This document shows, one piece after another, positions 1 to 50,923 of a stretch of DNA of 50,923 bases. A model generated the notes under the pieces. It saw only the letters and a program-made list of their open reading frames with translations, searched no databases and had not been told where the DNA came from. Positions within the stretch are counted from its first letter, which is position 1. Every line of letters begins with the position of its first letter. A program made the position numbers and the translations under genes. Source of the stretch: a virus (Duplodnaviria; Caudoviricetes); IMG/VR virus record IMGVR_UViG_3300023181_000011, positions 1-50,923 of that record. One strand, 5' to 3'.

Positions 1-127
1 ACAAAACGCTTGATCTTCCTCGATCATTAGGATTTCAAACGTTGCCTGCTTTTCACTGCCGTGGGTGTTGTTGTAGTACTTATCACCAACTTGAGGCTGT
101 TGCAACTTCTTGATCTCGGCCTTTGCG
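1..127. repeat. Terminal 127-bp direct repeat (copy 1); most likely k-mer assembly overlap of a circularly permuted contig
   Basis: 1-127 is identical to 50797-50923, lies inside a coding region, and the ORF reads in frame across the join. Confidence 0.95.
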
Positions 128-393
128 GCGTCGATGATAGATTGAGCTTCCGCGATGGCCGCAGTCTTCTGGGCGATCAGGTCGTCGACTGATTCAACGA
201 GGAAATCGAAGTCTTCGGGGTTGTAACCACCGTCCATTTGCCTTTGAGGCTTGTCCCAGATAATGGTGATCCATTGATCTTTGGTGTACCTTTCCCCTAC
301 AGTGCCTTTGTCTCCTGGATTAGCGGAAGTCGCCGCACCCGTAAAGCCTTTTACGTTGGCAACCACACGGTCGCCGGGTTTAAACTTTGACAT
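1..393 (-). CDS. Early hypothetical protein, N-terminal part (158 aa in total; continues through the overlap to the stop at 50713)
   Basis: GGAGG RBS then ATG at 393 (MSKFKPGDRVV...), open to base 1, in frame with ORF 50713..50901. Confidence 0.85.
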   Translation of the reverse strand, partial: MSKFKPGDRVVANVKGFTGAATSANPGDKGTVGERYTKDQWITIIWDKPQRQMDGGYNPEDFDFLVESVDDLIAQKTAAIAEAQSIIDAAKAEIKKLQQPQVGDKYYNNTHGSEKQATFEILMIEEDQAFC

Positions 394-523
394 CGGTATG
401 CCTCCGGAGCCACTTCACGAAGTGCTCATTGGTTAAATGTTGTTGCCACTCACGCTCGGTGAGCTGGTCAGATTGACGACAGGCCCAGATCAGATCGTAG
501 CGGTTGCTGATGCGTCTGGTCAC
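380..523 (-). CDS. Small early hypothetical protein (47 aa, MTRRISNRYDLIWAC...)
   Basis: GTGA overlap with the stop of 520..864; fills the gap exactly; read manually. Confidence 0.6.
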   Translation of the reverse strand: MTRRISNRYDLIWACRQSDQLTEREWQQHLTNEHFVKWLRRHTDVKV

Positions 524-864
524 GAAGCGCTTCGATATGTGCAACGTTCAAAGAACGTATTAATATCCACCCGCCTTGGCGTTTTGCTGGCTTCCAAGAA
601 GATGATATGTGTTTCATCAACGTAGACGACGGTAACAGTATTCTTGCCGCCGTAATGTGTCTCCCAAGCCCACTTAGAGCCGATTTCGAGCTTTTCACGG
701 GCCAACAGCTTTTCAAGTCTGCTAACTTCAGCTTTCAAGCCTGCCACAACCAACCTATTTTGGTCGTACGCCTTTTTGGATTCACGGGCTGCGTCGTTCG
801 CAGGGGTGAGTTTGGCTTTAACGTCGGCCAAGTCTTGACGATGTTGATCGTTCGGGTTAAGCAA
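520..864 (-). CDS. Early hypothetical protein, coiled coil plus small beta domain
   Basis: GGAGG RBS, tight packing with neighbours, phage-like composition. Confidence 0.8.
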   Translation of the reverse strand: MLNPNDQHRQDLADVKAKLTPANDAARESKKAYDQNRLVVAGLKAEVSRLEKLLAREKLEIGSKWAWETHYGGKNTVTVVYVDETHIIFLEASKTPRRVDINTFFERCTYRSAS

Positions 865-1045
865 GGCACCCTCCGCGCATCCCGTGCACGCTGAGGTGCT
901 TCAGGGTTGCCTTACAGGCGTCAGCCTCGCCTTCACGCACCTTGGTCATGCGCTTGCCGTCCTTGACGTACTCAGCGCGGCTTGGGGCCGGAACAGTGAC
1001 CGTCTTGCCGGTGGAACGGTCGGTAACAGTGAAACGAATGGACAT
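857..1045 (-). CDS. Early hypothetical protein (62 aa)
   Basis: AAGG before the ATG, overlaps the next gene; its start codon overlaps the 11-mer motif. Confidence 0.7.
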   Translation of the reverse strand: MSIRFTVTDRSTGKTVTVPAPSRAEYVKDGKRMTKVREGEADACKATLKHLSVHGMRGGCLA

Positions 1046-1173
1046 GATAGATCGCCTTATTCTGATTAACTACGAACGGAATGTGCGTAGGGTAGAGGGC
1101 CTGCTGTTCAGGGGTGCGTATTGCCACTGTCGCAGTCGGGTTTGCCTGTGAGGCCCTCAACGCTAAGCACACG

Positions 1174-1201
1174 AAAGGGGCCAGCCATTACAGCCAGCCC
1201 C
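1174..1201 (-). terminator. Possible intrinsic terminator (GC hairpin, short U tract)
   Basis: GGGGCTGGCT-GTAAT-GGCTGGCCCC followed by TTT on -; contains G-U pairs. Confidence 0.45.
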
Positions 1202-1233
1202 CATGTGTTAGGCGCGTATTTAGACGCGCTAAA

Positions 1234-1299
1234 TCATAACCAATCTCCCTCACTCGGGTTATACGCCATTACCATCGGGCGGGGCAGTTTACGGAGCAT
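1234..1299 (-). CDS. Micro-ORF, 21 aa (MLRKLPRPMVMAYNPSEGDWL)
   Basis: AAGGAG RBS 7 nt before the ATG. Confidence 0.5.
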   Translation of the reverse strand: MLRKLPRPMVMAYNPSEGDWL

Positions 1300-1338
1300 T
1301 GCCCAGCTCCTTCTCTCTGTGTGTTTATGGCCGGTTAT

Positions 1339-1407
1339 TCACGCATACCGGGAAACGTATAGCCCATGTGCAATGGGCCTCGTACATTCGTATAGGATGA
1401 GTTTCAT
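1339..1407 (-). CDS. Micro-ORF, 22 aa (MKLILYECTRPIAHGLYVSRYA)
   Basis: AAGGA RBS 6 nt before the ATG, just downstream of the tRNA. Confidence 0.45.
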   Translation of the reverse strand: MKLILYECTRPIAHGLYVSRYA

Positions 1408-1450
1408 ATCTTATCCTTTAGGCAGGAGGAACGCTCCGTCCTGCAATGGT

Positions 1451-1534
1451 TGGTGAGAGCACGGGGGATCGAACCCCGAAGGACTAGCCAGCAGATTTTA
1501 AGTCTGCCGCGTTTACCAGTTTCGCCATGCTCTC
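1451..1534 (-). tRNA. tRNA-Leu(UAA) with encoded CCA
   Basis: Acceptor GAGAGCA/TGCTCTC-A-CCA, D loop TGGTAA, anticodon arm GCAGA-CTTAAAA-TCTGC, long variable arm, T arm CGGGG-TTCGATC-CCCCG. Confidence 0.95.
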
Positions 1535-1565
1535 ATAGAGGTGTATTTACCCTTGGTGAAAGAAG

Positions 1566-1593
1566 ATTATATCACAGATTTGTGATTTGTCAA
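1566..1593 (-). promoter_or_regulatory. sigma70 promoter for the tRNA and downstream early genes
   Basis: TTGACA-16 nt-TATAAT on -; the spacer holds the inverted repeat ATCACA-N4-TGTGAT. Confidence 0.85.
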
Positions 1594-1597
1594 CCCC

Positions 1598-1717
1598 TTA
1601 TGTGAGGAAACGCCACAAATCACGGACGATGATGGCCCACATAAGCAGGAAAGGGGTTCCGCCAAGGGCGGCTAAGACACCCCAGCACACCTTTTCAAAC
1701 GTGCTGAAACTGTTCAT
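1598..1717 (-). CDS. Small membrane protein (39 aa, MNSFSTFEKVCWGVLAALGG...)
   Basis: ATGA overlap with the upstream gene; hydrophobic stretch. Confidence 0.6.
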   Translation of the reverse strand: MNSFSTFEKVCWGVLAALGGTPFLLMWAIIVRDLWRFLT

Positions 1718-1968
1718 CCCGGGGCTCCCCCACACAGTTGATGAAAGCCGTCAGGCGACGTACGGGGCATCATCCCGTATTCGCTGTTCATGTACGGCAC
1801 GAAGTACTGACAGCCAGTGTCCCCATCGACCCAGATATACAGGCCACGGGGCGCAAGCTCTTCCTTCTGAGCCGCTTCAGTGCGGGCAGACACCTCTTGG
1901 GCCGTAGGAGGCGCACAGGAGGCCAGCAAAGCAGCACAGACAGCTGCCAGCACGATGCCCCGCTTCAT
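1714..1968 (-). CDS. Lipoprotein, DUF6440-like
   Basis: Signal peptide with lipobox LASC; IWVDGDTGCQY...G..P..pDG motif. Confidence 0.75.
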   Translation of the reverse strand: MKRGIVLAAVCAALLASCAPPTAQEVSARTEAAQKEELAPRGLYIWVDGDTGCQYFVPYMNSEYGMMPRTSPDGFHQLCGGAPG

Positions 1969-2126
1969 GCCGCTTGAGCCTGAAGCAGCTGTGCGATCTC
2001 GCCACGCGACAGCTGATTGATGACCATGCCACGGAAGGCGTTCGGGTTGCTGTGGCTGAACCAGTGCTTGCCGTCACGCAGCACCACGTATAGACGGCCT
2101 TGCTTAAAGGCCTTGAGTTCACGCAT
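1965..2126 (-). CDS. Early hypothetical protein (MRELKAFK...; an alternative start exists at 2165)
   Basis: AGGAG RBS before the ATG at 2126; ATGA overlap with the next gene. Confidence 0.7.
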   Translation of the reverse strand: MRELKAFKQGRLYVVLRDGKHWFSHSNPNAFRGMVINQLSRGEIAQLLQAQAA

Positions 2127-2279
2127 AGTCACTTCTCCTGAAAAGAGGGGCGTAAGGCGGGCCATGATAGATCGCCTAATAAAAAATGATCAGCCTTTTT
2201 AAGCCATGCTGAGGGCTAGGTGTGAGGTCCGGTTACCTTTCTCACTCAAGGCACCCTTATGTGCCTACGTGCGCCAGTC

Positions 2280-2921
2280 CTAGGCGGCGCGTCGTGCCTT
2301 CGCTTCGTCGCTGTTCAGGCCCAGTTCACGAGCCCGCCTTGCAGCGAACGCATTGATCTCAGTGGCCAGCACACGAAGTGCCGTCTCGTCGTCGTTCAGG
2401 TCGCCATTCTCGACGGCCTTGTCGATGGCCTTGGTGAACGAGCCGACACGGGCCAGAATGGTGGCCACGTCGAACGGATTGTTCTTCTCGCGGCGGTTCT
2501 TCTCCGACGCCAGTTCATAGAACGGTTCGGCGGTCGCAGCTTCGACGTTGTATTCGGTGTACGTCTTGGCCGTCGTCGGAAGCTGGCCCATGACACCGTC
2601 ACCGTTGACACGGATCGGGCTAAACTTGGCGGCCCATTCGAGCAGCGCAAGGCGGCGCGACTGAACGCCCTTGCCGAACACGACGCCGCCAGCCGTCTTG
2701 CAGTTGCCGACGAGTTGAGCGAACAAGGTGTAGTCGCCGAACGTGGCGGCGTGCGTCAGGCACTCGACGGCGATATTGTGGACCGTGATGTCGAATGAGC
2801 CGTCAGCGGTAATGAGGCTGACGATGTCTTTGACGAGGTCATCGCGGGTACGTTCCACGACAGGCACGACAACGAGGGCCGTCGATTCGCCGACAGCCGG
2901 TTTGTTTTTCTTGGAAGCCAT
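2280..2921 (-). CDS. Conserved early podophage protein of unknown function (213 aa)
   Basis: Strong GC3 codon bias; HA..fGD.T...L....R..ALxxW...F pattern seen in early genes of T7-like phages; ATG at 2921. Confidence 0.85.
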   Translation of the reverse strand: MASKKNKPAVGESTALVVVPVVERTRDDLVKDIVSLITADGSFDITVHNIAVECLTHAATFGDYTLFAQLVGNCKTAGGVVFGKGVQSRRLALLEWAAKFSPIRVNGDGVMGQLPTTAKTYTEYNVEAATAEPFYELASEKNRREKNNPFDVATILARVGSFTKAIDKAVENGDLNDDETALRVLATEINAFAARRARELGLNSDEAKARRAA

Positions 2922-2945
2922 TGTGTGATCTCTTTCACATAAGAT

Positions 2946-2970
2946 AGAAAAGCCTGACGGAAGTGTCAGG
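2946..2970 (-). terminator. Terminator-like hairpin just before the RBS of 2280..2921
   Basis: CCTGAC-ACTTCC-GTCAGG followed by CTTTTCT on -. Confidence 0.45.
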
Positions 2971-2989
2971 GTTGAGACCACAAAGGCGA

Positions 2990-3407
2990 ATGAATGGCTG
3001 CTATTGTCCGTTTGATGGGGCGTAAGGCAGGTGATGATAGATCGCCCTTATGGGCTCAACACTGACACTTGTGACACCGGCCTAACGCCAGCATGTCACT
3101 TGTCAGTGTCCCCTAGGTTAATGACACACACGTCAACCGTCACAACGGCATCACTAGGGGTTTGCGTTTGTGGCGGAGCGTCAGGCATCCACAAGGCACA
3201 GTGCTAGTGTGCGCTAGTGGTGACGGTTAAGCCAATCCCCTTTGGCAAGGGGGCGACTGCAACGAAGGGCCAAGCCCGTTCCGCTTCCCATGGTGGACGC
3301 CACACTTGGCTTTGTCCGGGGTTACGTACTTGAGCCGCTTAGGGCCTTCGCCAGTCTGACGTCGGGGAAGGGTTCAAGAACGCCCTTGCTTGCCGCCGTC
3401 GAGATTG
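2990..3407 (-). ncRNA. Candidate structured non-coding RNA or leader (unassigned)
   Basis: No credible ORF; many hairpins plus two long-range pseudoknot pairings (see findings). Confidence 0.55.
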
Positions 3408-3443
3408 AAAGCGCAAAAGGGGGCGCATTGGTTGCACCCCCTT
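3408..3443 (-). terminator. Intrinsic terminator after 3454..3867, possibly bidirectional
   Basis: AAGGGGGTGCA-ACCAA-TGCGCCCCCTT then TTGCGCTTT on -; a T run also follows on +. Confidence 0.65.
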
Positions 3444-3453
3444 CGCATCTTTT

Positions 3454-3867
3454 TTATTTATCGTTTAGATTCAGCGTCTTCCAACGCCCTTTTCCCTTCC
3501 GTTTCTTCACCGTCTCATGGGTCATGGCGTCAGTCCGATCACCGTCTAGGGCGAAGCGCTTAGAGGCTGACCCAGTGACACGATGATAGATCGAAGGGGC
3601 CAGCTTGCCCCCATCGCCCTCCATGCGTCCCACAAGGCCCTTTGGAGAGCCGTAACCGCGAGGCCCTTGGAAGCCGACGCCGTAGCTTCCCCCTTTGAGC
3701 CGTTCCCGACTGCACCCGCCACGATTGGAGACGGGACCGAAAGGAACAGGCTTGTCGCTTGACTGCACCGACTTGAGGTTAGCCAAGACGATTGCGTTAG
3801 TCCGTTGTTGGACTGCCTTGCCAATGCGCTTGTGCAGCTTAGTCCGTTGTCTGGATGACTGAGCCAT
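3454..3867 (-). CDS. Very basic (K/R/G-rich) early protein, 137 aa
   Basis: TAATG coupling puts the start at MAQSSRQRTKLHK rather than at 3948. Confidence 0.7.
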   Translation of the reverse strand: MAQSSRQRTKLHKRIGKAVQQRTNAIVLANLKSVQSSDKPVPFGPVSNRGGCSRERLKGGSYGVGFQGPRGYGSPKGLVGRMEGDGGKLAPSIYHRVTGSASKRFALDGDRTDAMTHETVKKRKGKGRWKTLNLNDK

Positions 3868-3962
3868 TACAGAACGCCCGTGAAGACGGCGACGGCTGAG
3901 ACAGCATAGGCAACGCCAAAGGCGAAGCTGTACTTGACGATACGCCAATCATTCTTAGTCAT
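3867..3962 (-). CDS. Micro membrane protein, 31 aa (MTKNDWRIVKYSFAFGVAYAVSAVAVFTGVL)
   Basis: AAGGA RBS; TAATG coupling to the next gene. Confidence 0.65.
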   Translation of the reverse strand: MTKNDWRIVKYSFAFGVAYAVSAVAVFTGVL

Positions 3963-4057
3963 TGTGTATATCCTTACACAGTATGAAACAGACACCTTGT
4001 GGTGACTGTTAGAGCTAGACGCTCTCTAAAGGCGTGACGGTGAAAGATGATAGATCG

Positions 4058-4135
4058 TTAGTCGTTGATGTTGAGGGCTGAACCGATAAACAGTGCGATG
4101 ACTGTTAGGCCAGCGACATAACTGAACAGTTGCAT
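4058..4135 (-). CDS. Micro membrane protein, 25 aa (MQLFSYVAGLTVIALFIGSALNIND)
   Basis: TAATG coupling with the upstream gene; hydrophobic. Confidence 0.55.
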   Translation of the reverse strand: MQLFSYVAGLTVIALFIGSALNIND

Positions 4136-4332
4136 TAGCATTTGTTGAGCGCCTTAGCCCATGTCTGAGCGGTTAGTAGAACGTCGTCTTTATCGTTGCC
4201 GTAATATGCAACGTCTTCCTGCCTCGCCTTGCTTAAGGTTGGGTCGGTTAGTCTGTATTCATTCCATTCTGGAAGCCATTTGACCGCAAGGCCAAGGGCT
4301 TTAACTTGTGTTGTCAGTTGTTGGTTAGTCAT
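4135..4332 (-). CDS. Probable first early gene, hypothetical protein (MTNQQLTTQVKALG...)
   Basis: AAGGGA RBS; NEYR...YY..DkdD...TA pattern. Confidence 0.75.
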   Translation of the reverse strand: MTNQQLTTQVKALGLAVKWLPEWNEYRLTDPTLSKARQEDVAYYGNDKDDVLLTAQTWAKALNKC

Positions 4333-4559
4333 GTGTTGTCCCTTAGCTGTCACGCCTTGAGGGAACGTCTAGTGTTGTTGAGTAGAGGCTTTAACAACGC
4401 ACCTTGTGCCTTGCCGCCTATACCATAACTCACAATGTCAAAGACCAATGAACCGCCGTCCGACGCTTCGATTGACCCATGATGCCCGATGATAGATCGC
4501 TTGTGTGTGAATCTTTTGTGACAATCCTTATCGACTAACGATAAACATTTATTGATTAC

Positions 4560-5250
4560 CAATGCGATGCTTGACTGTTGATGTCAGGCTTACCTTACAC
4601 ACCTGTTGCGTGTAGGTGTTACAATGTAGCATATGTGAATGGAATGAATGGGTTGGTTGTGCCCATGGTGTACAGTGTGCGTGTTTGACTACTCCAACGC
4701 CTCTGGCTGTACTGACATTACTATGGCCATGAACATGAGCCCACAGTGTATCCAACCCCGCCTATAGTTGACATTACTTGTAACACCACCATGATTACTT
4801 GAAAGTACTTGGGGGCACCCGGGGGGCTCGGGGGGTTCCTTGTTGTGCATATCACACCCCCACATTTTCTCAGAGAAATTCCCCCGATGTTTCCAACCCA
4901 ATGTAAAGCATACCTGACATCTGTGCCCACTTTGGGCCATACCATAACTAATTTAGACCCCTATGTACGATTTTACTTGACATCTACTTTAGAATATGTT
5001 ATAATATAGTTGTTATCAAGTCACCTACAATAAGAGCAACAGTAAACTGATAACAATTAACACTGTTAACCTGTTAGTTGATCAATTATCTTTTGTCTAT
5101 TAATTATCAGTCTTCTTACTGAAACAGTTTGCTTAGTAAGACCTGCAAGTGTAAGACACCAAGTGTAATCTCTTTAAGGGAAGTTCCCCTCTTTTTTGTC
5201 TCCCAGCTTTAACCGGCTTCGGTGATGGACCCAATTTTAAAAAGAAGGGA
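4560..5250. other. Non-coding divergence zone between the two arms; probable location of the physical genome termini
   Basis: Arms diverge here, no credible ORF, G-run cluster at 4811-4835, AT-rich 4970-5135. Confidence 0.55.
4977..5005 (+). promoter_or_regulatory. Consensus sigma70 promoter driving the structural arm
   Basis: TTGACA-17 nt-TATAAT with TGn extended -10. Confidence 0.9.
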
Positions 5251-5259
5251 TTTCTGTGA

Positions 5260-6672
5260 TTGGCCAAACAACCTGACATAAGCTCTTTAGCTTCCGGCTT
5301 TAGATCTTCAAACAAACTGAACGAAAACTTTGACGAGATCAAAGAGTCCTTCGAGAACACCCTAAGCCGTGACGGCTCGGGACCCAACGAAATGTTGGCT
5401 GTTCTTGATATGAATAGTCATCGAATCATTAACACTGCTGATCCCATCAACGGGACTGACGTTGTTAATCTGAACACCCTCCAAGACTACATCGGGGAAA
5501 TCAATGGTGACCCAGACGATGACCTAGACCAGATCCACCCGATCCAGCTGGACGGCCGTGTGTCGTCTAAGTACACCCTCAAGGGCTTTGACTTTGAAGA
5601 CGGTGTTTACTGGGACAACATGCTTTCCTTTGGGCCAAACCGCACATGGTTCCCCGGAACGAACGCACCCTTTGATGACCGTAACAAGAACTACGGTAAC
5701 CAAGCAATCACCTTCATCGACCTCAACCTTGAAGAGATGGGGGCCTTCGGTGTGTCTGGGCCAATCGTCGGGACCGTCCACAGCGATCCGCAGGCTGGGT
5801 CCGCGTATTACCCCAATCTGTTTTACATGATGTCCAATGACCTGTCCAGTGGTCGGATCGACTACGGTCCGTCTGCCTTGGCCTTCGGTGTAGACATCCT
5901 TCCCGGGGCCATGCTTAAGACTTACCTAGGCGTGAACCCCCACCCCTTCAGTCCGTCTGAACCCGTCAACCCCGCTGTCCCGGCCATCAAGAACCCAGTC
6001 ACTTGGCAATTCCTGAGGCACGAAGCAAACGACGGCATCACCACGTTCCGTGGTCGTTATCCGGGTCTTGACTTCGGTCAGATGTTCTTTAGGGACCTTG
6101 ACCTTTACTTCGGCACCCCCGGCCAAGCAATCGATCAGTACGGTCGAGCTAGGGCCATCTTCATGCCAATGGCCAACACACAGGCGGCCATCCGTGAAAC
6201 AAACTTCAACGACATGTTTGGTATCACAACCAACATTGACCCCGGAGCAACCGCACCCCGCAAGCTAGCTTACAGTGCTTGGGCTTGGTCTCTGGGTGGT
6301 GGTCTCGATCAGTACCGCGTTCAGCGTATGGCACCGAACGGTGTTGGCGGCTGGAAGCGGATGTTTGAAATCCTTGACGACGGTATCTTCAACAGCCGTG
6401 GTGCAGCGTTCCAAGCGACCGGAACAGCCAAGACTATGGGCATTTCGTCCCTTGTGTCGGGGACGGTCACTATCCCAACGACTGCCGCCAAATCCGGCTG
6501 TGTCGTGCTCATGTCTCGTCGGAACGCAGCGGGGACCATCGGGACCGACTTTAAGTACTCCTCCGTCGACAACACTTCCATCACCATCCAGTCGATTACC
6601 AGCACCGGCGCGGCTGCGGCGAGCGACACCAGCTCTGTCGGCTGGACCATCATCAATCAGTGTGACCTGTAA
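5260..6672 (+). CDS. Tail fibre/spike-like virion protein
   Basis: N-terminal LNENF..I...fENTLSR.G.GPN....LD.N anchor shared with 14041..14940; beta-rich C terminus. Confidence 0.7.
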   Translation: MAKQPDISSLASGFRSSNKLNENFDEIKESFENTLSRDGSGPNEMLAVLDMNSHRIINTADPINGTDVVNLNTLQDYIGEINGDPDDDLDQIHPIQLDGRVSSKYTLKGFDFEDGVYWDNMLSFGPNRTWFPGTNAPFDDRNKNYGNQAITFIDLNLEEMGAFGVSGPIVGTVHSDPQAGSAYYPNLFYMMSNDLSSGRIDYGPSALAFGVDILPGAMLKTYLGVNPHPFSPSEPVNPAVPAIKNPVTWQFLRHEANDGITTFRGRYPGLDFGQMFFRDLDLYFGTPGQAIDQYGRARAIFMPMANTQAAIRETNFNDMFGITTNIDPGATAPRKLAYSAWAWSLGGGLDQYRVQRMAPNGVGGWKRMFEILDDGIFNSRGAAFQATGTAKTMGISSLVSGTVTIPTTAAKSGCVVLMSRRNAAGTIGTDFKYSSVDNTSITIQSITSTGAAAASDTSSVGWTIINQCDL

Positions 6673-6920
6673 TGACCGACGTTTATAACCCGACCCCAGA
6701 AGAAAAAGAAGAAGCCCGTAAGCTTCGAGACGCTCTTGTTCAGGAGCAACTAATTAGTGAGGCCTTGGAAGACAGCTACAATTCTGCTGTCGACTACGCC
6801 AACGAACTGGCGCGGGAGTTTGAACTCAACGCAACCCCTGAAGAACAAGAAGCACTTGAAGCCCAGAAACGCCTAGAAGTCGAACAACGACGGGCATTAG
6901 CAAACGGAACTGCAGTATGA
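6672..6920 (+). CDS. Hypothetical acidic helical protein (possible fibre chaperone)
   Basis: TAATG coupling; E/A-rich. Confidence 0.7.
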   Translation: MTDVYNPTPEEKEEARKLRDALVQEQLISEALEDSYNSAVDYANELAREFELNATPEEQEALEAQKRLEVEQRRALANGTAV

Positions 6921-7093
6921 CTTTTGACAACGAAGACCAAAAAGCTTTCGTCTTGAACTTTCTGGCTCAAGCCCCTTTGAATATTCCACTGGCCCGTCTC
7001 CACGAAGCGGCCAGCAAGTACCTTCCGATCCTTTCGGAAATCCAAGCAGGAAAGATTGCTGATGCCAGCGCCGATTCTGAAGCCACCGTATAA
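6917..7093 (+). CDS. Hypothetical protein, 58 aa (MTFDNEDQKAFVLNFLAQAP...)
   Basis: ATGA overlap; read manually (below the ORF-track cutoff). Confidence 0.65.
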   Translation: MTFDNEDQKAFVLNFLAQAPLNIPLARLHEAASKYLPILSEIQAGKIADASADSEATV

Positions 7094-7613
7094 GTCGTCC
7101 ATGGGGACTTGGTACACTGTTGCCTTGTTCCATGAACGTAAGAGCCAAACAGCTCCGTCTTCCAAAGAAGCGATGCCCAATCCGGTCTTCAGTCTTTACG
7201 ACGACATCCCCGGCTTGATCAACTGTCAACAGACCTTCATCGACTTACGGGACCCCACAGGCTTTAAGTGGGCCAAGAAGTACCTGAAAGACTGGCGTCA
7301 CTGGCTTGTCCTTACGTCTCTACCGTGGTTCCAGAAGGCCCTCGAAACTTGGCAAACAGCTCTGACTATGGAGCTTAAGTCCGAGGCCATCCAGAAGATC
7401 ATGGAAGTGTCCAGCGGAGACAGCGCTCAGGCCCTGCCAGCGGCCAAGTACATCGCCGAAGAAGGTTGGAAACCCAAGGAGTCTAATAGCCGTGGGCGGC
7501 CCTCTCAGGCCGAAGTAAAGGGTGAGCTGAAACGGGCAATGCAAATTGCTGCAACAACGTCCGAGGACGCCGAAAGGATTGGCCTCAAAGTTATCAACGG
7601 AGGTAAGTCTTAA
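7062..7613 (+). CDS. Probable terminase small subunit
   Basis: Position upstream of TerL; DPT...A..YL..W.HW and RGRPS motifs typical of SIO1/VpV262-like TerS. Confidence 0.7.
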   Translation: MPAPILKPPYKSSMGTWYTVALFHERKSQTAPSSKEAMPNPVFSLYDDIPGLINCQQTFIDLRDPTGFKWAKKYLKDWRHWLVLTSLPWFQKALETWQTALTMELKSEAIQKIMEVSSGDSAQALPAAKYIAEEGWKPKESNSRGRPSQAEVKGELKRAMQIAATTSEDAERIGLKVINGGKS

Positions 7614-7867
7614 TGGCCCTAACTGGACGACAGAAGGCTCAAGCCAAATACAACAGCAAACCTGAGCAGGTCAAGCGCCGGACCCAACGGAACGCCGCAA
7701 GGGCCAAGATGGTCAAGGCTGGCAAAGCACACAAGGGCGACGGTAAAGACGTTGCTCACCTAGACAACAACACAGCCCATAACTCTTCAAAGAATCTGCG
7801 AATGCAGTCGAAGGCCAAGAACCGGTCGTTCGCAAGGAACAGCCGTGGCGGTCACAAAAAGAAGTAA
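7613..7867 (+). CDS. Small HNH-type, packaging-associated protein
   Basis: RN.AR...KGDGKDVxH...N...NLR.....NR pattern between TerS and TerL. Confidence 0.7.
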   Translation: MALTGRQKAQAKYNSKPEQVKRRTQRNAARAKMVKAGKAHKGDGKDVAHLDNNTAHNSSKNLRMQSKAKNRSFARNSRGGHKKK

Positions 7868-9413
7868 CAACGTTAACGACCAGATTCGGGAAGCTGCTGA
7901 AGCGGACCTTGAGACCTTTATCCGTCTCGTGGCCCCCAAGCAGGTTCTCGGGTCTGTTCACTCTGAGCTGTGTAGCTGGTGGACGCGACAAGACGCTAAG
8001 CCGATGCAGCTCACTCTGCTCCCGCGAGACCACGGTAAGTCCCGCCTTGTGGCCTTCAGGGTCGCTTGGCGCATTACCCGTCAGCCTTGGGTCCGAATCC
8101 TTTACATCTCAGCCACAGCTAACCTCGCTGAAAAGCAACTAGGCTTCGTGAAGGAAATCTTGACTTCGTCTATTTACCGTCGGTACTGGCCTGAAATGGT
8201 CAACGAACGGGAAGGCGACAGAGCCAAGTGGACCAACACTGAAATCTCTGTTGACCACCCAAGCCGCAAAGACGAAGCTGTCCGTGACCCCACAGTGTTC
8301 ACTGGCGGCCTGACTACGTCCCTGACCGGTCTCCACTGTGACGTCGCTGTCCTAGACGACATCGTTGTTCCAGAGAACGCTTACACCGATCAAGGCCGTT
8401 CTTCGGTCCGGTCTCAGTACTCCATGCTTTCGTCCATCGAAGGCGCAGACGCTGAAGAGTGGGCTGTCGGTACTCGCTACCACCCCAGAGACTTGTACTC
8501 TGAAATGCTCGACATGCAGGAAACCCTGTACGACGAGAACGGTGAAGAGATTGGTCAAGAACCGATTTACGAAGTGTTCGAGCGGACTGTGGAAGACCAA
8601 GGGGACGGCACAGGTCAGTTCCTGTGGCCACGTCAACAAAGGTCTGACGGCATGTGGTTTGGCTTTGACGCTAAAATCTTGGCTAAGAAGCGTGGTAAGT
8701 ATCTGGACAGGACACAGTTCCGTGCTCAGTACTACAACGACCCTAACGACCCGGGGGAAATGAACATTGGTCGAGACAAATTCCAGTACTACGACAAAAA
8801 GCAACTGACGCAGTCTGGCGGCAACTGGTACATGGGAGCGAAGAAACTAAATGTTTATGCGTCGGTCGACTTCGCTTACTCGCTCAAGAAGCGGGCGGAC
8901 TACACTGCTATTGTTGTGGTTGGCATCGATAGGGATAACAGCCTTTACGTGCTTGACATTGACAGGTTCAAGACGGACAGAATCTCAGAGTACTTCGACC
9001 ACATCCTCGAAATGCACAAACGTTGGTCCTTCAGAAAACTCGCAGCCGAAGTCACCGCCGCTCAAAAGACCATCGTTAACGATCTAAAGGAAAACTACTT
9101 CAGGCCTATGGGTCTGTTCCTGTCGGTCGAAGAGATCAAACCTACCCGTCACGACGGTTCTAAAGAAGAGCGTATGGCTGCTATTCTTGAACCCCGTTAC
9201 GACAACCAGATGATCTGGCACTACAAGGGTGGACATTGTCAGACCCTTGAAGACGAGTTGGTCTTGACTCACCCGCCTCACGACGACTGCATGGACGCCC
9301 TCACTACGGCTATCTCCATCGCTGTCGCTCCCACCGGAATGCTTGGCCGTGACCGCTCTAAGGAAACTGGTAAGATTCTTTATCACCCCCGCTTCGGCGG
9401 CGTTGCTGCTTAA
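7845..9413 (+). CDS. terL: Terminase large subunit
   Basis: Walker A LPRDHGKS, Walker B VAVLDD, GTRYH coupling motif, nuclease VDFA...DYTA and HDD..DA. Confidence 0.95.
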   Translation: MAVTKRSNNVNDQIREAAEADLETFIRLVAPKQVLGSVHSELCSWWTRQDAKPMQLTLLPRDHGKSRLVAFRVAWRITRQPWVRILYISATANLAEKQLGFVKEILTSSIYRRYWPEMVNEREGDRAKWTNTEISVDHPSRKDEAVRDPTVFTGGLTTSLTGLHCDVAVLDDIVVPENAYTDQGRSSVRSQYSMLSSIEGADAEEWAVGTRYHPRDLYSEMLDMQETLYDENGEEIGQEPIYEVFERTVEDQGDGTGQFLWPRQQRSDGMWFGFDAKILAKKRGKYLDRTQFRAQYYNDPNDPGEMNIGRDKFQYYDKKQLTQSGGNWYMGAKKLNVYASVDFAYSLKKRADYTAIVVVGIDRDNSLYVLDIDRFKTDRISEYFDHILEMHKRWSFRKLAAEVTAAQKTIVNDLKENYFRPMGLFLSVEEIKPTRHDGSKEERMAAILEPRYDNQMIWHYKGGHCQTLEDELVLTHPPHDDCMDALTTAISIAVAPTGMLGRDRSKETGKILYHPRFGGVAA

Positions 9414-9421
9414 GGGAATTC

Positions 9422-11218
9422 ATGTCTAACAAAGCAATCGAAATTAAAGACATCATGAAGCCCGATGGGTTAGCGACACAGATCGCTGATCAGTTCGTCG
9501 AGTGGGAGATGTACCGCAATACGTGGATCAACCAGTGCAAGGAAGTGCGTGAGTACATCTTTGCTACTGACACCCACAACACTACGAACAGCCTGTTGGC
9601 GTGGAAGAACTCTGTCCACATCCCCAAGCTGTGCCAACTACGGGACAACCTTCAAGCCAACTACATGGCTGCAATGTTTCCCAACGACCGCCCCATCAAT
9701 TGGGAAGGTGACGACGAAGATGCTGATGCTCTTGAAAAGCGTCGGGTCATCGAAGCGTACATGGAAAACAAGATGCGGTTGTCTAAGTTCCGCACGATCA
9801 TTGGGCAGTGTGTAAATGACTTCATCGACTACGGCAATGCTTTTGGCATGGTTGAATTCGTTGCTGAGAAAACAACGGACCCAGACACTGGCGAAGAAAT
9901 TACTGGCTATGTCGGGCCACGAGCGGTTAGGATTAGTCCTCTGGATATTGTCTTCAATCCAACCGTTGCAAGGTTCGAAGACAGCCCCAAGATCATCCGG
10001 TCGGTCAAAACGATAGCCAGTCTTGCGTCCGACATGCAGACGATGCCCGAGCTTGGGTACATGCAAGAAGTGTTCGACAAGGTAAAAGACGGACGGAAGA
10101 AGTTCCAAGGGTCGACCCCCGGGGACTATATCAAGTCTAGCCAGTATCAAGTCGACGGCTTCAGTTCGTGGGAAAATTACATGAACTCCAACTACGTCGA
10201 AATCCTCGACTTCTACGGAGACATCTACGATCCCGAAACTCAAGAGACTTGGAAGAACTACTGTGTCACAGTTATCGACCGTTCGTACATTGTACGCAAA
10301 CAACCCAACCCATCATGGCTGGGACAAGCCCCTATCTTCCATGTGGGGTGGAGACTACGTCCAGACAACCTGTACGCGATGGGTCCCCTCGATAACCTCG
10401 TGGGTATGCAGTATCGAATCGACCACCTTGAGAACGCCAAGTCCGACGCCTACGACCTGATCGTCCACCCCGTCATGAAAGTGGTTGGGATGGTTGAAGA
10501 CTTTGAATACGGTCCCGGCGAACGAATCTTTGTTGGTGACGACGGCGACGTGGTCTTTATGTCTCCTGATACCACCATGCTTCAGGCGGACACACAGATC
10601 GCTATTTACGAAGCTAAGATGGAGGAAATGGCTGGTGCACCGAAACAAGCAATGGGTTTCCGCACTCCGGGCGAAAAGACCGCATACGAAGTGCAAATCT
10701 TGGAGAACGGGGCAAACCGTATATTCCTCAACAAGACGTCGTATTTTGAAGAGATGTTTATTGAGCCCATTCTCAATGGTATGCTTGAGCTTGCTCGTCG
10801 CAACATGGGCATTACTGATCTGGTGCGTGTTGTCGACGACCAATTTGGCGCTGTCAATTTTATGAAGGTAACGAAGGAAGACATCACCGCTCGGGGCAAG
10901 ATTCGCCCAATCGGTGCCCGTCACTTCGCCCGCAATGCCAACATCATCCAGAACCTGACTCAGATGGCCTCGTCTCCCCTCGGACAAGACCCGTCCGTTA
11001 TCAACCACATTTCCGGTCTTAAGCTGGCTAAGGTGTTTGAAGAGCTGCTGGGTCTGGAACGCTTTGACTTGGTCCAAGAAAACGTCCGCGTTATGGAACA
11101 AGCCAAGACCGCACAGATTACTAACTCTGCACAGCAAGTACTGGCAGAGCAAATGCAACCCACTGGCCCTGTGCCACAAGGAATGACCCCACCTGATGGA
11201 CAACAACCAGCGGCTTAA
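9422..11218 (+). CDS. Portal (head-tail connector) protein
   Basis: 598 aa directly after TerL; podoviral portal features (DYGNAF, RISPLDIVF). Confidence 0.9.
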   Translation: MSNKAIEIKDIMKPDGLATQIADQFVEWEMYRNTWINQCKEVREYIFATDTHNTTNSLLAWKNSVHIPKLCQLRDNLQANYMAAMFPNDRPINWEGDDEDADALEKRRVIEAYMENKMRLSKFRTIIGQCVNDFIDYGNAFGMVEFVAEKTTDPDTGEEITGYVGPRAVRISPLDIVFNPTVARFEDSPKIIRSVKTIASLASDMQTMPELGYMQEVFDKVKDGRKKFQGSTPGDYIKSSQYQVDGFSSWENYMNSNYVEILDFYGDIYDPETQETWKNYCVTVIDRSYIVRKQPNPSWLGQAPIFHVGWRLRPDNLYAMGPLDNLVGMQYRIDHLENAKSDAYDLIVHPVMKVVGMVEDFEYGPGERIFVGDDGDVVFMSPDTTMLQADTQIAIYEAKMEEMAGAPKQAMGFRTPGEKTAYEVQILENGANRIFLNKTSYFEEMFIEPILNGMLELARRNMGITDLVRVVDDQFGAVNFMKVTKEDITARGKIRPIGARHFARNANIIQNLTQMASSPLGQDPSVINHISGLKLAKVFEELLGLERFDLVQENVRVMEQAKTAQITNSAQQVLAEQMQPTGPVPQGMTPPDGQQPAA

Positions 11219-11462
11219 AACTGTATGGTTTCAAGACTTACCTAAGTCTGAGCAACAACAATTCAAAGAAATAGTGCTCGGATCAAAGAAAGTACTTGAC
11301 AAACTAAGTAAAATAGTGTATAATATGTGTGTAAGTGGGGAGAAGGTGAGTATTGACCAATACGACTCACCCTCTTGGAGTCATAAACAAGCCCATCAAA
11401 ACGGCTACAATGAAGCACTCCGAGACGTCCTTGACATTTTAAAGACCAACGGAGATCATTGA
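11196..11462 (+). CDS. Small conserved protein between portal and scaffold
   Basis: DxPSW..KQA..NG..AL pattern; contains an internal promoter. Confidence 0.8.
   Translation: MDNNQRLKTVWFQDLPKSEQQQFKEIVLGSKKVLDKLSKIVYNMCVSGEKVSIDQYDSPSWSHKQAHQNGYNEALRDVLDILKTNGDH
11296..11324 (+). promoter_or_regulatory. Consensus sigma70 promoter inside a CDS, driving scaffold and capsid
   Basis: TTGACA-17 nt-TATAAT. Confidence 0.9.
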
Positions 11463-11465
11463 CCA

Positions 11466-12167
11466 ATGACCGATATTTTTGCTGAGCCCAAAGACCAAGG
11501 GGTTGGCAACCCACTAGAAGTCCTCGTAGGAGAGGGTAAGAAGTACGCCACTGTAGAGGACCTTGCAAAGTCCCGCATTGCAGCTGACGAACACATTGCC
11601 CGCCTAGAAGCCGAGGCCGCTGAGTTCCGCCAAGGGATTCAACGACAGATTTTAGACCGCGAACAACAATCTCAACAGATCACGCCACCCGTAGGGAACC
11701 AAGACCAAGGTAACCAGTCGCAACGTGCACCTCAAGAAGATTTGGCTGAACGCATCCGCGAAGTAACGCGTCAAGACCGTGAGGCTGAAAAGGCCCGGAC
11801 TAACGTAGAAGCTGTAACGGACCGCCTGACCTCGACCTTCGGTACGCCTGAAGCTGCTAATCAAGCAGTAGCGTCCAAAGCCCGAGAGCTTGGTGTCTCC
11901 CTTAAGTTCCTGCTCGATTCCGCCGCCGCCAGTCCCGCCGCTTTCTATAAGCAAATGGACCTTGACGTCCAACCTCGTAATGCGCCCGCACCTCACGGTA
12001 ACGTGAACACTGGCGCGCTTCACTCCCAATCCGCTGGGTCGGCAAAGGCTGGCACGTACGCATACTACGAAGAACTGCGTAAGTCCAACCCTAAGATTTA
12101 TAATCTGCCAAAGACTCAGCTTGACATGCACAAACAGGCTATGGAGAATCCAAACTTCTTCGGATAG
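11466..12167 (+). CDS. Capsid scaffolding protein
   Basis: LVGEGKKY...LAKS...AD.HI..LE motif, coiled coil, directly before the MCP. Confidence 0.85.
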   Translation: MTDIFAEPKDQGVGNPLEVLVGEGKKYATVEDLAKSRIAADEHIARLEAEAAEFRQGIQRQILDREQQSQQITPPVGNQDQGNQSQRAPQEDLAERIREVTRQDREAEKARTNVEAVTDRLTSTFGTPEAANQAVASKARELGVSLKFLLDSAAASPAAFYKQMDLDVQPRNAPAPHGNVNTGALHSQSAGSAKAGTYAYYEELRKSNPKIYNLPKTQLDMHKQAMENPNFFG

Positions 12168-12190
12168 CCTATTAGACAAGGAATAATACT

Positions 12191-13192
12191 TTGGCTGGTA
12201 TGACTACCTCGAATACCCAAGCACTGATTCGTTCAGAGCTTTGGTCTAACCAACTTAAGGACGTTCTCGACGACGAACTGATGATGGACGGTTTCGTCCG
12301 TTGGCTGGATAACTTCCCCGACGGCGATCAGCTGACCATCCCCAGCATCGGCGAACTGGACGCCTACGACTACGTAGAAGACCAAGCGGTCAGCTACAGC
12401 CCGCTCGATACCGGTGAGTTCAACTTCACCATCAACCGCTACAAGCAAGCTGGTACGTACATCACGAACAAGGCCAAGCAGGACGGCTTCTATATGTCCG
12501 AACTGGTCTCGACGTTTGTGCCCAAGCAAGCTCGTGCCATTAAGCGCCACCTTGAAATCGACATCATGAACGCTGGTCAGCCTGTCACGGGTAACCCAGC
12601 TGGTTCGCAAGTCGCTGGTTCTCCGAACCTGATCAACGGCGCGGCTCACCGTAAGGTTGGTGCGTCTACTCTGAACACCAAGCGTGTTCTGGGTGTTGAA
12701 GACTTCGCCTACGCGCGTTACGCCCTGAAGAAGGCTAACGTTCCTGACCGTAACCTGATTGCTCTGGTCGATCCGTCGACTGAGTTTGTGATGAACACGC
12801 TGGCCAACCTGACCAACGTTTCTAACAACCCGCGCTGGGAAGGCGTTCTGGCTAACGGCATCGGCAGCGAAAATCACTTCGTTGCTAACATCTATGGCTT
12901 TGACGTCTACACTTCGAATTATCTGCCGAAGTCGGGTCAAGACCAAAACGGTGCTTCCGAAACGATCAACGCGGTCGCTTCTGGTACTGGTGCGGTTGCG
13001 AACCTGTTCTTCAGTGCTGTGCCTGACCTGCGTCCGTGGGTTGGTGCTTGGCGCCAGATGCCGAAGGTTGACGGTGAGTACAACAAGGACTTCCAGCGTG
13101 AAGAATACGTCACGACTGCTCGTTACGGCGTGAAGCTGTATCGTCCGGAAAACCTCGTTTCGATCCTCACCGATCCGACGGCTGTGGGCTAA
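12191..13192 (+). CDS. Major capsid protein (TTG start)
   Basis: 333 aa, strongest codon bias in the genome, T7-like MCP features (IRSELWS, YGVKLYRPE); AAGGA 8 nt before the TTG. Confidence 0.93.
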   Translation: MAGMTTSNTQALIRSELWSNQLKDVLDDELMMDGFVRWLDNFPDGDQLTIPSIGELDAYDYVEDQAVSYSPLDTGEFNFTINRYKQAGTYITNKAKQDGFYMSELVSTFVPKQARAIKRHLEIDIMNAGQPVTGNPAGSQVAGSPNLINGAAHRKVGASTLNTKRVLGVEDFAYARYALKKANVPDRNLIALVDPSTEFVMNTLANLTNVSNNPRWEGVLANGIGSENHFVANIYGFDVYTSNYLPKSGQDQNGASETINAVASGTGAVANLFFSAVPDLRPWVGAWRQMPKVDGEYNKDFQREEYVTTARYGVKLYRPENLVSILTDPTAVG

Positions 13193-13206
13193 GGGAGAAT
13201 ATAGAT

Positions 13207-13761
13207 ATGGCTTGGACTAACGCTGACGGCCTGCAAGTTCGCTTCGGCTCCGATTGGAGCTCTAATGGACTTCGCCGGAACCGTCCCGGAACCCTTTCGA
13301 CTATGGGTGCTGAAAAGCAAATCGAAGTCGACGTCGTCTTTAAGACGCTAGCATCCGGTGTTACCGGCTACTCGGCGGACCTTAACAACGACGGCACGAA
13401 CGATGGTTTCTATAACGGCGACGTTAAGATTCCGGCTAACTCGAAGATCACTGCTGTCCAGTACGTTGCGGGTGAAACCGCAGTGGGTGGTACCGCCTTC
13501 ACTGTTGGTCTGTACCAACTGAACGGCACCGCCATTAACGCTACCGGCCTGATCACTGCCACGGAAGGTGTTGTTGCCAACATGACCGTCGGTAAGATTA
13601 TCACCGGCGCTGGTACTCTGGCTTCGACGACTTCGGGTTCGACTTCGGTCGGTGCTACGGATGCTTACATCGGCATCACGCCTACCGGTACCTTTACCGC
13701 TGGTCGTGGTCGTCTGATCATCCGCTACATCGATCCGACTCCGCTGCCTAACATCACGTAA
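13207..13761 (+). CDS. Virion structural or capsid decoration protein
   Basis: MAWTNADGL start, G/T-rich beta protein, co-transcribed with the MCP. Confidence 0.75.
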   Translation: MAWTNADGLQVRFGSDWSSNGLRRNRPGTLSTMGAEKQIEVDVVFKTLASGVTGYSADLNNDGTNDGFYNGDVKIPANSKITAVQYVAGETAVGGTAFTVGLYQLNGTAINATGLITATEGVVANMTVGKIITGAGTLASTTSGSTSVGATDAYIGITPTGTFTAGRGRLIIRYIDPTPLPNIT

Positions 13762-13773
13762 GACTAGGGATTG

Positions 13774-13813
13774 AGGGGATAGGTTATTAATTTGGCCTGT
13801 CCCCTTTTTCTTT
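13774..13813 (+). terminator. Intrinsic terminator after the capsid genes
   Basis: GGGGATAGGTTA...TGGCCTGTCCCC followed by TTTTTCTTT. Confidence 0.85.
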
Positions 13814-14041
13814 GTGGAAATGACAGCACTCTGGCTCATCGGGATTCTGCTGGCGGTCTTAGGATTCGTCACGACTTTCGCTCTTACTAATCTTTATCAA
13901 CGCTTGAATAAGATTGAATATACGGCTGCCAACCTTCACGAAACTTACGCGAAGAAGGACGACGTTAACCGAGACTTCAAGACTATTCAAGACAGTCTTA
14001 CACGAATTGAAGATAAACTAGACAGGAAGCAAGACCGCTAA
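13814..14041 (+). CDS. Single-TM coiled-coil protein (holin-like or membrane protein)
   Basis: N-terminal hydrophobic helix, C-terminal L.RIEDKLD. Confidence 0.7.
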   Translation: MEMTALWLIGILLAVLGFVTTFALTNLYQRLNKIEYTAANLHETYAKKDDVNRDFKTIQDSLTRIEDKLDRKQDR

Positions 14042-14940
14042 TGGCTAAACTAGAACTTGACCCAGTCGGGTCTCTTGAGAACCAAACGTCTGCGATCCAA
14101 GTTCTTAACGAGAATTTCGGGCGTATTGAAGACGCCTTAGAAAACACTCTAAGCCGTAACGGAGCTGGCCCTAATCAGCTCAGCGCTAATCTTGACTTCA
14201 ACGGCAATCGAGGCACTAACCTCGGAACCCCCATTGCAGGAACAGACGCTGCTCGTCTGATTGACCTGCAAGATGTTGTCGGGGTTAGTGTCCTTGTTGT
14301 CCCCAGCCTTGCTGGTAACTCTAACAAAGTCTTAAGCACTGATAATTCGGTCTTAGTGTTTAAGGACCCAGCTACGTTTGCTGGTGTCGGTGACATGAAG
14401 CTGGTGAACGCTCTGGCGGGTATCAACCAGACAACTGCTCGGACCAATCTGGGTCTAGGCACTATGGCTGTGGAAGCTGCATCTGACTACGGTAAGATGA
14501 ATGTCAACATCACACGGACAGGCGGCCTCACACAGACGGGCCAACTGGTCCTCAACGGTGTTGCTGACCACGTCCTCATCAGTTCGCCAGACAACCTGTC
14601 AGACGGCAGCCTTGGTTATCGCGGTATCCCACAAGAGACGAAAGACGTAGCCTATACGTTCGTCCTTGGTGACTCCGGTAAATCCAAGCTGCATACGTCT
14701 GCAACTGCTCATATTTATACCGTCCCCAATAACGCGACGGTTCTTTACCCTATCGGTACAATCCTAATCGTTGACAACACCGGTACAGGGGCTGTAACGA
14801 TTAACCGAGGTGTTGGCGTTGTACTGCGGATTGCAGGCCTAGCAACTGACCAGAACATCGCTGTTGCCCAATGGGGCTCAGTGTATCTCCGCAAGATCGG
14901 CACCAACACTTGGGTCGCATCCGGAGTTAATATCTCGTAA
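14041..14940 (+). CDS. Tail fibre protein
   Basis: N-terminal anchor, ARTNLGLG motif, C-terminal 'YT.vl.D.GK...W.asG' fibre tip domain. Confidence 0.85.
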   Translation: MAKLELDPVGSLENQTSAIQVLNENFGRIEDALENTLSRNGAGPNQLSANLDFNGNRGTNLGTPIAGTDAARLIDLQDVVGVSVLVVPSLAGNSNKVLSTDNSVLVFKDPATFAGVGDMKLVNALAGINQTTARTNLGLGTMAVEAASDYGKMNVNITRTGGLTQTGQLVLNGVADHVLISSPDNLSDGSLGYRGIPQETKDVAYTFVLGDSGKSKLHTSATAHIYTVPNNATVLYPIGTILIVDNTGTGAVTINRGVGVVLRIAGLATDQNIAVAQWGSVYLRKIGTNTWVASGVNIS

Positions 14941-15296
14941 TGTCTGGGGCCTTAGCTGCAATCATGGGGGGCCGTCCGACTATGCGGGTTACGGTCAACA
15001 GAGACAACGTGTCGGGTTACAGCAACACAGTCCCCGCCACAGCTCAGACGACTGAAACGGTAACTGTTACGCCTGTCGGTGGTAAACCCCCTTACACGTA
15101 CGTCTGGACCCTCGTTAGTGGTACAACCCTAAGGGTCATCCAATCGACCCCAGATCAAGCCAAATTCAGCTATCGGTTCTTTGCTTACGGCAGTGTTACT
15201 GCTGTTTACAAATGCACCGTGACTGACGCTGCTGGTGTGGTTCGAGACTCTCCTAACGTCACCATTTACCTCGAAGCGTTCAACCCCGGAGTCTAA
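14940..15296 (+). CDS. Ig-like, tail-fibre-associated protein
   Basis: GG.PPYTY.W...Y.CTVTD motif. Confidence 0.75.
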   Translation: MSGALAAIMGGRPTMRVTVNRDNVSGYSNTVPATAQTTETVTVTPVGGKPPYTYVWTLVSGTTLRVIQSTPDQAKFSYRFFAYGSVTAVYKCTVTDAAGVVRDSPNVTIYLEAFNPGV

Positions 15297-16053
15297 TGTG
15301 TCTGCTAGAATGTCCTTACTTGAAATGACGCAGAACATCCTTTCCGCCATGGACTCCGACGAGGTGAACTCGATTGGGGACACGGTAGAAAGTCTGCAAG
15401 TTGCTGAAGAGATTCGCAACACCTATTACGAACTGGCTACGGCCCTCAAGATTCCAAGCAACCAAAAGCTTCTGACCCTTGAGCCCCTGTCCGACCCAGA
15501 CCGTCCCAACTACCTTAAGATTCCCGACGGTGTCCAAAGCATCGAGTGGATCAAGTACAAGGACGAAGACGGCCAGTACCGAGACGTCCGATACGTTGAG
15601 CCTGAAGACTTTATCAGGCGCACTCAGTGGTTCCACAACCACCAGCCTTTCGTCTCCGTCACAGACCCCGAGTACGGGTCGATCAGCTTTAACATTCTCA
15701 CCAATGCAAGCCCAAGCTTTTGGACAACGTTCAACAACAGTTTGATTGTGTTCGACAGCTACAACTCAGAACTTGACTCAAGCCTCCAAGAGTCCAAGGT
15801 TCTCTGTTCAGGGTTTGAAGTCTTTGACTTTGACTTGGCTGACGACTTTGTCCCCGAGCTTGACACCTTCCGTTTCCCTCTTCTGCTTGCGACCGCTAAG
15901 GCCGCTTGCTTCGTTAACTTTAAGCAGATCAGTAATGCCAACGAAGAAAGACGCAGCCGACGCCAGATGGTTAGAGCACAAAACGATCTATGGCGAGCAG
16001 ATCAAAGGCGTCCATACAACCGTACACCTAACTATGGCAGACAACGTCGCTGA
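15296..16053 (+). CDS. Tail tubular protein A (T7 gp11-like adaptor)
   Basis: LLE.tQ.IL.amDSDEVNSI.DT.ES.QVA motif; start GTG 15296 or ATG 15310. Confidence 0.85.
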
Positions 16054-16318
16054 GCGTCTAAAGTTTGTCCACCCTAAGGCAATGACCAAGATTGCACCGG
16101 ACACCGAGTACCTGTCAGCAAACTTACAGTCTTACAAGATTGTGACGGACGGGTATTCGGGTCTGTGTTACATTAAAGGTTATCGCCTGCCCAAGAAGTC
16201 GCTTCACCGAAGCATTCAAGGGTCCTTCTCGTCTCGACAACGTGCACACGAAGCCCTTGTGGCTTACCTAAGAACTAAAGACAAACCAGGAAGGAAATCA
16301 GTTTGGCCCGGGCGGTAG
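16034..16318 (+). CDS. Small basic hypothetical protein
   Basis: ATG at 16034 overlapping both neighbours; G.FSS...A..A...Y pattern. Confidence 0.65.
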   Translation: MADNVAERLKFVHPKAMTKIAPDTEYLSANLQSYKIVTDGYSGLCYIKGYRLPKKSLHRSIQGSFSSRQRAHEALVAYLRTKDKPGRKSVWPGR

Positions 16319-18480
16319 CTAATAAACTATACAGGACTGCCGTTCGCGGACTGATCACTGAAGCGTCTGAACTGACGTTCCCTGAGAACAGCACGCTGGA
16401 CGAAGACAACTGCATTATTTACCGTAAGGGTAATCGGTCTCGCCGCCTCGGTTTTAACATCGAGGAAAATGGCGCTGTGTCCGACTACATCATTGCGGAC
16501 CTTGCCAGCACGGCCATGAAGGAATACGTCTGGTCTTCGGTCAACAACATTGCTGAAACGAACTTCCTGTGCAAGCAGATCGGCAGTACTCTTTATTTCT
16601 ACGACCTCGCCAAGACTCCACTGTCTGATGGCCGTAAGCCCTTTACCGTCAACCTAAACCTTTACCTCGCCCCCACTCAGACCACGATGTATCAGTCTGA
16701 AGTGCAGATGGCTGCGGGTAAGGGTTATCTGTTTGTTGTCGGTGAACGCATTGAACCCCTGATCGTCACGTACGATGCCTCGACTAATACGATCAGCGTC
16801 CAGAAGATTTACATTCAGATTCGAGACTTCCGGGGGGTTGACGATGGCTTAGCCAATGACGCAGAGCCGACGACCCTTTCGGATACTCACCATTACAACC
16901 TCCGGAACCAAGGTTGGGTTAACCCCAAGAACACTGGCTCCGGCAACGTCGTTCAGTACTTCGATACTTTCGGCAACATCGGGTCTTACAATGCACCCGA
17001 CAGCTCGGTCATCAATGAGTACAAGACAGCGACAAGCCGTTACCCCGGGAACAACAAGCAATGGTGGACGTCACGAGACGCAACCACTAATGCCTTCAGC
17101 CCAGCCCTCCTTGAGAGCTTCTACAGCGGCAACAACCGAGCCCCCCGTGGCCACTTCATCGTCAACGCCTTTAACATTGACCGAAGTGCTGTAAGCGGCA
17201 TCCCGAACCTTAACGTCGAAGCAACCGCCGAGCGTCCCGTTTCTGTAGCATTCTTCAGTGGCCGGGTCTGGTTCCTGTCTGCTTCGTCTGTTTACTTTAG
17301 CCAAGTGCTCGACACCAAGAACAAGGCGGGCTTCTGCTATCAAGAAGCTGACCCAACGTCAGAAGACATCAGCGAACTGGTTCCAACTGACGGCGGTGTG
17401 ATCCCGATCCCTGAAATGTCCAAGGGCGTCCGCCTGATCCCGTTGGGTTCTGGTATAGTTGTCTTTGGCATCAATGGCATCTGGTCCATCACAGGGACGT
17501 CTGCTGGCTTTACGGCTAACGATATCTCAGTGTCGAAGGTTAACCCCATCGGCTGTGAAGCACCTAACAGTGTCGTCGAAGCTGAAGGTCAAGTGTACTG
17601 GTGGTCCCGCGTGGGTATCCTCGCGATGTCCCCCAAGATGGGTCAGTTCGGTCCAGTCGAAGGTATCTTTGACAAGACGAACATTACGGAACAAACCATC
17701 CAGACCTTCTACAGCGAAGGTATCCCGGAGAACCGTAAGCCGTTTGTCAAGGGTGCGTACGATCCAGCAACCAACAGTATCCAGTGGTTGTTCAGTGACG
17801 ATCCAACTGTACCCAACTACATGTACAACAGGGTCCTCAACCTCGACCTGACGCTTCAAGCCTTTTACCCTTGGTCTCTCAGCAAGGTTGGTTCTAAGAT
17901 CAGTGGCATCTTCGTCACCCCCAAGATCAACCTGATTGACCATCCGGCGATCAAGGACAGCTTCTTCAAGTACTGCTTCGTCACACCAATCGGTGGTGAC
18001 GCCTTTGGTCGCTTCGAAGACAGTTCGTTCTCAGACTTCAGATACGAAGACGAAGTCGGTAAGCCTTACTTGTCGTTTGCCAATACCGGTTACGAATTGC
18101 TTGAAGACGCTATGCGTGGGAAGATGACGCCTTATGTGTTCACTTACTTTAGGCGGACCGAAGAGAACTACGTCGAAGACGGGACTGACTACAAAGTCGA
18201 CAAACCATCCTCCTGCTATGTTCAGGTCAGATGGAACTGGGCGAATAGTTCAGTTGCCGGTAAATGGTCCGCTAAGGTCCAAGGCTATCGACATACCCGC
18301 ATCCCTCAGTTCACTGACGACGCCTTAGGGTTCGACACAGGTTATCCCATCGTTGTCACTAAACACAAGTTCCGCGGGACAGGTAAAGCTGTTCAGTTCA
18401 GGTTCGAGTGTGACGAGATCGGTAAAGACTTCGACCTGCTTGGGTGGGCCGTCAACTACAACGGAGCAACTCAGGTCTAA
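16303..18480 (+). CDS. Tail tubular protein B / nozzle (T7 gp12-like)
   Basis: 725 aa beta-propeller-like; GLITEAS.L.FPEN start; gene position. Confidence 0.88.
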   Translation: MARAVANKLYRTAVRGLITEASELTFPENSTLDEDNCIIYRKGNRSRRLGFNIEENGAVSDYIIADLASTAMKEYVWSSVNNIAETNFLCKQIGSTLYFYDLAKTPLSDGRKPFTVNLNLYLAPTQTTMYQSEVQMAAGKGYLFVVGERIEPLIVTYDASTNTISVQKIYIQIRDFRGVDDGLANDAEPTTLSDTHHYNLRNQGWVNPKNTGSGNVVQYFDTFGNIGSYNAPDSSVINEYKTATSRYPGNNKQWWTSRDATTNAFSPALLESFYSGNNRAPRGHFIVNAFNIDRSAVSGIPNLNVEATAERPVSVAFFSGRVWFLSASSVYFSQVLDTKNKAGFCYQEADPTSEDISELVPTDGGVIPIPEMSKGVRLIPLGSGIVVFGINGIWSITGTSAGFTANDISVSKVNPIGCEAPNSVVEAEGQVYWWSRVGILAMSPKMGQFGPVEGIFDKTNITEQTIQTFYSEGIPENRKPFVKGAYDPATNSIQWLFSDDPTVPNYMYNRVLNLDLTLQAFYPWSLSKVGSKISGIFVTPKINLIDHPAIKDSFFKYCFVTPIGGDAFGRFEDSSFSDFRYEDEVGKPYLSFANTGYELLEDAMRGKMTPYVFTYFRRTEENYVEDGTDYKVDKPSSCYVQVRWNWANSSVAGKWSAKVQGYRHTRIPQFTDDALGFDTGYPIVVTKHKFRGTGKAVQFRFECDEIGKDFDLLGWAVNYNGATQV

Positions 18481-18896
18481 TGGTTCGTAAAGCAACAGAA
18501 GCTGACATCGGCTTCGTCCTTGACAAGGTCCGCGACTTCCACGCATACAGTCCGTATCGTGATGTCCCTCTTGACGAGGAGTCGATTACACAACTAATCT
18601 ACGGTCTTCTGGCTGGTGGTGTTATCTTCGTCTCAGACGTTGGTTTCATTGCCGGTCAGATTACTCCACTGTTCATTAACCCAAAGCAAAAGGTCGCTAA
18701 CGAAATCGCTTGGTGGTCACCAGAAGGTGGCGGACAAGAGCTTCGGGAAGTGTTCGAGCAATGGGCAAAGGACAACGGTGCGCACGCAGTACAGCTTTCA
18801 ATCCTCAACGACGAAAGGGCAGGACGAATGCAACAAATGTTAACTGATCTCGACTACCGCCCAATCGAAGTTGCTTACATTAAAGGATTAGCGTAA
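18480..18896 (+). CDS. GNAT-fold protein (T7 gp13-position virion assembly factor)
   Basis: MVRKAT.aD start, E.AWW...G.G..L...FE.WAK..GA motif A; TAATG coupling. Confidence 0.8.
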   Translation: MVRKATEADIGFVLDKVRDFHAYSPYRDVPLDEESITQLIYGLLAGGVIFVSDVGFIAGQITPLFINPKQKVANEIAWWSPEGGGQELREVFEQWAKDNGAHAVQLSILNDERAGRMQQMLTDLDYRPIEVAYIKGLA

Positions 18897-19351
18897 TGGC
18901 CGTTCTTACTGCTATTGCTGCAACGGCCCTAGCGGTTTCTGCTGGGTCAACGATTTACAGCGCTAATCAACAGAACAAAGCATCTAAGGCCAACCAAGCT
19001 GCTGCGGGTCTTGACCGTCAACGTATGAACCTACAAGTTGCCCGCGAGAAGCGTGACGCCATTAAGGCCGCTAGGTTCTCGTACGCACAGGCACAACAAG
19101 GTGCAGAGAACCAAGGCGCTCAGTACAGCTCAAGCTCTGAAGGCGGCCTAGGCTCCATCCAGAGCCAGCTTGGTTCAAACCTTTCGTTCCTCGACCAGAA
19201 CCAAATTCTTGCAGATGCAGCTTCGGTTCAGATCGGTCGAGCCAATACTTACATGTCTCGGGCCAGAACGGCTGACGCTGTCGGGTCTGTTGCAAACTCT
19301 GTCTTCGCTAACTCTGATACTATTTCAAAAGTCTGGAAAGGCGCAAACTAA
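18896..19351 (+). CDS. Internal virion protein (gp14-like)
   Basis: A/Q/S-rich, hydrophobic N terminus, gene position. Confidence 0.75.
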   Translation: MAVLTAIAATALAVSAGSTIYSANQQNKASKANQAAAGLDRQRMNLQVAREKRDAIKAARFSYAQAQQGAENQGAQYSSSSEGGLGSIQSQLGSNLSFLDQNQILADAASVQIGRANTYMSRARTADAVGSVANSVFANSDTISKVWKGAN

Positions 19352-19354
19352 TAA

Positions 19355-22300
19355 ATGGCTAATCCCTTTGAGAGCTTGGCCCAGACGTCGGGACCCTTCG
19401 AGAACGTTCAGCTTCCAACTGAGCCTGAAGCACCTACGCCTGCCCTAGCTCGCTTCCGTCGTGCCCAAGTGGTTGCGGCAGCCAACATCGACGTCTCGTC
19501 AGACGACATCTTTCAGAACTTCGAACAACTGACAGACCAGTACATTAAGAACACCGAACTGTACGGTGAAACTCAAGACGACATCGCGGTGGCTGAACGT
19601 CGCCGTAACCGTGCTGTCAACGCTGCGATGAACCTCGCTCAAGACGCCCCGAACTTCGATCCGACTGGTGAACTCCAAGAAGGCGCTGTGCTGGCTACTC
19701 GTCAAGCAATCGGTGCTGACATCGAGCGTGAACGTCAGGCTGCCCTTGAAAAGGAAGCTGTTGACAACATCATGGACTTGGCCGCTGGCGGTAACCGTAC
19801 GCAAGCTGAGACGATGATCAATGCCCTCGAACATGGGTCTGTTGTTGACCAAGCCCGGGACTACGCTGCAAAGGCTATGATCCTTCAGCGGGAGATCGAC
19901 CGAGCTGGCCTAGAGTACAGCAACGAGCCTTGGTTCGCCCATGTGGTTAACTTTGCTGTCTCCGTCATTCCGTTCCAGAAGTCCTCGGGGGCTGTGGGTA
20001 ACGTCAACGTTGAAGGCCGTAACTGGCTAGAGTCCATCGGTGACCGTGTCTGGTCTGGTGAACGTCGGAACATGGAAGCTTCGGCTCTCATGAACATCAG
20101 TGACCCAGAAGAGTTTGCCCGTATCCTGCGTGAACAGGTGATCCCCAATATCCATGAGAACAGCACGCTGCTGGGTTGGACCGATAAGTCGGAAGAACTC
20201 AACCTATTGGCTGGCCTCAAGGACCGTGGCCGTCCCGTCTTAAACAATGCCTTTAACACCCTCGACAACTTCGGTCTCGTCGGTGCTGGTGAGATTGCTG
20301 CTGGTGCTAAGTTCGCTACCAGTCTCCCTCGTATGCTTGTGGGCCTAGGAGCCCGCCGGGAGGGTGCTGGGGCGCTTGCTGCTGCGGCTGCTAAGTTCAC
20401 TGCCGGTGGTGCAGAAGAAGCCGTACAGAGGGCTGGTATTGCGTCTGTCAACGACGTAGCTGACGAACTGATGCCAACCATTGTCCGCCCTGACGGGGGA
20501 GACATGGTGGTCCCTGTTCAAGCTGCTGCTAACCTTGGTCTTGAGAACGGTCTGCGTATCCGTGACAGCCTTGAGCGTCTGGTTCAAACTGGCCGCTTTG
20601 CTGACGACGCTGAAAAAGAAGCAGCCATTCAGGCACTCAAAGACAGCTCAGCCGGGGCCTTCGGGGCTAACCGAGTGGTCGACATTCGCCGGGGTGAAAC
20701 ACTTCTGGCCGACGACAGCTCGACAAACACCATTGAGTTTGTTCTGGGTAAGACAGCTGAAGAGGGTTACAGCAACCCTGCACACGCTAAGGCTTACGCT
20801 GACAGCTTAGGCTTCAGTAACGCCCGAGTCATTCAAGGTGAAGGCGGACAACACTTCGTCTCCGTCACCCGCGACCTTCCTGAAACTGGTTGGTACAGCA
20901 ATGCACTCAACGTCAAGACCAACAACGTCCTAAGCCGCTTCCTGCTTGGTGCCCGTCAACGCTCTGACGAGTTCCTTGCTAACAGGGCTCAAGTCTCTGA
21001 GAACACTCGGAACAAGATTGTCAACGATCACGTCCGCACCCTGTTCAAAGAGATCAACATCGACCCTGTGTCTAAGGACCGTGTTGCCCAACTGTGGCAG
21101 CTCGGAGAGTCTAAGGACAAGTGGTTCAGCCTCGAAGAAGCCAACATCTGGTATCAACGCGGGTTCCAACGGGACATCAGCCCCAAGGAATGGAAAGCTT
21201 ACAACGGTCTCCGTGACATCAACGACTTCGAATATGCTATCCGTAATGACCTTCGCTACAAAGAACTGGTTGTTAAGGGTTACGAAACTGTTGGCTTTGA
21301 TGCTGCTGGTCAACACTTCGACCAACTCAACGGCATTGTTGACGACACCTTTAGCCGTCCCATTCAAGGCCGGGCTTGGAATGCGTCCACCAATGGCTAC
21401 AGCTCACGCCTGACCGCTGAAGAGATTGAGCGCCTGACTAACGAAGGTTACGTCATGGTTCATCTGGACGACGCTCAGAACTTGGCTAACGGCAAGCAGC
21501 TGACGTCTGTAATCGTTAAGCGAGATCAGATGGTCCGCGATCAACTGAACCGCATTCAGCTCCCTTATAGGGCTGGTGGCCACCGTATCTACAAAGAGAA
21601 GTTCTTTGTGAAGCAGGCCCGCCGGATGGTTGACGAGGACGGTAACGAAGTCTGGCAGTCGCCTTCCACGTTCATGGTTGGTACTGCTGCTGAGGCTAAG
21701 GTCTGGGCTGAAACGATGGAACAAGCACGCCTCATTGCCGTCAGTGACAACCCCAGCCTCCAAGCTATCGACGATGTGTTCAAGGGCCGCGCTGGTTATC
21801 CCACTGCTGAACAGTTCATGTCCAACCTTGAGACCGGGAAGTACTCCAAGGAGTTCAGCTTCACGTCTATGTTTGACCGCGAACTGCCTCGTGAATACGA
21901 CAACCTCGGTTCGTCCTTTACTCAAGGCGACATTGACGAAGAAGGTATCACGTCTTACCTGCGGACCAATGGCCGTCTGTACTACAGTCAAAAGGGTGAC
22001 GAAGCTCTGGTGGACTGGCAAGGGGCTCAGGCTCCTGTGCTTAACGCCTACGAGTCAGTCAACCGTGCGTTCAACAACATCGCTAACCTGTCCAGCTACA
22101 ACGACTACAAGCTGACGTCTATTGATCGCTGGGTGAAAACCTTTGGTGGTGCAATCGATCAAAGCTCAGTTCCAAGTGGTGCCTCCAACATGCAGAAGTT
22201 CCTTGACGCTAAGCCGTCTATGGGCGCTACTCGTGACGGTGTCAAGCAGGCGATGTTGGATCAACGTGCAATCATCATGCGTAACCTTGGTTGGAAGACT

Positions 22301-23959
22301 GAGGCTGACGCAGGCTTTGACGAAGCAACGAGGCGCTTCCACAGCTTTGTGATGGGCGCTGATCCGTCCAGCCTGAGGCACGAAGCAAGTCGACAAGCGC
22401 TTAACTGGTGGACTGAAAAGAACCCTATCCAGTCTCTGCGCGGTATGGCTTTCGACCTTAAGCTTGGTCTGTTCAATCCAACGCAGCTGTTCCTGCAAGC
22501 CGGTACGTTCCTTGCCATTACGGCAATTGACCCTGCTGGTGCTGGACGTGCTGTACTGTCTGGTCCCGTCCTCCGCCACTACCTGATGCGTAGGTCCGGC
22601 GAGGAAACCTTGGACGCTTACGTCAAGGCGGGTCTACACACTAAGATGGGCTTCCCTGACGAGACTGAGTTCCGGGCGTTCATGGGTGCTGCTAAGAACT
22701 CCGGGTTCTTCAGCATCAACGAAAGCCACAGCTTGGTCAACGCTATGGGGCCGTCCACCATTAACCTGATGGGTGACCCGATCAAAGACGTTAGGCAGAT
22801 GGGTCGTTTCTTCTTTAACGAAGGTGAGACGATTAACCGTATGGCTGCGTTCCGGGTTGCTTGGGACAGGACGATCAAGAAGTACAGCGGTGTTTCAAAC
22901 ATTGTCGGGAAGGATCAAGTCCTTAACGAAATCTTTGGTGAAGCTGAGAAGTTCGCTTTCTCGATGTCTCGTCCAAGTCAAGCTTGGTGGCAGCAAGGTC
23001 TGGCTTCCATTCCCACTCAGTTCTTTGCTTATCAAGCACGGATGGCTGAGATGATGTTTGGCGGTCAGCTGACTCGTGCTGAACGGGCTCGTCTAATCAT
23101 CAGTCAATCTCTTCTGTACGGTACGTCTGGCGTCCCTCTTGCGGGTGTCGTCAGCGACTTGATCAAGCAGAAGACTGGTGAAGCCCCTGACATCAACACT
23201 CCGGCGGGCTTTATCGACCGAGGCTTTATGGACTGGGCCATCAACGGCGCCACAGGGGCAGACGTCCTTGCTGGTCAACGTCTTGGTACTGGTCGCTTCC
23301 TTGGTGACACTGTGGGCGATCTGTTTGGCTTCTCCAAGTACGGAGAGACGAATACCATGGACGTCGTTGGTGGTGCTACGTACAGCATCACTGAAGACCT
23401 CGCCAAATCCCTGATGCCGTTCATCAAGTATTCGATGGACGCTTCTGGTGGTGACCCCGGGCGGGCTCTTGAGCAACGGCACCTTAAGGCCATTGCGATG
23501 AACATCAGCTCACTGTCTAACCTGACGAAGTTCATGCTCATCCGCAACTACGGTGAGTACACGACTAACAAGGGTCGGGTCATGGCCAACGACGTTCCAG
23601 CTGTTAACGCTTGGGCGACGTTGCTCCTAGGTGCTGCCCCTGCCGAGTCCGATCAGATCGGTGCCATCATGGCTTACCAGAAAGACCGGAAGAAAGTGGT
23701 GACCGAAGCGACGACTGTTATCGAACAGTACAACGTTCAGGTCCTCAATCACCCCGACCGTGCTGACGATCTTGGTCTCGAACTCAACGCATTCTTGAAT
23801 ATGTTGGACCCCGAGGTCAAGCGTGAAGCAATCGAAAAAGCTAGAAAGCCTGACGAGTCCCTGCTGGCCTCTCTTGAGGAACGTATGGAACGACAACAGG
23901 CTGAACGTGACGTCATTAATCAACTAGAAGGAAGCGCCGATAGTGGGCAGTCTTACTGA
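19355..23959 (+). CDS. Large internal virion (ejectosome) protein
   Basis: 1534 aa, helical, position among the core proteins. Confidence 0.8.
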   Translation: MANPFESLAQTSGPFENVQLPTEPEAPTPALARFRRAQVVAAANIDVSSDDIFQNFEQLTDQYIKNTELYGETQDDIAVAERRRNRAVNAAMNLAQDAPNFDPTGELQEGAVLATRQAIGADIERERQAALEKEAVDNIMDLAAGGNRTQAETMINALEHGSVVDQARDYAAKAMILQREIDRAGLEYSNEPWFAHVVNFAVSVIPFQKSSGAVGNVNVEGRNWLESIGDRVWSGERRNMEASALMNISDPEEFARILREQVIPNIHENSTLLGWTDKSEELNLLAGLKDRGRPVLNNAFNTLDNFGLVGAGEIAAGAKFATSLPRMLVGLGARREGAGALAAAAAKFTAGGAEEAVQRAGIASVNDVADELMPTIVRPDGGDMVVPVQAAANLGLENGLRIRDSLERLVQTGRFADDAEKEAAIQALKDSSAGAFGANRVVDIRRGETLLADDSSTNTIEFVLGKTAEEGYSNPAHAKAYADSLGFSNARVIQGEGGQHFVSVTRDLPETGWYSNALNVKTNNVLSRFLLGARQRSDEFLANRAQVSENTRNKIVNDHVRTLFKEINIDPVSKDRVAQLWQLGESKDKWFSLEEANIWYQRGFQRDISPKEWKAYNGLRDINDFEYAIRNDLRYKELVVKGYETVGFDAAGQHFDQLNGIVDDTFSRPIQGRAWNASTNGYSSRLTAEEIERLTNEGYVMVHLDDAQNLANGKQLTSVIVKRDQMVRDQLNRIQLPYRAGGHRIYKEKFFVKQARRMVDEDGNEVWQSPSTFMVGTAAEAKVWAETMEQARLIAVSDNPSLQAIDDVFKGRAGYPTAEQFMSNLETGKYSKEFSFTSMFDRELPREYDNLGSSFTQGDIDEEGITSYLRTNGRLYYSQKGDEALVDWQGAQAPVLNAYESVNRAFNNIANLSSYNDYKLTSIDRWVKTFGGAIDQSSVPSGASNMQKFLDAKPSMGATRDGVKQAMLDQRAIIMRNLGWKTEADAGFDEATRRFHSFVMGADPSSLRHEASRQALNWWTEKNPIQSLRGMAFDLKLGLFNPTQLFLQAGTFLAITAIDPAGAGRAVLSGPVLRHYLMRRSGEETLDAYVKAGLHTKMGFPDETEFRAFMGAAKNSGFFSINESHSLVNAMGPSTINLMGDPIKDVRQMGRFFFNEGETINRMAAFRVAWDRTIKKYSGVSNIVGKDQVLNEIFGEAEKFAFSMSRPSQAWWQQGLASIPTQFFAYQARMAEMMFGGQLTRAERARLIISQSLLYGTSGVPLAGVVSDLIKQKTGEAPDINTPAGFIDRGFMDWAINGATGADVLAGQRLGTGRFLGDTVGDLFGFSKYGETNTMDVVGGATYSITEDLAKSLMPFIKYSMDASGGDPGRALEQRHLKAIAMNISSLSNLTKFMLIRNYGEYTTNKGRVMANDVPAVNAWATLLLGAAPAESDQIGAIMAYQKDRKKVVTEATTVIEQYNVQVLNHPDRADDLGLELNAFLNMLDPEVKREAIEKARKPDESLLASLEERMERQQAERDVINQLEGSADSGQSY

Positions 23960-26561
23960 TAACTTAGCCAGCGTCAACTCTTCTGCTAGGGTCATTGATC
24001 CTCAGAACGACAAAGGCCCCAGCTTCCTTCAAGGGCTTGCCCAGATTGCCGAGACTGCCGTAACTGGTGGGTCTCGGCTCTTTGAGCGGGCAGAAGCTGA
24101 CAATGCTCGAACGGCTGCAAGCAGGGCTAAGGCCGCTGAAGACACAGCAAAGAACGCTGCTGCTCTTCTGGCGTACCAACAAGGTACCAACCAAGGTGCC
24201 TTTGCTCCACCCCCTGTGCTCAACCCCGCGCCTCAACAAGGGCGATACGAAGGCCCTGTGCCTATCGACTCGTCTCTCGAAGGTGCTCCCCCGCCTCCCG
24301 GCACAGAGCGTGCAGTCAATGAAGTCGTAAGGGCTCAGCAAGCAGAAGACCAAGGTCGGGCACCGTCTGGCTCAGGTCGTATCCTGCTTGAGACGAAGAT
24401 CAACGAACTGTTTGCTCGTCACCCTGAACAGATTAACGAAATGACTAAGGTCTTCCGCGAGGCGGGTCTTGATCACTTCCTGTTCAGAGCGCGAGACACA
24501 GAAGAGGCGATTTACGACAGCCAGACAAAGGCTGAGCTTGACGGGGCTAACACTCTGTACGAGACTGCCATTAAGGCCGGTGTCGCTACTCAGGGTGCTA
24601 CGTTTGCAGAAGTAGTGGAACAAGGTCGGGCTATTGCTCATCAGACTTACGTAGCCGAACAAGCCAAAGCTACTGCTGAAGCTAGTCGAGCTGCTACTGC
24701 TGAAGGTCGTTCTTCGTTTGAGTTCAATCAAAAGAATGCAGACCGAGACGTGGGGATTGCTGTTACTAGGTCACTGACCACAGCTGTCCAGCCGTTCTTT
24801 AACCGCATCACCGAGCTGGCTGTTCAAGCTGGTCAGAACCCTAACGATCAACAAACCGTTGAACTTGCTTTCCCCGAGCTGGCTGCTGGTGTTGACCTAA
24901 TCATCAACAACCACATCGCTGCCCTTCGTCAAGCTGGTGCACCCCCGAGTGCCATCGAAGAAGCACAGAAGCAAGCCAACACTTACAAGCAGTCGTTCCA
25001 GTCTCTGATGTCTGGTCCTCTGTCTCAAGCTGCTGCAACGACTCGTGCCGTGACTGGTATCAGTAATCAACTGCAACTTGACTTCGCTCAGTCGATGCCT
25101 GTTACTTCAGGTCTCATCGAACTGCTGGGTCGCTCTGCTGTAACTGAGCTGGCTGGTGGTAACATTGCTTCCATCCTACCTGCTGGTATGATTGCCGAGC
25201 TTAAGGGCGAAGCAGCGAACATTAGCGGCGTGATAGATACTGACGAAGAAAAGATGTCGCTTGCCAAGATGGCGGCTCTCCTGCGTGGCAAGACGGGTAT
25301 CCGTGAGCTGACTGAGGCTCAGGCCCTTGAAGCCATGCCGACCCTCGTAACGGCTGCCATAGGCGGACAACGAGACATTGCGGGTAATGTCCCCGGTGCA
25401 AACCGTGAGACGTACTTCAATGCCAACCTGAACATCATGAACGCTGCTATGGAAATCCAGCCGGGTCAAGACACGTCGAGCACTCGGGCAACCGCTGTTG
25501 CAACTCAAGCCGCCTTCGGGACCACGGCTCGTCAAGCTCAGCTGGCCTTTGTTCGGACCAACCCTGAAGAAGGTCGAATCCTTATTACGGCTGGTCGGGC
25601 TTCGTCTTACCATCTGTATCAAGGCCTCAAGAATCGTCAACTGGACGACACCGAGACCAACAACGGTCTGTGGGGTTTCATCTGGGACGACACTGTTAAG
25701 TCTTTCCGCCCACAGCTGAACGAACGGGCTGCCCGCAATCTGGTCACCCAAAGGGCTCAAGGTGGCGGCACCCCCATCACCATTGACGGCCTTAGGTCTG
25801 CTGGTCCGCCGACTCGCCTGAACAACCACGTCAATAGCCTTACGTCACTGATGAACTACCAAGTGGCTACGGCACCGTTTGACGACGACTTCAAGGGCGC
25901 TACGCCTCGTGAAGTTCAACTGTTCATGCTCAACGGCACCCTGCCCCGGTCCATGCAACAGGCTCAAGAAGCTGGACGCACTGTTCAACAAGGTCTGCAA
26001 ATGCTTCGGACTGATCTGGGACGTGCTGTGTCTGATTCCATTAACTTCCAAGTGGAGGCTACTCAAACGAACAATCCAGTAACACCACCCCGTGGAGAGC
26101 TTCAGACAACCGTAAGGGATCGGGCTGAACGCATGGGGCTTCCTTGGGGTCTCGTTAATCGCCTAGTGTCTCGTGAATCTACTTGGGACGCTAACGCAGA
26201 GAACACCAAGACCCAAGCCCGCGGTCTGTTCCAAATCAATGACGACAGAACTGATCGGTCTCTTGACGAGAACATCAACGACGGTCTGGCCATCGTGAAG
26301 GAATCCATGCAAGTGGCTCAACGAGTCCTTGGTCGTCCCCCGTTTGATTGGGAGACGTACGTGGTTCACCAACAAGGCAACGGCGGCGGTGGGGCTCTAC
26401 TGAACCCAGCTAATGCCAACAAGACTGCCCTAGAGGTTCTGACACAAGCGTACAGAGGTAACAGCCGTCTGGCCACTCAGGCCATTGTCGGTAACGGCGG
26501 TAACACTTCGATGACTGCGGCTGAGTTCGCACAGTCGATCAAACGCTTCTTTGAAGGCTAA
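23943..26561 (+). CDS. Internal virion protein with C-terminal lytic transglycosylase (SLT) domain
   Basis: LVSRES.wd..A.N....ARGLFQI ... Y..HQQG. Confidence 0.85.
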   Translation: MGSLTDNLASVNSSARVIDPQNDKGPSFLQGLAQIAETAVTGGSRLFERAEADNARTAASRAKAAEDTAKNAAALLAYQQGTNQGAFAPPPVLNPAPQQGRYEGPVPIDSSLEGAPPPPGTERAVNEVVRAQQAEDQGRAPSGSGRILLETKINELFARHPEQINEMTKVFREAGLDHFLFRARDTEEAIYDSQTKAELDGANTLYETAIKAGVATQGATFAEVVEQGRAIAHQTYVAEQAKATAEASRAATAEGRSSFEFNQKNADRDVGIAVTRSLTTAVQPFFNRITELAVQAGQNPNDQQTVELAFPELAAGVDLIINNHIAALRQAGAPPSAIEEAQKQANTYKQSFQSLMSGPLSQAAATTRAVTGISNQLQLDFAQSMPVTSGLIELLGRSAVTELAGGNIASILPAGMIAELKGEAANISGVIDTDEEKMSLAKMAALLRGKTGIRELTEAQALEAMPTLVTAAIGGQRDIAGNVPGANRETYFNANLNIMNAAMEIQPGQDTSSTRATAVATQAAFGTTARQAQLAFVRTNPEEGRILITAGRASSYHLYQGLKNRQLDDTETNNGLWGFIWDDTVKSFRPQLNERAARNLVTQRAQGGGTPITIDGLRSAGPPTRLNNHVNSLTSLMNYQVATAPFDDDFKGATPREVQLFMLNGTLPRSMQQAQEAGRTVQQGLQMLRTDLGRAVSDSINFQVEATQTNNPVTPPRGELQTTVRDRAERMGLPWGLVNRLVSRESTWDANAENTKTQARGLFQINDDRTDRSLDENINDGLAIVKESMQVAQRVLGRPPFDWETYVVHQQGNGGGGALLNPANANKTALEVLTQAYRGNSRLATQAIVGNGGNTSMTAAEFAQSIKRFFEG

Positions 26562-26950
26562 TGACGACACCACCGATTGGCTTGGCGCTGGCTCTCCGAA
26601 AGGCGAACCGGCGTCGAGTCGTCACCATCAACCCCAGTGAACTGACTGGGCCTATGGGTCCAATGGGGCCTGCTGGTCCGTCAGCCCGTGTTGAACTACC
26701 TAGTGTAACTATTGCTGAAACAGCGACCATCGCCATCAACGCAGGTATTAGGTCAATCAACCTCAGCTGTCCCGGTCTCTTTAAAGACGAAGCAGTTTTC
26801 ATAACGGCTGTGTCTGCTGTACCGGCTGGGTACATGATCGGACACTGTCAGGCAATCAGCGATGGGACACTTAATGTCCGGCTGCTGGTCCCTCTTATCG
26901 CCCTTGGGGCTTCATACTCAATCACTTGTAAGGTCTTTGTGCTACGATGA
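26561..26950 (+). CDS. Short collagen-like fibre-associated protein
   Basis: GPMGPMGPAGP repeat followed by a beta domain. Confidence 0.7.
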   Translation: MTTPPIGLALALRKANRRRVVTINPSELTGPMGPMGPAGPSARVELPSVTIAETATIAINAGIRSINLSCPGLFKDEAVFITAVSAVPAGYMIGHCQAISDGTLNVRLLVPLIALGASYSITCKVFVLR

Positions 26951-28404
26951 ACACTGATAAAATCATTACCGCAGCTAAGACTTATCTTGGGTCTGAAGCA
27001 ACTGCAACCAGCTTTAACGGCCTTGTGCTTCAGGCGGCTAACAAGTACCTCGCCTATGACCGTACAGCGCTCCCTGATGCCCTCAAGGACGCTCTTAACC
27101 AGTACCTAACCAACGACCGCATTGCTCTCACAGACGCCATGTACGACGCTGCAATCCAGTTCCTTGCTGGTGATGATGATATGGGTGATGCAGTCAGTGC
27201 GGCCATTGAGAAGTACATCAGGGTTGGTGGATCGTTTACCGGTCTTGACCTTGACTTTGCCAATAACCGTTATGCACTTAATGGTGCGTACAGTTCAACA
27301 TTCCCAGCTGGTTGGTCATTCACTCGGGCGTCTCCGAAGACGGCACCAGCCCCTAATGGTTTGCTGTCATTTGCAACCGGCGTGCCTGCTATTGTTCCAA
27401 CACGAGGGCTCCTCGTGGAGGAGGCGCGGACGAACATACTTTCGTACAGTACTCCGGGCACGCTAGGATGGGCGTTGTTGAACACGACAGCTATCCAGAA
27501 TGCAGCATCCTCGCCCACAGGCGCTATCGATGCAATGCGCCTAACATCTTCAGCTGCTTCCCAAGCTCGTGCAGAGATAGGCGGGTTCGTTAACTCAGTG
27601 GCATACATGGTTTCAGCGTATGCTAAATTAGAAACGGCTCGGTACGTTGGATTTGGTCACTATAATGGTACGACCGACAGTTATGCTTCGTTTGATCTCC
27701 AAACTGGAACGGTCGTCGGGGCGTCTGGGCCTGAGTTTTCAGATTTAGCGATTGCAGTTTTAGCTGACGGTTGGTTCCGTGTTTCAGCCGCGTGGACGAG
27801 TGCGGGGGCGGGTTCTCAGTTAAAACTGCTAGTCAGTAATAATCCTGCACTGCCCGCAAACACCGGGAACGGCATTAGTTCTCTGTTTTGGGGGTGCCAA
27901 CTTGAAGCAGTACCGGCGGCTGCACCAGGAGCCACGTCTCTTATTGTAACCACGGGATCAGCCGTTACTCGGCCTTCGGACGTCCCAACCCAAAACTTTA
28001 CGCCCGGGGCCGAGGGTGTTCTTATGGTCGAATGGATTGAACCGGAAGTCTTAAATACAGGCTTCTCTAGGCTTATCGGCAGTAATGGTGCAGGAGCTTT
28101 AGCGCCTATTACAGCTTTTGGTACAGACCGCTCGCAGATTGCCAGCTGGAATGGTGCTATGCAAATTGGTGCTGTTATGCCAACAAGAGTCGTAGGACAA
28201 AGGTACAAAGCTGCTCTATGTTGGGACGCAAATGGTCGTAGGTTTGTAGGTACAGGCGGTAATGTTGCGTCTGATGCAAATGGTATCGGATCGTTTACAC
28301 AGCTTGTTATTGGATACTCCCCGGTCTTAAGCGGGTTTATCAAACGTGTGAGTGCTTACAATACTGCTATGACAAACGCCCAGCTTCAGGCCTTAGTGGC
28401 ATGA
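26947..28404 (+). CDS. Fibre/spike protein with carbohydrate-binding (LamG-like) C terminus
   Basis: LDLDFA...FTRAS...GLLVEE.RTN...GWFR...WG.QLE...TS.I.T.....TR pattern. Confidence 0.75.
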   Translation: MNTDKIITAAKTYLGSEATATSFNGLVLQAANKYLAYDRTALPDALKDALNQYLTNDRIALTDAMYDAAIQFLAGDDDMGDAVSAAIEKYIRVGGSFTGLDLDFANNRYALNGAYSSTFPAGWSFTRASPKTAPAPNGLLSFATGVPAIVPTRGLLVEEARTNILSYSTPGTLGWALLNTTAIQNAASSPTGAIDAMRLTSSAASQARAEIGGFVNSVAYMVSAYAKLETARYVGFGHYNGTTDSYASFDLQTGTVVGASGPEFSDLAIAVLADGWFRVSAAWTSAGAGSQLKLLVSNNPALPANTGNGISSLFWGCQLEAVPAAAPGATSLIVTTGSAVTRPSDVPTQNFTPGAEGVLMVEWIEPEVLNTGFSRLIGSNGAGALAPITAFGTDRSQIASWNGAMQIGAVMPTRVVGQRYKAALCWDANGRRFVGTGGNVASDANGIGSFTQLVIGYSPVLSGFIKRVSAYNTAMTNAQLQALVA

Positions 28405-28694
28405 AATGGTTCTTAGCCCTTCCGCTTTTACTTGCTGCCTGTGAGCAACCACCCGGTCCATCCTTCAACGCTAAACCTCCTGTGGCTTACCAAGGTGACG
28501 CACAGTTCACCGTCGTTACAACGTCAGCGGGAACCATCCAGCGCATCTGTAACGACCCCAATGCCCGCTTCTGTGCTGTCAACAACACGGTTTTTACAAC
28601 TAACCCCTGTAACTGGACGGACCCTTACGCTAACGCCATGTGCCACGAAAAAGGACATATCAACGGATGGCCTTCAAACCACCCCGTAAAATAA
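28401..28694 (+). CDS. Small lipoprotein with an HExxH motif
   Basis: Lipobox LAAC; CHEKGH; four further Cys. Confidence 0.75.
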   Translation: MKWFLALPLLLAACEQPPGPSFNAKPPVAYQGDAQFTVVTTSAGTIQRICNDPNARFCAVNNTVFTTNPCNWTDPYANAMCHEKGHINGWPSNHPVK

Positions 28695-29170
28695 ACTTCA
28701 GCTGGGTGCTTAGGCCGGACGTGATAGACGCTGTGCGCTCTTGGTTTGCAACCCTCAGTGGTGTTGCTGCCAGCGCCTTCAGCTTCGTTATCGTCATCCT
28801 AGCCCTCGTCTACACAAGAGCCGACAGTGGAACGATTCTTCTCACCGCTCTTGTCCTCACCCACATCGAGGCCATCCTGTGCCTCTTTTACCTACAGCGC
28901 CTCAGTCTTGAATCCCTCAAGGGTAAGATCGGCGTCGTTGAATTAGAAATGGAAACCCATGGCAGCCAACCACAAGTTCAGCAAGTTGTCAAAACAAAGG
29001 CTTACGGGAGTCAATCCGAAGTTAGTACAAGTGGTCCAACGAGCACTGGAACTGACGACGCAGGACTTCTCAGTGTTAGAGGGGGTTCGGACAGCACAAC
29101 GACAGCGGGAGCTGTACCAACAGGGCCGGACAACCCCGGGGAACATCGTAACGTGGACGCTAAAGTCTAA
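28667..29170 (+). CDS. Putative holin (2 TM) with a long C-terminal tail overlapping the endolysin
   Basis: Two hydrophobic segments; immediately upstream of the endolysin. Confidence 0.6.
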   Translation: MAFKPPRKINFSWVLRPDVIDAVRSWFATLSGVAASAFSFVIVILALVYTRADSGTILLTALVLTHIEAILCLFYLQRLSLESLKGKIGVVELEMETHGSQPQVQQVVKTKAYGSQSEVSTSGPTSTGTDDAGLLSVRGGSDSTTTAGAVPTGPDNPGEHRNVDAKV

Positions 29171-29372
29171 ACACATCGACGGTGTTGCCGTAGACCTTAT
29201 CCCTTACCCCCTTGACTGGAACGACACCAAGGCCTTCAACGCAATCGCGGAGGCAATGTTCAAGGCGTCTAAGGAACTCAAGATTCCCATCCGTTGGGGT
29301 GCGGACTGGGATCAAGACGGGAAGCCGCGTGAGCGTGGTGAAACCGACAGCCCCCACTTTGAATTAATCTAA
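28959..29372 (+). CDS. Endolysin, M15 family L-alanyl-D-glutamate peptidase
   Basis: EG.RT..RQ..LY..GRT, SKH..G.AVD, RWG.DW, D.PHFEL. Confidence 0.93.
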   Translation: MAANHKFSKLSKQRLTGVNPKLVQVVQRALELTTQDFSVLEGVRTAQRQRELYQQGRTTPGNIVTWTLKSKHIDGVAVDLIPYPLDWNDTKAFNAIAEAMFKASKELKIPIRWGADWDQDGKPRERGETDSPHFELI

Positions 29373-29383
29373 AGGATCACTAA

Positions 29384-29650
29384 ATGACCAAAACTGTATC
29401 GTTTACCGCCAATGAAATCCGACAGAAGCTTCGTGACGTCACTGAGTCTTACGGGGCAGGCATTCAACTCAAGGTAGATAAGGATTGGAACATTGAACCC
29501 TACAATGACCCGGACCTCTCAGAAGAGACACCAGAAGAGTCTGAAAAGCGTGCTGAGCGACAAGCAACCGAAGCCAAGAAGCGCGAAGACAAAGAGAAAG
29601 ACCTTCAAGCCAAAATCGACGAGGCGCGGGACCTGAAAGTCCGCCTCTGA
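29384..29650 (+). CDS. Hypothetical charged protein, last gene of the late arm
   Basis: AAGGA RBS; E/K-rich. Confidence 0.75.
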   Translation: MTKTVSFTANEIRQKLRDVTESYGAGIQLKVDKDWNIEPYNDPDLSEETPEESEKRAERQATEAKKREDKEKDLQAKIDEARDLKVRL

Positions 29651-29695
29651 AGGGAGGTGATCCAAATCTCGTAGCTGCTACGAAACAGCAGGCAT

Positions 29696-29737
29696 AAAAA
29701 GGCCCCCTAGAGCGCAAGCCCTAGGGGGTTTCTTTTT
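29696..29737. terminator. Bidirectional intrinsic terminator between the convergent arms
   Basis: AAAAA-GGCCCCCTAG.GC-GCAA-GC.CTAGGGGGTT-TCTTTTT. Confidence 0.92.
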
Positions 29738-29758
29738 GTCTAGATTGTCTCGGTAGAC

Positions 29759-29827
29759 TTACACACGGCGCAGGACAACCAGCAGCAGGGTGATCGAGCT
29801 AACGATAAGGGTTGCAATAGCAATCAT
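29759..29827 (-). CDS. 22-aa transmembrane peptide (MIAIATLIVSSITLLLVVLRRV)
   Basis: AAGGA RBS, ATGA overlap with the i-spanin stop. Confidence 0.65.
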   Translation of the reverse strand: MIAIATLIVSSITLLLVVLRRV

Positions 29828-30333
29828 TTGTCATTCCTTTGTGGTTCAATGAGTTCTTCTTCTACCCAATCAATGAGGGCATTGTAACGAGTACTCACCT
29901 CGTTGTATTGACCGATGGCTGTGAGGGACCAGTCGGTAAGGTCGGTAACGGTTGTGGTCGAATCAGCAGGGATCCCGGCGGGATCGGCCTGAGGACTGCC
30001 GGTGATTGCTTCGTTGAGCACCCCGACAGCAACAGGACTAACAGGACAACTGTTAACAGGGACAAGGCTGAGACGGTGCTGTAGCGTCTTGTTGCGTTCC
30101 ACAGCCAGCTGTAGGTTTTCTGCCAGTTCACGTTCGCGGTCAACATTTCTTACTTGTACCTCTTGTATTTCTTTAACTGGGACATATAGGGTCTTCGTGA
30201 CAATACGCGCTTCGTTACGTGAACCAACCAAGTAGCCAGCCCCATATAAACCGGCACCAACAGCAAGAACAGCAGCACCAGCAAGAAGGTAAAGCTTGTA
30301 TCGAGATAGTCCATTAGTGATTACACTCCACAT
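29824..30333 (-). CDS. Inner-membrane spanin (Rz-like)
   Basis: N-terminal TM, coiled-coil periplasmic domain, embedded lipoprotein gene. Confidence 0.8.
   Translation of the reverse strand: MWSVITNGLSRYKLYLLAGAAVLAVGAGLYGAGYLVGSRNEARIVTKTLYVPVKEIQEVQVRNVDRERELAENLQLAVERNKTLQHRLSLVPVNSCPVSPVAVGVLNEAITGSPQADPAGIPADSTTTVTDLTDWSLTAIGQYNEVSTRYNALIDWVEEELIEPQRNDK
29895..30146 (-). CDS. Outer-membrane spanin (Rz1-like), embedded in the i-spanin; exact start uncertain
   Basis: Hydrophobic signal plus lipobox LSGC and Pro-rich mature region in an alternative frame. Confidence 0.8.
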   Translation of the reverse strand: MLTANVNWQKTYSWLWNATRRYSTVSALSLLTVVLLVLLLSGCSTKQSPAVLRPIPPGSLLIRPQPLPTLPTGPSQPSVNTTR

Positions 30334-32000
30334 GATCCGCCCTTTCCGCTGATGTCACAAATATCGTGGGTCTCTACGTTCTCTTCAAACGTCTCACCCA
30401 GCTGCTTAACCGCTTCAGAATATTTAACGCTAGTAAGAGGCTGGCCCCCACGAGCACCATCAGGATAGACGGTAAAGCCGCGAAGGCGATGAGCGTAACT
30501 AGCAAGAGTCCCAGCGAAAGCATCAACAGTATCAGGGTTGTTAAGATCAGAACCCCACGAAGGTAAGTTAATAGTCGAACTAATCGACTGGTCCACATAG
30601 TCCTGAACGTCTGCTTGGAACTTGATCCGTTGTTCATAGTTTTCTGCTAGGTCAACAGCGCTTTCAATGTTGTCAGCGTCTGCACCGTAAAGGTTGATTA
30701 GCTCTTGGGCTGTTCCGTCAACGACGTACTGGTAATGCCAGCGAGTCCCTTTAAGGAAACGTCTCTTATAGGCAACGGCAAAGAGGGGTTCAACGCCTGT
30801 AGTTGTACCAGCAAGGATGCCAATTGTTCCGGTAGGTGCGATAGCTCGTGTGGCCACAGGTCGGGATATTCCAAGAGCAGCACTGAATCTTTCACTAACA
30901 ACTGTAGACTGCGCCTTATATACTGCAAGCCATCTGTGGAGTTCGGGACTGACATTATAGCCACTTCCTTTCTTCATCAACCATTCGTGCATACCCATAA
31001 GGCCAAGACCAAGGCGCCGATTCTTAGCACGTACCGCTGCGACCTTCTCGTACGGTAAGTCGGCCTTGAGTGTGCCACAGATAAGAAACTGCGTCGCAAG
31101 GGTGACGATGTCTTTGAACTCGTCGAGGCTGTCGATGCGTCCGAGGTTGATTGAGCCAAGGTTACAGACATCACTATCGTCTTCCGACGTAACCTCAGTA
31201 CAAGCGTTTCTGAGTGTTTCGCGCTCTTTATCAAAGAAATTGAAACTGAACCCCGGTTCAGCAGTACGAAGGGCTTGCGCCACGTTTTGTTTGAATACGT
31301 CACCAACTTCTCCTGTCCGCCAATAATCCAATAACCATTCTGTGTCGTAGTTAACACTGATGTTGGTCATGTCCATCGGTGCCGGGAAGTTAAAGTCTTG
31401 TTGCTTAATATCCCATAGCGATTGTCCAGTAGTCCCGACTGGCATTGACTCCCAATCTTTTGACTTTAAGAACGCTTGGATATCCCCGTGCTTCCAGTTC
31501 AGAGACGCGTAAATAGCTGACCGCCTTGAGCCCCCCTGCATGACCCGACGGCCAATCTCGTTCAGCATCTGCATCTTTGGTATTGGACCAGACGCTGTAC
31601 CCCCCGTCCGGCCTAAGTTCGCACCTTCCGGGCGATACACCGAATAGTCGACACCAATACCCCCGCCCGTCATCAAACAGCTCTCGGCTTTCCACGAAAG
31701 ATTTGCCCAATCTTGCCTCGTATCTTCCTCTGCCTTCAGCAGATAACAGTTGTTATAGAACTTAGCCTGCCGACCTGCATAGTACAGGTATCGGCCACCG
31801 GGGATAAACTTCATTTCTTGGACGTAGCGGATCAGCTGATCTACTTGGTCCTTTGGCATGTGCTCCGAACAGACTTCAGAAATCAGGACGTGTGATAGAT
31901 CGTTCCACGTCTCTGCACCTTCATGTGCGTACTTCTGCTTGAAGATGTCCTCACTGAACTTTGATCGGAATGCTGGGTTTTCGTTTGACCTAAAGCTCAA
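30321..32000 (-). CDS. nrdJ: Class II (adenosylcobalamin-dependent) ribonucleotide reductase
   Basis: PGGR..Y, NNCY, NACTE, CNLGS, RRLGLG.MG, IAPTGT, C-terminal Cys pair; no beta-subunit gene seen. Confidence 0.9.
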   Translation of the reverse strand: MSFRSNENPAFRSKFSEDIFKQKYAHEGAETWNDLSHVLISEVCSEHMPKDQVDQLIRYVQEMKFIPGGRYLYYAGRQAKFYNNCYLLKAEEDTRQDWANLSWKAESCLMTGGGIGVDYSVYRPEGANLGRTGGTASGPIPKMQMLNEIGRRVMQGGSRRSAIYASLNWKHGDIQAFLKSKDWESMPVGTTGQSLWDIKQQDFNFPAPMDMTNISVNYDTEWLLDYWRTGEVGDVFKQNVAQALRTAEPGFSFNFFDKERETLRNACTEVTSEDDSDVCNLGSINLGRIDSLDEFKDIVTLATQFLICGTLKADLPYEKVAAVRAKNRRLGLGLMGMHEWLMKKGSGYNVSPELHRWLAVYKAQSTVVSERFSAALGISRPVATRAIAPTGTIGILAGTTTGVEPLFAVAYKRRFLKGTRWHYQYVVDGTAQELINLYGADADNIESAVDLAENYEQRIKFQADVQDYVDQSISSTINLPSWGSDLNNPDTVDAFAGTLASYAHRLRGFTVYPDGARGGQPLTSVKYSEAVKQLGETFEENVETHDICDISGKGGSCGV

Positions 32001-32206
32001 TTGTCTTCATCTTCCCTGTCTTTGGCTAATGGATCGTACCCCTCTTGAAGGAAGTACGGGTCGAGGTTATGGTATCGCCTAAAGCGGCGTTCGTCTTCGT
32101 CTTCAACGACCTTGACCGCCTTTTCCTTCTTAGGCTTTCGGAGGTCCTTGGTGATGTGGTCCTTGCGGCGTCGGCTGTGTCGGAGCTTTGACTCGAAGTC
32201 TGCCAT
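31997..32206 (-). CDS. Small basic/acidic hypothetical protein
   Basis: RR+dHI.KDLR.PK pattern; overlaps the RNR start. Confidence 0.65.
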   Translation of the reverse strand: MADFESKLRHSRRRKDHITKDLRKPKKEKAVKVVEDEDERRFRRYHNLDPYFLQEGYDPLAKDREDEDN

Positions 32207-32345
32207 CCGGTATCTTAAATCCTACTGTTGGTCGTTCGTGGTACAGGGGAACCCCGTGGTGATCGTACAGACCAGACCACTGAGGCTCCCCCGCTTCGTC
32301 TAGCTGAGGCGTTGGCAGATAGAGTGCGGCGTAAAACTCATCCAT
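32130..32345 (-). CDS. Hypothetical protein
   Basis: SGLYD..G.PLY....vGF pattern; packed between neighbours. Confidence 0.55.
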   Translation of the reverse strand: MDEFYAALYLPTPQLDEAGEPQWSGLYDHHGVPLYHERPTVGFKIPDGRLRVKAPTQPTPQGPHHQGPPKA

Positions 32346-32715
32346 CAATCTGCTTTGTCAGCTGTACAATGACACCCGGTACTTTACTTGGTGTTGGGCG
32401 ATCATCGACAAGGCTTCCCTGCGCTTCGGCGTCCAGTACGATGGCGAGACAAGCGGCTGCATGGCCAAGATGATGTACTCCACTGTCCACTGCAACCCCT
32501 TCGCCTCCGTCATACCAAGCAATGATGTGTCGGTAAGCAGCGTCGATATACGTTGATGCGCTAACGGGGTCATTCCGCCAGTTAGCCGGTCCATATTTGG
32601 AAGCTCCGTCTCGAAACGCGTCTGCGATGTGGAGTTGGGCAGTTCCGGGAATAAGGCTAATTGCTGGCTTTGCTTTTCCATACTTAGTCTTGGGGTTCGT
32701 GTCCGTAATCGTCAC
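32338..32715 (-). CDS. dATP/dGTP diphosphohydrolase domain protein (DUF5664-like)
   Basis: NPK..yG..K...LIP, GA.KYG..NWR, Y.dA..RH, DSG..HL.HA...L.I..D, DDRP. Confidence 0.88.
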   Translation of the reverse strand: MTITDTNPKTKYGKAKPAISLIPGTAQLHIADAFRDGASKYGPANWRNDPVSASTYIDAAYRHIIAWYDGGEGVAVDSGVHHLGHAAACLAIVLDAEAQGSLVDDRPTPSKVPGVIVQLTKQIDG

Positions 32716-32872
32716 TGTCTTCTAGTCCTAATGCTGATCGTACTCGGGGGTCACCCATGACTTCGTCGTAAAAGCGATCAACAAAGTCCTTGGAGCTGAT
32801 ATCCAGAATCTCACAAAGTTCGTCCGGAGTAAACCGGTCAATTACATGATTATACAGTTCGTCCTCGTCCAT
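32684..32872 (-). CDS. Small acidic conserved protein
   Basis: pDELcEiLdIss..fVdrF.D pattern. Confidence 0.7.
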   Translation of the reverse strand: MDEDELYNHVIDRFTPDELCEILDISSKDFVDRFYDEVMGDPRVRSALGLEDSDDYGHEPQD

Positions 32873-32874
32873 TC

Positions 32875-33624
32875 TTAGCCATATACTTCCTTGAGTCGCT
32901 TGAGACTGATGTGTTCGATGTCGTACGAGCCGTTCTGTACGTCACGCTTAATGACTACGCCCGGATTCCACATCTTGTTTGCAGGACCTGCGAAATCTGC
33001 GTGATAATCCTGATACACTCCGCAGACGAGACCGTGAAGTCTGTTTCCTCGGACGTCTGTTCGAATGTGATAATCGAATAGGTGCGAGTGCCCTTGGGTG
33101 ACCGAGCTGAACTGCTTGAGAATGAGTGATCGAGCATGAGATTCACCACCGATTGGTCGTCCCATAATACCAGACGTGAAGTAGTGCTGATACGTGACTC
33201 CGTCAACTTCGACTGGAACAAGGAAAGGATATTCTTCAAACCCAGCTTCTTTGGACATGAGATCGCTAAGGCCGATAGTTCCTTCGAGGACGGGGTCTCG
33301 GTCGACGGCTTTGGAGATTCGGGCTTCGTGATTACCAAGAGTTCGTATGAACCTTGGGAGCTTTTTCTTTTGCTTTTTAACAATCGACATCATCCGATCT
33401 TGGGCGTCTAACCCTGCTTCGATATCTTTTTTGTAGCGACGACCTTCAAAGCCCTTTGTTCCTTTATCATAAGAACACAGGCTTGCCATATCCCACCAAT
33501 CACCGATGTCAACCACCACATCAGGCTTAACATCAGTAATAAGGTGACCAAGCCACTCGTAACGTTTGTTATGATGATCAGGATGGCTATGGCTATCCGG
33601 AATAATAAGATGGGTCTTACCCAT
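32875..33624 (-). CDS. Calcineurin-like metallophosphoesterase
   Basis: DSH, GD..D, GNHE, QGHSH motifs. Confidence 0.88.
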   Translation of the reverse strand: MGKTHLIIPDSHSHPDHHNKRYEWLGHLITDVKPDVVVDIGDWWDMASLCSYDKGTKGFEGRRYKKDIEAGLDAQDRMMSIVKKQKKKLPRFIRTLGNHEARISKAVDRDPVLEGTIGLSDLMSKEAGFEEYPFLVPVEVDGVTYQHYFTSGIMGRPIGGESHARSLILKQFSSVTQGHSHLFDYHIRTDVRGNRLHGLVCGVYQDYHADFAGPANKMWNPGVVIKRDVQNGSYDIEHISLKRLKEVYG

Positions 33625-33782
33625 TAATCGGTTCAACTTGCTGTTGAGACAGGGTGTACTGCGTAGGGTCCGTCTGACGGCTTACCCACATTTCTGCGTC
33701 ACCGTACCACTTGAACACCTTCTTGACAAAAGGGCCGTCTGCGGTAGGGTCGTAACGAATAACGATTGTTACCGTATCCATT
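33617..33782 (-). CDS. Small hypothetical protein (MDTVTIVIRY...)
   Basis: Fills the gap, overlapping both neighbours. Confidence 0.55.
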
Positions 33783-34110
33783 CTTCTGGAATCTTTCCTG
33801 TTGCCCACGGAAAACCGTGGCGTTCAGCCCATTGGGCGTGTGTTTGCTTCTGCCCTGAGATTTTCTTATGGGCATCCATGAATACGAAACGAATGTCTAG
33901 GTCTGGGTTCTGAGCTTTGACGGCTCGCATTTTAGCGACTTCGCCAGTTCTGAAATAACCTTTGGCCTCGATTATAATTCCGTTGTCCAAAATAAAATCG
34001 GGATTGTACGTATGTTTAATGACGTACGGCACTTTCAACGTTTCGTATCCGAACGCACACTTAGCAGCTTTTAACTGAGCCGCCAGTGTGCGTTCGAATC
34101 CAGACTTCAT
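33769..34110 (-). CDS. Endonuclease I / Holliday junction resolvase (T7 gp3-like)
   Basis: SGFE, Y.PDF.L.NGI.IE.KG, DIRFVF, WAE+hGF. Confidence 0.92.
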   Translation of the reverse strand: MKSGFERTLAAQLKAAKCAFGYETLKVPYVIKHTYNPDFILDNGIIIEAKGYFRTGEVAKMRAVKAQNPDLDIRFVFMDAHKKISGQKQTHAQWAERHGFPWATGKIPEEWIR

Positions 34111-34362
34111 TTAGTCTTCTGTGTCAGCCCGTTCGGAGTCTGCAACGTACAGGACGTCACTGGCCGAACAGATGAAGTTGATCGTCAGGGCTTCGTCAGC
34201 CTTGTCCAGAACGGCGTACAGATGGCCATTGAAGGCCGGATAGCCGAATGCCGGAACAACCTTCCCGTCCTTGAAGTGAAACTCGTACTCACGGGGTTCA
34301 GGGTCTTGAGTCGGCGCTTCATTAGATGTAATGCCGTACAGGGGGGTTACGTTATCGGTCAT
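34111..34362 (-). CDS. Hypothetical protein
   Basis: GAGG RBS; tight packing. Confidence 0.7.
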   Translation of the reverse strand: MTDNVTPLYGITSNEAPTQDPEPREYEFHFKDGKVVPAFGYPAFNGHLYAVLDKADEALTINFICSASDVLYVADSERADTED

Positions 34363-35222
34363 TAGAATGTTACCTCGTATTGATCTTTGGGTTCTTTGTT
34401 AACTTCGGTGAAGTGTACAGGCCCCTTAGCATAGAGGAACGTTCGGAGACCAATACCCCCATTTGAGTCTTTCCAGCAGTCGAACTTGAATGGACAGTAC
34501 GAACAGTTGACACCAAGGACTCTGTTACCAGACTTACCCATTTCCTCGTCTGAATAGCAACGAGGGGGCGGTGTTTCACTGTCTACAACTGCTTTAAGGT
34601 GTGCAATACGCCCGGGAATGTCGAGCGCAACGAGGTCTTCACGGGGCGCCTTAAGCAGAGCCAAGTGACCTTGTTCTTTTTCGACTGCGAGCCAAGCACC
34701 ATCAATGTCCCCCAAGGCGTTCGAATAACCCGCAAGCTGCTCATAGTAGCCGAAGGCATCGTTGTCTTGAAGAGTGCCGTCCTTAAACTTACGGAAAGCG
34801 TACTTGGATGCAGTCTTAACGTCAACAACGACCCCGTCAATAACGGCATCCATATGACCAACCACTCCATCCGTGACCACTTCTTCTTGTTCATGGGTTA
34901 CCTCGTGCCCAGCCTCTTTGGCCAGAAACAACATGATAGATTCCCATACGTCACCGAACAGGAACTTCATTTTGGTGTGTGCCGGAAGGACTTCCTTGGG
35001 GTGGTCCGATTTAACTTCGTACCAGACCTGTCGGTCTCCCTTACCAATCCCGGACATCCGGAGGGTACCCTTGACGCCCCTGCGGTCCTCAGCGAGCCTG
35101 TTGGCTACTGTGACTGCAATGGCACGTCCTAGGGCCTCCACGGCCTCCGGGTTGGACATATGACTGTCCTCCCCGAAGAGCGCTTCGATGTCTGGGATCA
35201 GTGTGTCAATGGTCTTAGAGAT
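34362..35222 (-). CDS. PD-(D/E)xK (Cas4-like) exonuclease; start either ATC at 35222 or ATG at 35159
   Basis: LRMS.IG, GH.DA..DG..VDVKTAS, Y..QL..Y, C.YC..K..CW. Confidence 0.88.
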   Translation of the reverse strand: MSKTIDTLIPDIEALFGEDSHMSNPEAVEALGRAIAVTVANRLAEDRRGVKGTLRMSGIGKGDRQVWYEVKSDHPKEVLPAHTKMKFLFGDVWESIMLFLAKEAGHEVTHEQEEVVTDGVVGHMDAVIDGVVVDVKTASKYAFRKFKDGTLQDNDAFGYYEQLAGYSNALGDIDGAWLAVEKEQGHLALLKAPREDLVALDIPGRIAHLKAVVDSETPPPRCYSDEEMGKSGNRVLGVNCSYCPFKFDCWKDSNGGIGLRTFLYAKGPVHFTEVNKEPKDQYEVTF

Positions 35223-35383
35223 TAGACCTTGGCCTTGGGGTAGGCCCGCCGATATAGGTCACGAGCAGCAGCCTTGGAGAAAAAGAACTCCATGTCTTGG
35301 TTCGTCAACGCAATCCACAGCACTCGGAAATAATCACGGACTGTGGAAGTTTTAGGAACTGTGTGGATAACTCCTTCGGGCAT
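35222..35383 (-). CDS. Small hypothetical protein (MPEGVIHTVPK...)
   Basis: ATG just after the SSB stop. Confidence 0.6.
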   Translation of the reverse strand: MPEGVIHTVPKTSTVRDYFRVLWIALTNQDMEFFFSKAAARDLYRRAYPKAKV

Positions 35384-35384
35384 C

Positions 35385-35855
35385 TTAGTCGTTCGTCCAG
35401 TCGTCAACGGGGAACTCAACGTAGTCGTCACCACCAGCTGCACCACCCTCGTACGGGACATGTTCCCAGACTTGAATAGCAATCAGGCTTGGCTTCATGC
35501 GCTTGGCCTTACCGACTTCAACCGGGTTCAGTGCGAACTTAAAGTTGACGACGGAGCCGTTTCCGATACGCACGGTGGGGTCCCACGGTTGCCCCTTGCG
35601 GTCAACGACCGTGATAGGCTTTGCGGGGGTCTTGTCTTGCTTGATTTCTTTACGCTTGAAGGGGATGAATTGACCTTCAGCCGGGTGGTTGTCCTTCGTC
35701 TTGAGATAGAAGTCTGAGCCACCTTCAGCGAGGTACTTGTCAACTGCGTCTTGGTCAACGCCAATGTCGCAGGACCACTCTTTTTCACCGGCAGTGTAAC
35801 CGTCTTGGGGCTTACCGAGAATCTTCGCCCAGAAAATCTTGCCTTGTAGCATCAT
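35385..35855 (-). CDS. ssb: Single-stranded DNA-binding protein (T7 gp2.5-like)
   Basis: G...WAK, P..VVD..G.p.....IGNGS.v, L..iQV...V.Y, acidic C terminus. Confidence 0.88.
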   Translation of the reverse strand: MMLQGKIFWAKILGKPQDGYTAGEKEWSCDIGVDQDAVDKYLAEGGSDFYLKTKDNHPAEGQFIPFKRKEIKQDKTPAKPITVVDRKGQPWDPTVRIGNGSVVNFKFALNPVEVGKAKRMKPSLIAIQVWEHVPYEGGAAGGDDYVEFPVDDWTND

Positions 35856-36019
35856 CAGTTTTAAATTACTTTCTTTTTAAGTTTCTTTTTTTTAATCGTT
35901 GACAGAGTTACAGCGTACTCAGGCTTTGCAGGCCCTTTGGGTGTCTCGGGGATTCTGGTTATCTCTGTCAGTCGACGCCTACTACAATCCCTTTTTCGGC
36001 GTTTCGTCATCTTACCCAC

Positions 36020-36048
36020 AGTATACCATAGACCGGGGGCTTTGTCAA
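36020..36048 (-). promoter_or_regulatory. sigma70 promoter for the SSB-to-spanin transcript
   Basis: TTGACA-17 nt-TATACT with TGn. Confidence 0.85.
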
Positions 36049-36072
36049 GAACAAATTTATTTTTTCTGCCTC

Positions 36073-36101
36073 TTGACAGATTGGTCAGTTCATGTTATAA
36101 T
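36073..36101 (+). promoter_or_regulatory. Consensus sigma70 promoter, antisense to the replication arm
   Basis: TTGACA-17 nt-TATAAT with TGn. Confidence 0.85.
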
Positions 36102-36144
36102 TATCTTGCAGCGGGGGTAAATAGGGAAGGTAAATAACGAAGGA

Positions 36145-36173
36145 TTGACCTACTCTAAGAGTTATGGTATAGT
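36145..36173 (+). promoter_or_regulatory. Second tandem antisense sigma70 promoter
   Basis: TTGACC-17 nt-TATAGT with TGn. Confidence 0.7.
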
Positions 36174-36174
36174 C

Positions 36175-36783
36175 TCAGCCGTTGCCGACCCGGACGTTCC
36201 GGATAGGCTCACCGCGGTCAATCCTGTCCCACTCGGTGTCAGTGAACGGATCACGGACCCAACCGGGTTCAAGACCGTTGGCTTTGTCAATGAAGCTGTC
36301 CGCCCGAAGAATCGAACGTTCTTCATTGTTGACAGACCAAGGCGACACCTTCTTATTTTCCATCCCTTCCATGAACCCACGGCTCAGATGGACACCTTGT
36401 TCACCGTAGTAGCAGCGAACCATGTTGTTGTCGAAGTGCCCAAAGTGAGTCCCAATGAATGTGTTCCGTAGACCCATCACTTGAACGATGTTGTCTGTTG
36501 CATTGTGTCCAAACTCAGCAACGTTGAAGGCTCCGTCAGCGCCCGGATACTCTTCCACACCAAGGCGTCGCCGGAAGTGAAAGCCACGATTGTCCATGTG
36601 CGCTACAAAGGCATCAGACGCCACTAAGTCTGCACCGTTGTCAAGGAAGACGTCGATGTCGTTGTGGGGCAGACCCAACATATAGTCACGGATACAGCCG
36701 CCAGCGATGGTCGTTGTATGTCGATAACGACCAGCAGCCTGTACTCCGTTGTAAATCTGGCGCCAAGCGTCGTAGTTATTCAT
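36175..36783 (-). CDS. Nucleotidyltransferase (CCA-adding/poly(A) polymerase head-like)
   Basis: IAGGCIRD..LG....DIDVF motif; later HFD. Confidence 0.85.
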   Translation of the reverse strand: MNNYDAWRQIYNGVQAAGRYRHTTTIAGGCIRDYMLGLPHNDIDVFLDNGADLVASDAFVAHMDNRGFHFRRRLGVEEYPGADGAFNVAEFGHNATDNIVQVMGLRNTFIGTHFGHFDNNMVRCYYGEQGVHLSRGFMEGMENKKVSPWSVNNEERSILRADSFIDKANGLEPGWVRDPFTDTEWDRIDRGEPIRNVRVGNG

Positions 36784-36965
36784 TAGTCATCGTCTCCGTA
36801 ATCATCGTCTTCACCATCGTAGTGATCTTCGTCGTTCCATTCCCGGCATTCATCGCAGACGGGATAATCTTCGTCATCAAAGTGACTGATGATAAAGCTG
36901 TCAAAGTTATTGGCCGGTAAATCTTCCCCGCACTGGGGGCAACGGTAAAGGCCGTCGATAACCAT
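36783..36965 (-). CDS. Zn-ribbon protein with acidic tail (MVIDGLYRCPQC...)
   Basis: CPQC...CDEC; TAATG coupling to the Pol stop. Confidence 0.7.
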   Translation of the reverse strand: MVIDGLYRCPQCGEDLPANNFDSFIISHFDDEDYPVCDECREWNDEDHYDGEDDDYGDDD

Positions 36966-38785
36966 TAATGGGTGTCTGCCCATGTCTTTCCGATCTTGAA
37001 TTCGCCGTCTAACGGGACGGACAGGTTTAACATTTCGCCTGCTTGTCGCAGAGCAATTAGAGCCAACTCGCCGACACGTTGAGCGTCGGACGGGTGACAG
37101 TCGAACTGAGCTTCGTCGTGGATGTCGCCAACCTTCCAAGCGTCAAGGCCTTCGGCTTCGATCATCTGGTCAAGTAGGACGGCGCAGAGCTTCATTGCAA
37201 TACCGCCCGCAGATTGAAGCTTAGAGTTAAGAGCAGCGTGAGGACTGAGGCTATGAACGTAACCTCCATCAATGGTCTTAATCCAACCTGATTCAGCTTC
37301 TTGTTCAATTCTTTTAGCGAGCTGTAAGAGTCCGGGGGTGTTTGTAAGGAGAGTTTCTCGTATCTGCTTTCCAAACTTTGCACCCTTTCCGTAATGACTT
37401 CCAAGCTTTCCGTTAGACGCTCCGTACAGGAAGGCGTAGAAGTCAGTCTTGACGGGCTTGCGCTCGAATTGTACACCGAGGGCCACAGTAAGCGCCCCCG
37501 CGTTAAACGTGTGGGGGTCCCCGTAGATGTATAGGTCACTGGCCTCCTTGTTGTTGAGATAGTGCCCGAACATTCGCATTTCGAGGGCTGCGGCGTCGTA
37601 ACCCACGAGGACACGACCCGGAGTGGCCCGCCAGAGAGAACGGCATTCCACACCAAATTTAGCTTCGTTCCCCGGTATGTTGGCCGTATTTGGAGTCGTG
37701 TGCCGCATACGTCGTGTGATGGCACCACAAGTGAACACTCGGCCGTGAATTCGACCGTCTGCACCAACGTTGCCAAGCCAGGTATTGACCATGTTAGCTC
37801 GGCCATTAGCGACAAGCCAGTCGGCGATTGCTTGAATCTCGGGTCTCTTAGACGAGTTAGCAAAGGAGACCAAGGACTCTTCGTCAACCTTAGGGCTTCC
37901 TGTAGGAGTGAAAGTTGTAGGCTTCCATCCGAGGCTAAGGAGGCGTTTAACACGCTGAGCTGGGCTTCCGATATTGAAGTCTTGAAGTGTGTAGACGGTG
38001 TACGTGCCGTCGAGATTGTGTCGTAAGTCATCGTAGTTTGCTAAGTGCCTCTCGTAGCTAGCAGTTGGATCACCGTCCTTCTTAAGACGATATGTGTACG
38101 TACCGACGGGGACTAGCTCGGCGGGGAATAGCTCTTTAATAGGTCCCGCAAGGCTTTCTTCAATTCCTCTGAGTCGGTCGTAAAGGGATTGCGCAGCGGG
38201 TACGTCAAAAGAAAATCCCGTACGTTCTTGCTTGTCAACAACGATTCGAATCTTGTGTTCGATCCACACTGACAGTTCAGAAAACCCTCGACCACGTAGA
38301 CGTCCTGTAAGGGCAGTGTACACCCTGTAGGTAAGGTTGACGTCTTGGACGCAGTACACGAGCATTTCGTCTGTGAACTTTGACCAGTCATTGTAATCTC
38401 CCTTTTCGTCATTGAACCTTAGTCCCCATGCTTCGAGGCTGTGCGGCCCCTTTTTGCCACTGAGGCCCACAGGACGGGGCAGCTGTGGGTGATAAAGATA
38501 GCTAAGTACGAGGGTATCAATGCAACGATCCAAGCTAAGCTTGAGACCAAGAATGCGGTTGAGAGTAGGAACATCGTAGCTAATGATGTTGTGACCGATG
38601 AGAACATAGGACGTTGGGAGTTCAGACGCCCATCGACGAATTTCAGAGTGCCCGACGAACGACTCAACGCTCCCGGTGGCGACGTTTCGGCTGACGAGGC
38701 ACCAGATTGTGTCTGCGTCGTCAAGTCCGTTCGCCTCAATGTCGATGACAAAATAGTTTGAAAGATCATTTTTTTCTAAGTACAA
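36965..38785 (-). CDS. polA: Family A DNA polymerase with 3'-5' exonuclease (Tyr762 type); probable TTG start at 38785
   Basis: DIEA, GHN...YD, Y..QD exonuclease motifs; DAAALEMR, R...KT.fYafLYG, HDE. Confidence 0.95.
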   Translation of the reverse strand: MYLEKNDLSNYFVIDIEANGLDDADTIWCLVSRNVATGSVESFVGHSEIRRWASELPTSYVLIGHNIISYDVPTLNRILGLKLSLDRCIDTLVLSYLYHPQLPRPVGLSGKKGPHSLEAWGLRFNDEKGDYNDWSKFTDEMLVYCVQDVNLTYRVYTALTGRLRGRGFSELSVWIEHKIRIVVDKQERTGFSFDVPAAQSLYDRLRGIEESLAGPIKELFPAELVPVGTYTYRLKKDGDPTASYERHLANYDDLRHNLDGTYTVYTLQDFNIGSPAQRVKRLLSLGWKPTTFTPTGSPKVDEESLVSFANSSKRPEIQAIADWLVANGRANMVNTWLGNVGADGRIHGRVFTCGAITRRMRHTTPNTANIPGNEAKFGVECRSLWRATPGRVLVGYDAAALEMRMFGHYLNNKEASDLYIYGDPHTFNAGALTVALGVQFERKPVKTDFYAFLYGASNGKLGSHYGKGAKFGKQIRETLLTNTPGLLQLAKRIEQEAESGWIKTIDGGYVHSLSPHAALNSKLQSAGGIAMKLCAVLLDQMIEAEGLDAWKVGDIHDEAQFDCHPSDAQRVGELALIALRQAGEMLNLSVPLDGEFKIGKTWADTH

Positions 38786-38827
38786 ACTTATGAATCCACC
38801 GGGCGTACACAAGGCCCTGCGGGTTTA

Positions 38828-39343
38828 CTATGGGATTAACTTAAGCGCTGCGTTCCACTCAATAGGCGTATAGTCGGTATGTTCAACCGAGACACACAGA
38901 TATCTCGGATCGTCAATCTTTTGGTAATGAAGATGGCCGTGGATATTAATCCCGTATCGTCCCACACTGTCAGGGTGAACAGGGATGTGAGACATGATAA
39001 CCTTTCGGCCGTCTGTTGTCTTTTTAACAACGTAGGCCCTGATGTCGTCAAAGTGTGGGGCGTAGTCGTTAAGGGTAAAGATGTCGTGATTGCCTTTAAC
39101 CAAGACCTTCCGGCCCTTCAAAGCCCACAGTGTCTTAAGGCATCGACGGTTCATGGCCACGTCACCTAGCAGGTACACACGGTCTTTGTCGCCGACAACC
39201 TTGTTCCAGTTCTCGATCAGGGCTTCGTCCATTGTGTCTGGATCGTCCCACGGACGCAAGGGTGACCCATCTTCTCGTGTAAACTTACAGACCCCGGCGT
39301 GACCGAAGTGTGGGTCTGCTGTGATCCAAGTGTTACCACTCAT
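38828..39343 (-). CDS. Metallophosphoesterase
   Basis: DPHFGH, LGD, GNHD, HGHLH. Confidence 0.9.
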   Translation of the reverse strand: MSGNTWITADPHFGHAGVCKFTREDGSPLRPWDDPDTMDEALIENWNKVVGDKDRVYLLGDVAMNRRCLKTLWALKGRKVLVKGNHDIFTLNDYAPHFDDIRAYVVKKTTDGRKVIMSHIPVHPDSVGRYGINIHGHLHYQKIDDPRYLCVSVEHTDYTPIEWNAALKLIP

Positions 39344-39561
39344 TAGTCAACCTCCAACCAAACTGTTGCACCGCACTTAAGCGGATGCTCTGGGTCGTAC
39401 ACTAACTGTGCTTGACCCGGGATGTCGTACTTATCGTAGTACACCGGTTTACCGTTGCGCCCACGTCTCACGGAGATTGGGGGATCAGCTGTTCCGTTCT
39501 TTTTATTGGCAGCGATTACGTGCCGGTTAATGACGACAATCGTTTTAGCCGTCATTTCCAA
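39343..39561 (-). CDS. Small conserved phage protein
   Basis: iN+h.I..N.K.g...Pp...Y.P..PL.CGA.VW pattern. Confidence 0.75.
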   Translation of the reverse strand: MEMTAKTIVVINRHVIAANKKNGTADPPISVRRGRNGKPVYYDKYDIPGQAQLVYDPEHPLKCGATVWLEVD

Positions 39562-39734
39562 TGCAACTGTTCTGTGTATTCGTAGTAAGCTTTAAGAAAC
39601 TCAGCCGACTTGCCTCCGGGGTCAAAGCCGTACCGCATTTCAGCCGCCAAGTAACCTTCGTACGTATCACCAAATGAGTGAAACTTACCAGTCTTGTCGA
39701 TAAATCCCCCCATCTTCTTTGTGATTACACCCAT
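39552..39734 (-). CDS. Small hypothetical protein (MGVITKKMGG...)
   Basis: GAGGA RBS before the ATG at 39734. Confidence 0.6.
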   Translation of the reverse strand: MGVITKKMGGFIDKTGKFHSFGDTYEGYLAAEMRYGFDPGGKSAEFLKAYYEYTEQLHWK

Positions 39735-41353
39735 GGTGCTTCCTCTTCCTGTGCTACACCGCCGTCTTCGTACGCTTTCACTTCGGCTTCCGTAAGCTCC
39801 ACCAGACGACCCGAGCCTTCGTTGTACCAAAGCCAGCATGCAGGCCCTGTCTTCCCGCTAAAACGGTTCTTTTCCACGACAATCTTGGTGACATTACGCC
39901 GCCATTCATTGATGTCCGTCTTATCGCGGTACAACTTGAAGACAATGTTCGCCAGTTGCTCAACTCCCGCCGTACCACGAATCTGGCCGTTTCGATTTTG
40001 ATGGATAACCGCAATGACGGCAATATTGAGTTCCATGCAAAGTGTCTTGAGCTTAGTCGAAATCTCATCTAGTTGCTTACGCTCATCCCCGCTTTGATCC
40101 GATACAACAATGGATAAGTGATCCAAGACGATGTACTTGCACCCAAGATTGTGCATGTGGCGGACTTTGGCGAGGATTTCATAAATGCTATTGGACCCGA
40201 AGTGGTCCCAGATAACAACTCGGTTAGTGTCGATAGTATCAGTAAAGTAAGACTTTAGTTCATCGTTGTCTACCGCCGCACGAACGTCAGGGAGATGAAG
40301 GGGCTTGTTCGCCGTAATTGACATGAGCCCAAGCGCCGTATCTGAGTTTGGTTCCTCCAAATGAAGAAGACCAATACCTCTTGTGGTGTTTTTGAGCAGA
40401 TAATGCTCAATTTCCTTGAGAATGGAGGTTTTCCCAATTCCAGTCTCAGCGGTGACGACCACAAATTCTGATAGACGAATTCCATACGTCATCCTTTGCA
40501 AGCCGTCCCACGGATAGTTGACGGTCTCGAAGTTTTTGGGCTGACTGATTTCTTCCCACATGTCGGACCCCAGCTTGAGGCCGTCAGGTTGGACCGTGGG
40601 CGCTTGCCACCATTGCTTGCTGAAGACGTCGCCCTTACCCGCTAGGAGGTAATCGTTGGCGTCCTTGAAGCCGTCACGCGGCGTAAACATCTTGACCTTG
40701 CCGGGCTCAAACATCCCAGCCACAGCCTTAGCAGCTTCCTGTCCCGGATAGAAGTCCGAGCCGTCAGGGCGCTTCTTGGCTTCGTCACGGTCAAAGCAGA
40801 TGACGATGTTTTCGAAGCTGTTTAGGTACTCAAACGACTTAGCGACATCCGCTTGAGCTGAAGACGCGCCCTTAACAGATACAACCGGCCAACGGCTCCC
40901 AAGCATTTCATAAGCAGCCATAGCGTCACATTCACCTTCGGTGATCGTAATGAACTTGGCTTCCGCTGGCTCAAAGAGCTGTTGACCAAATAGACCCGCA
41001 GCCTGCCACTTGCCTTCAATAGCAAACTGCTTATCAGGTTGACGCTGCTTATTAGCAACGTGATGACCTTCGTCGTCAAAGTAAGGATAAATGTGCCGAC
41101 TGTCACCAACAAACGTGACGCCAAACTTCTTAGCTGTGTTCGCACTGATGCCTCGGTCGCTGAGGGACTTGAAGGTTTCGGGGATTGCTGTAACGGGTTT
41201 CGAATGTGTGATAGTTGTGTGCCTCTCGGTTGGCCCGTCAAGGGCTGCTGTACGAGTTTCACACACGAAACAATAGCTGTGACCGTCGCTGTGTAAAGCG
41301 TTACCGTCAGAGCTTCCACAGGCCTCACACGGCCCATGGGATAGCCAACTCAA
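39725..41353 (-). CDS. DNA primase-helicase (T7 gp4-like)
   Basis: C..CGSSD...YCF.C zinc finger, TOPRIM EGE.D/FD.D/KDAND, Walker A ETGIGKT, LDHLSI, KNRF.G.TG. Confidence 0.95.
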   Translation of the reverse strand: MSWLSHGPCEACGSSDGNALHSDGHSYCFVCETRTAALDGPTERHTTITHSKPVTAIPETFKSLSDRGISANTAKKFGVTFVGDSRHIYPYFDDEGHHVANKQRQPDKQFAIEGKWQAAGLFGQQLFEPAEAKFITITEGECDAMAAYEMLGSRWPVVSVKGASSAQADVAKSFEYLNSFENIVICFDRDEAKKRPDGSDFYPGQEAAKAVAGMFEPGKVKMFTPRDGFKDANDYLLAGKGDVFSKQWWQAPTVQPDGLKLGSDMWEEISQPKNFETVNYPWDGLQRMTYGIRLSEFVVVTAETGIGKTSILKEIEHYLLKNTTRGIGLLHLEEPNSDTALGLMSITANKPLHLPDVRAAVDNDELKSYFTDTIDTNRVVIWDHFGSNSIYEILAKVRHMHNLGCKYIVLDHLSIVVSDQSGDERKQLDEISTKLKTLCMELNIAVIAVIHQNRNGQIRGTAGVEQLANIVFKLYRDKTDINEWRRNVTKIVVEKNRFSGKTGPACWLWYNEGSGRLVELTEAEVKAYEDGGVAQEEEAPWV

Positions 41354-41523
41354 TAGTCGATGGGTTCGTCGTCTAAGATCGCTTCACCGTCGAAGTCGTC
41401 GTCGTTCTCTTCGAGCATCTGATCCCAGCCAGCTTCCCAGCCCAACATGTAGTCAGGGTTGTCGGGTTGCCGTGGGGCGTCGTAATGCCAGAAGTCGTTG
41501 TATCCTTGTTCTTCGCTGCTCAT
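41350..41523 (-). CDS. Small acidic protein, 57 aa (MSSEEQGYNDFW...)
   Basis: ATGA overlap with the ThyX stop and TTGA overlap with the primase start; read manually. Confidence 0.65.
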   Translation of the reverse strand: MSSEEQGYNDFWHYDAPRQPDNPDYMLGWEAGWDQMLEENDDDFDGEAILDDEPIDY

Positions 41524-42155
41524 CCTAATGCTTTCTGTACTTGGGGAAATTGACTGAGGACCAGATTTCTAAGGGACTCTGCCAGTAAGCGGTGCTCCTT
41601 TTGAGTGCCGTCGGTGCATCGCGCTTGGAAATAATGAATCCACGACCGAAGTGTGCCATTCATGTACATCTTGGTAGGCACGAGCCCTTCAGGAAGAACT
41701 GCTCTTGCGACTTCTTTGGCGACGCCTCGGTCGAGCGCTTGTTGGTATACCGTCCCGGTGTGATCCGCGACAGCTTCAACAGCTGAACTCCACCACGCGT
41801 CCAGAACCAATTCTTCTGGGGCGTTCCCTTCAACTTCCACAGAAGCTTGGCGGTTCGTGGGATGTTGCAGCCTACACTCTCGAACAGTTTTGAGTTCGTC
41901 GTAAGCTGCGTATCGACCCGAAAATTCCTGAAACGTAAATGAACGGTGTCGTAAGATTTGTCGGCTGATGTCACGGGTTGTGTTTATCTCCACACAGCAG
42001 TTAACCATTTCAAACGGGGACCAATGACCATGTTTGATCAGGTAAGCGATTAACTTAGAGGCGTCGTCCAGTGGTGACGCGTTCGGGTTCGACACTCGGG
42101 CCATGTACCCCAATAGCTCGTCGCCGTTCGGGGTTGCCCAGATCAATTTGGCCAT
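41520..42155 (-). CDS. thyX: Flavin-dependent thymidylate synthase
   Basis: H.SPFE, RHRSFTFQEFS.RY, E.AR.VLP, Q.EHR. Confidence 0.95.
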   Translation of the reverse strand: MAKLIWATPNGDELLGYMARVSNPNASPLDDASKLIAYLIKHGHWSPFEMVNCCVEINTTRDISRQILRHRSFTFQEFSGRYAAYDELKTVRECRLQHPTNRQASVEVEGNAPEELVLDAWWSSAVEAVADHTGTVYQQALDRGVAKEVARAVLPEGLVPTKMYMNGTLRSWIHYFQARCTDGTQKEHRLLAESLRNLVLSQFPQVQKALG

Positions 42156-42345
42156 TTTCAGTCTCTCCTTCAAACAAAAGAAGAGCTAACTCGCCCCAAG
42201 TGATCGTCTCGTCAGGGTCACCACGACCGCCGACGGTGTCTTGAACAATTTGTTCACATCTGCTGCACGGCTTGGGTTTCATGTCACGCCCGTCAAGGCG
42301 CAACTCGTCCATGCCAGTGCCGCAAATGTAGCAGGGTGTACTCAT
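42055..42345 (-). CDS. Zn-finger hypothetical protein
   Basis: CYIC...PC..C; long overlap with thyX. Confidence 0.6.
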   Translation of the reverse strand: MSTPCYICGTGMDELRLDGRDMKPKPCSRCEQIVQDTVGGRGDPDETITWGELALLLFEGETENGQIDLGNPERRRAIGVHGPSVEPERVTTGRRL

Positions 42346-42434
42346 CCGAAGCGGTACATTAAGAACTTAATAATAGACCCGACGATGTCTGCGAAGCCCC
42401 AACCCGCAAGGAAGTAAATGATAAAGTCGATCAA
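42342..42434 (-). CDS. 30-aa membrane peptide (MIDFIIYFLAGWGFADIVGSIIKFLMYRFG)
   Basis: AGGAG RBS, TTG start, 4-nt overlaps at both ends. Confidence 0.65.
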   Translation of the reverse strand: MIDFIIYFLAGWGFADIVGSIIKFLMYRFG

Positions 42435-43183
42435 CGAAACGCTCCTGCGTAATTTGTGACTGTGGTACCAACAAGGCCGGGGGCACTATTGATTTCAAGG
42501 ACGTATGATAGACGATCCGGGTGTGCACGCGTTGGCTTTGACACCATCACATCCACCGCACCAAAGTCCAGCCCAACGGCTTCCATTGCCGCGACAGCTT
42601 GGCGAACAGTGTCTTCGGACGGCTGCCCCGAATTACGTGCGTAGATAAATCCACCGGAATGATTGCGTACTGCCCAGTTAGGTTCTCCTGTAAAATCAGG
42701 GTCCCGTATCTTTCGAGTAGAGTCGATGACTTGGCCCTTGACAACGTGAATCCTCCACTCACTTTCTTTCACAATGTACTTAGTATAGCACGGACTGGCC
42801 GGAATGTCAACCCTCGGCTCGACGATTTCGATGCCTTCGCCGCTGTGCCCATTCAGTGTGTGACGACAAACGACCTTAGTACCCCAGCCTCGGGCCACGG
42901 CTGCGTCGGTGGTGAAGTCAACACAGCGAGCCCGATTACCAACATGATTAAAAAACGCCAGTTTATTGGCGGCAACACGGACGCGATCAGGCGGATTGAG
43001 AACCATGCCAGCGCCAGCCACATGATCAGGAAGAGCGCCAGCGTGTCCCCAATTGATAAGGGTGTCGGCTCGTCCGAGTCGTACCTTCGATCCAACGTGT
43101 TTAACCCTTCGGATGCCCAGAGCCTCAGCAAGCGCCTTAGCGCCCTGAGACCCCGGGTTATGTGAATAGATGTAAGTAGCCAT
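42431..43183 (-). CDS. ATP-grasp ligase (RimK/YheCD-like, phiEco32 type)
   Basis: INWG, NKL, GhSG.GI, E.R.HV, GLDFGAVD, LEINSAPGL. Confidence 0.9.
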   Translation of the reverse strand: MATYIYSHNPGSQGAKALAEALGIRRVKHVGSKVRLGRADTLINWGHAGALPDHVAGAGMVLNPPDRVRVAANKLAFFNHVGNRARCVDFTTDAAVARGWGTKVVCRHTLNGHSGEGIEIVEPRVDIPASPCYTKYIVKESEWRIHVVKGQVIDSTRKIRDPDFTGEPNWAVRNHSGGFIYARNSGQPSEDTVRQAVAAMEAVGLDFGAVDVMVSKPTRAHPDRLSYVLEINSAPGLVGTTVTNYAGAFR

Positions 43184-43185
43184 AG

Positions 43186-44472
43186 TTAAAACTCTTCTGG
43201 ATGGTTAGCCCGGCGACGGGCAAGACGAGCGCGGGCCTCAGCAGCTAGTTGCTCATGACGACGAGCATTAGGCGCAGGTTGTGGGGCAGGGGGGAAGGGT
43301 TGTGGCGCCGGCATGTTCCAACGAGCCGGTGCAGCGATGTTAATCATTTCACCGTTACGGCGAACGCCAGCTTCTTGCAAGGGGTGCATGAACTGAGCCC
43401 AGTTGACTTGGTCCATAGCCGGGTTTGGCACTGCACGTTCAACTAGACGGTTTGCGTTAATAATGGCATCAATGTCAACACCTCGTGGGTCCCACTCCTC
43501 GTCAACAATCACTTGGGCTTCACGCCCAGTCAGCTTTTTTTCTTTGACAACCTTAGGTGCAGGCCAGTCAGAGCGGGCAAAGGCGACGTGTTGTGCAAGC
43601 CGCATGCCTTCCCACATCTGACGGTCAAAGCCTTTGCTGAACTCAACGAACGACGGGGCCAGTTCACCGAAGACGTCAGCTGTGAACGACTCCAAACCCA
43701 TCGAACTGAACGCCTGAACGACAGCGGACGGCGACTTGTAGCGGACAGCAGCCAGCTTGAGGCTGTGGATGACGTTGACCCAAGCCGTGATCTCGGCCTT
43801 GTCCATCGTGCCGCGGTGAGACCTGAACTCGACGGTTCCCTTAGACGGCAGGGACGCCCAGTTGAACGAGGCGTAACGGCGATCATTCGACACAAGGTTT
43901 TGCATCGAGTGAGCCCAGTTAGCCCGTCCGCCGCCAAGCCGCTGCTCTTGTTCAGCAACAGGGACGTTGTAGCAGGCATTGCGGGCAGCGTCGATCACAG
44001 CACCGGCATGAGACACCGGAAGACAGTGAACGTTGCCGCACCGCTCTTCGCCGCCAAAGGCGATCATTGGGGCTTCGAAGATCGTGTAAAGCGTGAACAG
44101 AGTGAAGATGTTGGTGAATGATAGACCGAAAGCGTTCATGTGAACGTGAACAGACGTCCGATAGCTGAAGACCGGCGTGAACTCTTTCTTGGTCAGATAG
44201 GCTTGGAGAGCATCCAGATCATCAGAAAGGCTACTATAGGGACGCCCACCACGACTGATAAACTCAATGCCATCACGAAGCGATCCATCTGCGACAGCTT
44301 GCCAAGGAAGGCTGTTCGGCGGCCTGAAGCCTTCGTGATCAGGCCCCAGCCCTTCCATTTCGATCTCAATACCATACGAGTCAGGATCGACTGGACCACT
44401 GACCCCGGTACCCTTGAAATAGTAGTCTCCGACGGACGTTGCCAGAAACTCTTGTTGTTGTTTGTCAACCAC
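43186..44472 (-). CDS. Putative amidoligase (glutamine synthetase/COOH-NH2 ligase fold); probable GTG start at 44472
   Basis: GIEIE, DGSLR.G.EF, RTSVHVH, RY...N, GTVEFR. Confidence 0.88.
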   Translation of the reverse strand: MVDKQQQEFLATSVGDYYFKGTGVSGPVDPDSYGIEIEMEGLGPDHEGFRPPNSLPWQAVADGSLRDGIEFISRGGRPYSSLSDDLDALQAYLTKKEFTPVFSYRTSVHVHMNAFGLSFTNIFTLFTLYTIFEAPMIAFGGEERCGNVHCLPVSHAGAVIDAARNACYNVPVAEQEQRLGGGRANWAHSMQNLVSNDRRYASFNWASLPSKGTVEFRSHRGTMDKAEITAWVNVIHSLKLAAVRYKSPSAVVQAFSSMGLESFTADVFGELAPSFVEFSKGFDRQMWEGMRLAQHVAFARSDWPAPKVVKEKKLTGREAQVIVDEEWDPRGVDIDAIINANRLVERAVPNPAMDQVNWAQFMHPLQEAGVRRNGEMINIAAPARWNMPAPQPFPPAPQPAPNARRHEQLAAEARARLARRRANHPEEF

Positions 44473-44476
44473 GGTG

Positions 44477-45130
44477 TTACGCCGCCTCGCAGATAAAAGG
44501 GATACCCTCTTCAGCAAGCACCTCCTTGAGGTATAGGTACTCGTCGTCGAGAGTGAAGTTTTCGAAGTTTTTGCCAATCGCCAAGCCCACAGGGGTCCCG
44601 CGATAGAACAGTTTGAACAGAGACTTGATCTTCATGTCACGGCCAACAGCGAACTGACTGCTGACACCAACCGAAATCCAGCCCTTGTTGTGAATCATAT
44701 CGAACGCTTCCTTGGGCGTCGGATACTTTTGCAACAACATGTCTTCAAGGGCTTGACCGTTCAGCGCTTGATTGCTGACGCGGTTACCGCTTGCTGAAAA
44801 CAGAGCACGGGTTTGAAGACCCTGAATCTGTTGACGAGCAGTGTTACGGACCATGAAGTCGGCCGTCAGACGGTACGGGTCGTTGATGTACCCGACGTGG
44901 AAGATGCGGAAGTTCAGCGCCGGGTCACCGATGGGGATCGACAACTTCTTGGCGTCAGTAATCTCATGACCTGTGTCACCGATCAGTGGGTACACAGACA
45001 CGTCAACCAGCATCGGCTTGGTCTTCGTGGCTTCACGCACCTCGCGCACAAGCACAGCCTTGTCTTCGAACGTCAGGATGGACCCACGTAGCCGCATCCG
45101 GGCCTGTTCAAGGGTGTCATAGACCAGCAT
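44477..45130 (-). CDS. Conserved hypothetical protein of the amidoligase cluster
   Basis: GY.N, R...RQ..QGL, YP, L.Y+G..VG pattern. Confidence 0.8.
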   Translation of the reverse strand: MLVYDTLEQARMRLRGSILTFEDKAVLVREVREATKTKPMLVDVSVYPLIGDTGHEITDAKKLSIPIGDPALNFRIFHVGYINDPYRLTADFMVRNTARQQIQGLQTRALFSASGNRVSNQALNGQALEDMLLQKYPTPKEAFDMIHNKGWISVGVSSQFAVGRDMKIKSLFKLFYRGTPVGLAIGKNFENFTLDDEYLYLKEVLAEEGIPFICEAA

Positions 45131-45325
45131 TATTCTAAATAATCTCCATGTTGATCGCGTTCTTGCAATGTAAATTCTCTGACGTCTCTAAGATCAATCT
45201 CGTCTTCAAGATGACAAAAAGCATTCCAAACACTGTCAAATCTTTTACAGCGTGAAGAACCTTTTTTATAAAAGACTGTCAGAAAATAGTAAGGTTTAAG
45301 CGGCCTGCTGGAACGGGATGGCAAG
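45130..45325 (-). CDS. Small AT-rich hypothetical protein (...KPYYFLTVF...); start uncertain
   Basis: Open frame fills the gap and is TAATG-coupled to the next gene; nearest canonical start is a TTG. Confidence 0.45.
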
Positions 45326-46123
45326 GTCAGTCTCAAAGTCGAACTTGTCGAACCAACGAACGTCATTGGTGTCGATGATCTGCTTGGCCGTGTCGCCGAA
45401 GATGTCAGCCGGAACGATGCCCTTGAAGTAGTCATTGGCACCCTTCATGGCCGCATCGAAGACCCATGCCTGAAGCTCAGGGTTGGCCAGCCATGCCGTC
45501 GAAGGCGTCCGATACTCCATGCCGTAAGGCTTGGCCCGGAAGGCACCAGCACCACCGTACATCGAACGACGACGGTTGTCGGGGTCCCAGATCAGGCTGT
45601 AGATGCCGATGTAGTAGTCCATCTGGACCGCCATGGCCCGGCACAGGTTGAAGTGTTCCTTGTCACCGTACGGGTTCTTGACGTCAGCACCCCAGCCGAT
45701 GTGGATGTGACCAGCAGCGGTCCGGAACGTTTGGAGACCGTTGGGGCGCGGGTTGGCCTCACCGGTGTACGCATTGTAGTCCGGGTCACAGCCCAGTTCG
45801 AGCGACTCACCCGGCTGCATGCCGAGGTACTCAGGGTCGAACTCCATGAACGGGACGCCGTGGGCAATCTCGAAGATGGGCGGCAGTTGGTCAACCAGAT
45901 CGTCCATGACGGACTTGATGTTGGCCATGAACTCGGTACGGGTCCGGCTCGGGTTGATGTTGATCTCGGCAGCCAAGCCGTCGACTTGAATGGCACCGCC
46001 GCTGACAGCGAACGGATTCTTCTTGTCGCCCGGGATCAGGCCGTGACAGGAGACGGGGGACCCAGTGATAGATTCCCGCAGGAACATTTCAGGGTCGGCA
46101 CCGATGGTAATGATGGGTTGCAT
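45296..46123 (-). CDS. phiEco32-like COOH-NH2 ligase type 2
   Basis: IGADPE.F, DG.A.E.N, GCDPD.NAY, R.A.GHIH.G, RR..YG.AG.FR.K.YG.EYR. Confidence 0.92.
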   Translation of the reverse strand: MQPIITIGADPEMFLRESITGSPVSCHGLIPGDKKNPFAVSGGAIQVDGLAAEININPSRTRTEFMANIKSVMDDLVDQLPPIFEIAHGVPFMEFDPEYLGMQPGESLELGCDPDYNAYTGEANPRPNGLQTFRTAAGHIHIGWGADVKNPYGDKEHFNLCRAMAVQMDYYIGIYSLIWDPDNRRRSMYGGAGAFRAKPYGMEYRTPSTAWLANPELQAWVFDAAMKGANDYFKGIVPADIFGDTAKQIIDTNDVRWFDKFDFETDLAIPFQQAA

Positions 46124-46127
46124 TCGC

Positions 46128-47606
46128 TTATGCTTTCGCTTGTTGTTGAAGGTTTGGATCGTTCAGGCACTCAGCACACACAAAGACTTTCTTTGTGTCC
46201 TTAGACGACAGGAGCCTGAACTCACCCTTGTCGTCACCAGTAATGTTACACTCGCCCCAGCCGCACTTGTGGCCAGTCAGTTGCCTGAACTTGGCCTTTG
46301 TGATCTTCTTTCCGTCAGGGCCTTCACGAGTGTCGAAAAGAGACGAGCGCTTAGACTCAGCTACTTGCTTTTTTTTAAAGTCGCCGACAAGGATGACATT
46401 GTTAGCAGCCACCTTGGCCCGGAGTTCAGCGTCGGTGTCACCGAGCAGGAACGGAAGCTCGCTGTCGATCTTGTTGGTAACTTCAGCGGGTGCGTTGTCG
46501 TCTTCAGTCTTCGACCCCTTACCCATCTTTCCGTATTCCCAGCCCTCTTGGTACTGAGACCACTTCGGATAGTCTACTTGGTAGTGGAAGGGGTTGTTGT
46601 AAGTCTGACCCTTTGCGGCGTTCTCCCCGTCAGAAAAGCCCAGAGCCCAGACATCCCACTTGACGTCTTCGAACTCGGCACTTCGCATGTCGTGGATGTC
46701 GGAGGGCTGGTATCCTTGGTGGTCTCCATCACGCAGGCTGGTTGCGGCTGCGCTTGAGGCTGGACTTGAGTTGTTTCCGCCATTGGCGGTTTGTGATGCC
46801 CTTTGGTCTCGTTGGTTGACCCAGTCTTCCCAAGTTGCTCGGCCGTTGTACGGGGGACGGTGAGGCTGGTGTACGGGAAAATTTTGGACACTTTTACCCT
46901 TGACTTCGAGTCGTTGGGGCTTCTCTTGGAAGACGTGCTTGCTGTCCGGGATTTCCCAAGTGAACAGTGTGTCGACAGGAAGTTCGTAAATCTTCTTGTT
47001 GAAGTCAACACCGTTGCGGTCAAGAATCCAACGCAGCATGCCCGGCTCGGATGCCCAGTAAAGGGTATCACAGTCGGCGGCCATGGCGTAGAACAGTGGC
47101 CGTTCCTTGTTACGCACGATGCTGATCGTGTTTTCTTCGTGGTCGTACACGGTCAGAGCCCATGCACCTGCCGCGAGGGCCACAGCGTCCTTGACAGACG
47201 ACAGCTCGTGGATGCTGTTGGCAAGCTGTTCACTGTCAGTGTCGCCTTCAGTGTTCTTGGCCATGTCCCGCAGACAGCCGTAGTCCAAGGTGCCGTTGTG
47301 GGCCACCATGTACCGGCCAGTCCAGAACGGGTGAGCGTTGACGACATTGACCTTGCCGCGAGTTGCGGCGCGGTTGTGGCCCATCAAGACCTTGGCCCCC
47401 GTAACCAGAAGCGCATCGCAACGCTTCATTTGCATGAGGTTTTCAGGACTGATGGGGGACTTCAGCAGACGGACTTCCTTGCCGTGTGTGATAGACCCGA
47501 TGCCTGTGCTGTCCACGCCGCGAAGGTAGTCAGCGTGAAGAAGTTGTTTGAAGACGTTAACGTCACGGGCAATCAGATTACCGGCAACTCCTACTAGACC
47601 GCAGAT
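46128..47606 (-). CDS. Class II (Ntn) glutamine amidotransferase with C-terminal extension; ATC start
   Basis: (M)CGLVG...RG.DSTG, GH.RAAT.G, NAHPF, HNGT, TDSE; AGGAG 8 nt before ATC-TGC-GGT. Confidence 0.9.
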   Translation of the reverse strand: MCGLVGVAGNLIARDVNVFKQLLHADYLRGVDSTGIGSITHGKEVRLLKSPISPENLMQMKRCDALLVTGAKVLMGHNRAATRGKVNVVNAHPFWTGRYMVAHNGTLDYGCLRDMAKNTEGDTDSEQLANSIHELSSVKDAVALAAGAWALTVYDHEENTISIVRNKERPLFYAMAADCDTLYWASEPGMLRWILDRNGVDFNKKIYELPVDTLFTWEIPDSKHVFQEKPQRLEVKGKSVQNFPVHQPHRPPYNGRATWEDWVNQRDQRASQTANGGNNSSPASSAAATSLRDGDHQGYQPSDIHDMRSAEFEDVKWDVWALGFSDGENAAKGQTYNNPFHYQVDYPKWSQYQEGWEYGKMGKGSKTEDDNAPAEVTNKIDSELPFLLGDTDAELRAKVAANNVILVGDFKKKQVAESKRSSLFDTREGPDGKKITKAKFRQLTGHKCGWGECNITGDDKGEFRLLSSKDTKKVFVCAECLNDPNLQQQAKA

Positions 47607-48280
47607 GGTGCACTCTCCTGTGCTGTTTTGTCGACGTCGAAGTCGAACAGTTCATTGAAGACGGACCAAAAGTATTCGGCCGTACCTGTTTTCCCCGGGT
47701 ATTCGGGGTGTGGTTGGAAGCATAGGCACTGAGTGTCCTGATACCAGACCACTTCAGCGTCAACGTCGCCGATGTTGGGGACCTGTGTGACACCGGCAGC
47801 GTGCTTGGTGGTGCACAGAGACGTCCGTTCACCCTTACCAGCGATGGCGATGAGGTTGCCAAGCTTGAGGTTAGGGATCATCTGCTGATGGTGGGTGGAC
47901 GTGACAAGGGCTTGAGTACCGTTGCGCAGGTCCGTCAACCAGTGGTTGGTAGTGTGATGGTTCACATCTTGCCACAACTTACCGCCATTTAAGACGTTAA
48001 GCAGTTGAGCACCCCGGCAGATGCCAAGCATAGGGATGCCGAAGTTCTTGGCCGCCTTGAACAGCTCGACTTCAGCTTCGTCACGCCTCGTGTTGATCCC
48101 GTATGCCCCGGCGATTGGCTCACCGTACAGCTTGGGGTCAATGTCAGCACCACCTGTGAACACCACGATGTCAGCCATCATGAGGTCACGAGTGCCGCGC
48201 CACCCGGCGTCAAGGAACATACCCGCCACGAGGCTATCGAAGCCCCCGGCGATGTACACCTGATTGGCTTTACTGTCCAT
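47594..48280 (-). CDS. Class I GATase / peptidase C26 (gamma-glutamyl hydrolase family)
   Basis: GGADI.P..Y, RD..E, GICRGAQ, S.HHQ, Q.HPE. Confidence 0.92.
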   Translation of the reverse strand: MDSKANQVYIAGGFDSLVAGMFLDAGWRGTRDLMMADIVVFTGGADIDPKLYGEPIAGAYGINTRRDEAEVELFKAAKNFGIPMLGICRGAQLLNVLNGGKLWQDVNHHTTNHWLTDLRNGTQALVTSTHHQQMIPNLKLGNLIAIAGKGERTSLCTTKHAAGVTQVPNIGDVDAEVVWYQDTQCLCFQPHPEYPGKTGTAEYFWSVFNELFDFDVDKTAQESAPSAV

Positions 48281-49397
48281 TGGCGAACCGGGCCATGCCT
48301 TCGATGTCGGCGGCGGTCAGCGTACGCTCGTACAAGTACAGGGTGGACGAACCGGGGTGATTCGTATTACCTGTCCGAAGCGTCTCGGTGAACCCGGCAG
48401 CTGCCAGATTCTTCGGTGTCTGAACGCCATGCCCGTTTCGTTGGCTGTTGTTGAGGATGAACACAACAACGTCACCAACTTCCCAGCTTCCAAGGAACTT
48501 GACATTCTTCGAAGCATCGTTGTAGATGTTGTAACCCGGGAGTTGCTTACCGGGTGCCATCGTCTTCCACAGCTTCAAGCCAAGCCCGGGGCCACAGTCC
48601 ATACCGGTGAGGATATGATAGTTCGCACCGGACGACTTGCTGTCCATGTACGCCTTGTATTGTGTGGCGTAGTGGCCCGCGTACTTGACAACAGCATCGA
48701 AGTCAACGACAGCAGCCGCTTCGAAGTGATCGTCCTTGGCCTTCGACACAGGGGCGCGGTCTTGACGAACCCACAGGCCAGCGGGTGTACGCTTGGAGTT
48801 GGGGAACTTCTCGGCCGAGATACAGATGCCCGGGGACTTGTAGTCCTTGACCGTTGCGCCGCCACGAGTCTGTCCACCCTTCTTGATAAAGGCCTGAAGG
48901 CTGTACGTGCTTTCGGCAGCAGCCCGATAGTCCTTGACGTATCGTTGCCATTGACCAATGTAATACGTATCAGTCGTACCCTTGATCTTGGATTCGTAGT
49001 TTTCAGCCGACCGAATGTACGTATGGTACTGCTGGTAATCGTACGAGCATTCCCATTCGGCCTGCCACTCGGCTTCGGTCTTCTTACCACCATTGGTGGC
49101 CTTCTGAGGCTGAAGGATCGACGCACCACAGCAGCTGGGGAAACCAACGGCCTTGAAGCCCGGCTCCCAGTCAGAAACCTGTGCCTCGTCGATGATGTCC
49201 TTCACCGCTTCGACGGCCTTGCGTGTCGTGTCCTTAACAGCTTCGACAGCTGCCTTGGCAACGGTCTTGACCGCACCAACGATGTTCGGATTGTCAGGCT
49301 TAACCCAGCGCCACACAGTGTTCCCCTTCAGGGTTTTGATTTGAGCCCTCACGAGGCCTTTGGCGGCCATCGCTTTGGCCAGTTCGGTGTCTTCCAT
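48270..49397 (-). CDS. Hypothetical protein, FPxCCG family (long form)
   Basis: Codon bias, AAGGA RBS; paralogous to 50354..50716. Confidence 0.8.
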   Translation of the reverse strand: MEDTELAKAMAAKGLVRAQIKTLKGNTVWRWVKPDNPNIVGAVKTVAKAAVEAVKDTTRKAVEAVKDIIDEAQVSDWEPGFKAVGFPSCCGASILQPQKATNGGKKTEAEWQAEWECSYDYQQYHTYIRSAENYESKIKGTTDTYYIGQWQRYVKDYRAAAESTYSLQAFIKKGGQTRGGATVKDYKSPGICISAEKFPNSKRTPAGLWVRQDRAPVSKAKDDHFEAAAVVDFDAVVKYAGHYATQYKAYMDSKSSGANYHILTGMDCGPGLGLKLWKTMAPGKQLPGYNIYNDASKNVKFLGSWEVGDVVVFILNNSQRNGHGVQTPKNLAAAGFTETLRTGNTNHPGSSTLYLYERTLTAADIEGMARFANGQ

Positions 49398-49753
49398 TAG
49401 GCTGCTTCCTTGTTAAACCAGTCGCCCGATGCGATAGGTTGTTTGTTGATGTCGGCATGATAGATGTACACCTGCACACCGCTGAAGCCACCAACGGACA
49501 CAGTTTCCCGTGTGTACAGGGACGGCACGCCTTCGTACGCATCCAACTCTGCCCACTGGCTGTCTTCGACGTCGAACAGATCACCGACGACGTAACCAGC
49601 ACCGGGACGAATGCCGGGGTACCAGCCAAGGTCGAACAGTTGGTGGCCCATCAGCTTAACATTGCTGACACAGGGTGCCTTGCCGTCGAGGCCGAAGCGA
49701 GCACTGTTGGGGTGACCGGCGCGCAGGGTTCCGTAAACGAAAAGCTTCTTCAC
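49397..49753 (-). CDS. Gamma-glutamylcyclotransferase (AIG2-like)
   Basis: LFVYGTLR.G..N, G.YP, V.G, LD.YEG.P.LY.R; GTG start. Confidence 0.92.
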   Translation of the reverse strand: MKKLFVYGTLRAGHPNSARFGLDGKAPCVSNVKLMGHQLFDLGWYPGIRPGAGYVVGDLFDVEDSQWAELDAYEGVPSLYTRETVSVGGFSGVQVYIYHADINKQPIASGDWFNKEAA

Positions 49754-50085
49754 AGCCACTTCCTTTGCTTGTCCATGTCCCAAACAATGCGATCCACGGC
49801 CGTTCGTGTCGCAGAGGAGTCAAGCAGAACAGTTTTACCGTCAATGAACACGATGGTCACGACGCCTTGACGCATGGGGTGCGTGTACTGGTCACCCGCC
49901 TTGGGCTCACGGGGTGCACGCTTGGTGACAGTGGCGGCCCGTGCCGACAACGCATTCGAGGAAAGGTTTAAACCTTCTACGATGCCCGCCTTGAAATAGT
50001 GAGAGCCCCTGTCATCCGAGGTCTTGGTATAGACCACAGTAACTTCGTCACCCACCTTCAGTGAATTGAAATCGGTGTCATTCAT
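49750..50085 (-). CDS. Early hypothetical protein with two small beta domains
   Basis: ATGA/GTGA overlaps; LKVGDEV and PKAGDQY motifs. Confidence 0.75.
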   Translation of the reverse strand: MNDTDFNSLKVGDEVTVVYTKTSDDRGSHYFKAGIVEGLNLSSNALSARAATVTKRAPREPKAGDQYTHPMRQGVVTIVFIDGKTVLLDSSATRTAVDRIVWDMDKQRKWL

Positions 50086-50357
50086 AGCTTGATGTCACAT
50101 CCATGTTTCTTCCCGAGCTTACGCATCAGGGTGAACGGTGCGGCGATAATTGCGACGAACAAAAGGAACGGGCCTATCATCGGCCAGAACACAACACCTG
50201 CACCGATCTCAACGTGCTTCTTTTGGAAGTAGTAGGCCGCCAATGAAGTGGTGTTCTTTTCCAAGCAGCCCAGCTTGTACTGGTACCACAGAAAATAAAG
50301 GATGATAGGTGTTAGGTAAATGCCCAACACAATCAAAGTTATTTGAAAGGCGTTCAT
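50082..50357 (-). CDS. Membrane protein (2 TM), start MNAFQ
   Basis: GGAGG RBS region, ATGA overlap, hydrophobic segments. Confidence 0.75.
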   Translation of the reverse strand: MNAFQITLIVLGIYLTPIILYFLWYQYKLGCLEKNTTSLAAYYFQKKHVEIGAGVVFWPMIGPFLLFVAIIAAPFTLMRKLGKKHGCDIKL

Positions 50358-50716
50358 TCGTCGTCTCGTGCCTCCGCTATGACCTTCCGGTACAAAAAGC
50401 ACTCGGAATAGTCGGTTGAATGAAGATTGTTGCACTTGCCCGCCCGACGCCAGCCCAAGCGCCTGAAGATGGGCGCCATGAAGGCCTTCTGCGGAATGTT
50501 CACAGCGGCCAGCAGCATGCCCACAGGGCGTCCGTCGATGGCGTTCATGAGGCCGCCACCAGCCCGAGCGTCCGTTGCTGCTTGAACGAGGTAGGCTTCG
50601 ATCTCGGCAAGCGTCGGTGCCCCGTCACGCCGATCACGGTGGGCATGGCGGGGGTCATTGCCGAAGCTGTGGATGATGGCGATGCCGCAGCATAGGGGGA
50701 ACTGAACGAGCCTCAA
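50354..50716 (-). CDS. Hypothetical protein, FPxCCG family (short form)
   Basis: TTGA overlap with the upstream stop; paralogous to 48270..49397. Confidence 0.75.
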   Translation of the reverse strand: MRLVQFPLCCGIAIIHSFGNDPRHAHRDRRDGAPTLAEIEAYLVQAATDARAGGGLMNAIDGRPVGMLLAAVNIPQKAFMAPIFRRLGWRRAGKCNNLHSTDYSECFLYRKVIAEARDDE

Positions 50717-50923
50717 GACGTCACCTTAGAAATGTGACTTTGTTTGAAAAAAGAAAGGGAGTACATACCAGCCTTAGGGTAGGCGTTGGTTATACGACAA
50801 AACGCTTGATCTTCCTCGATCATTAGGATTTCAAACGTTGCCTGCTTTTCACTGCCGTGGGTGTTGTTGTAGTACTTATCACCAACTTGAGGCTGTTGCA
50901 ACTTCTTGATCTCGGCCTTTGCG
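50713..50923 (-). CDS. C-terminal part of the ORF that starts at 393
   Basis: In frame across the terminal overlap. Confidence 0.85.
   Translation of the reverse strand, partial: AKAEIKKLQQPQVGDKYYNNTHGSEKQATFEILMIEEDQAFCRITNAYPKAGMYSLSFFKQSHISKVTS
50797..50923. repeat. Terminal 127-bp direct repeat (copy 2)
   Basis: Identical to 1-127. Confidence 0.95.

Follow-up and report, generated by a model that had tools for sequence, protein, structure and literature searches.

Protein-dependent attenuators of the Bacillus pyr operon (PyrR) type contain three hairpins, an anti-antiterminator, an antiterminator and a terminator. In the phage P4 CI RNA (seqA/seqB/seqC) and the P1 c4 RNA, short repeated complementary segments of a leader decide whether transcription of a phage operon ends prematurely, the P4 leader being acted on in trans by a processed, stable RNA. 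The boxB element of phage lambda is a hairpin with a GNRA-like pentaloop, and the early mRNA of T7 is processed at intergenic hairpins.

The window analyzed here (the whole 50,923-nt stretch of DNA, IMG/VR virus record IMGVR_UViG_3300023181_000011) comes from a group of uncultivated ~50-kb podoviruses with a T7-like early region. On its - strand, sequence comparison points to a conserved element that we interpret as a cis-acting leader RNA of ~190 nt (~3125..2940) with alternative pairings, extending past the range (2990-3443) in which a first-pass annotation had placed a structured RNA. As in PyrR-type attenuators, three predicted and mutually exclusive hairpins are found in a leader directly upstream of a putatively regulated gene, the first of these hairpins carries a conserved apical sequence suited to factor binding, and the putative antiterminator is the most stable helix. 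The leader differs from that type in having no sequence or Rfam relation to it, in being set at a phage early/middle boundary, in an antiterminator helix that is far longer and closes a conserved loop of ~50 nt, and in a terminator that is predicted. With the P4 and P1 c4 RNAs it shares short repeated complementary segments within one transcript; in contrast to the P4 CI RNA, nothing here indicates processing, and there is no sequence relation.

The leader lies in a gene-free gap of 532 nt (3453..2922, - strand), bounded by the stop of a basic-protein gene at 3454 and by the ATG of the next gene, a phrog_1448 gene, at 2921. The place and the non-coding nature of the gap are kept in all three phage genomes compared (the window and the IMG/VR relatives L003 and L004), among which the flanking protein is 49-57% identical, and its length is roughly kept (532 nt in the window, 621 and 598 nt in the relatives). 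Because the similarity seen in six-frame comparison with L003 and L004 was confined to the conserved nucleotide block, and was there in all frames alike, the gap is non-coding, and the first-pass description of this stretch as gene-free is thus borne out. A leader peptide with the AUC of a motif described below as its start was considered and rejected: its frame enters the gene in the window and stops after 22 (L003) or 30 (L004) codons, and the substitutions are not mainly synonymous. The gap is not A+T-rich. It had no blastn match among GenBank phages, and no Rfam 15 model matched the gap region at gathering score, a tRNA being the sole such match in the window. The annotation's failure to match the RNA to known families therefore holds: tmRNA, RNase P, group I/II introns, hammerhead, pistol and the large phage RNAs all stay below the Rfam 15 threshold in the gap, and at E <= 10 there were five weak matches (E 0.053-6.6; 13.7-22.7 bits against cut-offs of 40-95).

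A protein-pattern scan with the single protein returned no further homologues, and a scan with alignment A1 returned two IMG/VR loci and four metagenome loci, one of which is the L003 contig and three of which are fragments of 29-32% identity that were left out; the same alignment found 0 loci in genome_contigs. Scanning with the basic-protein alignment recovered the same two IMG/VR loci. Homologues of phrog_1448 or of the basic protein are encoded on about 20 further contigs, found in Logan, ENA and JGI. The sequence occurs in five DNA sequencing runs, and none of the runs is recorded as RNA.

In all three phages the conserved 3' domain folded with greater stability than its shuffles on the sense strand (z = -6.51, -4.02 and -7.75 for the window, L003 and L004, respectively) and to a smaller extent on the antisense strand (-3.79, -2.72 and -4.49). 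The RNAalifold consensus of this domain has an energy of -43.3 kcal/mol, with 19 of its 56 pairs changed on both sides, and in a column-shuffle null none of 200 alignments was as good (z = -8.15). When pairs were counted in a structure derived from the same alignment as was counted, 85.9% of cells were paired, as against 38.5-48.1% in slid controls, and 0 of 500 shuffles reached 85.9%. This covariation draws on three genomes and two low-depth strain contigs, the latter being single Logan contigs (depth 3.6-4.6) from two related strains.

The strongest helix of the domain, H2, is the proposed antiterminator. Its 5' arm (3042..3070), identified as inverted repeat I1 and in the pair table, the RNAalifold consensus and the pair counts, pairs with a 3' arm at 2961..2989 to give 23-27 bp (3070..3042 with 2989..2961) around the conserved ~50-nt loop, with a duplex dG in the window of -42.6 (shuffles, -17.4 +/- 3.4). 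Over register positions 0-22, pairs form at 21/23, 21/23 and 22/23 positions in the three phages (27/29 over the full register in the window), and 18 of the 23 positions show at least two pair types. The register includes seven G-U pairs and no A-C mismatch, which favors the RNA of the - strand as the folded molecule. The outer end of the 5' arm (3067..3059, seg2) is also used by the first hairpin, H1, and the outer end of the 3' arm (2970..2961, seg3) is common to H2 and the terminator-like hairpin T2.

H1 (3059..3109), the proposed anti-antiterminator, was found as inverted repeat I16 and in the folds. It pairs seg1 (3109..3101) with seg2 and has an upper stem of 3099..3094 with 3076..3071; its duplex dG is -30.4, against -13.2 +/- 3.4 for shuffles. 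Covariation of this stem is seen in L003 and L004, and in one strain variant (run X2) two of its pairs show compensatory changes, 3098:3072 (U-A to A-U) and 3108:3060 (C-G to U-A). T2 (2941..2970) consists of the hairpin CCUGAC/GUCAGG (2970..2953) followed by the U-rich CUUUUCUAUCUU, and its formation excludes H2. It was flagged as terminator-like in the window and in L003; L004 keeps the hairpin with a weak U tract, UUCUAGAG, and was not flagged. Downstream of T2, an AGAGA (2933..2929) that does not vary among the three phages is the probable Shine-Dalgarno sequence of the next gene, whose ATG is at 2921..2919 (alignment A4; together 2919..2933). In state-B folds, in which T2 is present, GAGAUCAC (2932..2925) can pair with GUGGUCUC (2981..2974). 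The downstream gene (2280..2921) encodes a 213-aa protein of phrog_1448, a family of unknown function whose profile matched nothing in the PDB (best E 0.57).

The same layout recurs in all three phages with different sequences. Each phage repeats its own core of 5-7 nt in the four segments seg1-seg4 (CUGAC/GUCAG, GACAAC/GUUGUC and CUAGC/GCUAG), so that seg1:seg2, seg2:seg3 and seg3:seg4 are all able to pair. For the window, L003 and L004, respectively, duplex dG was -30.4, -28.7 and -29.2 for seg1:seg2 and -42.6, -30.1 and -48.6 for seg2:seg3, with shuffle means of -13 to -24 across duplexes. Since H1, H2 and T2 have strands in common, they are mutually exclusive. Seg2 has two possible partners, seg1 in H1 and seg3 in H2, and in folds of the nascent RNA the minimum free energy structure before seg3 exists is H1 in all three phages, the strand overlap and the order expected of an anti-antiterminator. 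The 3' arm of H2 (2989..2961), in turn, overlaps the 5' arm of T2 (2970..2965), likewise in L003 and L004, as the arm of an antiterminator would. State A, with H2, and state B, with H1 and T2, have energies of -77.3 and -68.8 kcal/mol in the window, -72.8 and -79.9 kcal/mol in L003, and -92.1 and -79.5 kcal/mol in L004. The two states are thus separated by 7-13 kcal/mol across the three phages, and the minimum free energy default varies, being state A in the window and L004 and state B in L003. Together, these comparisons show that the alternative pairings are conserved and that the sense strand is the one that folds.

From this sequence evidence we propose, at a probability of roughly 0.5, that the leader is an attenuator/antiterminator-type switch that controls termination and/or translation and is set by a factor. 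Its site would be the boundary between a short early operon, ending with the basic-protein gene and its own terminator (T1), and the following genes, starting with phrog_1448. In state B, seg1:seg2 would complete H1 and seg3:seg4 would form T2, the flanks of which would, in addition, mask the ribosome-binding site AGAGA. State A would instead have seg2:seg3 paired as the outer part of H2, and because of this pairing T2 would be unable to form and the ribosome-binding site would be free. H1 would form first during synthesis, and whether or not seg3 then displaces seg1 would decide if RNA polymerase, ribosomes or both can move on to the genes downstream. Accordingly, H1 would act as anti-antiterminator, H2 as antiterminator and T2 as terminator. 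A factor that binds the tip of H1 or the conserved loop of H2 would, we infer, set the switch. If T1 is efficient, transcripts would need another source to enter the leader, and the window scan flagged no sigma-70-like promoter in the spacer; the weak U tract of T2 in L004 and the varying default state also argue against the proposal.

The adjacent gene possibly encodes such a factor. The open reading frame at 3454..3867 (- strand) specifies a protein of 137 aa with a pI of 11.06, in agreement with the first-pass annotation, which had noted a highly basic protein directly upstream. It is found at the same position in L003 and L004, has 13 homologues including itself and carries a conserved motif, RLKGGSYGVGFQGPRGF (alignment A7). 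A basic helix is predicted at the N-terminus (residues 5-35), and the remainder is disordered or of low confidence (AlphaFold2 mean pLDDT 64.1); this confidence is too low for the model to be used in a fold search. Searches of Pfam, PHROG, the PDB and GenBank phages returned no match and no recognizable RNA-binding domain. The gene is followed by T1 (3413..3443), an 11-bp G+C-rich hairpin (3443..3417) plus UUUU that was seen in the sequence and in minimum free energy folds and is its probable intrinsic terminator. T1 went unflagged in the window scan; an equivalent after the gene was flagged as terminator-like in L003, and in L004 the flag was on the opposite strand only. The arrangement resembles lambda N/nut in that a small and very basic early protein, predicted to be largely disordered and to have a basic helix at its N-terminus, is encoded beside a terminator and near an RNA hairpin whose stem has 5 bp and whose loop has 5 nt. 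The protein differs from lambda N in having no sequence similarity to it, and the hairpin differs from boxB in that neither its GUUAG loop (window and L003) nor the 8-nt loop of L004 follows the GNRA-like rule. Because it lies downstream of T1, any action of the hairpin would be limited to T2 and terminators beyond it.

This hairpin is a 16-mer, GCUGGCGUUAGGCCGG (3077..3092), that caps H1. The alignments show one and the same 16-mer for the window and L003 and, for L004, a variant with the different 8-nt loop; its 12-nt core has one exact copy in the window. Cluster BG phages of Streptomyces also have the 16-mer, in the leaders of their major capsid and major tail genes, again within overlapping alternative hairpins and beside a CTATCAT or other TANNNT box. 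At E <= 1e-3, the actinophage loci that carry the 16-mer have no protein in common with the window phage, and five actinophage loci matched no Rfam family, either at gathering score or at E <= 10. In the literature the 12-nt core was not found, whether written as DNA or as RNA, and the words motif, repeat, promoter, intergenic and conserved are all absent from the main text of the cluster BG genome note. Within the window phage, the 16-mer has no antisense target save its own copies. Pairing with E. coli 16S rRNA was rejected as being at chance level, since it was equaled by 18/300 shuffles of the window version and 19/300 of the YDN12 version. A speculative and rather doubtful reading is that the 16-mer hairpin is a portable phage RNA (or DNA) module, a sensing hairpin common to very different phages that reads a conserved host component (RNA polymerase, ribosome or RNase). 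If so, the module would gate the early-to-middle genes of one group of phages and, in another, the late genes with the highest expression.

H2 could instead be a site at which host RNase III processes and matures the mRNA, its cut separating the upstream and downstream messages and releasing or stabilizing fragments; the alternative pairings would then be incidental or would tune cleavage. We consider this unlikely, although several features are consistent with it. H2 has 23-27 bp in all three phages, the length class of RNase III substrates, and by pair count provides about two turns or more of near-continuous double-stranded RNA. The setting is T7-like as well: distant homologues of the phrog_1448 gene are situated 1.4-2.6 kb from the record start in 11 of 18 matching records, mostly those of T7-like podoviruses, and the T7 early sites are likewise long double-stranded RNA elements between genes of a podovirus early transcript. 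(A scan of 10 large - strand ORFs turned up no phage RNA polymerase.) However, T7-type RNase III sites are shorter hairpins with an internal loop, whereas H2 closes a large conserved loop and belongs to a four-segment exchange. Cleavage also leaves unexplained why, in every one of the three phages, seg1 repeats the core of seg3 and seg4 that of seg2, and why the ~50-nt loop and the 16-mer tip are conserved.

No invariant block in the alignments of the three phages is longer than the one in the loop of H2 (2990..3041). The loop starts with the motif GAUCUAUCAUC (3043..3033), the first two bases of which close H2, followed by ACCUGCCUUACGCCCC and then a small inner hairpin. In IMG/VR the exact loop pattern occurs only in L003 and L004, and a relaxed pattern returned 26 stretches, 23 of them unrelated, with L028 among the rest as a possible relative. 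The extended motif recurs (GAUCUAUCAUG GCCCGCCUUACGCCCC, 2147..2173, - strand) directly after the phrog_1448 gene, immediately following a terminator-like hairpin, and L003 and L004 also have a downstream second copy. In its 9-11-mer form, ATCTATCAT[G/C], the motif is conserved across the diverged relatives, and all 29 copies in the three genomes are on the transcribed strand in one orientation; 13 of them abut an in-register ATG, at unrelated genes, and 16, including the copy in the H2 loop, do not. The start-associated sequences (SAS) of Cluster K mycobacteriophages have a 13-bp consensus, 5'-GGGATAGGAGCCC, a few bases upstream of start codons (PMC3203893). SAS resemble ATCTATCAT[G/C] as a short asymmetric repeat with one orientation (here 29/29) at start codons (here 13/29), and they differ in sequence (GGGATAGGAGCCC), in the 16/29 copies here that lack an in-register ATG, and in belonging to phages of another host group (PMC3203893).

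The motif raises a further alternative, a separate small RNA gene with the loop motif GATCTATCATC as promoter (TATCAT being the -10 box) and T2 as terminator; the product would be ~80 nt long with the conserved 5' end CCUUACGCCCC, and transcripts from upstream would form H2 and read through. Promoter-like flags containing TATCAT were obtained at the H2-loop site in L003 (TTGTTA-17-TATCAT) and at the 4056 copy in the window (TCAACA-16-TATCAT), the sequence after the motif is conserved, and the second copy of the extended motif immediately follows a terminator-like hairpin. We nonetheless regard such a gene as quite improbable. The site has no conserved -35 element, the bases at that place covarying instead as an arm of H2; the 13 of 29 copies at an in-register ATG better fit a role in translation start; and the only antisense targets of the conserved 5' end in the phage are its two copies themselves, just as the H2 loop has no antisense target within the phage save the motif copies.

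The first-pass annotation had read positions 2990-3443 as a single, novel ~400-nt structured non-coding RNA with two long-range pseudoknots. All of its helices and both long-range complements do exist on the - strand, the whole region folds better than shuffles (z = -3.31, with 0 of 100 as good; opposite strand, z = -2.81), no Rfam family matches and the gap length is roughly kept, yet we judge this reading to be very improbable. An undescribed, conserved, sense-strand RNA stands; its extent does not, being confined to the 3' ~190 nt. The 5' ~290 nt, a variable and poorly alignable spacer (3126..3412, - strand) that holds most of the helices listed, has no conserved structure that we detected and no more stability than shuffles (3412..3126; z = -1.87, +0.72 and -2.41 for the window, L003 and L004). 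Its RNAalifold consensus of -24.8 kcal/mol was matched or bettered in 75 of 200 column shuffles (z = -0.22); the support that slid and shuffled-partner controls had seemed to give it was rejected as a selection artifact because this null removes it. What exceeds chance in folding stability, and everything that comparison supports, falls in the 3' ~190 nt. The pseudoknots fare no better: the 9/9 complement GUGACGGUU:AACCGUCAC is not unusual, because two perfect 9-nt inverted repeats (mean 0.57) are reached in 67 of 500 shuffles (6-mer inverted repeats number 48 against 31, a count reached in 11 of 500), and both strains carry uncompensated changes at 3135 and 3136 that break two of its nine pairs; one of the two has further uncompensated changes at 3184-3186, in or beside the CUGACG loop of the other pseudoknot. 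The first hairpin in the stretch is the probable terminator T1, and the strongest helix, H2, lies partly beyond the range and was missed because its 3' arm (2989..2961) falls outside it. Nothing points to a ribozyme, one of the functions that had been suggested; the conserved part is built like a cis-regulatory leader that comprises a terminator, an antiterminator and an anti-antiterminator. The comparison shows that most of the apparent large knotted RNA is ordinary G+C-rich spacer.

A DNA-level element (a replication origin or an operator cluster of inverted repeats) is likewise hardly credible: the antisense 3' domain also beats its shuffles (z of -2.7 to -4.5) and the repeated cores are short palindrome-like words, but the G-U pairs and missing A-C mismatches of H2, the stronger sense-strand z in 3/3 phages, the base composition and the single strand of all 29 motif copies argue against it.

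The switch proposed here would bring a new family to the limited number of leader RNAs through which phages control termination. Situated after a probable early terminator and beside a conserved, disordered basic protein, the conserved RNA is a testable candidate for a device that times the passage from early to later genes in these phages.

The 532-nt gap on the - strand of the window (3453..2922) lies between the gene for a basic protein of 137 residues and pI 11.06 (3867..3454, -) and a phrog_1448 gene encoding 213 residues (2921..2280, -), and inspection of open reading frames agreed with the first-pass annotation that no gene lies inside. Protein searches identified ~20 related contigs in public data; at the DNA level, the window was compared with two complete phage genomes, L003 and L004 (50.4 and 50.8 kb), which share the order basic protein, terminator hairpin, gap (621 or 598 nt) and phrog_1448 gene. 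When the three gaps were compared in six frames, similarity occurred in all frames and was confined to one conserved nucleotide block, and the gap is thus non-coding. It has no match to any Rfam family.

The real feature of the gap is a conserved leader RNA of ~190 nt with mutually exclusive hairpins. Its 3' domain (3125..2940) folds better than shuffled sequence in the window (z = -6.51) and in the relatives (z = -4.02 and -7.75), with the sense strand outperforming the antisense in all three phages. Alignment of the three revealed two conserved islands, the 16-mer GCUGGCGUUAGGCCGG (3092..3077, -), shared unchanged by the window and L003 and with a variant in L004, and the block GAUCUAUCAUC-N-CCUGCYUUACRYCCC (3043..3017, -); the surrounding sequence is almost wholly different among the phages, and the pairing is alike. 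This pairing comprises a long hairpin tipped by the 16-mer (H1; base formed by seg1, 3109..3101, with seg2, 3067..3059), a helix of 23-27 bp around the conserved block (H2; arms 3070..3042 and 2989..2961), and a hairpin followed by CUUUUCUAUCUU (T2; 2970..2953) ~20 nt upstream of an AGAGA ribosome-binding site and ATG, all on the - strand. H2 keeps 21, 21 and 22 of 23 in-register pairs in the three phages, with two or three pair types at 18 of the 23 positions. RNAalifold recovered H1 and H2 from a MAFFT alignment, both sides having changed in 19 of 56 pairs. In the 3' domain consensus, 85.9% of cells were paired vs 38.5-48.1% with slid partners, and none of 200 column shuffles equalled its energy (z = -8.15).

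Strain variants came from four further runs of leaf-litter metagenomes, whose contigs were compared with the window over 2880-3480. X4 was identical to the window, X5 contributed no sequence to this interval, and X2 and X3 differed by a few per cent, each being a single contig (depth 3.6-4.6) in which any one change could be an error. Two X2 changes within H1 are compensatory (3098:3072, U-A to A-U; 3108:3060, C-G to U-A); the coverage of X2 excludes the 3' arm of H2. Strain differences are dense at 3119-3150 and 3184-3188, where about 14 changes plus 2 insertions fall within ~32 nt; recombination, or a loop that evolves fast, could account for this patch. By comparison, 3190-3385 differs at just one position between near-identical strains.

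The three helices share strands: seg2 of the H1 base also forms outer H2 with seg3 (2970..2961), which in turn forms T2 with seg4 (2958..2953). Each of the four segments contains a short core whose sequence differs from phage to phage (window, CUGAC/GUCAG; L003, GACAAC/GUUGUC; L004, CUAGC/GCUAG), and therefore seg1:seg2, seg2:seg3 and seg3:seg4 are all pairable, with energies far beyond those of shuffles. In constrained folds, the state containing H2 and the state containing H1 plus T2 lie 7-13 kcal/mol apart, at -77.3 and -68.8 kcal/mol, respectively, in the window, -72.8 and -79.9 in L003, and -92.1 and -79.5 in L004. Before seg3 is synthesized, the lowest-energy fold in each of the three phages is full H1. 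In the H1 plus T2 state, the T2 flanks pair additionally with the AGAGA region. A terminator scan flagged T2 as terminator-like in the window and L003; the L004 hairpin, with a weak U tract, was unflagged. The layout resembles a generic attenuator, with H1, H2 and T2 in the places of anti-antiterminator, antiterminator and terminator. We consider it most likely, with a probability of roughly one half, that the leader switches termination and/or translation at the boundary between early and middle genes.

The basic-protein gene adjoins the leader in the window, L003 and L004. The protein has 13 homologues, itself included, none with names or domains, and their alignment gives the conserved core RLKGGSYGVGFQGPRGF; no match was found in the PDB or GenBank phages. 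Confidence in its model is high for an N-terminal basic helix (residues 5-35) and low elsewhere (mean pLDDT 64.1). Such a model would be compatible with a nucleic-acid-binding peptide of the lambda N type.

Among other explanations, a site of RNase III processing is a possible, though clearly less probable, one. That the gap houses a small RNA gene seems unlikely; in its favour, the TATCAT in the H2 loop could be a -10 box. The ~400-nt RNA with two long-range pseudoknots proposed in the first-pass annotation (2990-3443) is very improbable. All its helices and both long-range complements are present in the sequence at the positions given. Compared with shuffles, the stretch shows excess folding stability on the - strand (z = -3.31) and almost as much on the + strand (z = -2.81). 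The excess stability does not reside in the part with most of the proposed elements (3412..3126; z = -1.87), whose counterparts in the relatives gave z = +0.72 and -2.41. The 9/9 complement is unremarkable: two perfect ones were observed, and at least two occurred in 67 of 500 shuffles of the same length and composition. Two of the nine pairs of this second pseudoknot are broken in X2 and X3 (3135 and 3136 changed, 3227 and 3228 unchanged), and X2 is changed at 3184-3186, within or next to the CUGACG loop of the first. The consensus fold of the 5' ~290 nt, a poorly alignable part in which diverged structure could escape detection, scored z = -0.22 against column shuffles (75 of 200 equally good). 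A structure for this part with support over slid or shuffled partners was rejected as a selection artefact, because it came from the same alignment. The most 5' hairpin of this stretch (3443..3417 plus UUUU, -), which has an equivalent in both relatives, begins 10 nt past the end of the basic-protein gene, and we read it as the terminator of that gene. The earlier observation is partly confirmed and its interpretation partly supported. A DNA-level element is as improbable as the ~400-nt RNA: H2 contains 7 G-U pairs and no A-C mismatches, and therefore the - strand RNA is the folded molecule.

The conserved block of the leader includes one copy of a 9-11-mer repeat, ATCTATCAT, of which the three phages have 9, 11 and 9 copies, all 29 on the transcribed strand; the 11-mer has 7 window matches at ≤1 mismatch vs 0.5 expected. 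Copies of ATCTATCAT[G/C] lie at 143, 1053, 2173, 3043, 3592, 4056 and 4498 (-), with further window copies at 34941 and 49465 and others in the relatives' genomes G002 and G003 (L060-L065). An in-register ATG follows 13 of the 29, often past a Shine-Dalgarno-like GG/GGAG; the remaining 16, including the H2-loop copy, have none. Start-associated sequences known from Cluster K mycobacteriophages behave similarly (PMC3203893) but differ in sequence. An extended form including CCUUACG occurs twice per genome, once on either side of the phrog_1448 gene, the second copy (ATCTATCAT[C/G]NNCYGYCTTACG-like) lying just 3' of that gene (window 2147-2173, -; G002 24217; G003 12246). IMG/VR contig L028, which may be a more distant relative, starts with the similar ATCTATCATAGACCGCCTTACGCGGGCGGGG at 20-40 (+).

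The exact 16-mer GCTGGCGTTAGGCCGG occurs in 23 IMG/VR stretches, one being the contig of L003. A control pattern of 16 specified bases gave a similar count of unrelated matches, and therefore the number alone proves nothing. Matches in L050, within a tail-fibre-like ORF, and L052, whose flanks are those of L050, look like chance; L042, L044 and L045 are single matches without explanation. The remaining 17 are high-G+C contigs, several of which correspond to, or are closely similar to, the leaders of the major capsid and major tail genes in Streptomyces phage YDN12 (L036/L059; 13643-13654 and 16841-16852) and its cluster BG relatives; the loci with the 16-mer further include L066-L068, L037-L041, L043, L046-L049, L051 and L053-L056. 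What stands out is this clustering in several paralogous leaders; L048 carries divergent pairs within one contig. Overlapping hairpins flank the 16-mer in cluster BG leaders. The capsid-leader motif GCUGCUGGCG[U/G]UAGGCCG[G/A]G, kept in YDN12 and three named relatives ~30 nt upstream of the start codon, sits between two hairpins: the one before it has CTATCAT or another TANNNT box in its loop, and the one after it covers the ribosome-binding site. Searches found no proteins common to the window phage and these actinophage loci, no Rfam family at the loci, and no 16-mer core in the literature searched; 16S rRNA complementarity was within chance in a shuffle test.

The window, 50.9 kb long and with terminal repeats, is a complete virus record, and its large terminase is ~64% identical to SIO1- and Lentibacter-type roseophage terminases. 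The - strand genes run leftward, starting near 4500. Among ten large ORFs on this strand were those for DNA polymerase, primase/helicase and ribonucleotide reductase, together with an amidoligase/amidotransferase cluster, and no RNA polymerase was found among the ten. At 42431-47516 (-), genes with the PHROGs names amidoligase, COOH-NH2 ligase, glutamine amidotransferase-like and 'ribosomal protein S6 glutaminyl transferase'-like may form a modification module. The divergent region that separates leftward early from rightward structural genes is A+T-richer and contains a sigma-70 promoter with perfect consensus (TTGACA-17-TATAAT with TG; 4977-5005, +), and a tRNA-Leu (anticodon TAA; 1451-1534, -) lies amid early and middle genes. 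Of 18 phage records with distant homologues of the phrog_1448 protein, most are T7-like podoviruses (of Ralstonia, Pseudomonas, Caulobacter and others), and 11 have the match 1.4-2.6 kb from the record start. The leader lies outside every described family and its mechanism is of a known kind: it would switch termination and/or translation where early genes give way to middle ones.

Follow-up and report, generated by a model that had tools for sequence, protein, structure and literature searches.

Start of the amidotransferase gene and identity of the enzyme

In the 50,923-nt phage genome analyzed here (IMG/VR record IMGVR_UViG_3300023181_000011, full length; hereafter the window), a gene for a predicted glutamine amidotransferase raises the question of where its translation begins. 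The ORF caller placed the start at the GTG at 47516, giving a 462-aa model (P0001) that begins VDSTG and in which the catalytic Cys is absent. A sequence-only reading of the same DNA claimed that initiation must instead occur at an ATC directly before the Cys codon. The features of the locus are as follows (SD, Shine-Dalgarno).

47652 to 47654, minus strand: in-frame TGA, which closes the frame 16 codons 5' of the ATC
47615 to 47619, minus strand: SD core AGGAG, 8 nt 5' of the ATC (direct reading)
47604 to 47606, minus strand: ATC, putative initiation codon, aligned to the Met of homologues
47601 to 47603, minus strand: TGC, codon for the catalytic N-terminal Cys (Cys1 once Met is removed), by alignment
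47517 to 47603, minus strand: codons 2 to 30, omitted by the automatic gene call; they match the family consensus
47514 to 47516, minus strand: GTG, start of the ORF caller; internal Val codon of the conserved RG(V)DSTG motif
46128 to 47606, minus strand: whole CDS of 492 codons, with the frame opened at the ATC and ending at 46128
47594 to 48280, minus strand: upstream gene, peptidase C26/class-I GATase-like (domain match)
45296 to 46123, minus strand: downstream gene for a phiEco32-like COOH-NH2 ligase type 2; it starts with ATG and served as the control gene

The amidotransferase gene lies on the minus strand, a point on which the earlier note was corrected, and direct reading of that strand confirmed the order AGGAG, 8-nt spacer (AGTGCACC), ATC, and TGC that had been described. 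The AGGAG region forms a duplex with the anti-SD of −7.8 kcal/mol. The ATC is followed by TGC GGT CTA GTA GGA, and translation from the ATC gives I-CGLVGVAGNLIARDVNVFKQLLHADYLRGVDSTG. As had also been claimed, none of the 15 codons between the in-frame TGA and the ATC is ATG, GTG, or TTG, and none is another ATH codon, CTG, or ACG. The GTG at 47516, correctly noted to yield a protein without the Cys, has no purine-rich SD 5' of it by direct reading. The TAG of the upstream C26 gene (47596 to 47594) lies inside codons 4 and 5 of the amidotransferase gene. The two genes share 13 nt, with the amidotransferase gene in the −1 frame relative to the C26 gene, and relatives with ATT, ATG, GTG, and TTG starts show an overlap of identical length.

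The protein matches the Pfam families GATase_6 (62.6 bits; cut-off, 27), GATase_7 (33.5; 25), and GATase_4 (31.6; 23) as well as PHROG 4736 and 18128, with its residues 1 and 2 aligned to profile positions 1 and 2. The class-II GATase domain is N-terminal (about residues 1 to 240), and neither a Pfam match nor a recognizable synthase domain is present in the C-terminal ~250 residues. The "mC" of the family profile aligns to M1-C2 of Escherichia coli GlmS and to Cys1 of mature PurF chains (profile E values for GlmS and PurF of 5e-17 to 1e-13). In an alignment of 43 sequences (A1), the family consensus is MCGLVGVAGxLxxKDxxxFxxLLxxDxLRGxDSTG with a nearly invariant C2 column; R79, N104, G105, and D124 are invariant, and the motifs GHNR, NGT, and DSE are conserved, with the GHNR, Asn-Gly, and DSE positions aligned to HTRWAT, HNG, and DTE of GlmS. 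The roles of the GHNR Arg, the Asn-Gly oxyanion pair, and the DSE Asp at the glutamine site are known from GlmS and PurF. Thus, the 46128-47606 gene is a class-II (Ntn) glutamine amidotransferase gene by homology, with the activity being predicted. The protein resembles GlmS, PurF, and AsnB in its N-terminal Cys nucleophile, in its fold family by profile, and in the Arg, Asn-Gly, and Asp residues but differs from them in having no recognizable synthase domain. The E. coli genes for GlmS, PurF, and AsnB start with ATG.

The gene is part of a cluster on the minus strand together with genes for GGACT (49397 to 49783), C26 (47594 to 48280), COOH-NH2_lig (45296 to 46123), and Amidoligase_2 (43186 to 44577). 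The window thereby contains the gene set of the phiEco32-type amidoligase cluster, which comprises an Ntn GATase, a COOH-NH2 ligase, an Amidoligase_2, a C26 peptidase, and AIG2/GGACT (Iyer et al. 2009, as cited in PMC10580990). The products of the neighboring COOH-NH2 ligase and Amidoligase_2 genes are possible acceptor partners of the amidotransferase. The subfamily is nearly confined to phages: a scan of bacterial and archaeal genome contigs with one pattern gave two matches, one of them on a 50-kb contig.

The codon before Cys1 among homologues

The sequence-only reading had proposed that the codon before the Cys be tabulated in homologous phage genes. For this tabulation, we used 195 unique phage genes from 321 loci, leaving out 13 loci without the motif or at a contig end and one further locus with a false motif; for viral contigs, the loci come from the best 80 matches per scan of roughly 500, and the matching phage records number 318 in total. 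The result was strongly positive. Among the matches listed, the codon was ATG in 126 genes, ATT in 26, ATC in 16, TTG in 17, and GTG in 10, such that ATT and ATC together (42/195, about 22%) exceed GTG and TTG together (27), while ATA, CTG, and ACG were found in 0 of the 195 genes. Scans with search patterns blind to the N terminus gave ATT or ATC in 28 of the 118 genes among the matches listed; the codons were also present in 7 of 52 genes unique to the metagenome scan and in 38 of 165 clusters formed at 80% identity.

Among the ATT/ATC genes listed from viral contigs, 33 of 34 are complete open frames of 356 to 501 codons, and the remaining one leaves its contig after 155 codons, all open. 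In 25 of these 34 genes, there is no canonical start after the upstream stop, which lies 4 to 31 codons upstream, while 9 loci have an in-frame canonical start 4 to 25 codons upstream. Among 141 control ligase ORFs, a canonical start was available in all 138 with a placeable conserved motif; it lies 3 to 16 codons 5' of the motif in 136, and in 124 of these 136, it is ATG. The ratio of ATT, ATC, and ATA starts (26:16:0) resembles internal Ile codon use in these genes (473:375:64), under which the probability of zero ATA in 42 is 0.047. From these comparisons, the ATT/ATC start is a family-wide habit in many lineages and hosts. For the start in the window, the evidence beyond chance is homology and not motif counting.

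ATT or ATC also precedes the Cys in 11 of 23 cultured-phage records checked. The records for phiEco32, SU10, and Bas93 annotate the CDS from ATT, and this kind of start is, therefore, already known. The other 8 of the 11 carry a shortened annotation in which the Cys is missing, namely O4 (RefSeq), K4, FBPa8, VPp1, WFI101126 (RefSeq), E20-1, Klyazma, and BUCT695 (RefSeq). In proteomics of SU10, the amidotransferase was detected with 9 peptides, and the table lists an expected mass of 63.8 kDa, which fits a truncated model, with peptides that are not mapped to the N terminus (PMC4281155). In the main texts of the literature searched, we found no paper describing the AUU/AUC pattern; the ATT may be mentioned in Iyer et al. 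2009 or in the paper on the phiEco32 genome.

The closest cultured counterparts are the Pseudomonas phages O4/K4 (ATC) and FBPa8 (ATT), Vibrio phage VPp1 (ATT), and Klebsiella phage Klyazma (ATC), which are podophages (~45 to 50 kb) that, like the window, carry this gene with a start of this kind. Their N-terminal halves are 37 to 40% (Pseudomonas and Vibrio phages) and 33.5% (Klyazma) identical to that of the window protein, and their records annotate the CDS 42 to 162 nt downstream with loss of the Cys. In phiEco32 (phi32_83) and other Kuravirus phages (SU10_085 and Bas93_0070), the gene belongs to the same protein family by tblastn and to the same amidoligase cluster and likewise has a non-canonical codon before the Cys and an SD upstream. 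An 80-nt Kuravirus stretch with the ATT is shared by 97 phage records, with at least 99% identity in 68, and is genus-wide. The Kuravirus codon is ATT, whereas that of the window is ATC, and the N-terminal domain of the window protein is about 34% identical to that of phiEco32. Moreover, the Kuravirus gene has a 9-codon upstream ORF, whereas the window has none, its start lying instead within the 3' end of the gene before it, and the 51-kb window genome is close to Zobellviridae-like podophages as opposed to the 77-kb Kuravirus genomes.

Probable initiation at the ATC and alternatives to it

Because there is no other start between the TGA and the Cys codon and the catalytic Cys is needed, translation of the 46128-47606 gene probably starts at AUC, as one case of the family-wide ATT/ATC habit. 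The alignment of the Cys to Cys1 of GlmS and PurF supports the claim that a Cys-bearing protein has to be initiated there. The initiator fMet-tRNA would be set on the AUC by the AGGAG 8 nt upstream, possibly assisted by ribosomes that finish the upstream gene 10 nt 3' of the AUC, and deformylation and Met removal would then expose the catalytic Cys1. Since AUC is a weak start codon that is discriminated against by IF3, the yield of enzyme per mRNA would be low, although partly offset by the good SD. In E. coli reporters, AUA, AUC, AUU, and CUG gave 1 to 2% of the expression from AUG, and N-terminal Met was recovered from an AUC start, as stated in bioRxiv 10.1101/063800. Yields in this range may speak against AUC initiation as being too low for useful enzyme, unless the context helps.

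E. coli infC (IF3) and pcnB are described as confirmed bacterial AUU-start genes, with the infC codon kept across species (10.1101/063800; PMC5499595). According to these sources, IF3 discriminates against AUU and AUC, and its autoregulation acts on the AUU or AUC start of infC (PMC5499595). As in infC and pcnB, a near-cognate AUY start would replace AUG in the window gene, which has no canonical in-frame start, coding conservation up to the codon, proper SD spacing, and recurrence among orthologues, with the start being labile elsewhere. The systems differ in that the infC codon senses IF3 in an autoregulatory loop, while the phage gene encodes a metabolic or modification enzyme with AUY in about 22% of the family.

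The window is a metagenome-assembled phage genome, and the base was compared in contigs; an assembly or sequencing error at a true ATG was, therefore, considered. The ATC and the SD are unchanged in Logan contigs of three runs (X1, possibly the source run, X2, and X3), and in the ~5% diverged X3 contig, none of the 25 differences in 476 bases falls at 47604 to 47606 or in the SD. With ATT or ATC also present in 41 other unique genes and in the 11 independently sequenced cultured-phage records, we regard such an error as extremely improbable; the ATC base is real. Close DNA relatives of 45200 to 48400 were not found by megablast against phage records, and none was confirmed by a single-protein scan of viral contigs. 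The X3 contig also bears on the possibility that the GTG at 47516 is the sole start, yielding a protein with neither the Cys nor glutaminase activity, or that the gene is a decaying pseudogene. This is the model of the automatic callers, both in P0001 and in the eight GenBank/RefSeq records of relatives, but it places the start within the conserved RGxDSTG motif and without an SD. The X3 differences in codons 2 to 30 (47589, 47565, and 47517) are all three synonymous third-position changes (12 of the 17 listed inside the gene are synonymous), these codons fit the consensus, the 492-codon frame is intact, and a good SD lies 5' of the ATC, making expression from the GTG alone or gene decay very improbable.

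Alternatively, the Cys could be exposed when a longer precursor, produced through a −1 frameshift out of the C26 gene or by initiation further upstream, cleaves itself. B. subtilis PurF is of the propeptide type, with a cleavable leader before the Cys. The −1 frame and 13-nt overlap of the window gene would fit such a precursor, as would the short in-frame leaders ending in Ile-Cys that were called in P0036, P0038, P0070, P0084, and P0112 and the in-frame upstream canonical start in 9 of the 34 ATT/ATC loci. However, in the window, a PurF-type propeptide finds no start codon between the TGA and the ATC, and direct reading of these 48 nt revealed no X XXY YYZ slippery heptamer for a programmed −1 frameshift. 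Among the ATT/ATC relatives, the upstream gene is mostly not adjacent in frame, and at most loci, it ends 1 to 56 nt before the start in various frames; 25 of the 34 loci have a stop and then no start, and the SD spacing points to the ATT/ATC itself. A precursor is, thus, highly unlikely, and initiation directly at the ATC is the reading that we retain.

Possible regulatory role of the start codon

An SD core of at least 4 nt precedes the start in every one of the 42 ATT/ATC genes (median spacing, 8). A core of at least 5 nt is more frequent at ATT/ATC (29/42) than at ATG starts (59/126; Fisher, p = 0.013), and the mean SD duplex energy is −8.16 versus −6.64 kcal/mol (Mann-Whitney, p = 6e-5, uncorrected for phylogeny). 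An upstream stop codon lies near the start in 25 of 40 ATT/ATC genes and in 111 of 119 ATG genes; coupling to the upstream stop is, therefore, less common at ATT/ATC starts and was rejected as the general mechanism. The mRNA at 47561 to 47660 has no extra fold stability compared to shuffled sequences (z = 0.14), and the sole tRNA encoded in the window is a tRNA-Leu(UAA), with no initiator-like tRNA.

Similar starts occur in other genes. The sequence-only reading had named two further ATC candidates, of which the nuclease at 35222 is supported by homologues as a second ATC start in the window, whereas 29666 was rejected because it opens a two-codon frame (ATC TCG TAG). The primase-helicase of one relative appears to start at ATA. 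A whole-genome comparison with relative G001 for hidden starts flagged mostly frames that merely shadow conserved genes, and 30354(−), 32711(−), 38824(−), and 41383(−) were rejected since these genes have ordinary ATG or TTG starts.

It is possible, if rather unlikely, that the ATC start is real and has no regulatory meaning, with ATT/ATC alleles being mildly deleterious or neutral. As the start is fixed directly before Cys1, a mutated ATG could not be replaced by a nearby start, and ATT/ATC alleles would persist because little enzyme is needed. The codon is indeed labile: on the tree, 20 ATT/ATC rows require at least 15 changes compared to a mean of 17.8 for shuffled labels, and 24 of 500 shuffles gave a change count as low as that observed, so that these starts are hardly more clustered than by chance. 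Near-identical proteins differ in their start (O4, ATC, versus PA11/TC6, TTG; L065, ATT, versus L074, ATG), which makes strong selection for ATT/ATC in itself less likely. That all five start codons are found in the family, that other genes of the phage clade also have AUH starts, and that the ATT:ATC ratio is like that of ordinary codon use are in agreement with neutrality. On the other hand, ATT and ATC outnumber GTG and TTG even though GTG and TTG are much more efficient starts and can likewise be reached from ATG by one mutation, and ATA, CTG, and ACG are absent among the matches listed even though ATA and ACG each arise from ATG by a transition; the ATA gap may reflect the out-of-frame ATG that ATA-TGY creates. 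The stronger SD at ATT/ATC starts also speaks against neutrality, as does a ~55-nt leader that, together with its ATT, is almost the same in Kuravirus and in an Aeromonas phage (Libingvirus) despite diverged flanks and a protein identity of 52%.

The excess over GTG/TTG, the stronger SD, and the leader kept between Kuravirus and the Aeromonas phage are the observations in favor of the inference, made in the sequence-only reading, that a key enzyme of the cluster is deliberately kept at low or IF3-conditional expression, and from these comparisons, low or IF3-sensitive expression of the amidotransferase is plausible. The start flips between near-identical phages, the nuclease ATC, and the apparent ATA of a relative argue against a design specific to this gene. 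We tentatively consider, as an unlikely proposal, that AUU/AUC with a strong SD is a selected infC-like sensor, such that a fall in IF3 proofreading per ribosome, either in the course of infection or in certain host states, would be required for synthesis of the enzyme. The sequences establish the anatomy of the window gene, the reality of the ATC base, and coding constraint as far as the ATC, along with the recurrence of ATT/ATC and the stronger SD among homologues. That fMet-tRNA starts at this AUC, that the yield is low and sensitive to IF3, and that the start serves any adaptive purpose is what we infer.

For at least 8 cultured phages, the protein on deposit is without the catalytic residue, as is the automatic call in the window, and functional or structural work on these Cys-less gene models would begin from a dead enzyme. 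The AUU/AUC habit is usually missed by gene finders. Near-cognate starts remain hidden in ordinary genes because callers slide to the next ATG; in this family, the Cys1 constraint fixes the true start and thereby reveals the frequency of such starts in phages. The nuclease ATC and the ATA start of a relative suggest that near-cognate initiation extends beyond the amidotransferase family. The same feature is present in the E. coli phages phiEco32, SU10, and BASEL Bas90-94 and is, thus, experimentally accessible. If the codon does act as a sensor, it would control when, or in what amount, a glutaminase is produced whose unrestricted synthesis is harmful or wasteful, the E. coli Kuravirus phages that carry it would make the family tractable, and this would be the second natural gene family after infC with AUY initiation as a conserved regulatory device.

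The probable ATC start of the amidotransferase gene

The window represents a complete phage genome (50,923 bp with direct terminal repeats) from a viral contig collection. Reading the minus strand at 47619-47601 directly, we confirmed the arrangement claimed in the sequence-only reading, i.e., a Shine-Dalgarno (SD) site, ATC and TGC with no canonical start back to an in-frame TGA. The open frame from ATC comprises 492 codons and ends at 46128 (minus strand). The features at the start are as follows:

47654-47652, minus strand: TGA, the nearest upstream in-frame stop, 16 codons before ATC
47619-47615, minus strand: SD sequence AGGAG, eight bases before ATC
47606-47604, minus strand: ATC, the inferred start codon, followed by TGC GGT CTA GTA GGA

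Because the 15 codons between TGA and ATC include no ATG, GTG, TTG or other near-cognate codon, ORF callers take GTG 47516, and the resulting 462-residue product (P0001) begins VDSTG and, as had also been claimed, misses the catalytic Cys.

The protein had matches over the Pfam cut-offs to GATase_6, GATase_7 and GATase_4, and residues 1-2 of the ATC-started protein are profile positions 1-2 in two PHROG family alignments. In a structure-database search with a profile of 43 family members, the first positions, mC, aligned with M1-C2 of Escherichia coli GlmS and Cys1 of mature PurF chains, and the GHNR, NGT and DSE motifs lined up with the corresponding GlmS residues. Judged by this alignment to the GlmS/PurF nucleophile, TGC encodes the N-terminal catalytic nucleophile, and the enzyme is a class-II (Ntn) amidotransferase. 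No Pfam family matched the C-terminal half (46128-46860, minus strand; residues about 250-492); two nearly invariant Cys pairs at its end, C448/C451 and C477/C480, suggest a putative zinc ribbon. The gene belongs to a phiEco32-type amidoligase cluster, of which every member is on the minus strand:

49397-49783, minus strand: GGACT
48270-49397, minus strand: 375-aa ORF with no Pfam or PHROG match
47594-48280, minus strand: peptidase C26/class-I GATase
46128-47606, minus strand: amidotransferase, between C26 and the COOH-NH2 ligase
45296-46123, minus strand: COOH-NH2 ligase
between the COOH-NH2 ligase and Amidoligase_2, minus strand: 217-aa ORF
43186-44577, minus strand: Amidoligase_2

The bases were checked in contigs assembled from three public runs of three studies. 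The contig of the first run, which is possibly the source run, covers the start region, while those of the second (374 nt) and third (476 nt) differ from the window at 4 and 25 positions, respectively. All contigs agree with the window over the SD and at 47604-47606, and with the ATC intact even in the third contig, which is about 5% diverged, an assembly error is extremely improbable. Within the gene, 17 differences are listed for this contig, of which 12 are synonymous; the three in codons 2-30 (47589, 47565 and 47517) all fall on third positions of the ATC frame and are synonymous, and coding constraint therefore acts on the stretch left out by gene callers. These exclusively synonymous changes argue against a pseudogene and, together with the lack of an SD ahead of GTG 47516 and its position inside the conserved RGxDSTG motif, against a Cys-less protein initiated there; we consider both very unlikely. 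A precursor exposing the Cys through a frameshift or propeptide removal is scarcely more probable than an assembly error, as slippery site and upstream start are both absent. Since AUU, AUC and AUA are known to be initiated by fMet-tRNA, initiation at AUC is the best reading.

ATT and ATC starts in homologues and their annotation

Most of 117 database homologues begin with MCG. Five (P0036, P0038, P0070, P0084 and P0112) are called with leaders ending in Ile-Cys, and several, among them P0002 (71% identity), which is the nearest relative, are called from internal Met codons. Viral contigs were first scanned by alignment with patterns that included [MI]CG (best 80 of 271 relatives); because this pattern could favor Met/Ile starts, the scan was repeated start-blind, with alignments trimmed to begin 20 codons past the Cys, in two scans of viral contigs (the best 80 matches of 422 in one and of 504 in the other) and one of metagenome contigs (best 80 of 369). 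Among the best matches listed per scan, 321 loci gave 196 unique genes without identical copies; 13 loci were unusable (no motif or contig end), and L272 was dropped as a false motif. In this tabulation, which the sequence-only reading had proposed as a check, the codon before the Cys in the 195 unique genes among these best matches was ATG (126), ATT (26), ATC (16, including the window gene), TTG (17) or GTG (10) and never ATA, CTG or ACG, giving ATT/ATC in 42 of 195. The ATT/ATC share was 28/118 among the best matches reached by the start-blind viral scans and 7/52 among genes unique to the metagenome scan (best 80 of 369), and 38 of 165 clusters at 80% identity (best matches per scan) contain an ATT/ATC gene. 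Of 34 viral-contig ATT/ATC genes, 33 are complete and open throughout (356-501 codons), and the other runs off its contig after 155 codons, all open; in 25 of the 34, there is no canonical start past the upstream in-frame stop.

As a control, we used the adjacent COOH-NH2 ligase gene at the same loci. Its GxDPE motif was placed in 138 of 141 ORFs, none of which needs a non-canonical start: 136 have a canonical start 3-16 codons ahead of the motif (ATG 124, GTG 10, TTG 2), and 2 have an ATG 17-20 codons ahead.

We also checked 23 cultured-phage records, a sample that is not random.

Start codon and annotation in cultured phages
ATC, annotated CDS downstream, without Cys: O4, K4, Klyazma
ATT, annotated CDS downstream, without Cys: FBPa8, VPp1, WFI101126, E20-1, BUCT695
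ATT, CDS annotated from ATT: phiEco32 (EU330206), SU10 (KM044272), Bas93 (PQ850593)
ATG or TTG, annotation not at issue: the other twelve

In the eight truncated records (NC_031274.1, MW929175.1, ON857932.1, KJ936628.1, NC_070991.1, OP293233.1, OP125547.1 and NC_070977.1), the annotated CDS starts 30-342 nt past ATT/ATC, which leaves the database proteins without their catalytic Cys. As the phiEco32 record annotates ATT, GenBank has contained this non-canonical start ever since that record. In the SU10 mass spectrometry report, the amidotransferase is detected with 9 peptides (23.7% coverage), no N-terminal sequence is given, and the expected mass of 63.8 kDa is consistent with a truncated model (PMC4281155).

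Other apparent non-canonical starts

Of two further ATC candidates in the sequence-only reading, that at 35222 was upheld. It appears to begin a nuclease-like gene:

34362-35222, minus strand: apparent second ATC-start gene; nuclease-like protein in which a cluster of Cys near the C-terminus is conserved

Its ATC (35222-35220) aligns opposite the Met of homologues of 279-299 residues (MSKSIDTLI versus ISKTIDTLI in the window), and there is no canonical start between the upstream stop and this ATC, which has a weak SD (AAGG, 4-nt spacing); the automatic call begins at ATG 35159, 21 codons past ATC. P0002 and P0131, encoded on one 49,163-bp contig, are both called N-terminally truncated and match the amidotransferase and the nuclease of the window; based on these calls, that phage probably has both non-canonical starts in common with the window. 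The candidate at 29666 is no gene start, since in this stretch (29660-29674, plus strand) GGGAGGTG is followed by ATC TCG TAG, a two-codon frame at a gene's end.

When every open frame in the window was compared against G001 (50,777 bp), the genome of the nearest retrievable relative, the window yielded no further non-canonical start. In G001, the primase-helicase gene (about 22977, plus strand; L344, L343) appears to initiate at ATA directly after TAA, because zinc-finger CxxC pairs precede its first in-frame canonical start, a GTG 28 codons in; GAGGTGG lies upstream of the ATA and AGC follows it. AUH starts are not entirely peculiar to the amidotransferase. The absence of ATA before the Cys, which is weakly surprising under ordinary Ile codon usage (P = 0.047), may arise because ATA-TGY would make an out-of-frame ATG two bases downstream, as we infer; ATA followed by AGC in G001 is consistent with such avoidance (n = 1).

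Proposed initiation at AUY and its evolution

Cys is an allowed residue after Met for methionine aminopeptidase. The SD would position AUC in the P site, and fMet would be incorporated there and later removed, freeing Cys1; enzyme yield would be low, with the SD as a partial offset. All 42 ATT/ATC genes are preceded by an SD core of 4 nt or more (median spacing, 8 nt). Cores of at least 5 nt occur in 29/42 ATT/ATC versus 59/126 ATG genes (Fisher p = 0.013, relatedness ignored), and the mean anti-SD duplex energy is -8.16 versus -6.64 kcal/mol (Mann-Whitney p = 6e-5, relatedness ignored). An upstream ORF ends nearby less often for ATT/ATC starts (25/40) than for ATG starts (111/119), and we therefore rejected termination-reinitiation as the mechanism in general; for the window gene it could contribute, since the preceding gene ends with a TAG located 10 nt beyond the A of ATC. 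A tRNA search of the window gave no unusual initiator tRNA; tRNA-Leu(UAA) at 1451-1534 (minus strand) is the sole RNA family found.

In a quickly computed maximum-likelihood tree with 79 N-terminal domains (20 ATT/ATC rows), the ATT/ATC state changes at least 15 times, with 8 changes forced by well-supported branches. Shuffled labels gave a mean of 17.8 changes, and a value no higher than the observed one arose in 24 of 500 shuffles; thus, the state is scattered and labile. Near-identical proteins differ in start (ATC in O4 versus TTG in PA11; ATT in L065 versus ATG in L074). Near-identical Paundecimvirus amidotransferases have ATC (O4), ATT (FBPa8) or TTG (PA11/TC6) and unrelated sequence just upstream, which suggests that this region is a replacement hotspot. 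Some lineages keep AUY (L043 ATC, L050 ATC, L057 ATT), most clearly the E. coli Kuravirus genus: 97 phage records contain an 80-nt stretch that includes the ATT, and in 68 of these the identity is at least 99%. Aeromonas phage BUCT695 has this ATT as well, and in both it lies within a nearly identical island of ~55 nt (L331:175-235, L338:175-235, L332) comprising a 9-codon upstream ORF, MKG[F/L]TLQ[V/A]D-stop, which contains the SD, then AAA and ATT TGT GGC. The island flanks have diverged and the proteins are 52% identical; in five sister genera with 48-56% protein identity, the start is ATG and the leader is unrelated. The island may have a conserved role in translational control, and it could form a small AAGGG/CCCTT hairpin.

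The excess of ATT/ATC over GTG and TTG combined (best matches per scan), the stronger SD sites and the conserved Kuravirus leader suggest selection of ATT/ATC for dose or timing. This idea is weakened by the labile start codon, by the further genes with AUH starts and by the possibility that a start pinned by Cys1 has nowhere to move and weak alleles linger; we give the purely neutral version a lower than even probability.

According to bioRxiv 10.1101/063800 and PMC5499595, respectively, AUU, AUC and AUA starts with fMet-tRNA are used at a few percent of the level seen with AUG, with a Met N-terminus recovered from AUC, and IF3 discrimination against these codons is the basis of infC autoregulation. 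AUY initiation at the window amidotransferase would be of the same kind as that of infC/pcnB, and phiEco32-like phages have the equivalent start in their existing annotation. In the literature searched, which included passages from phage genome papers, we found no account of the pattern. What may be new is the family-wide ATT/ATC frequency of ~22%, above GTG and TTG combined among the best matches per scan, and the systematic mis-annotation of the amidotransferase start.
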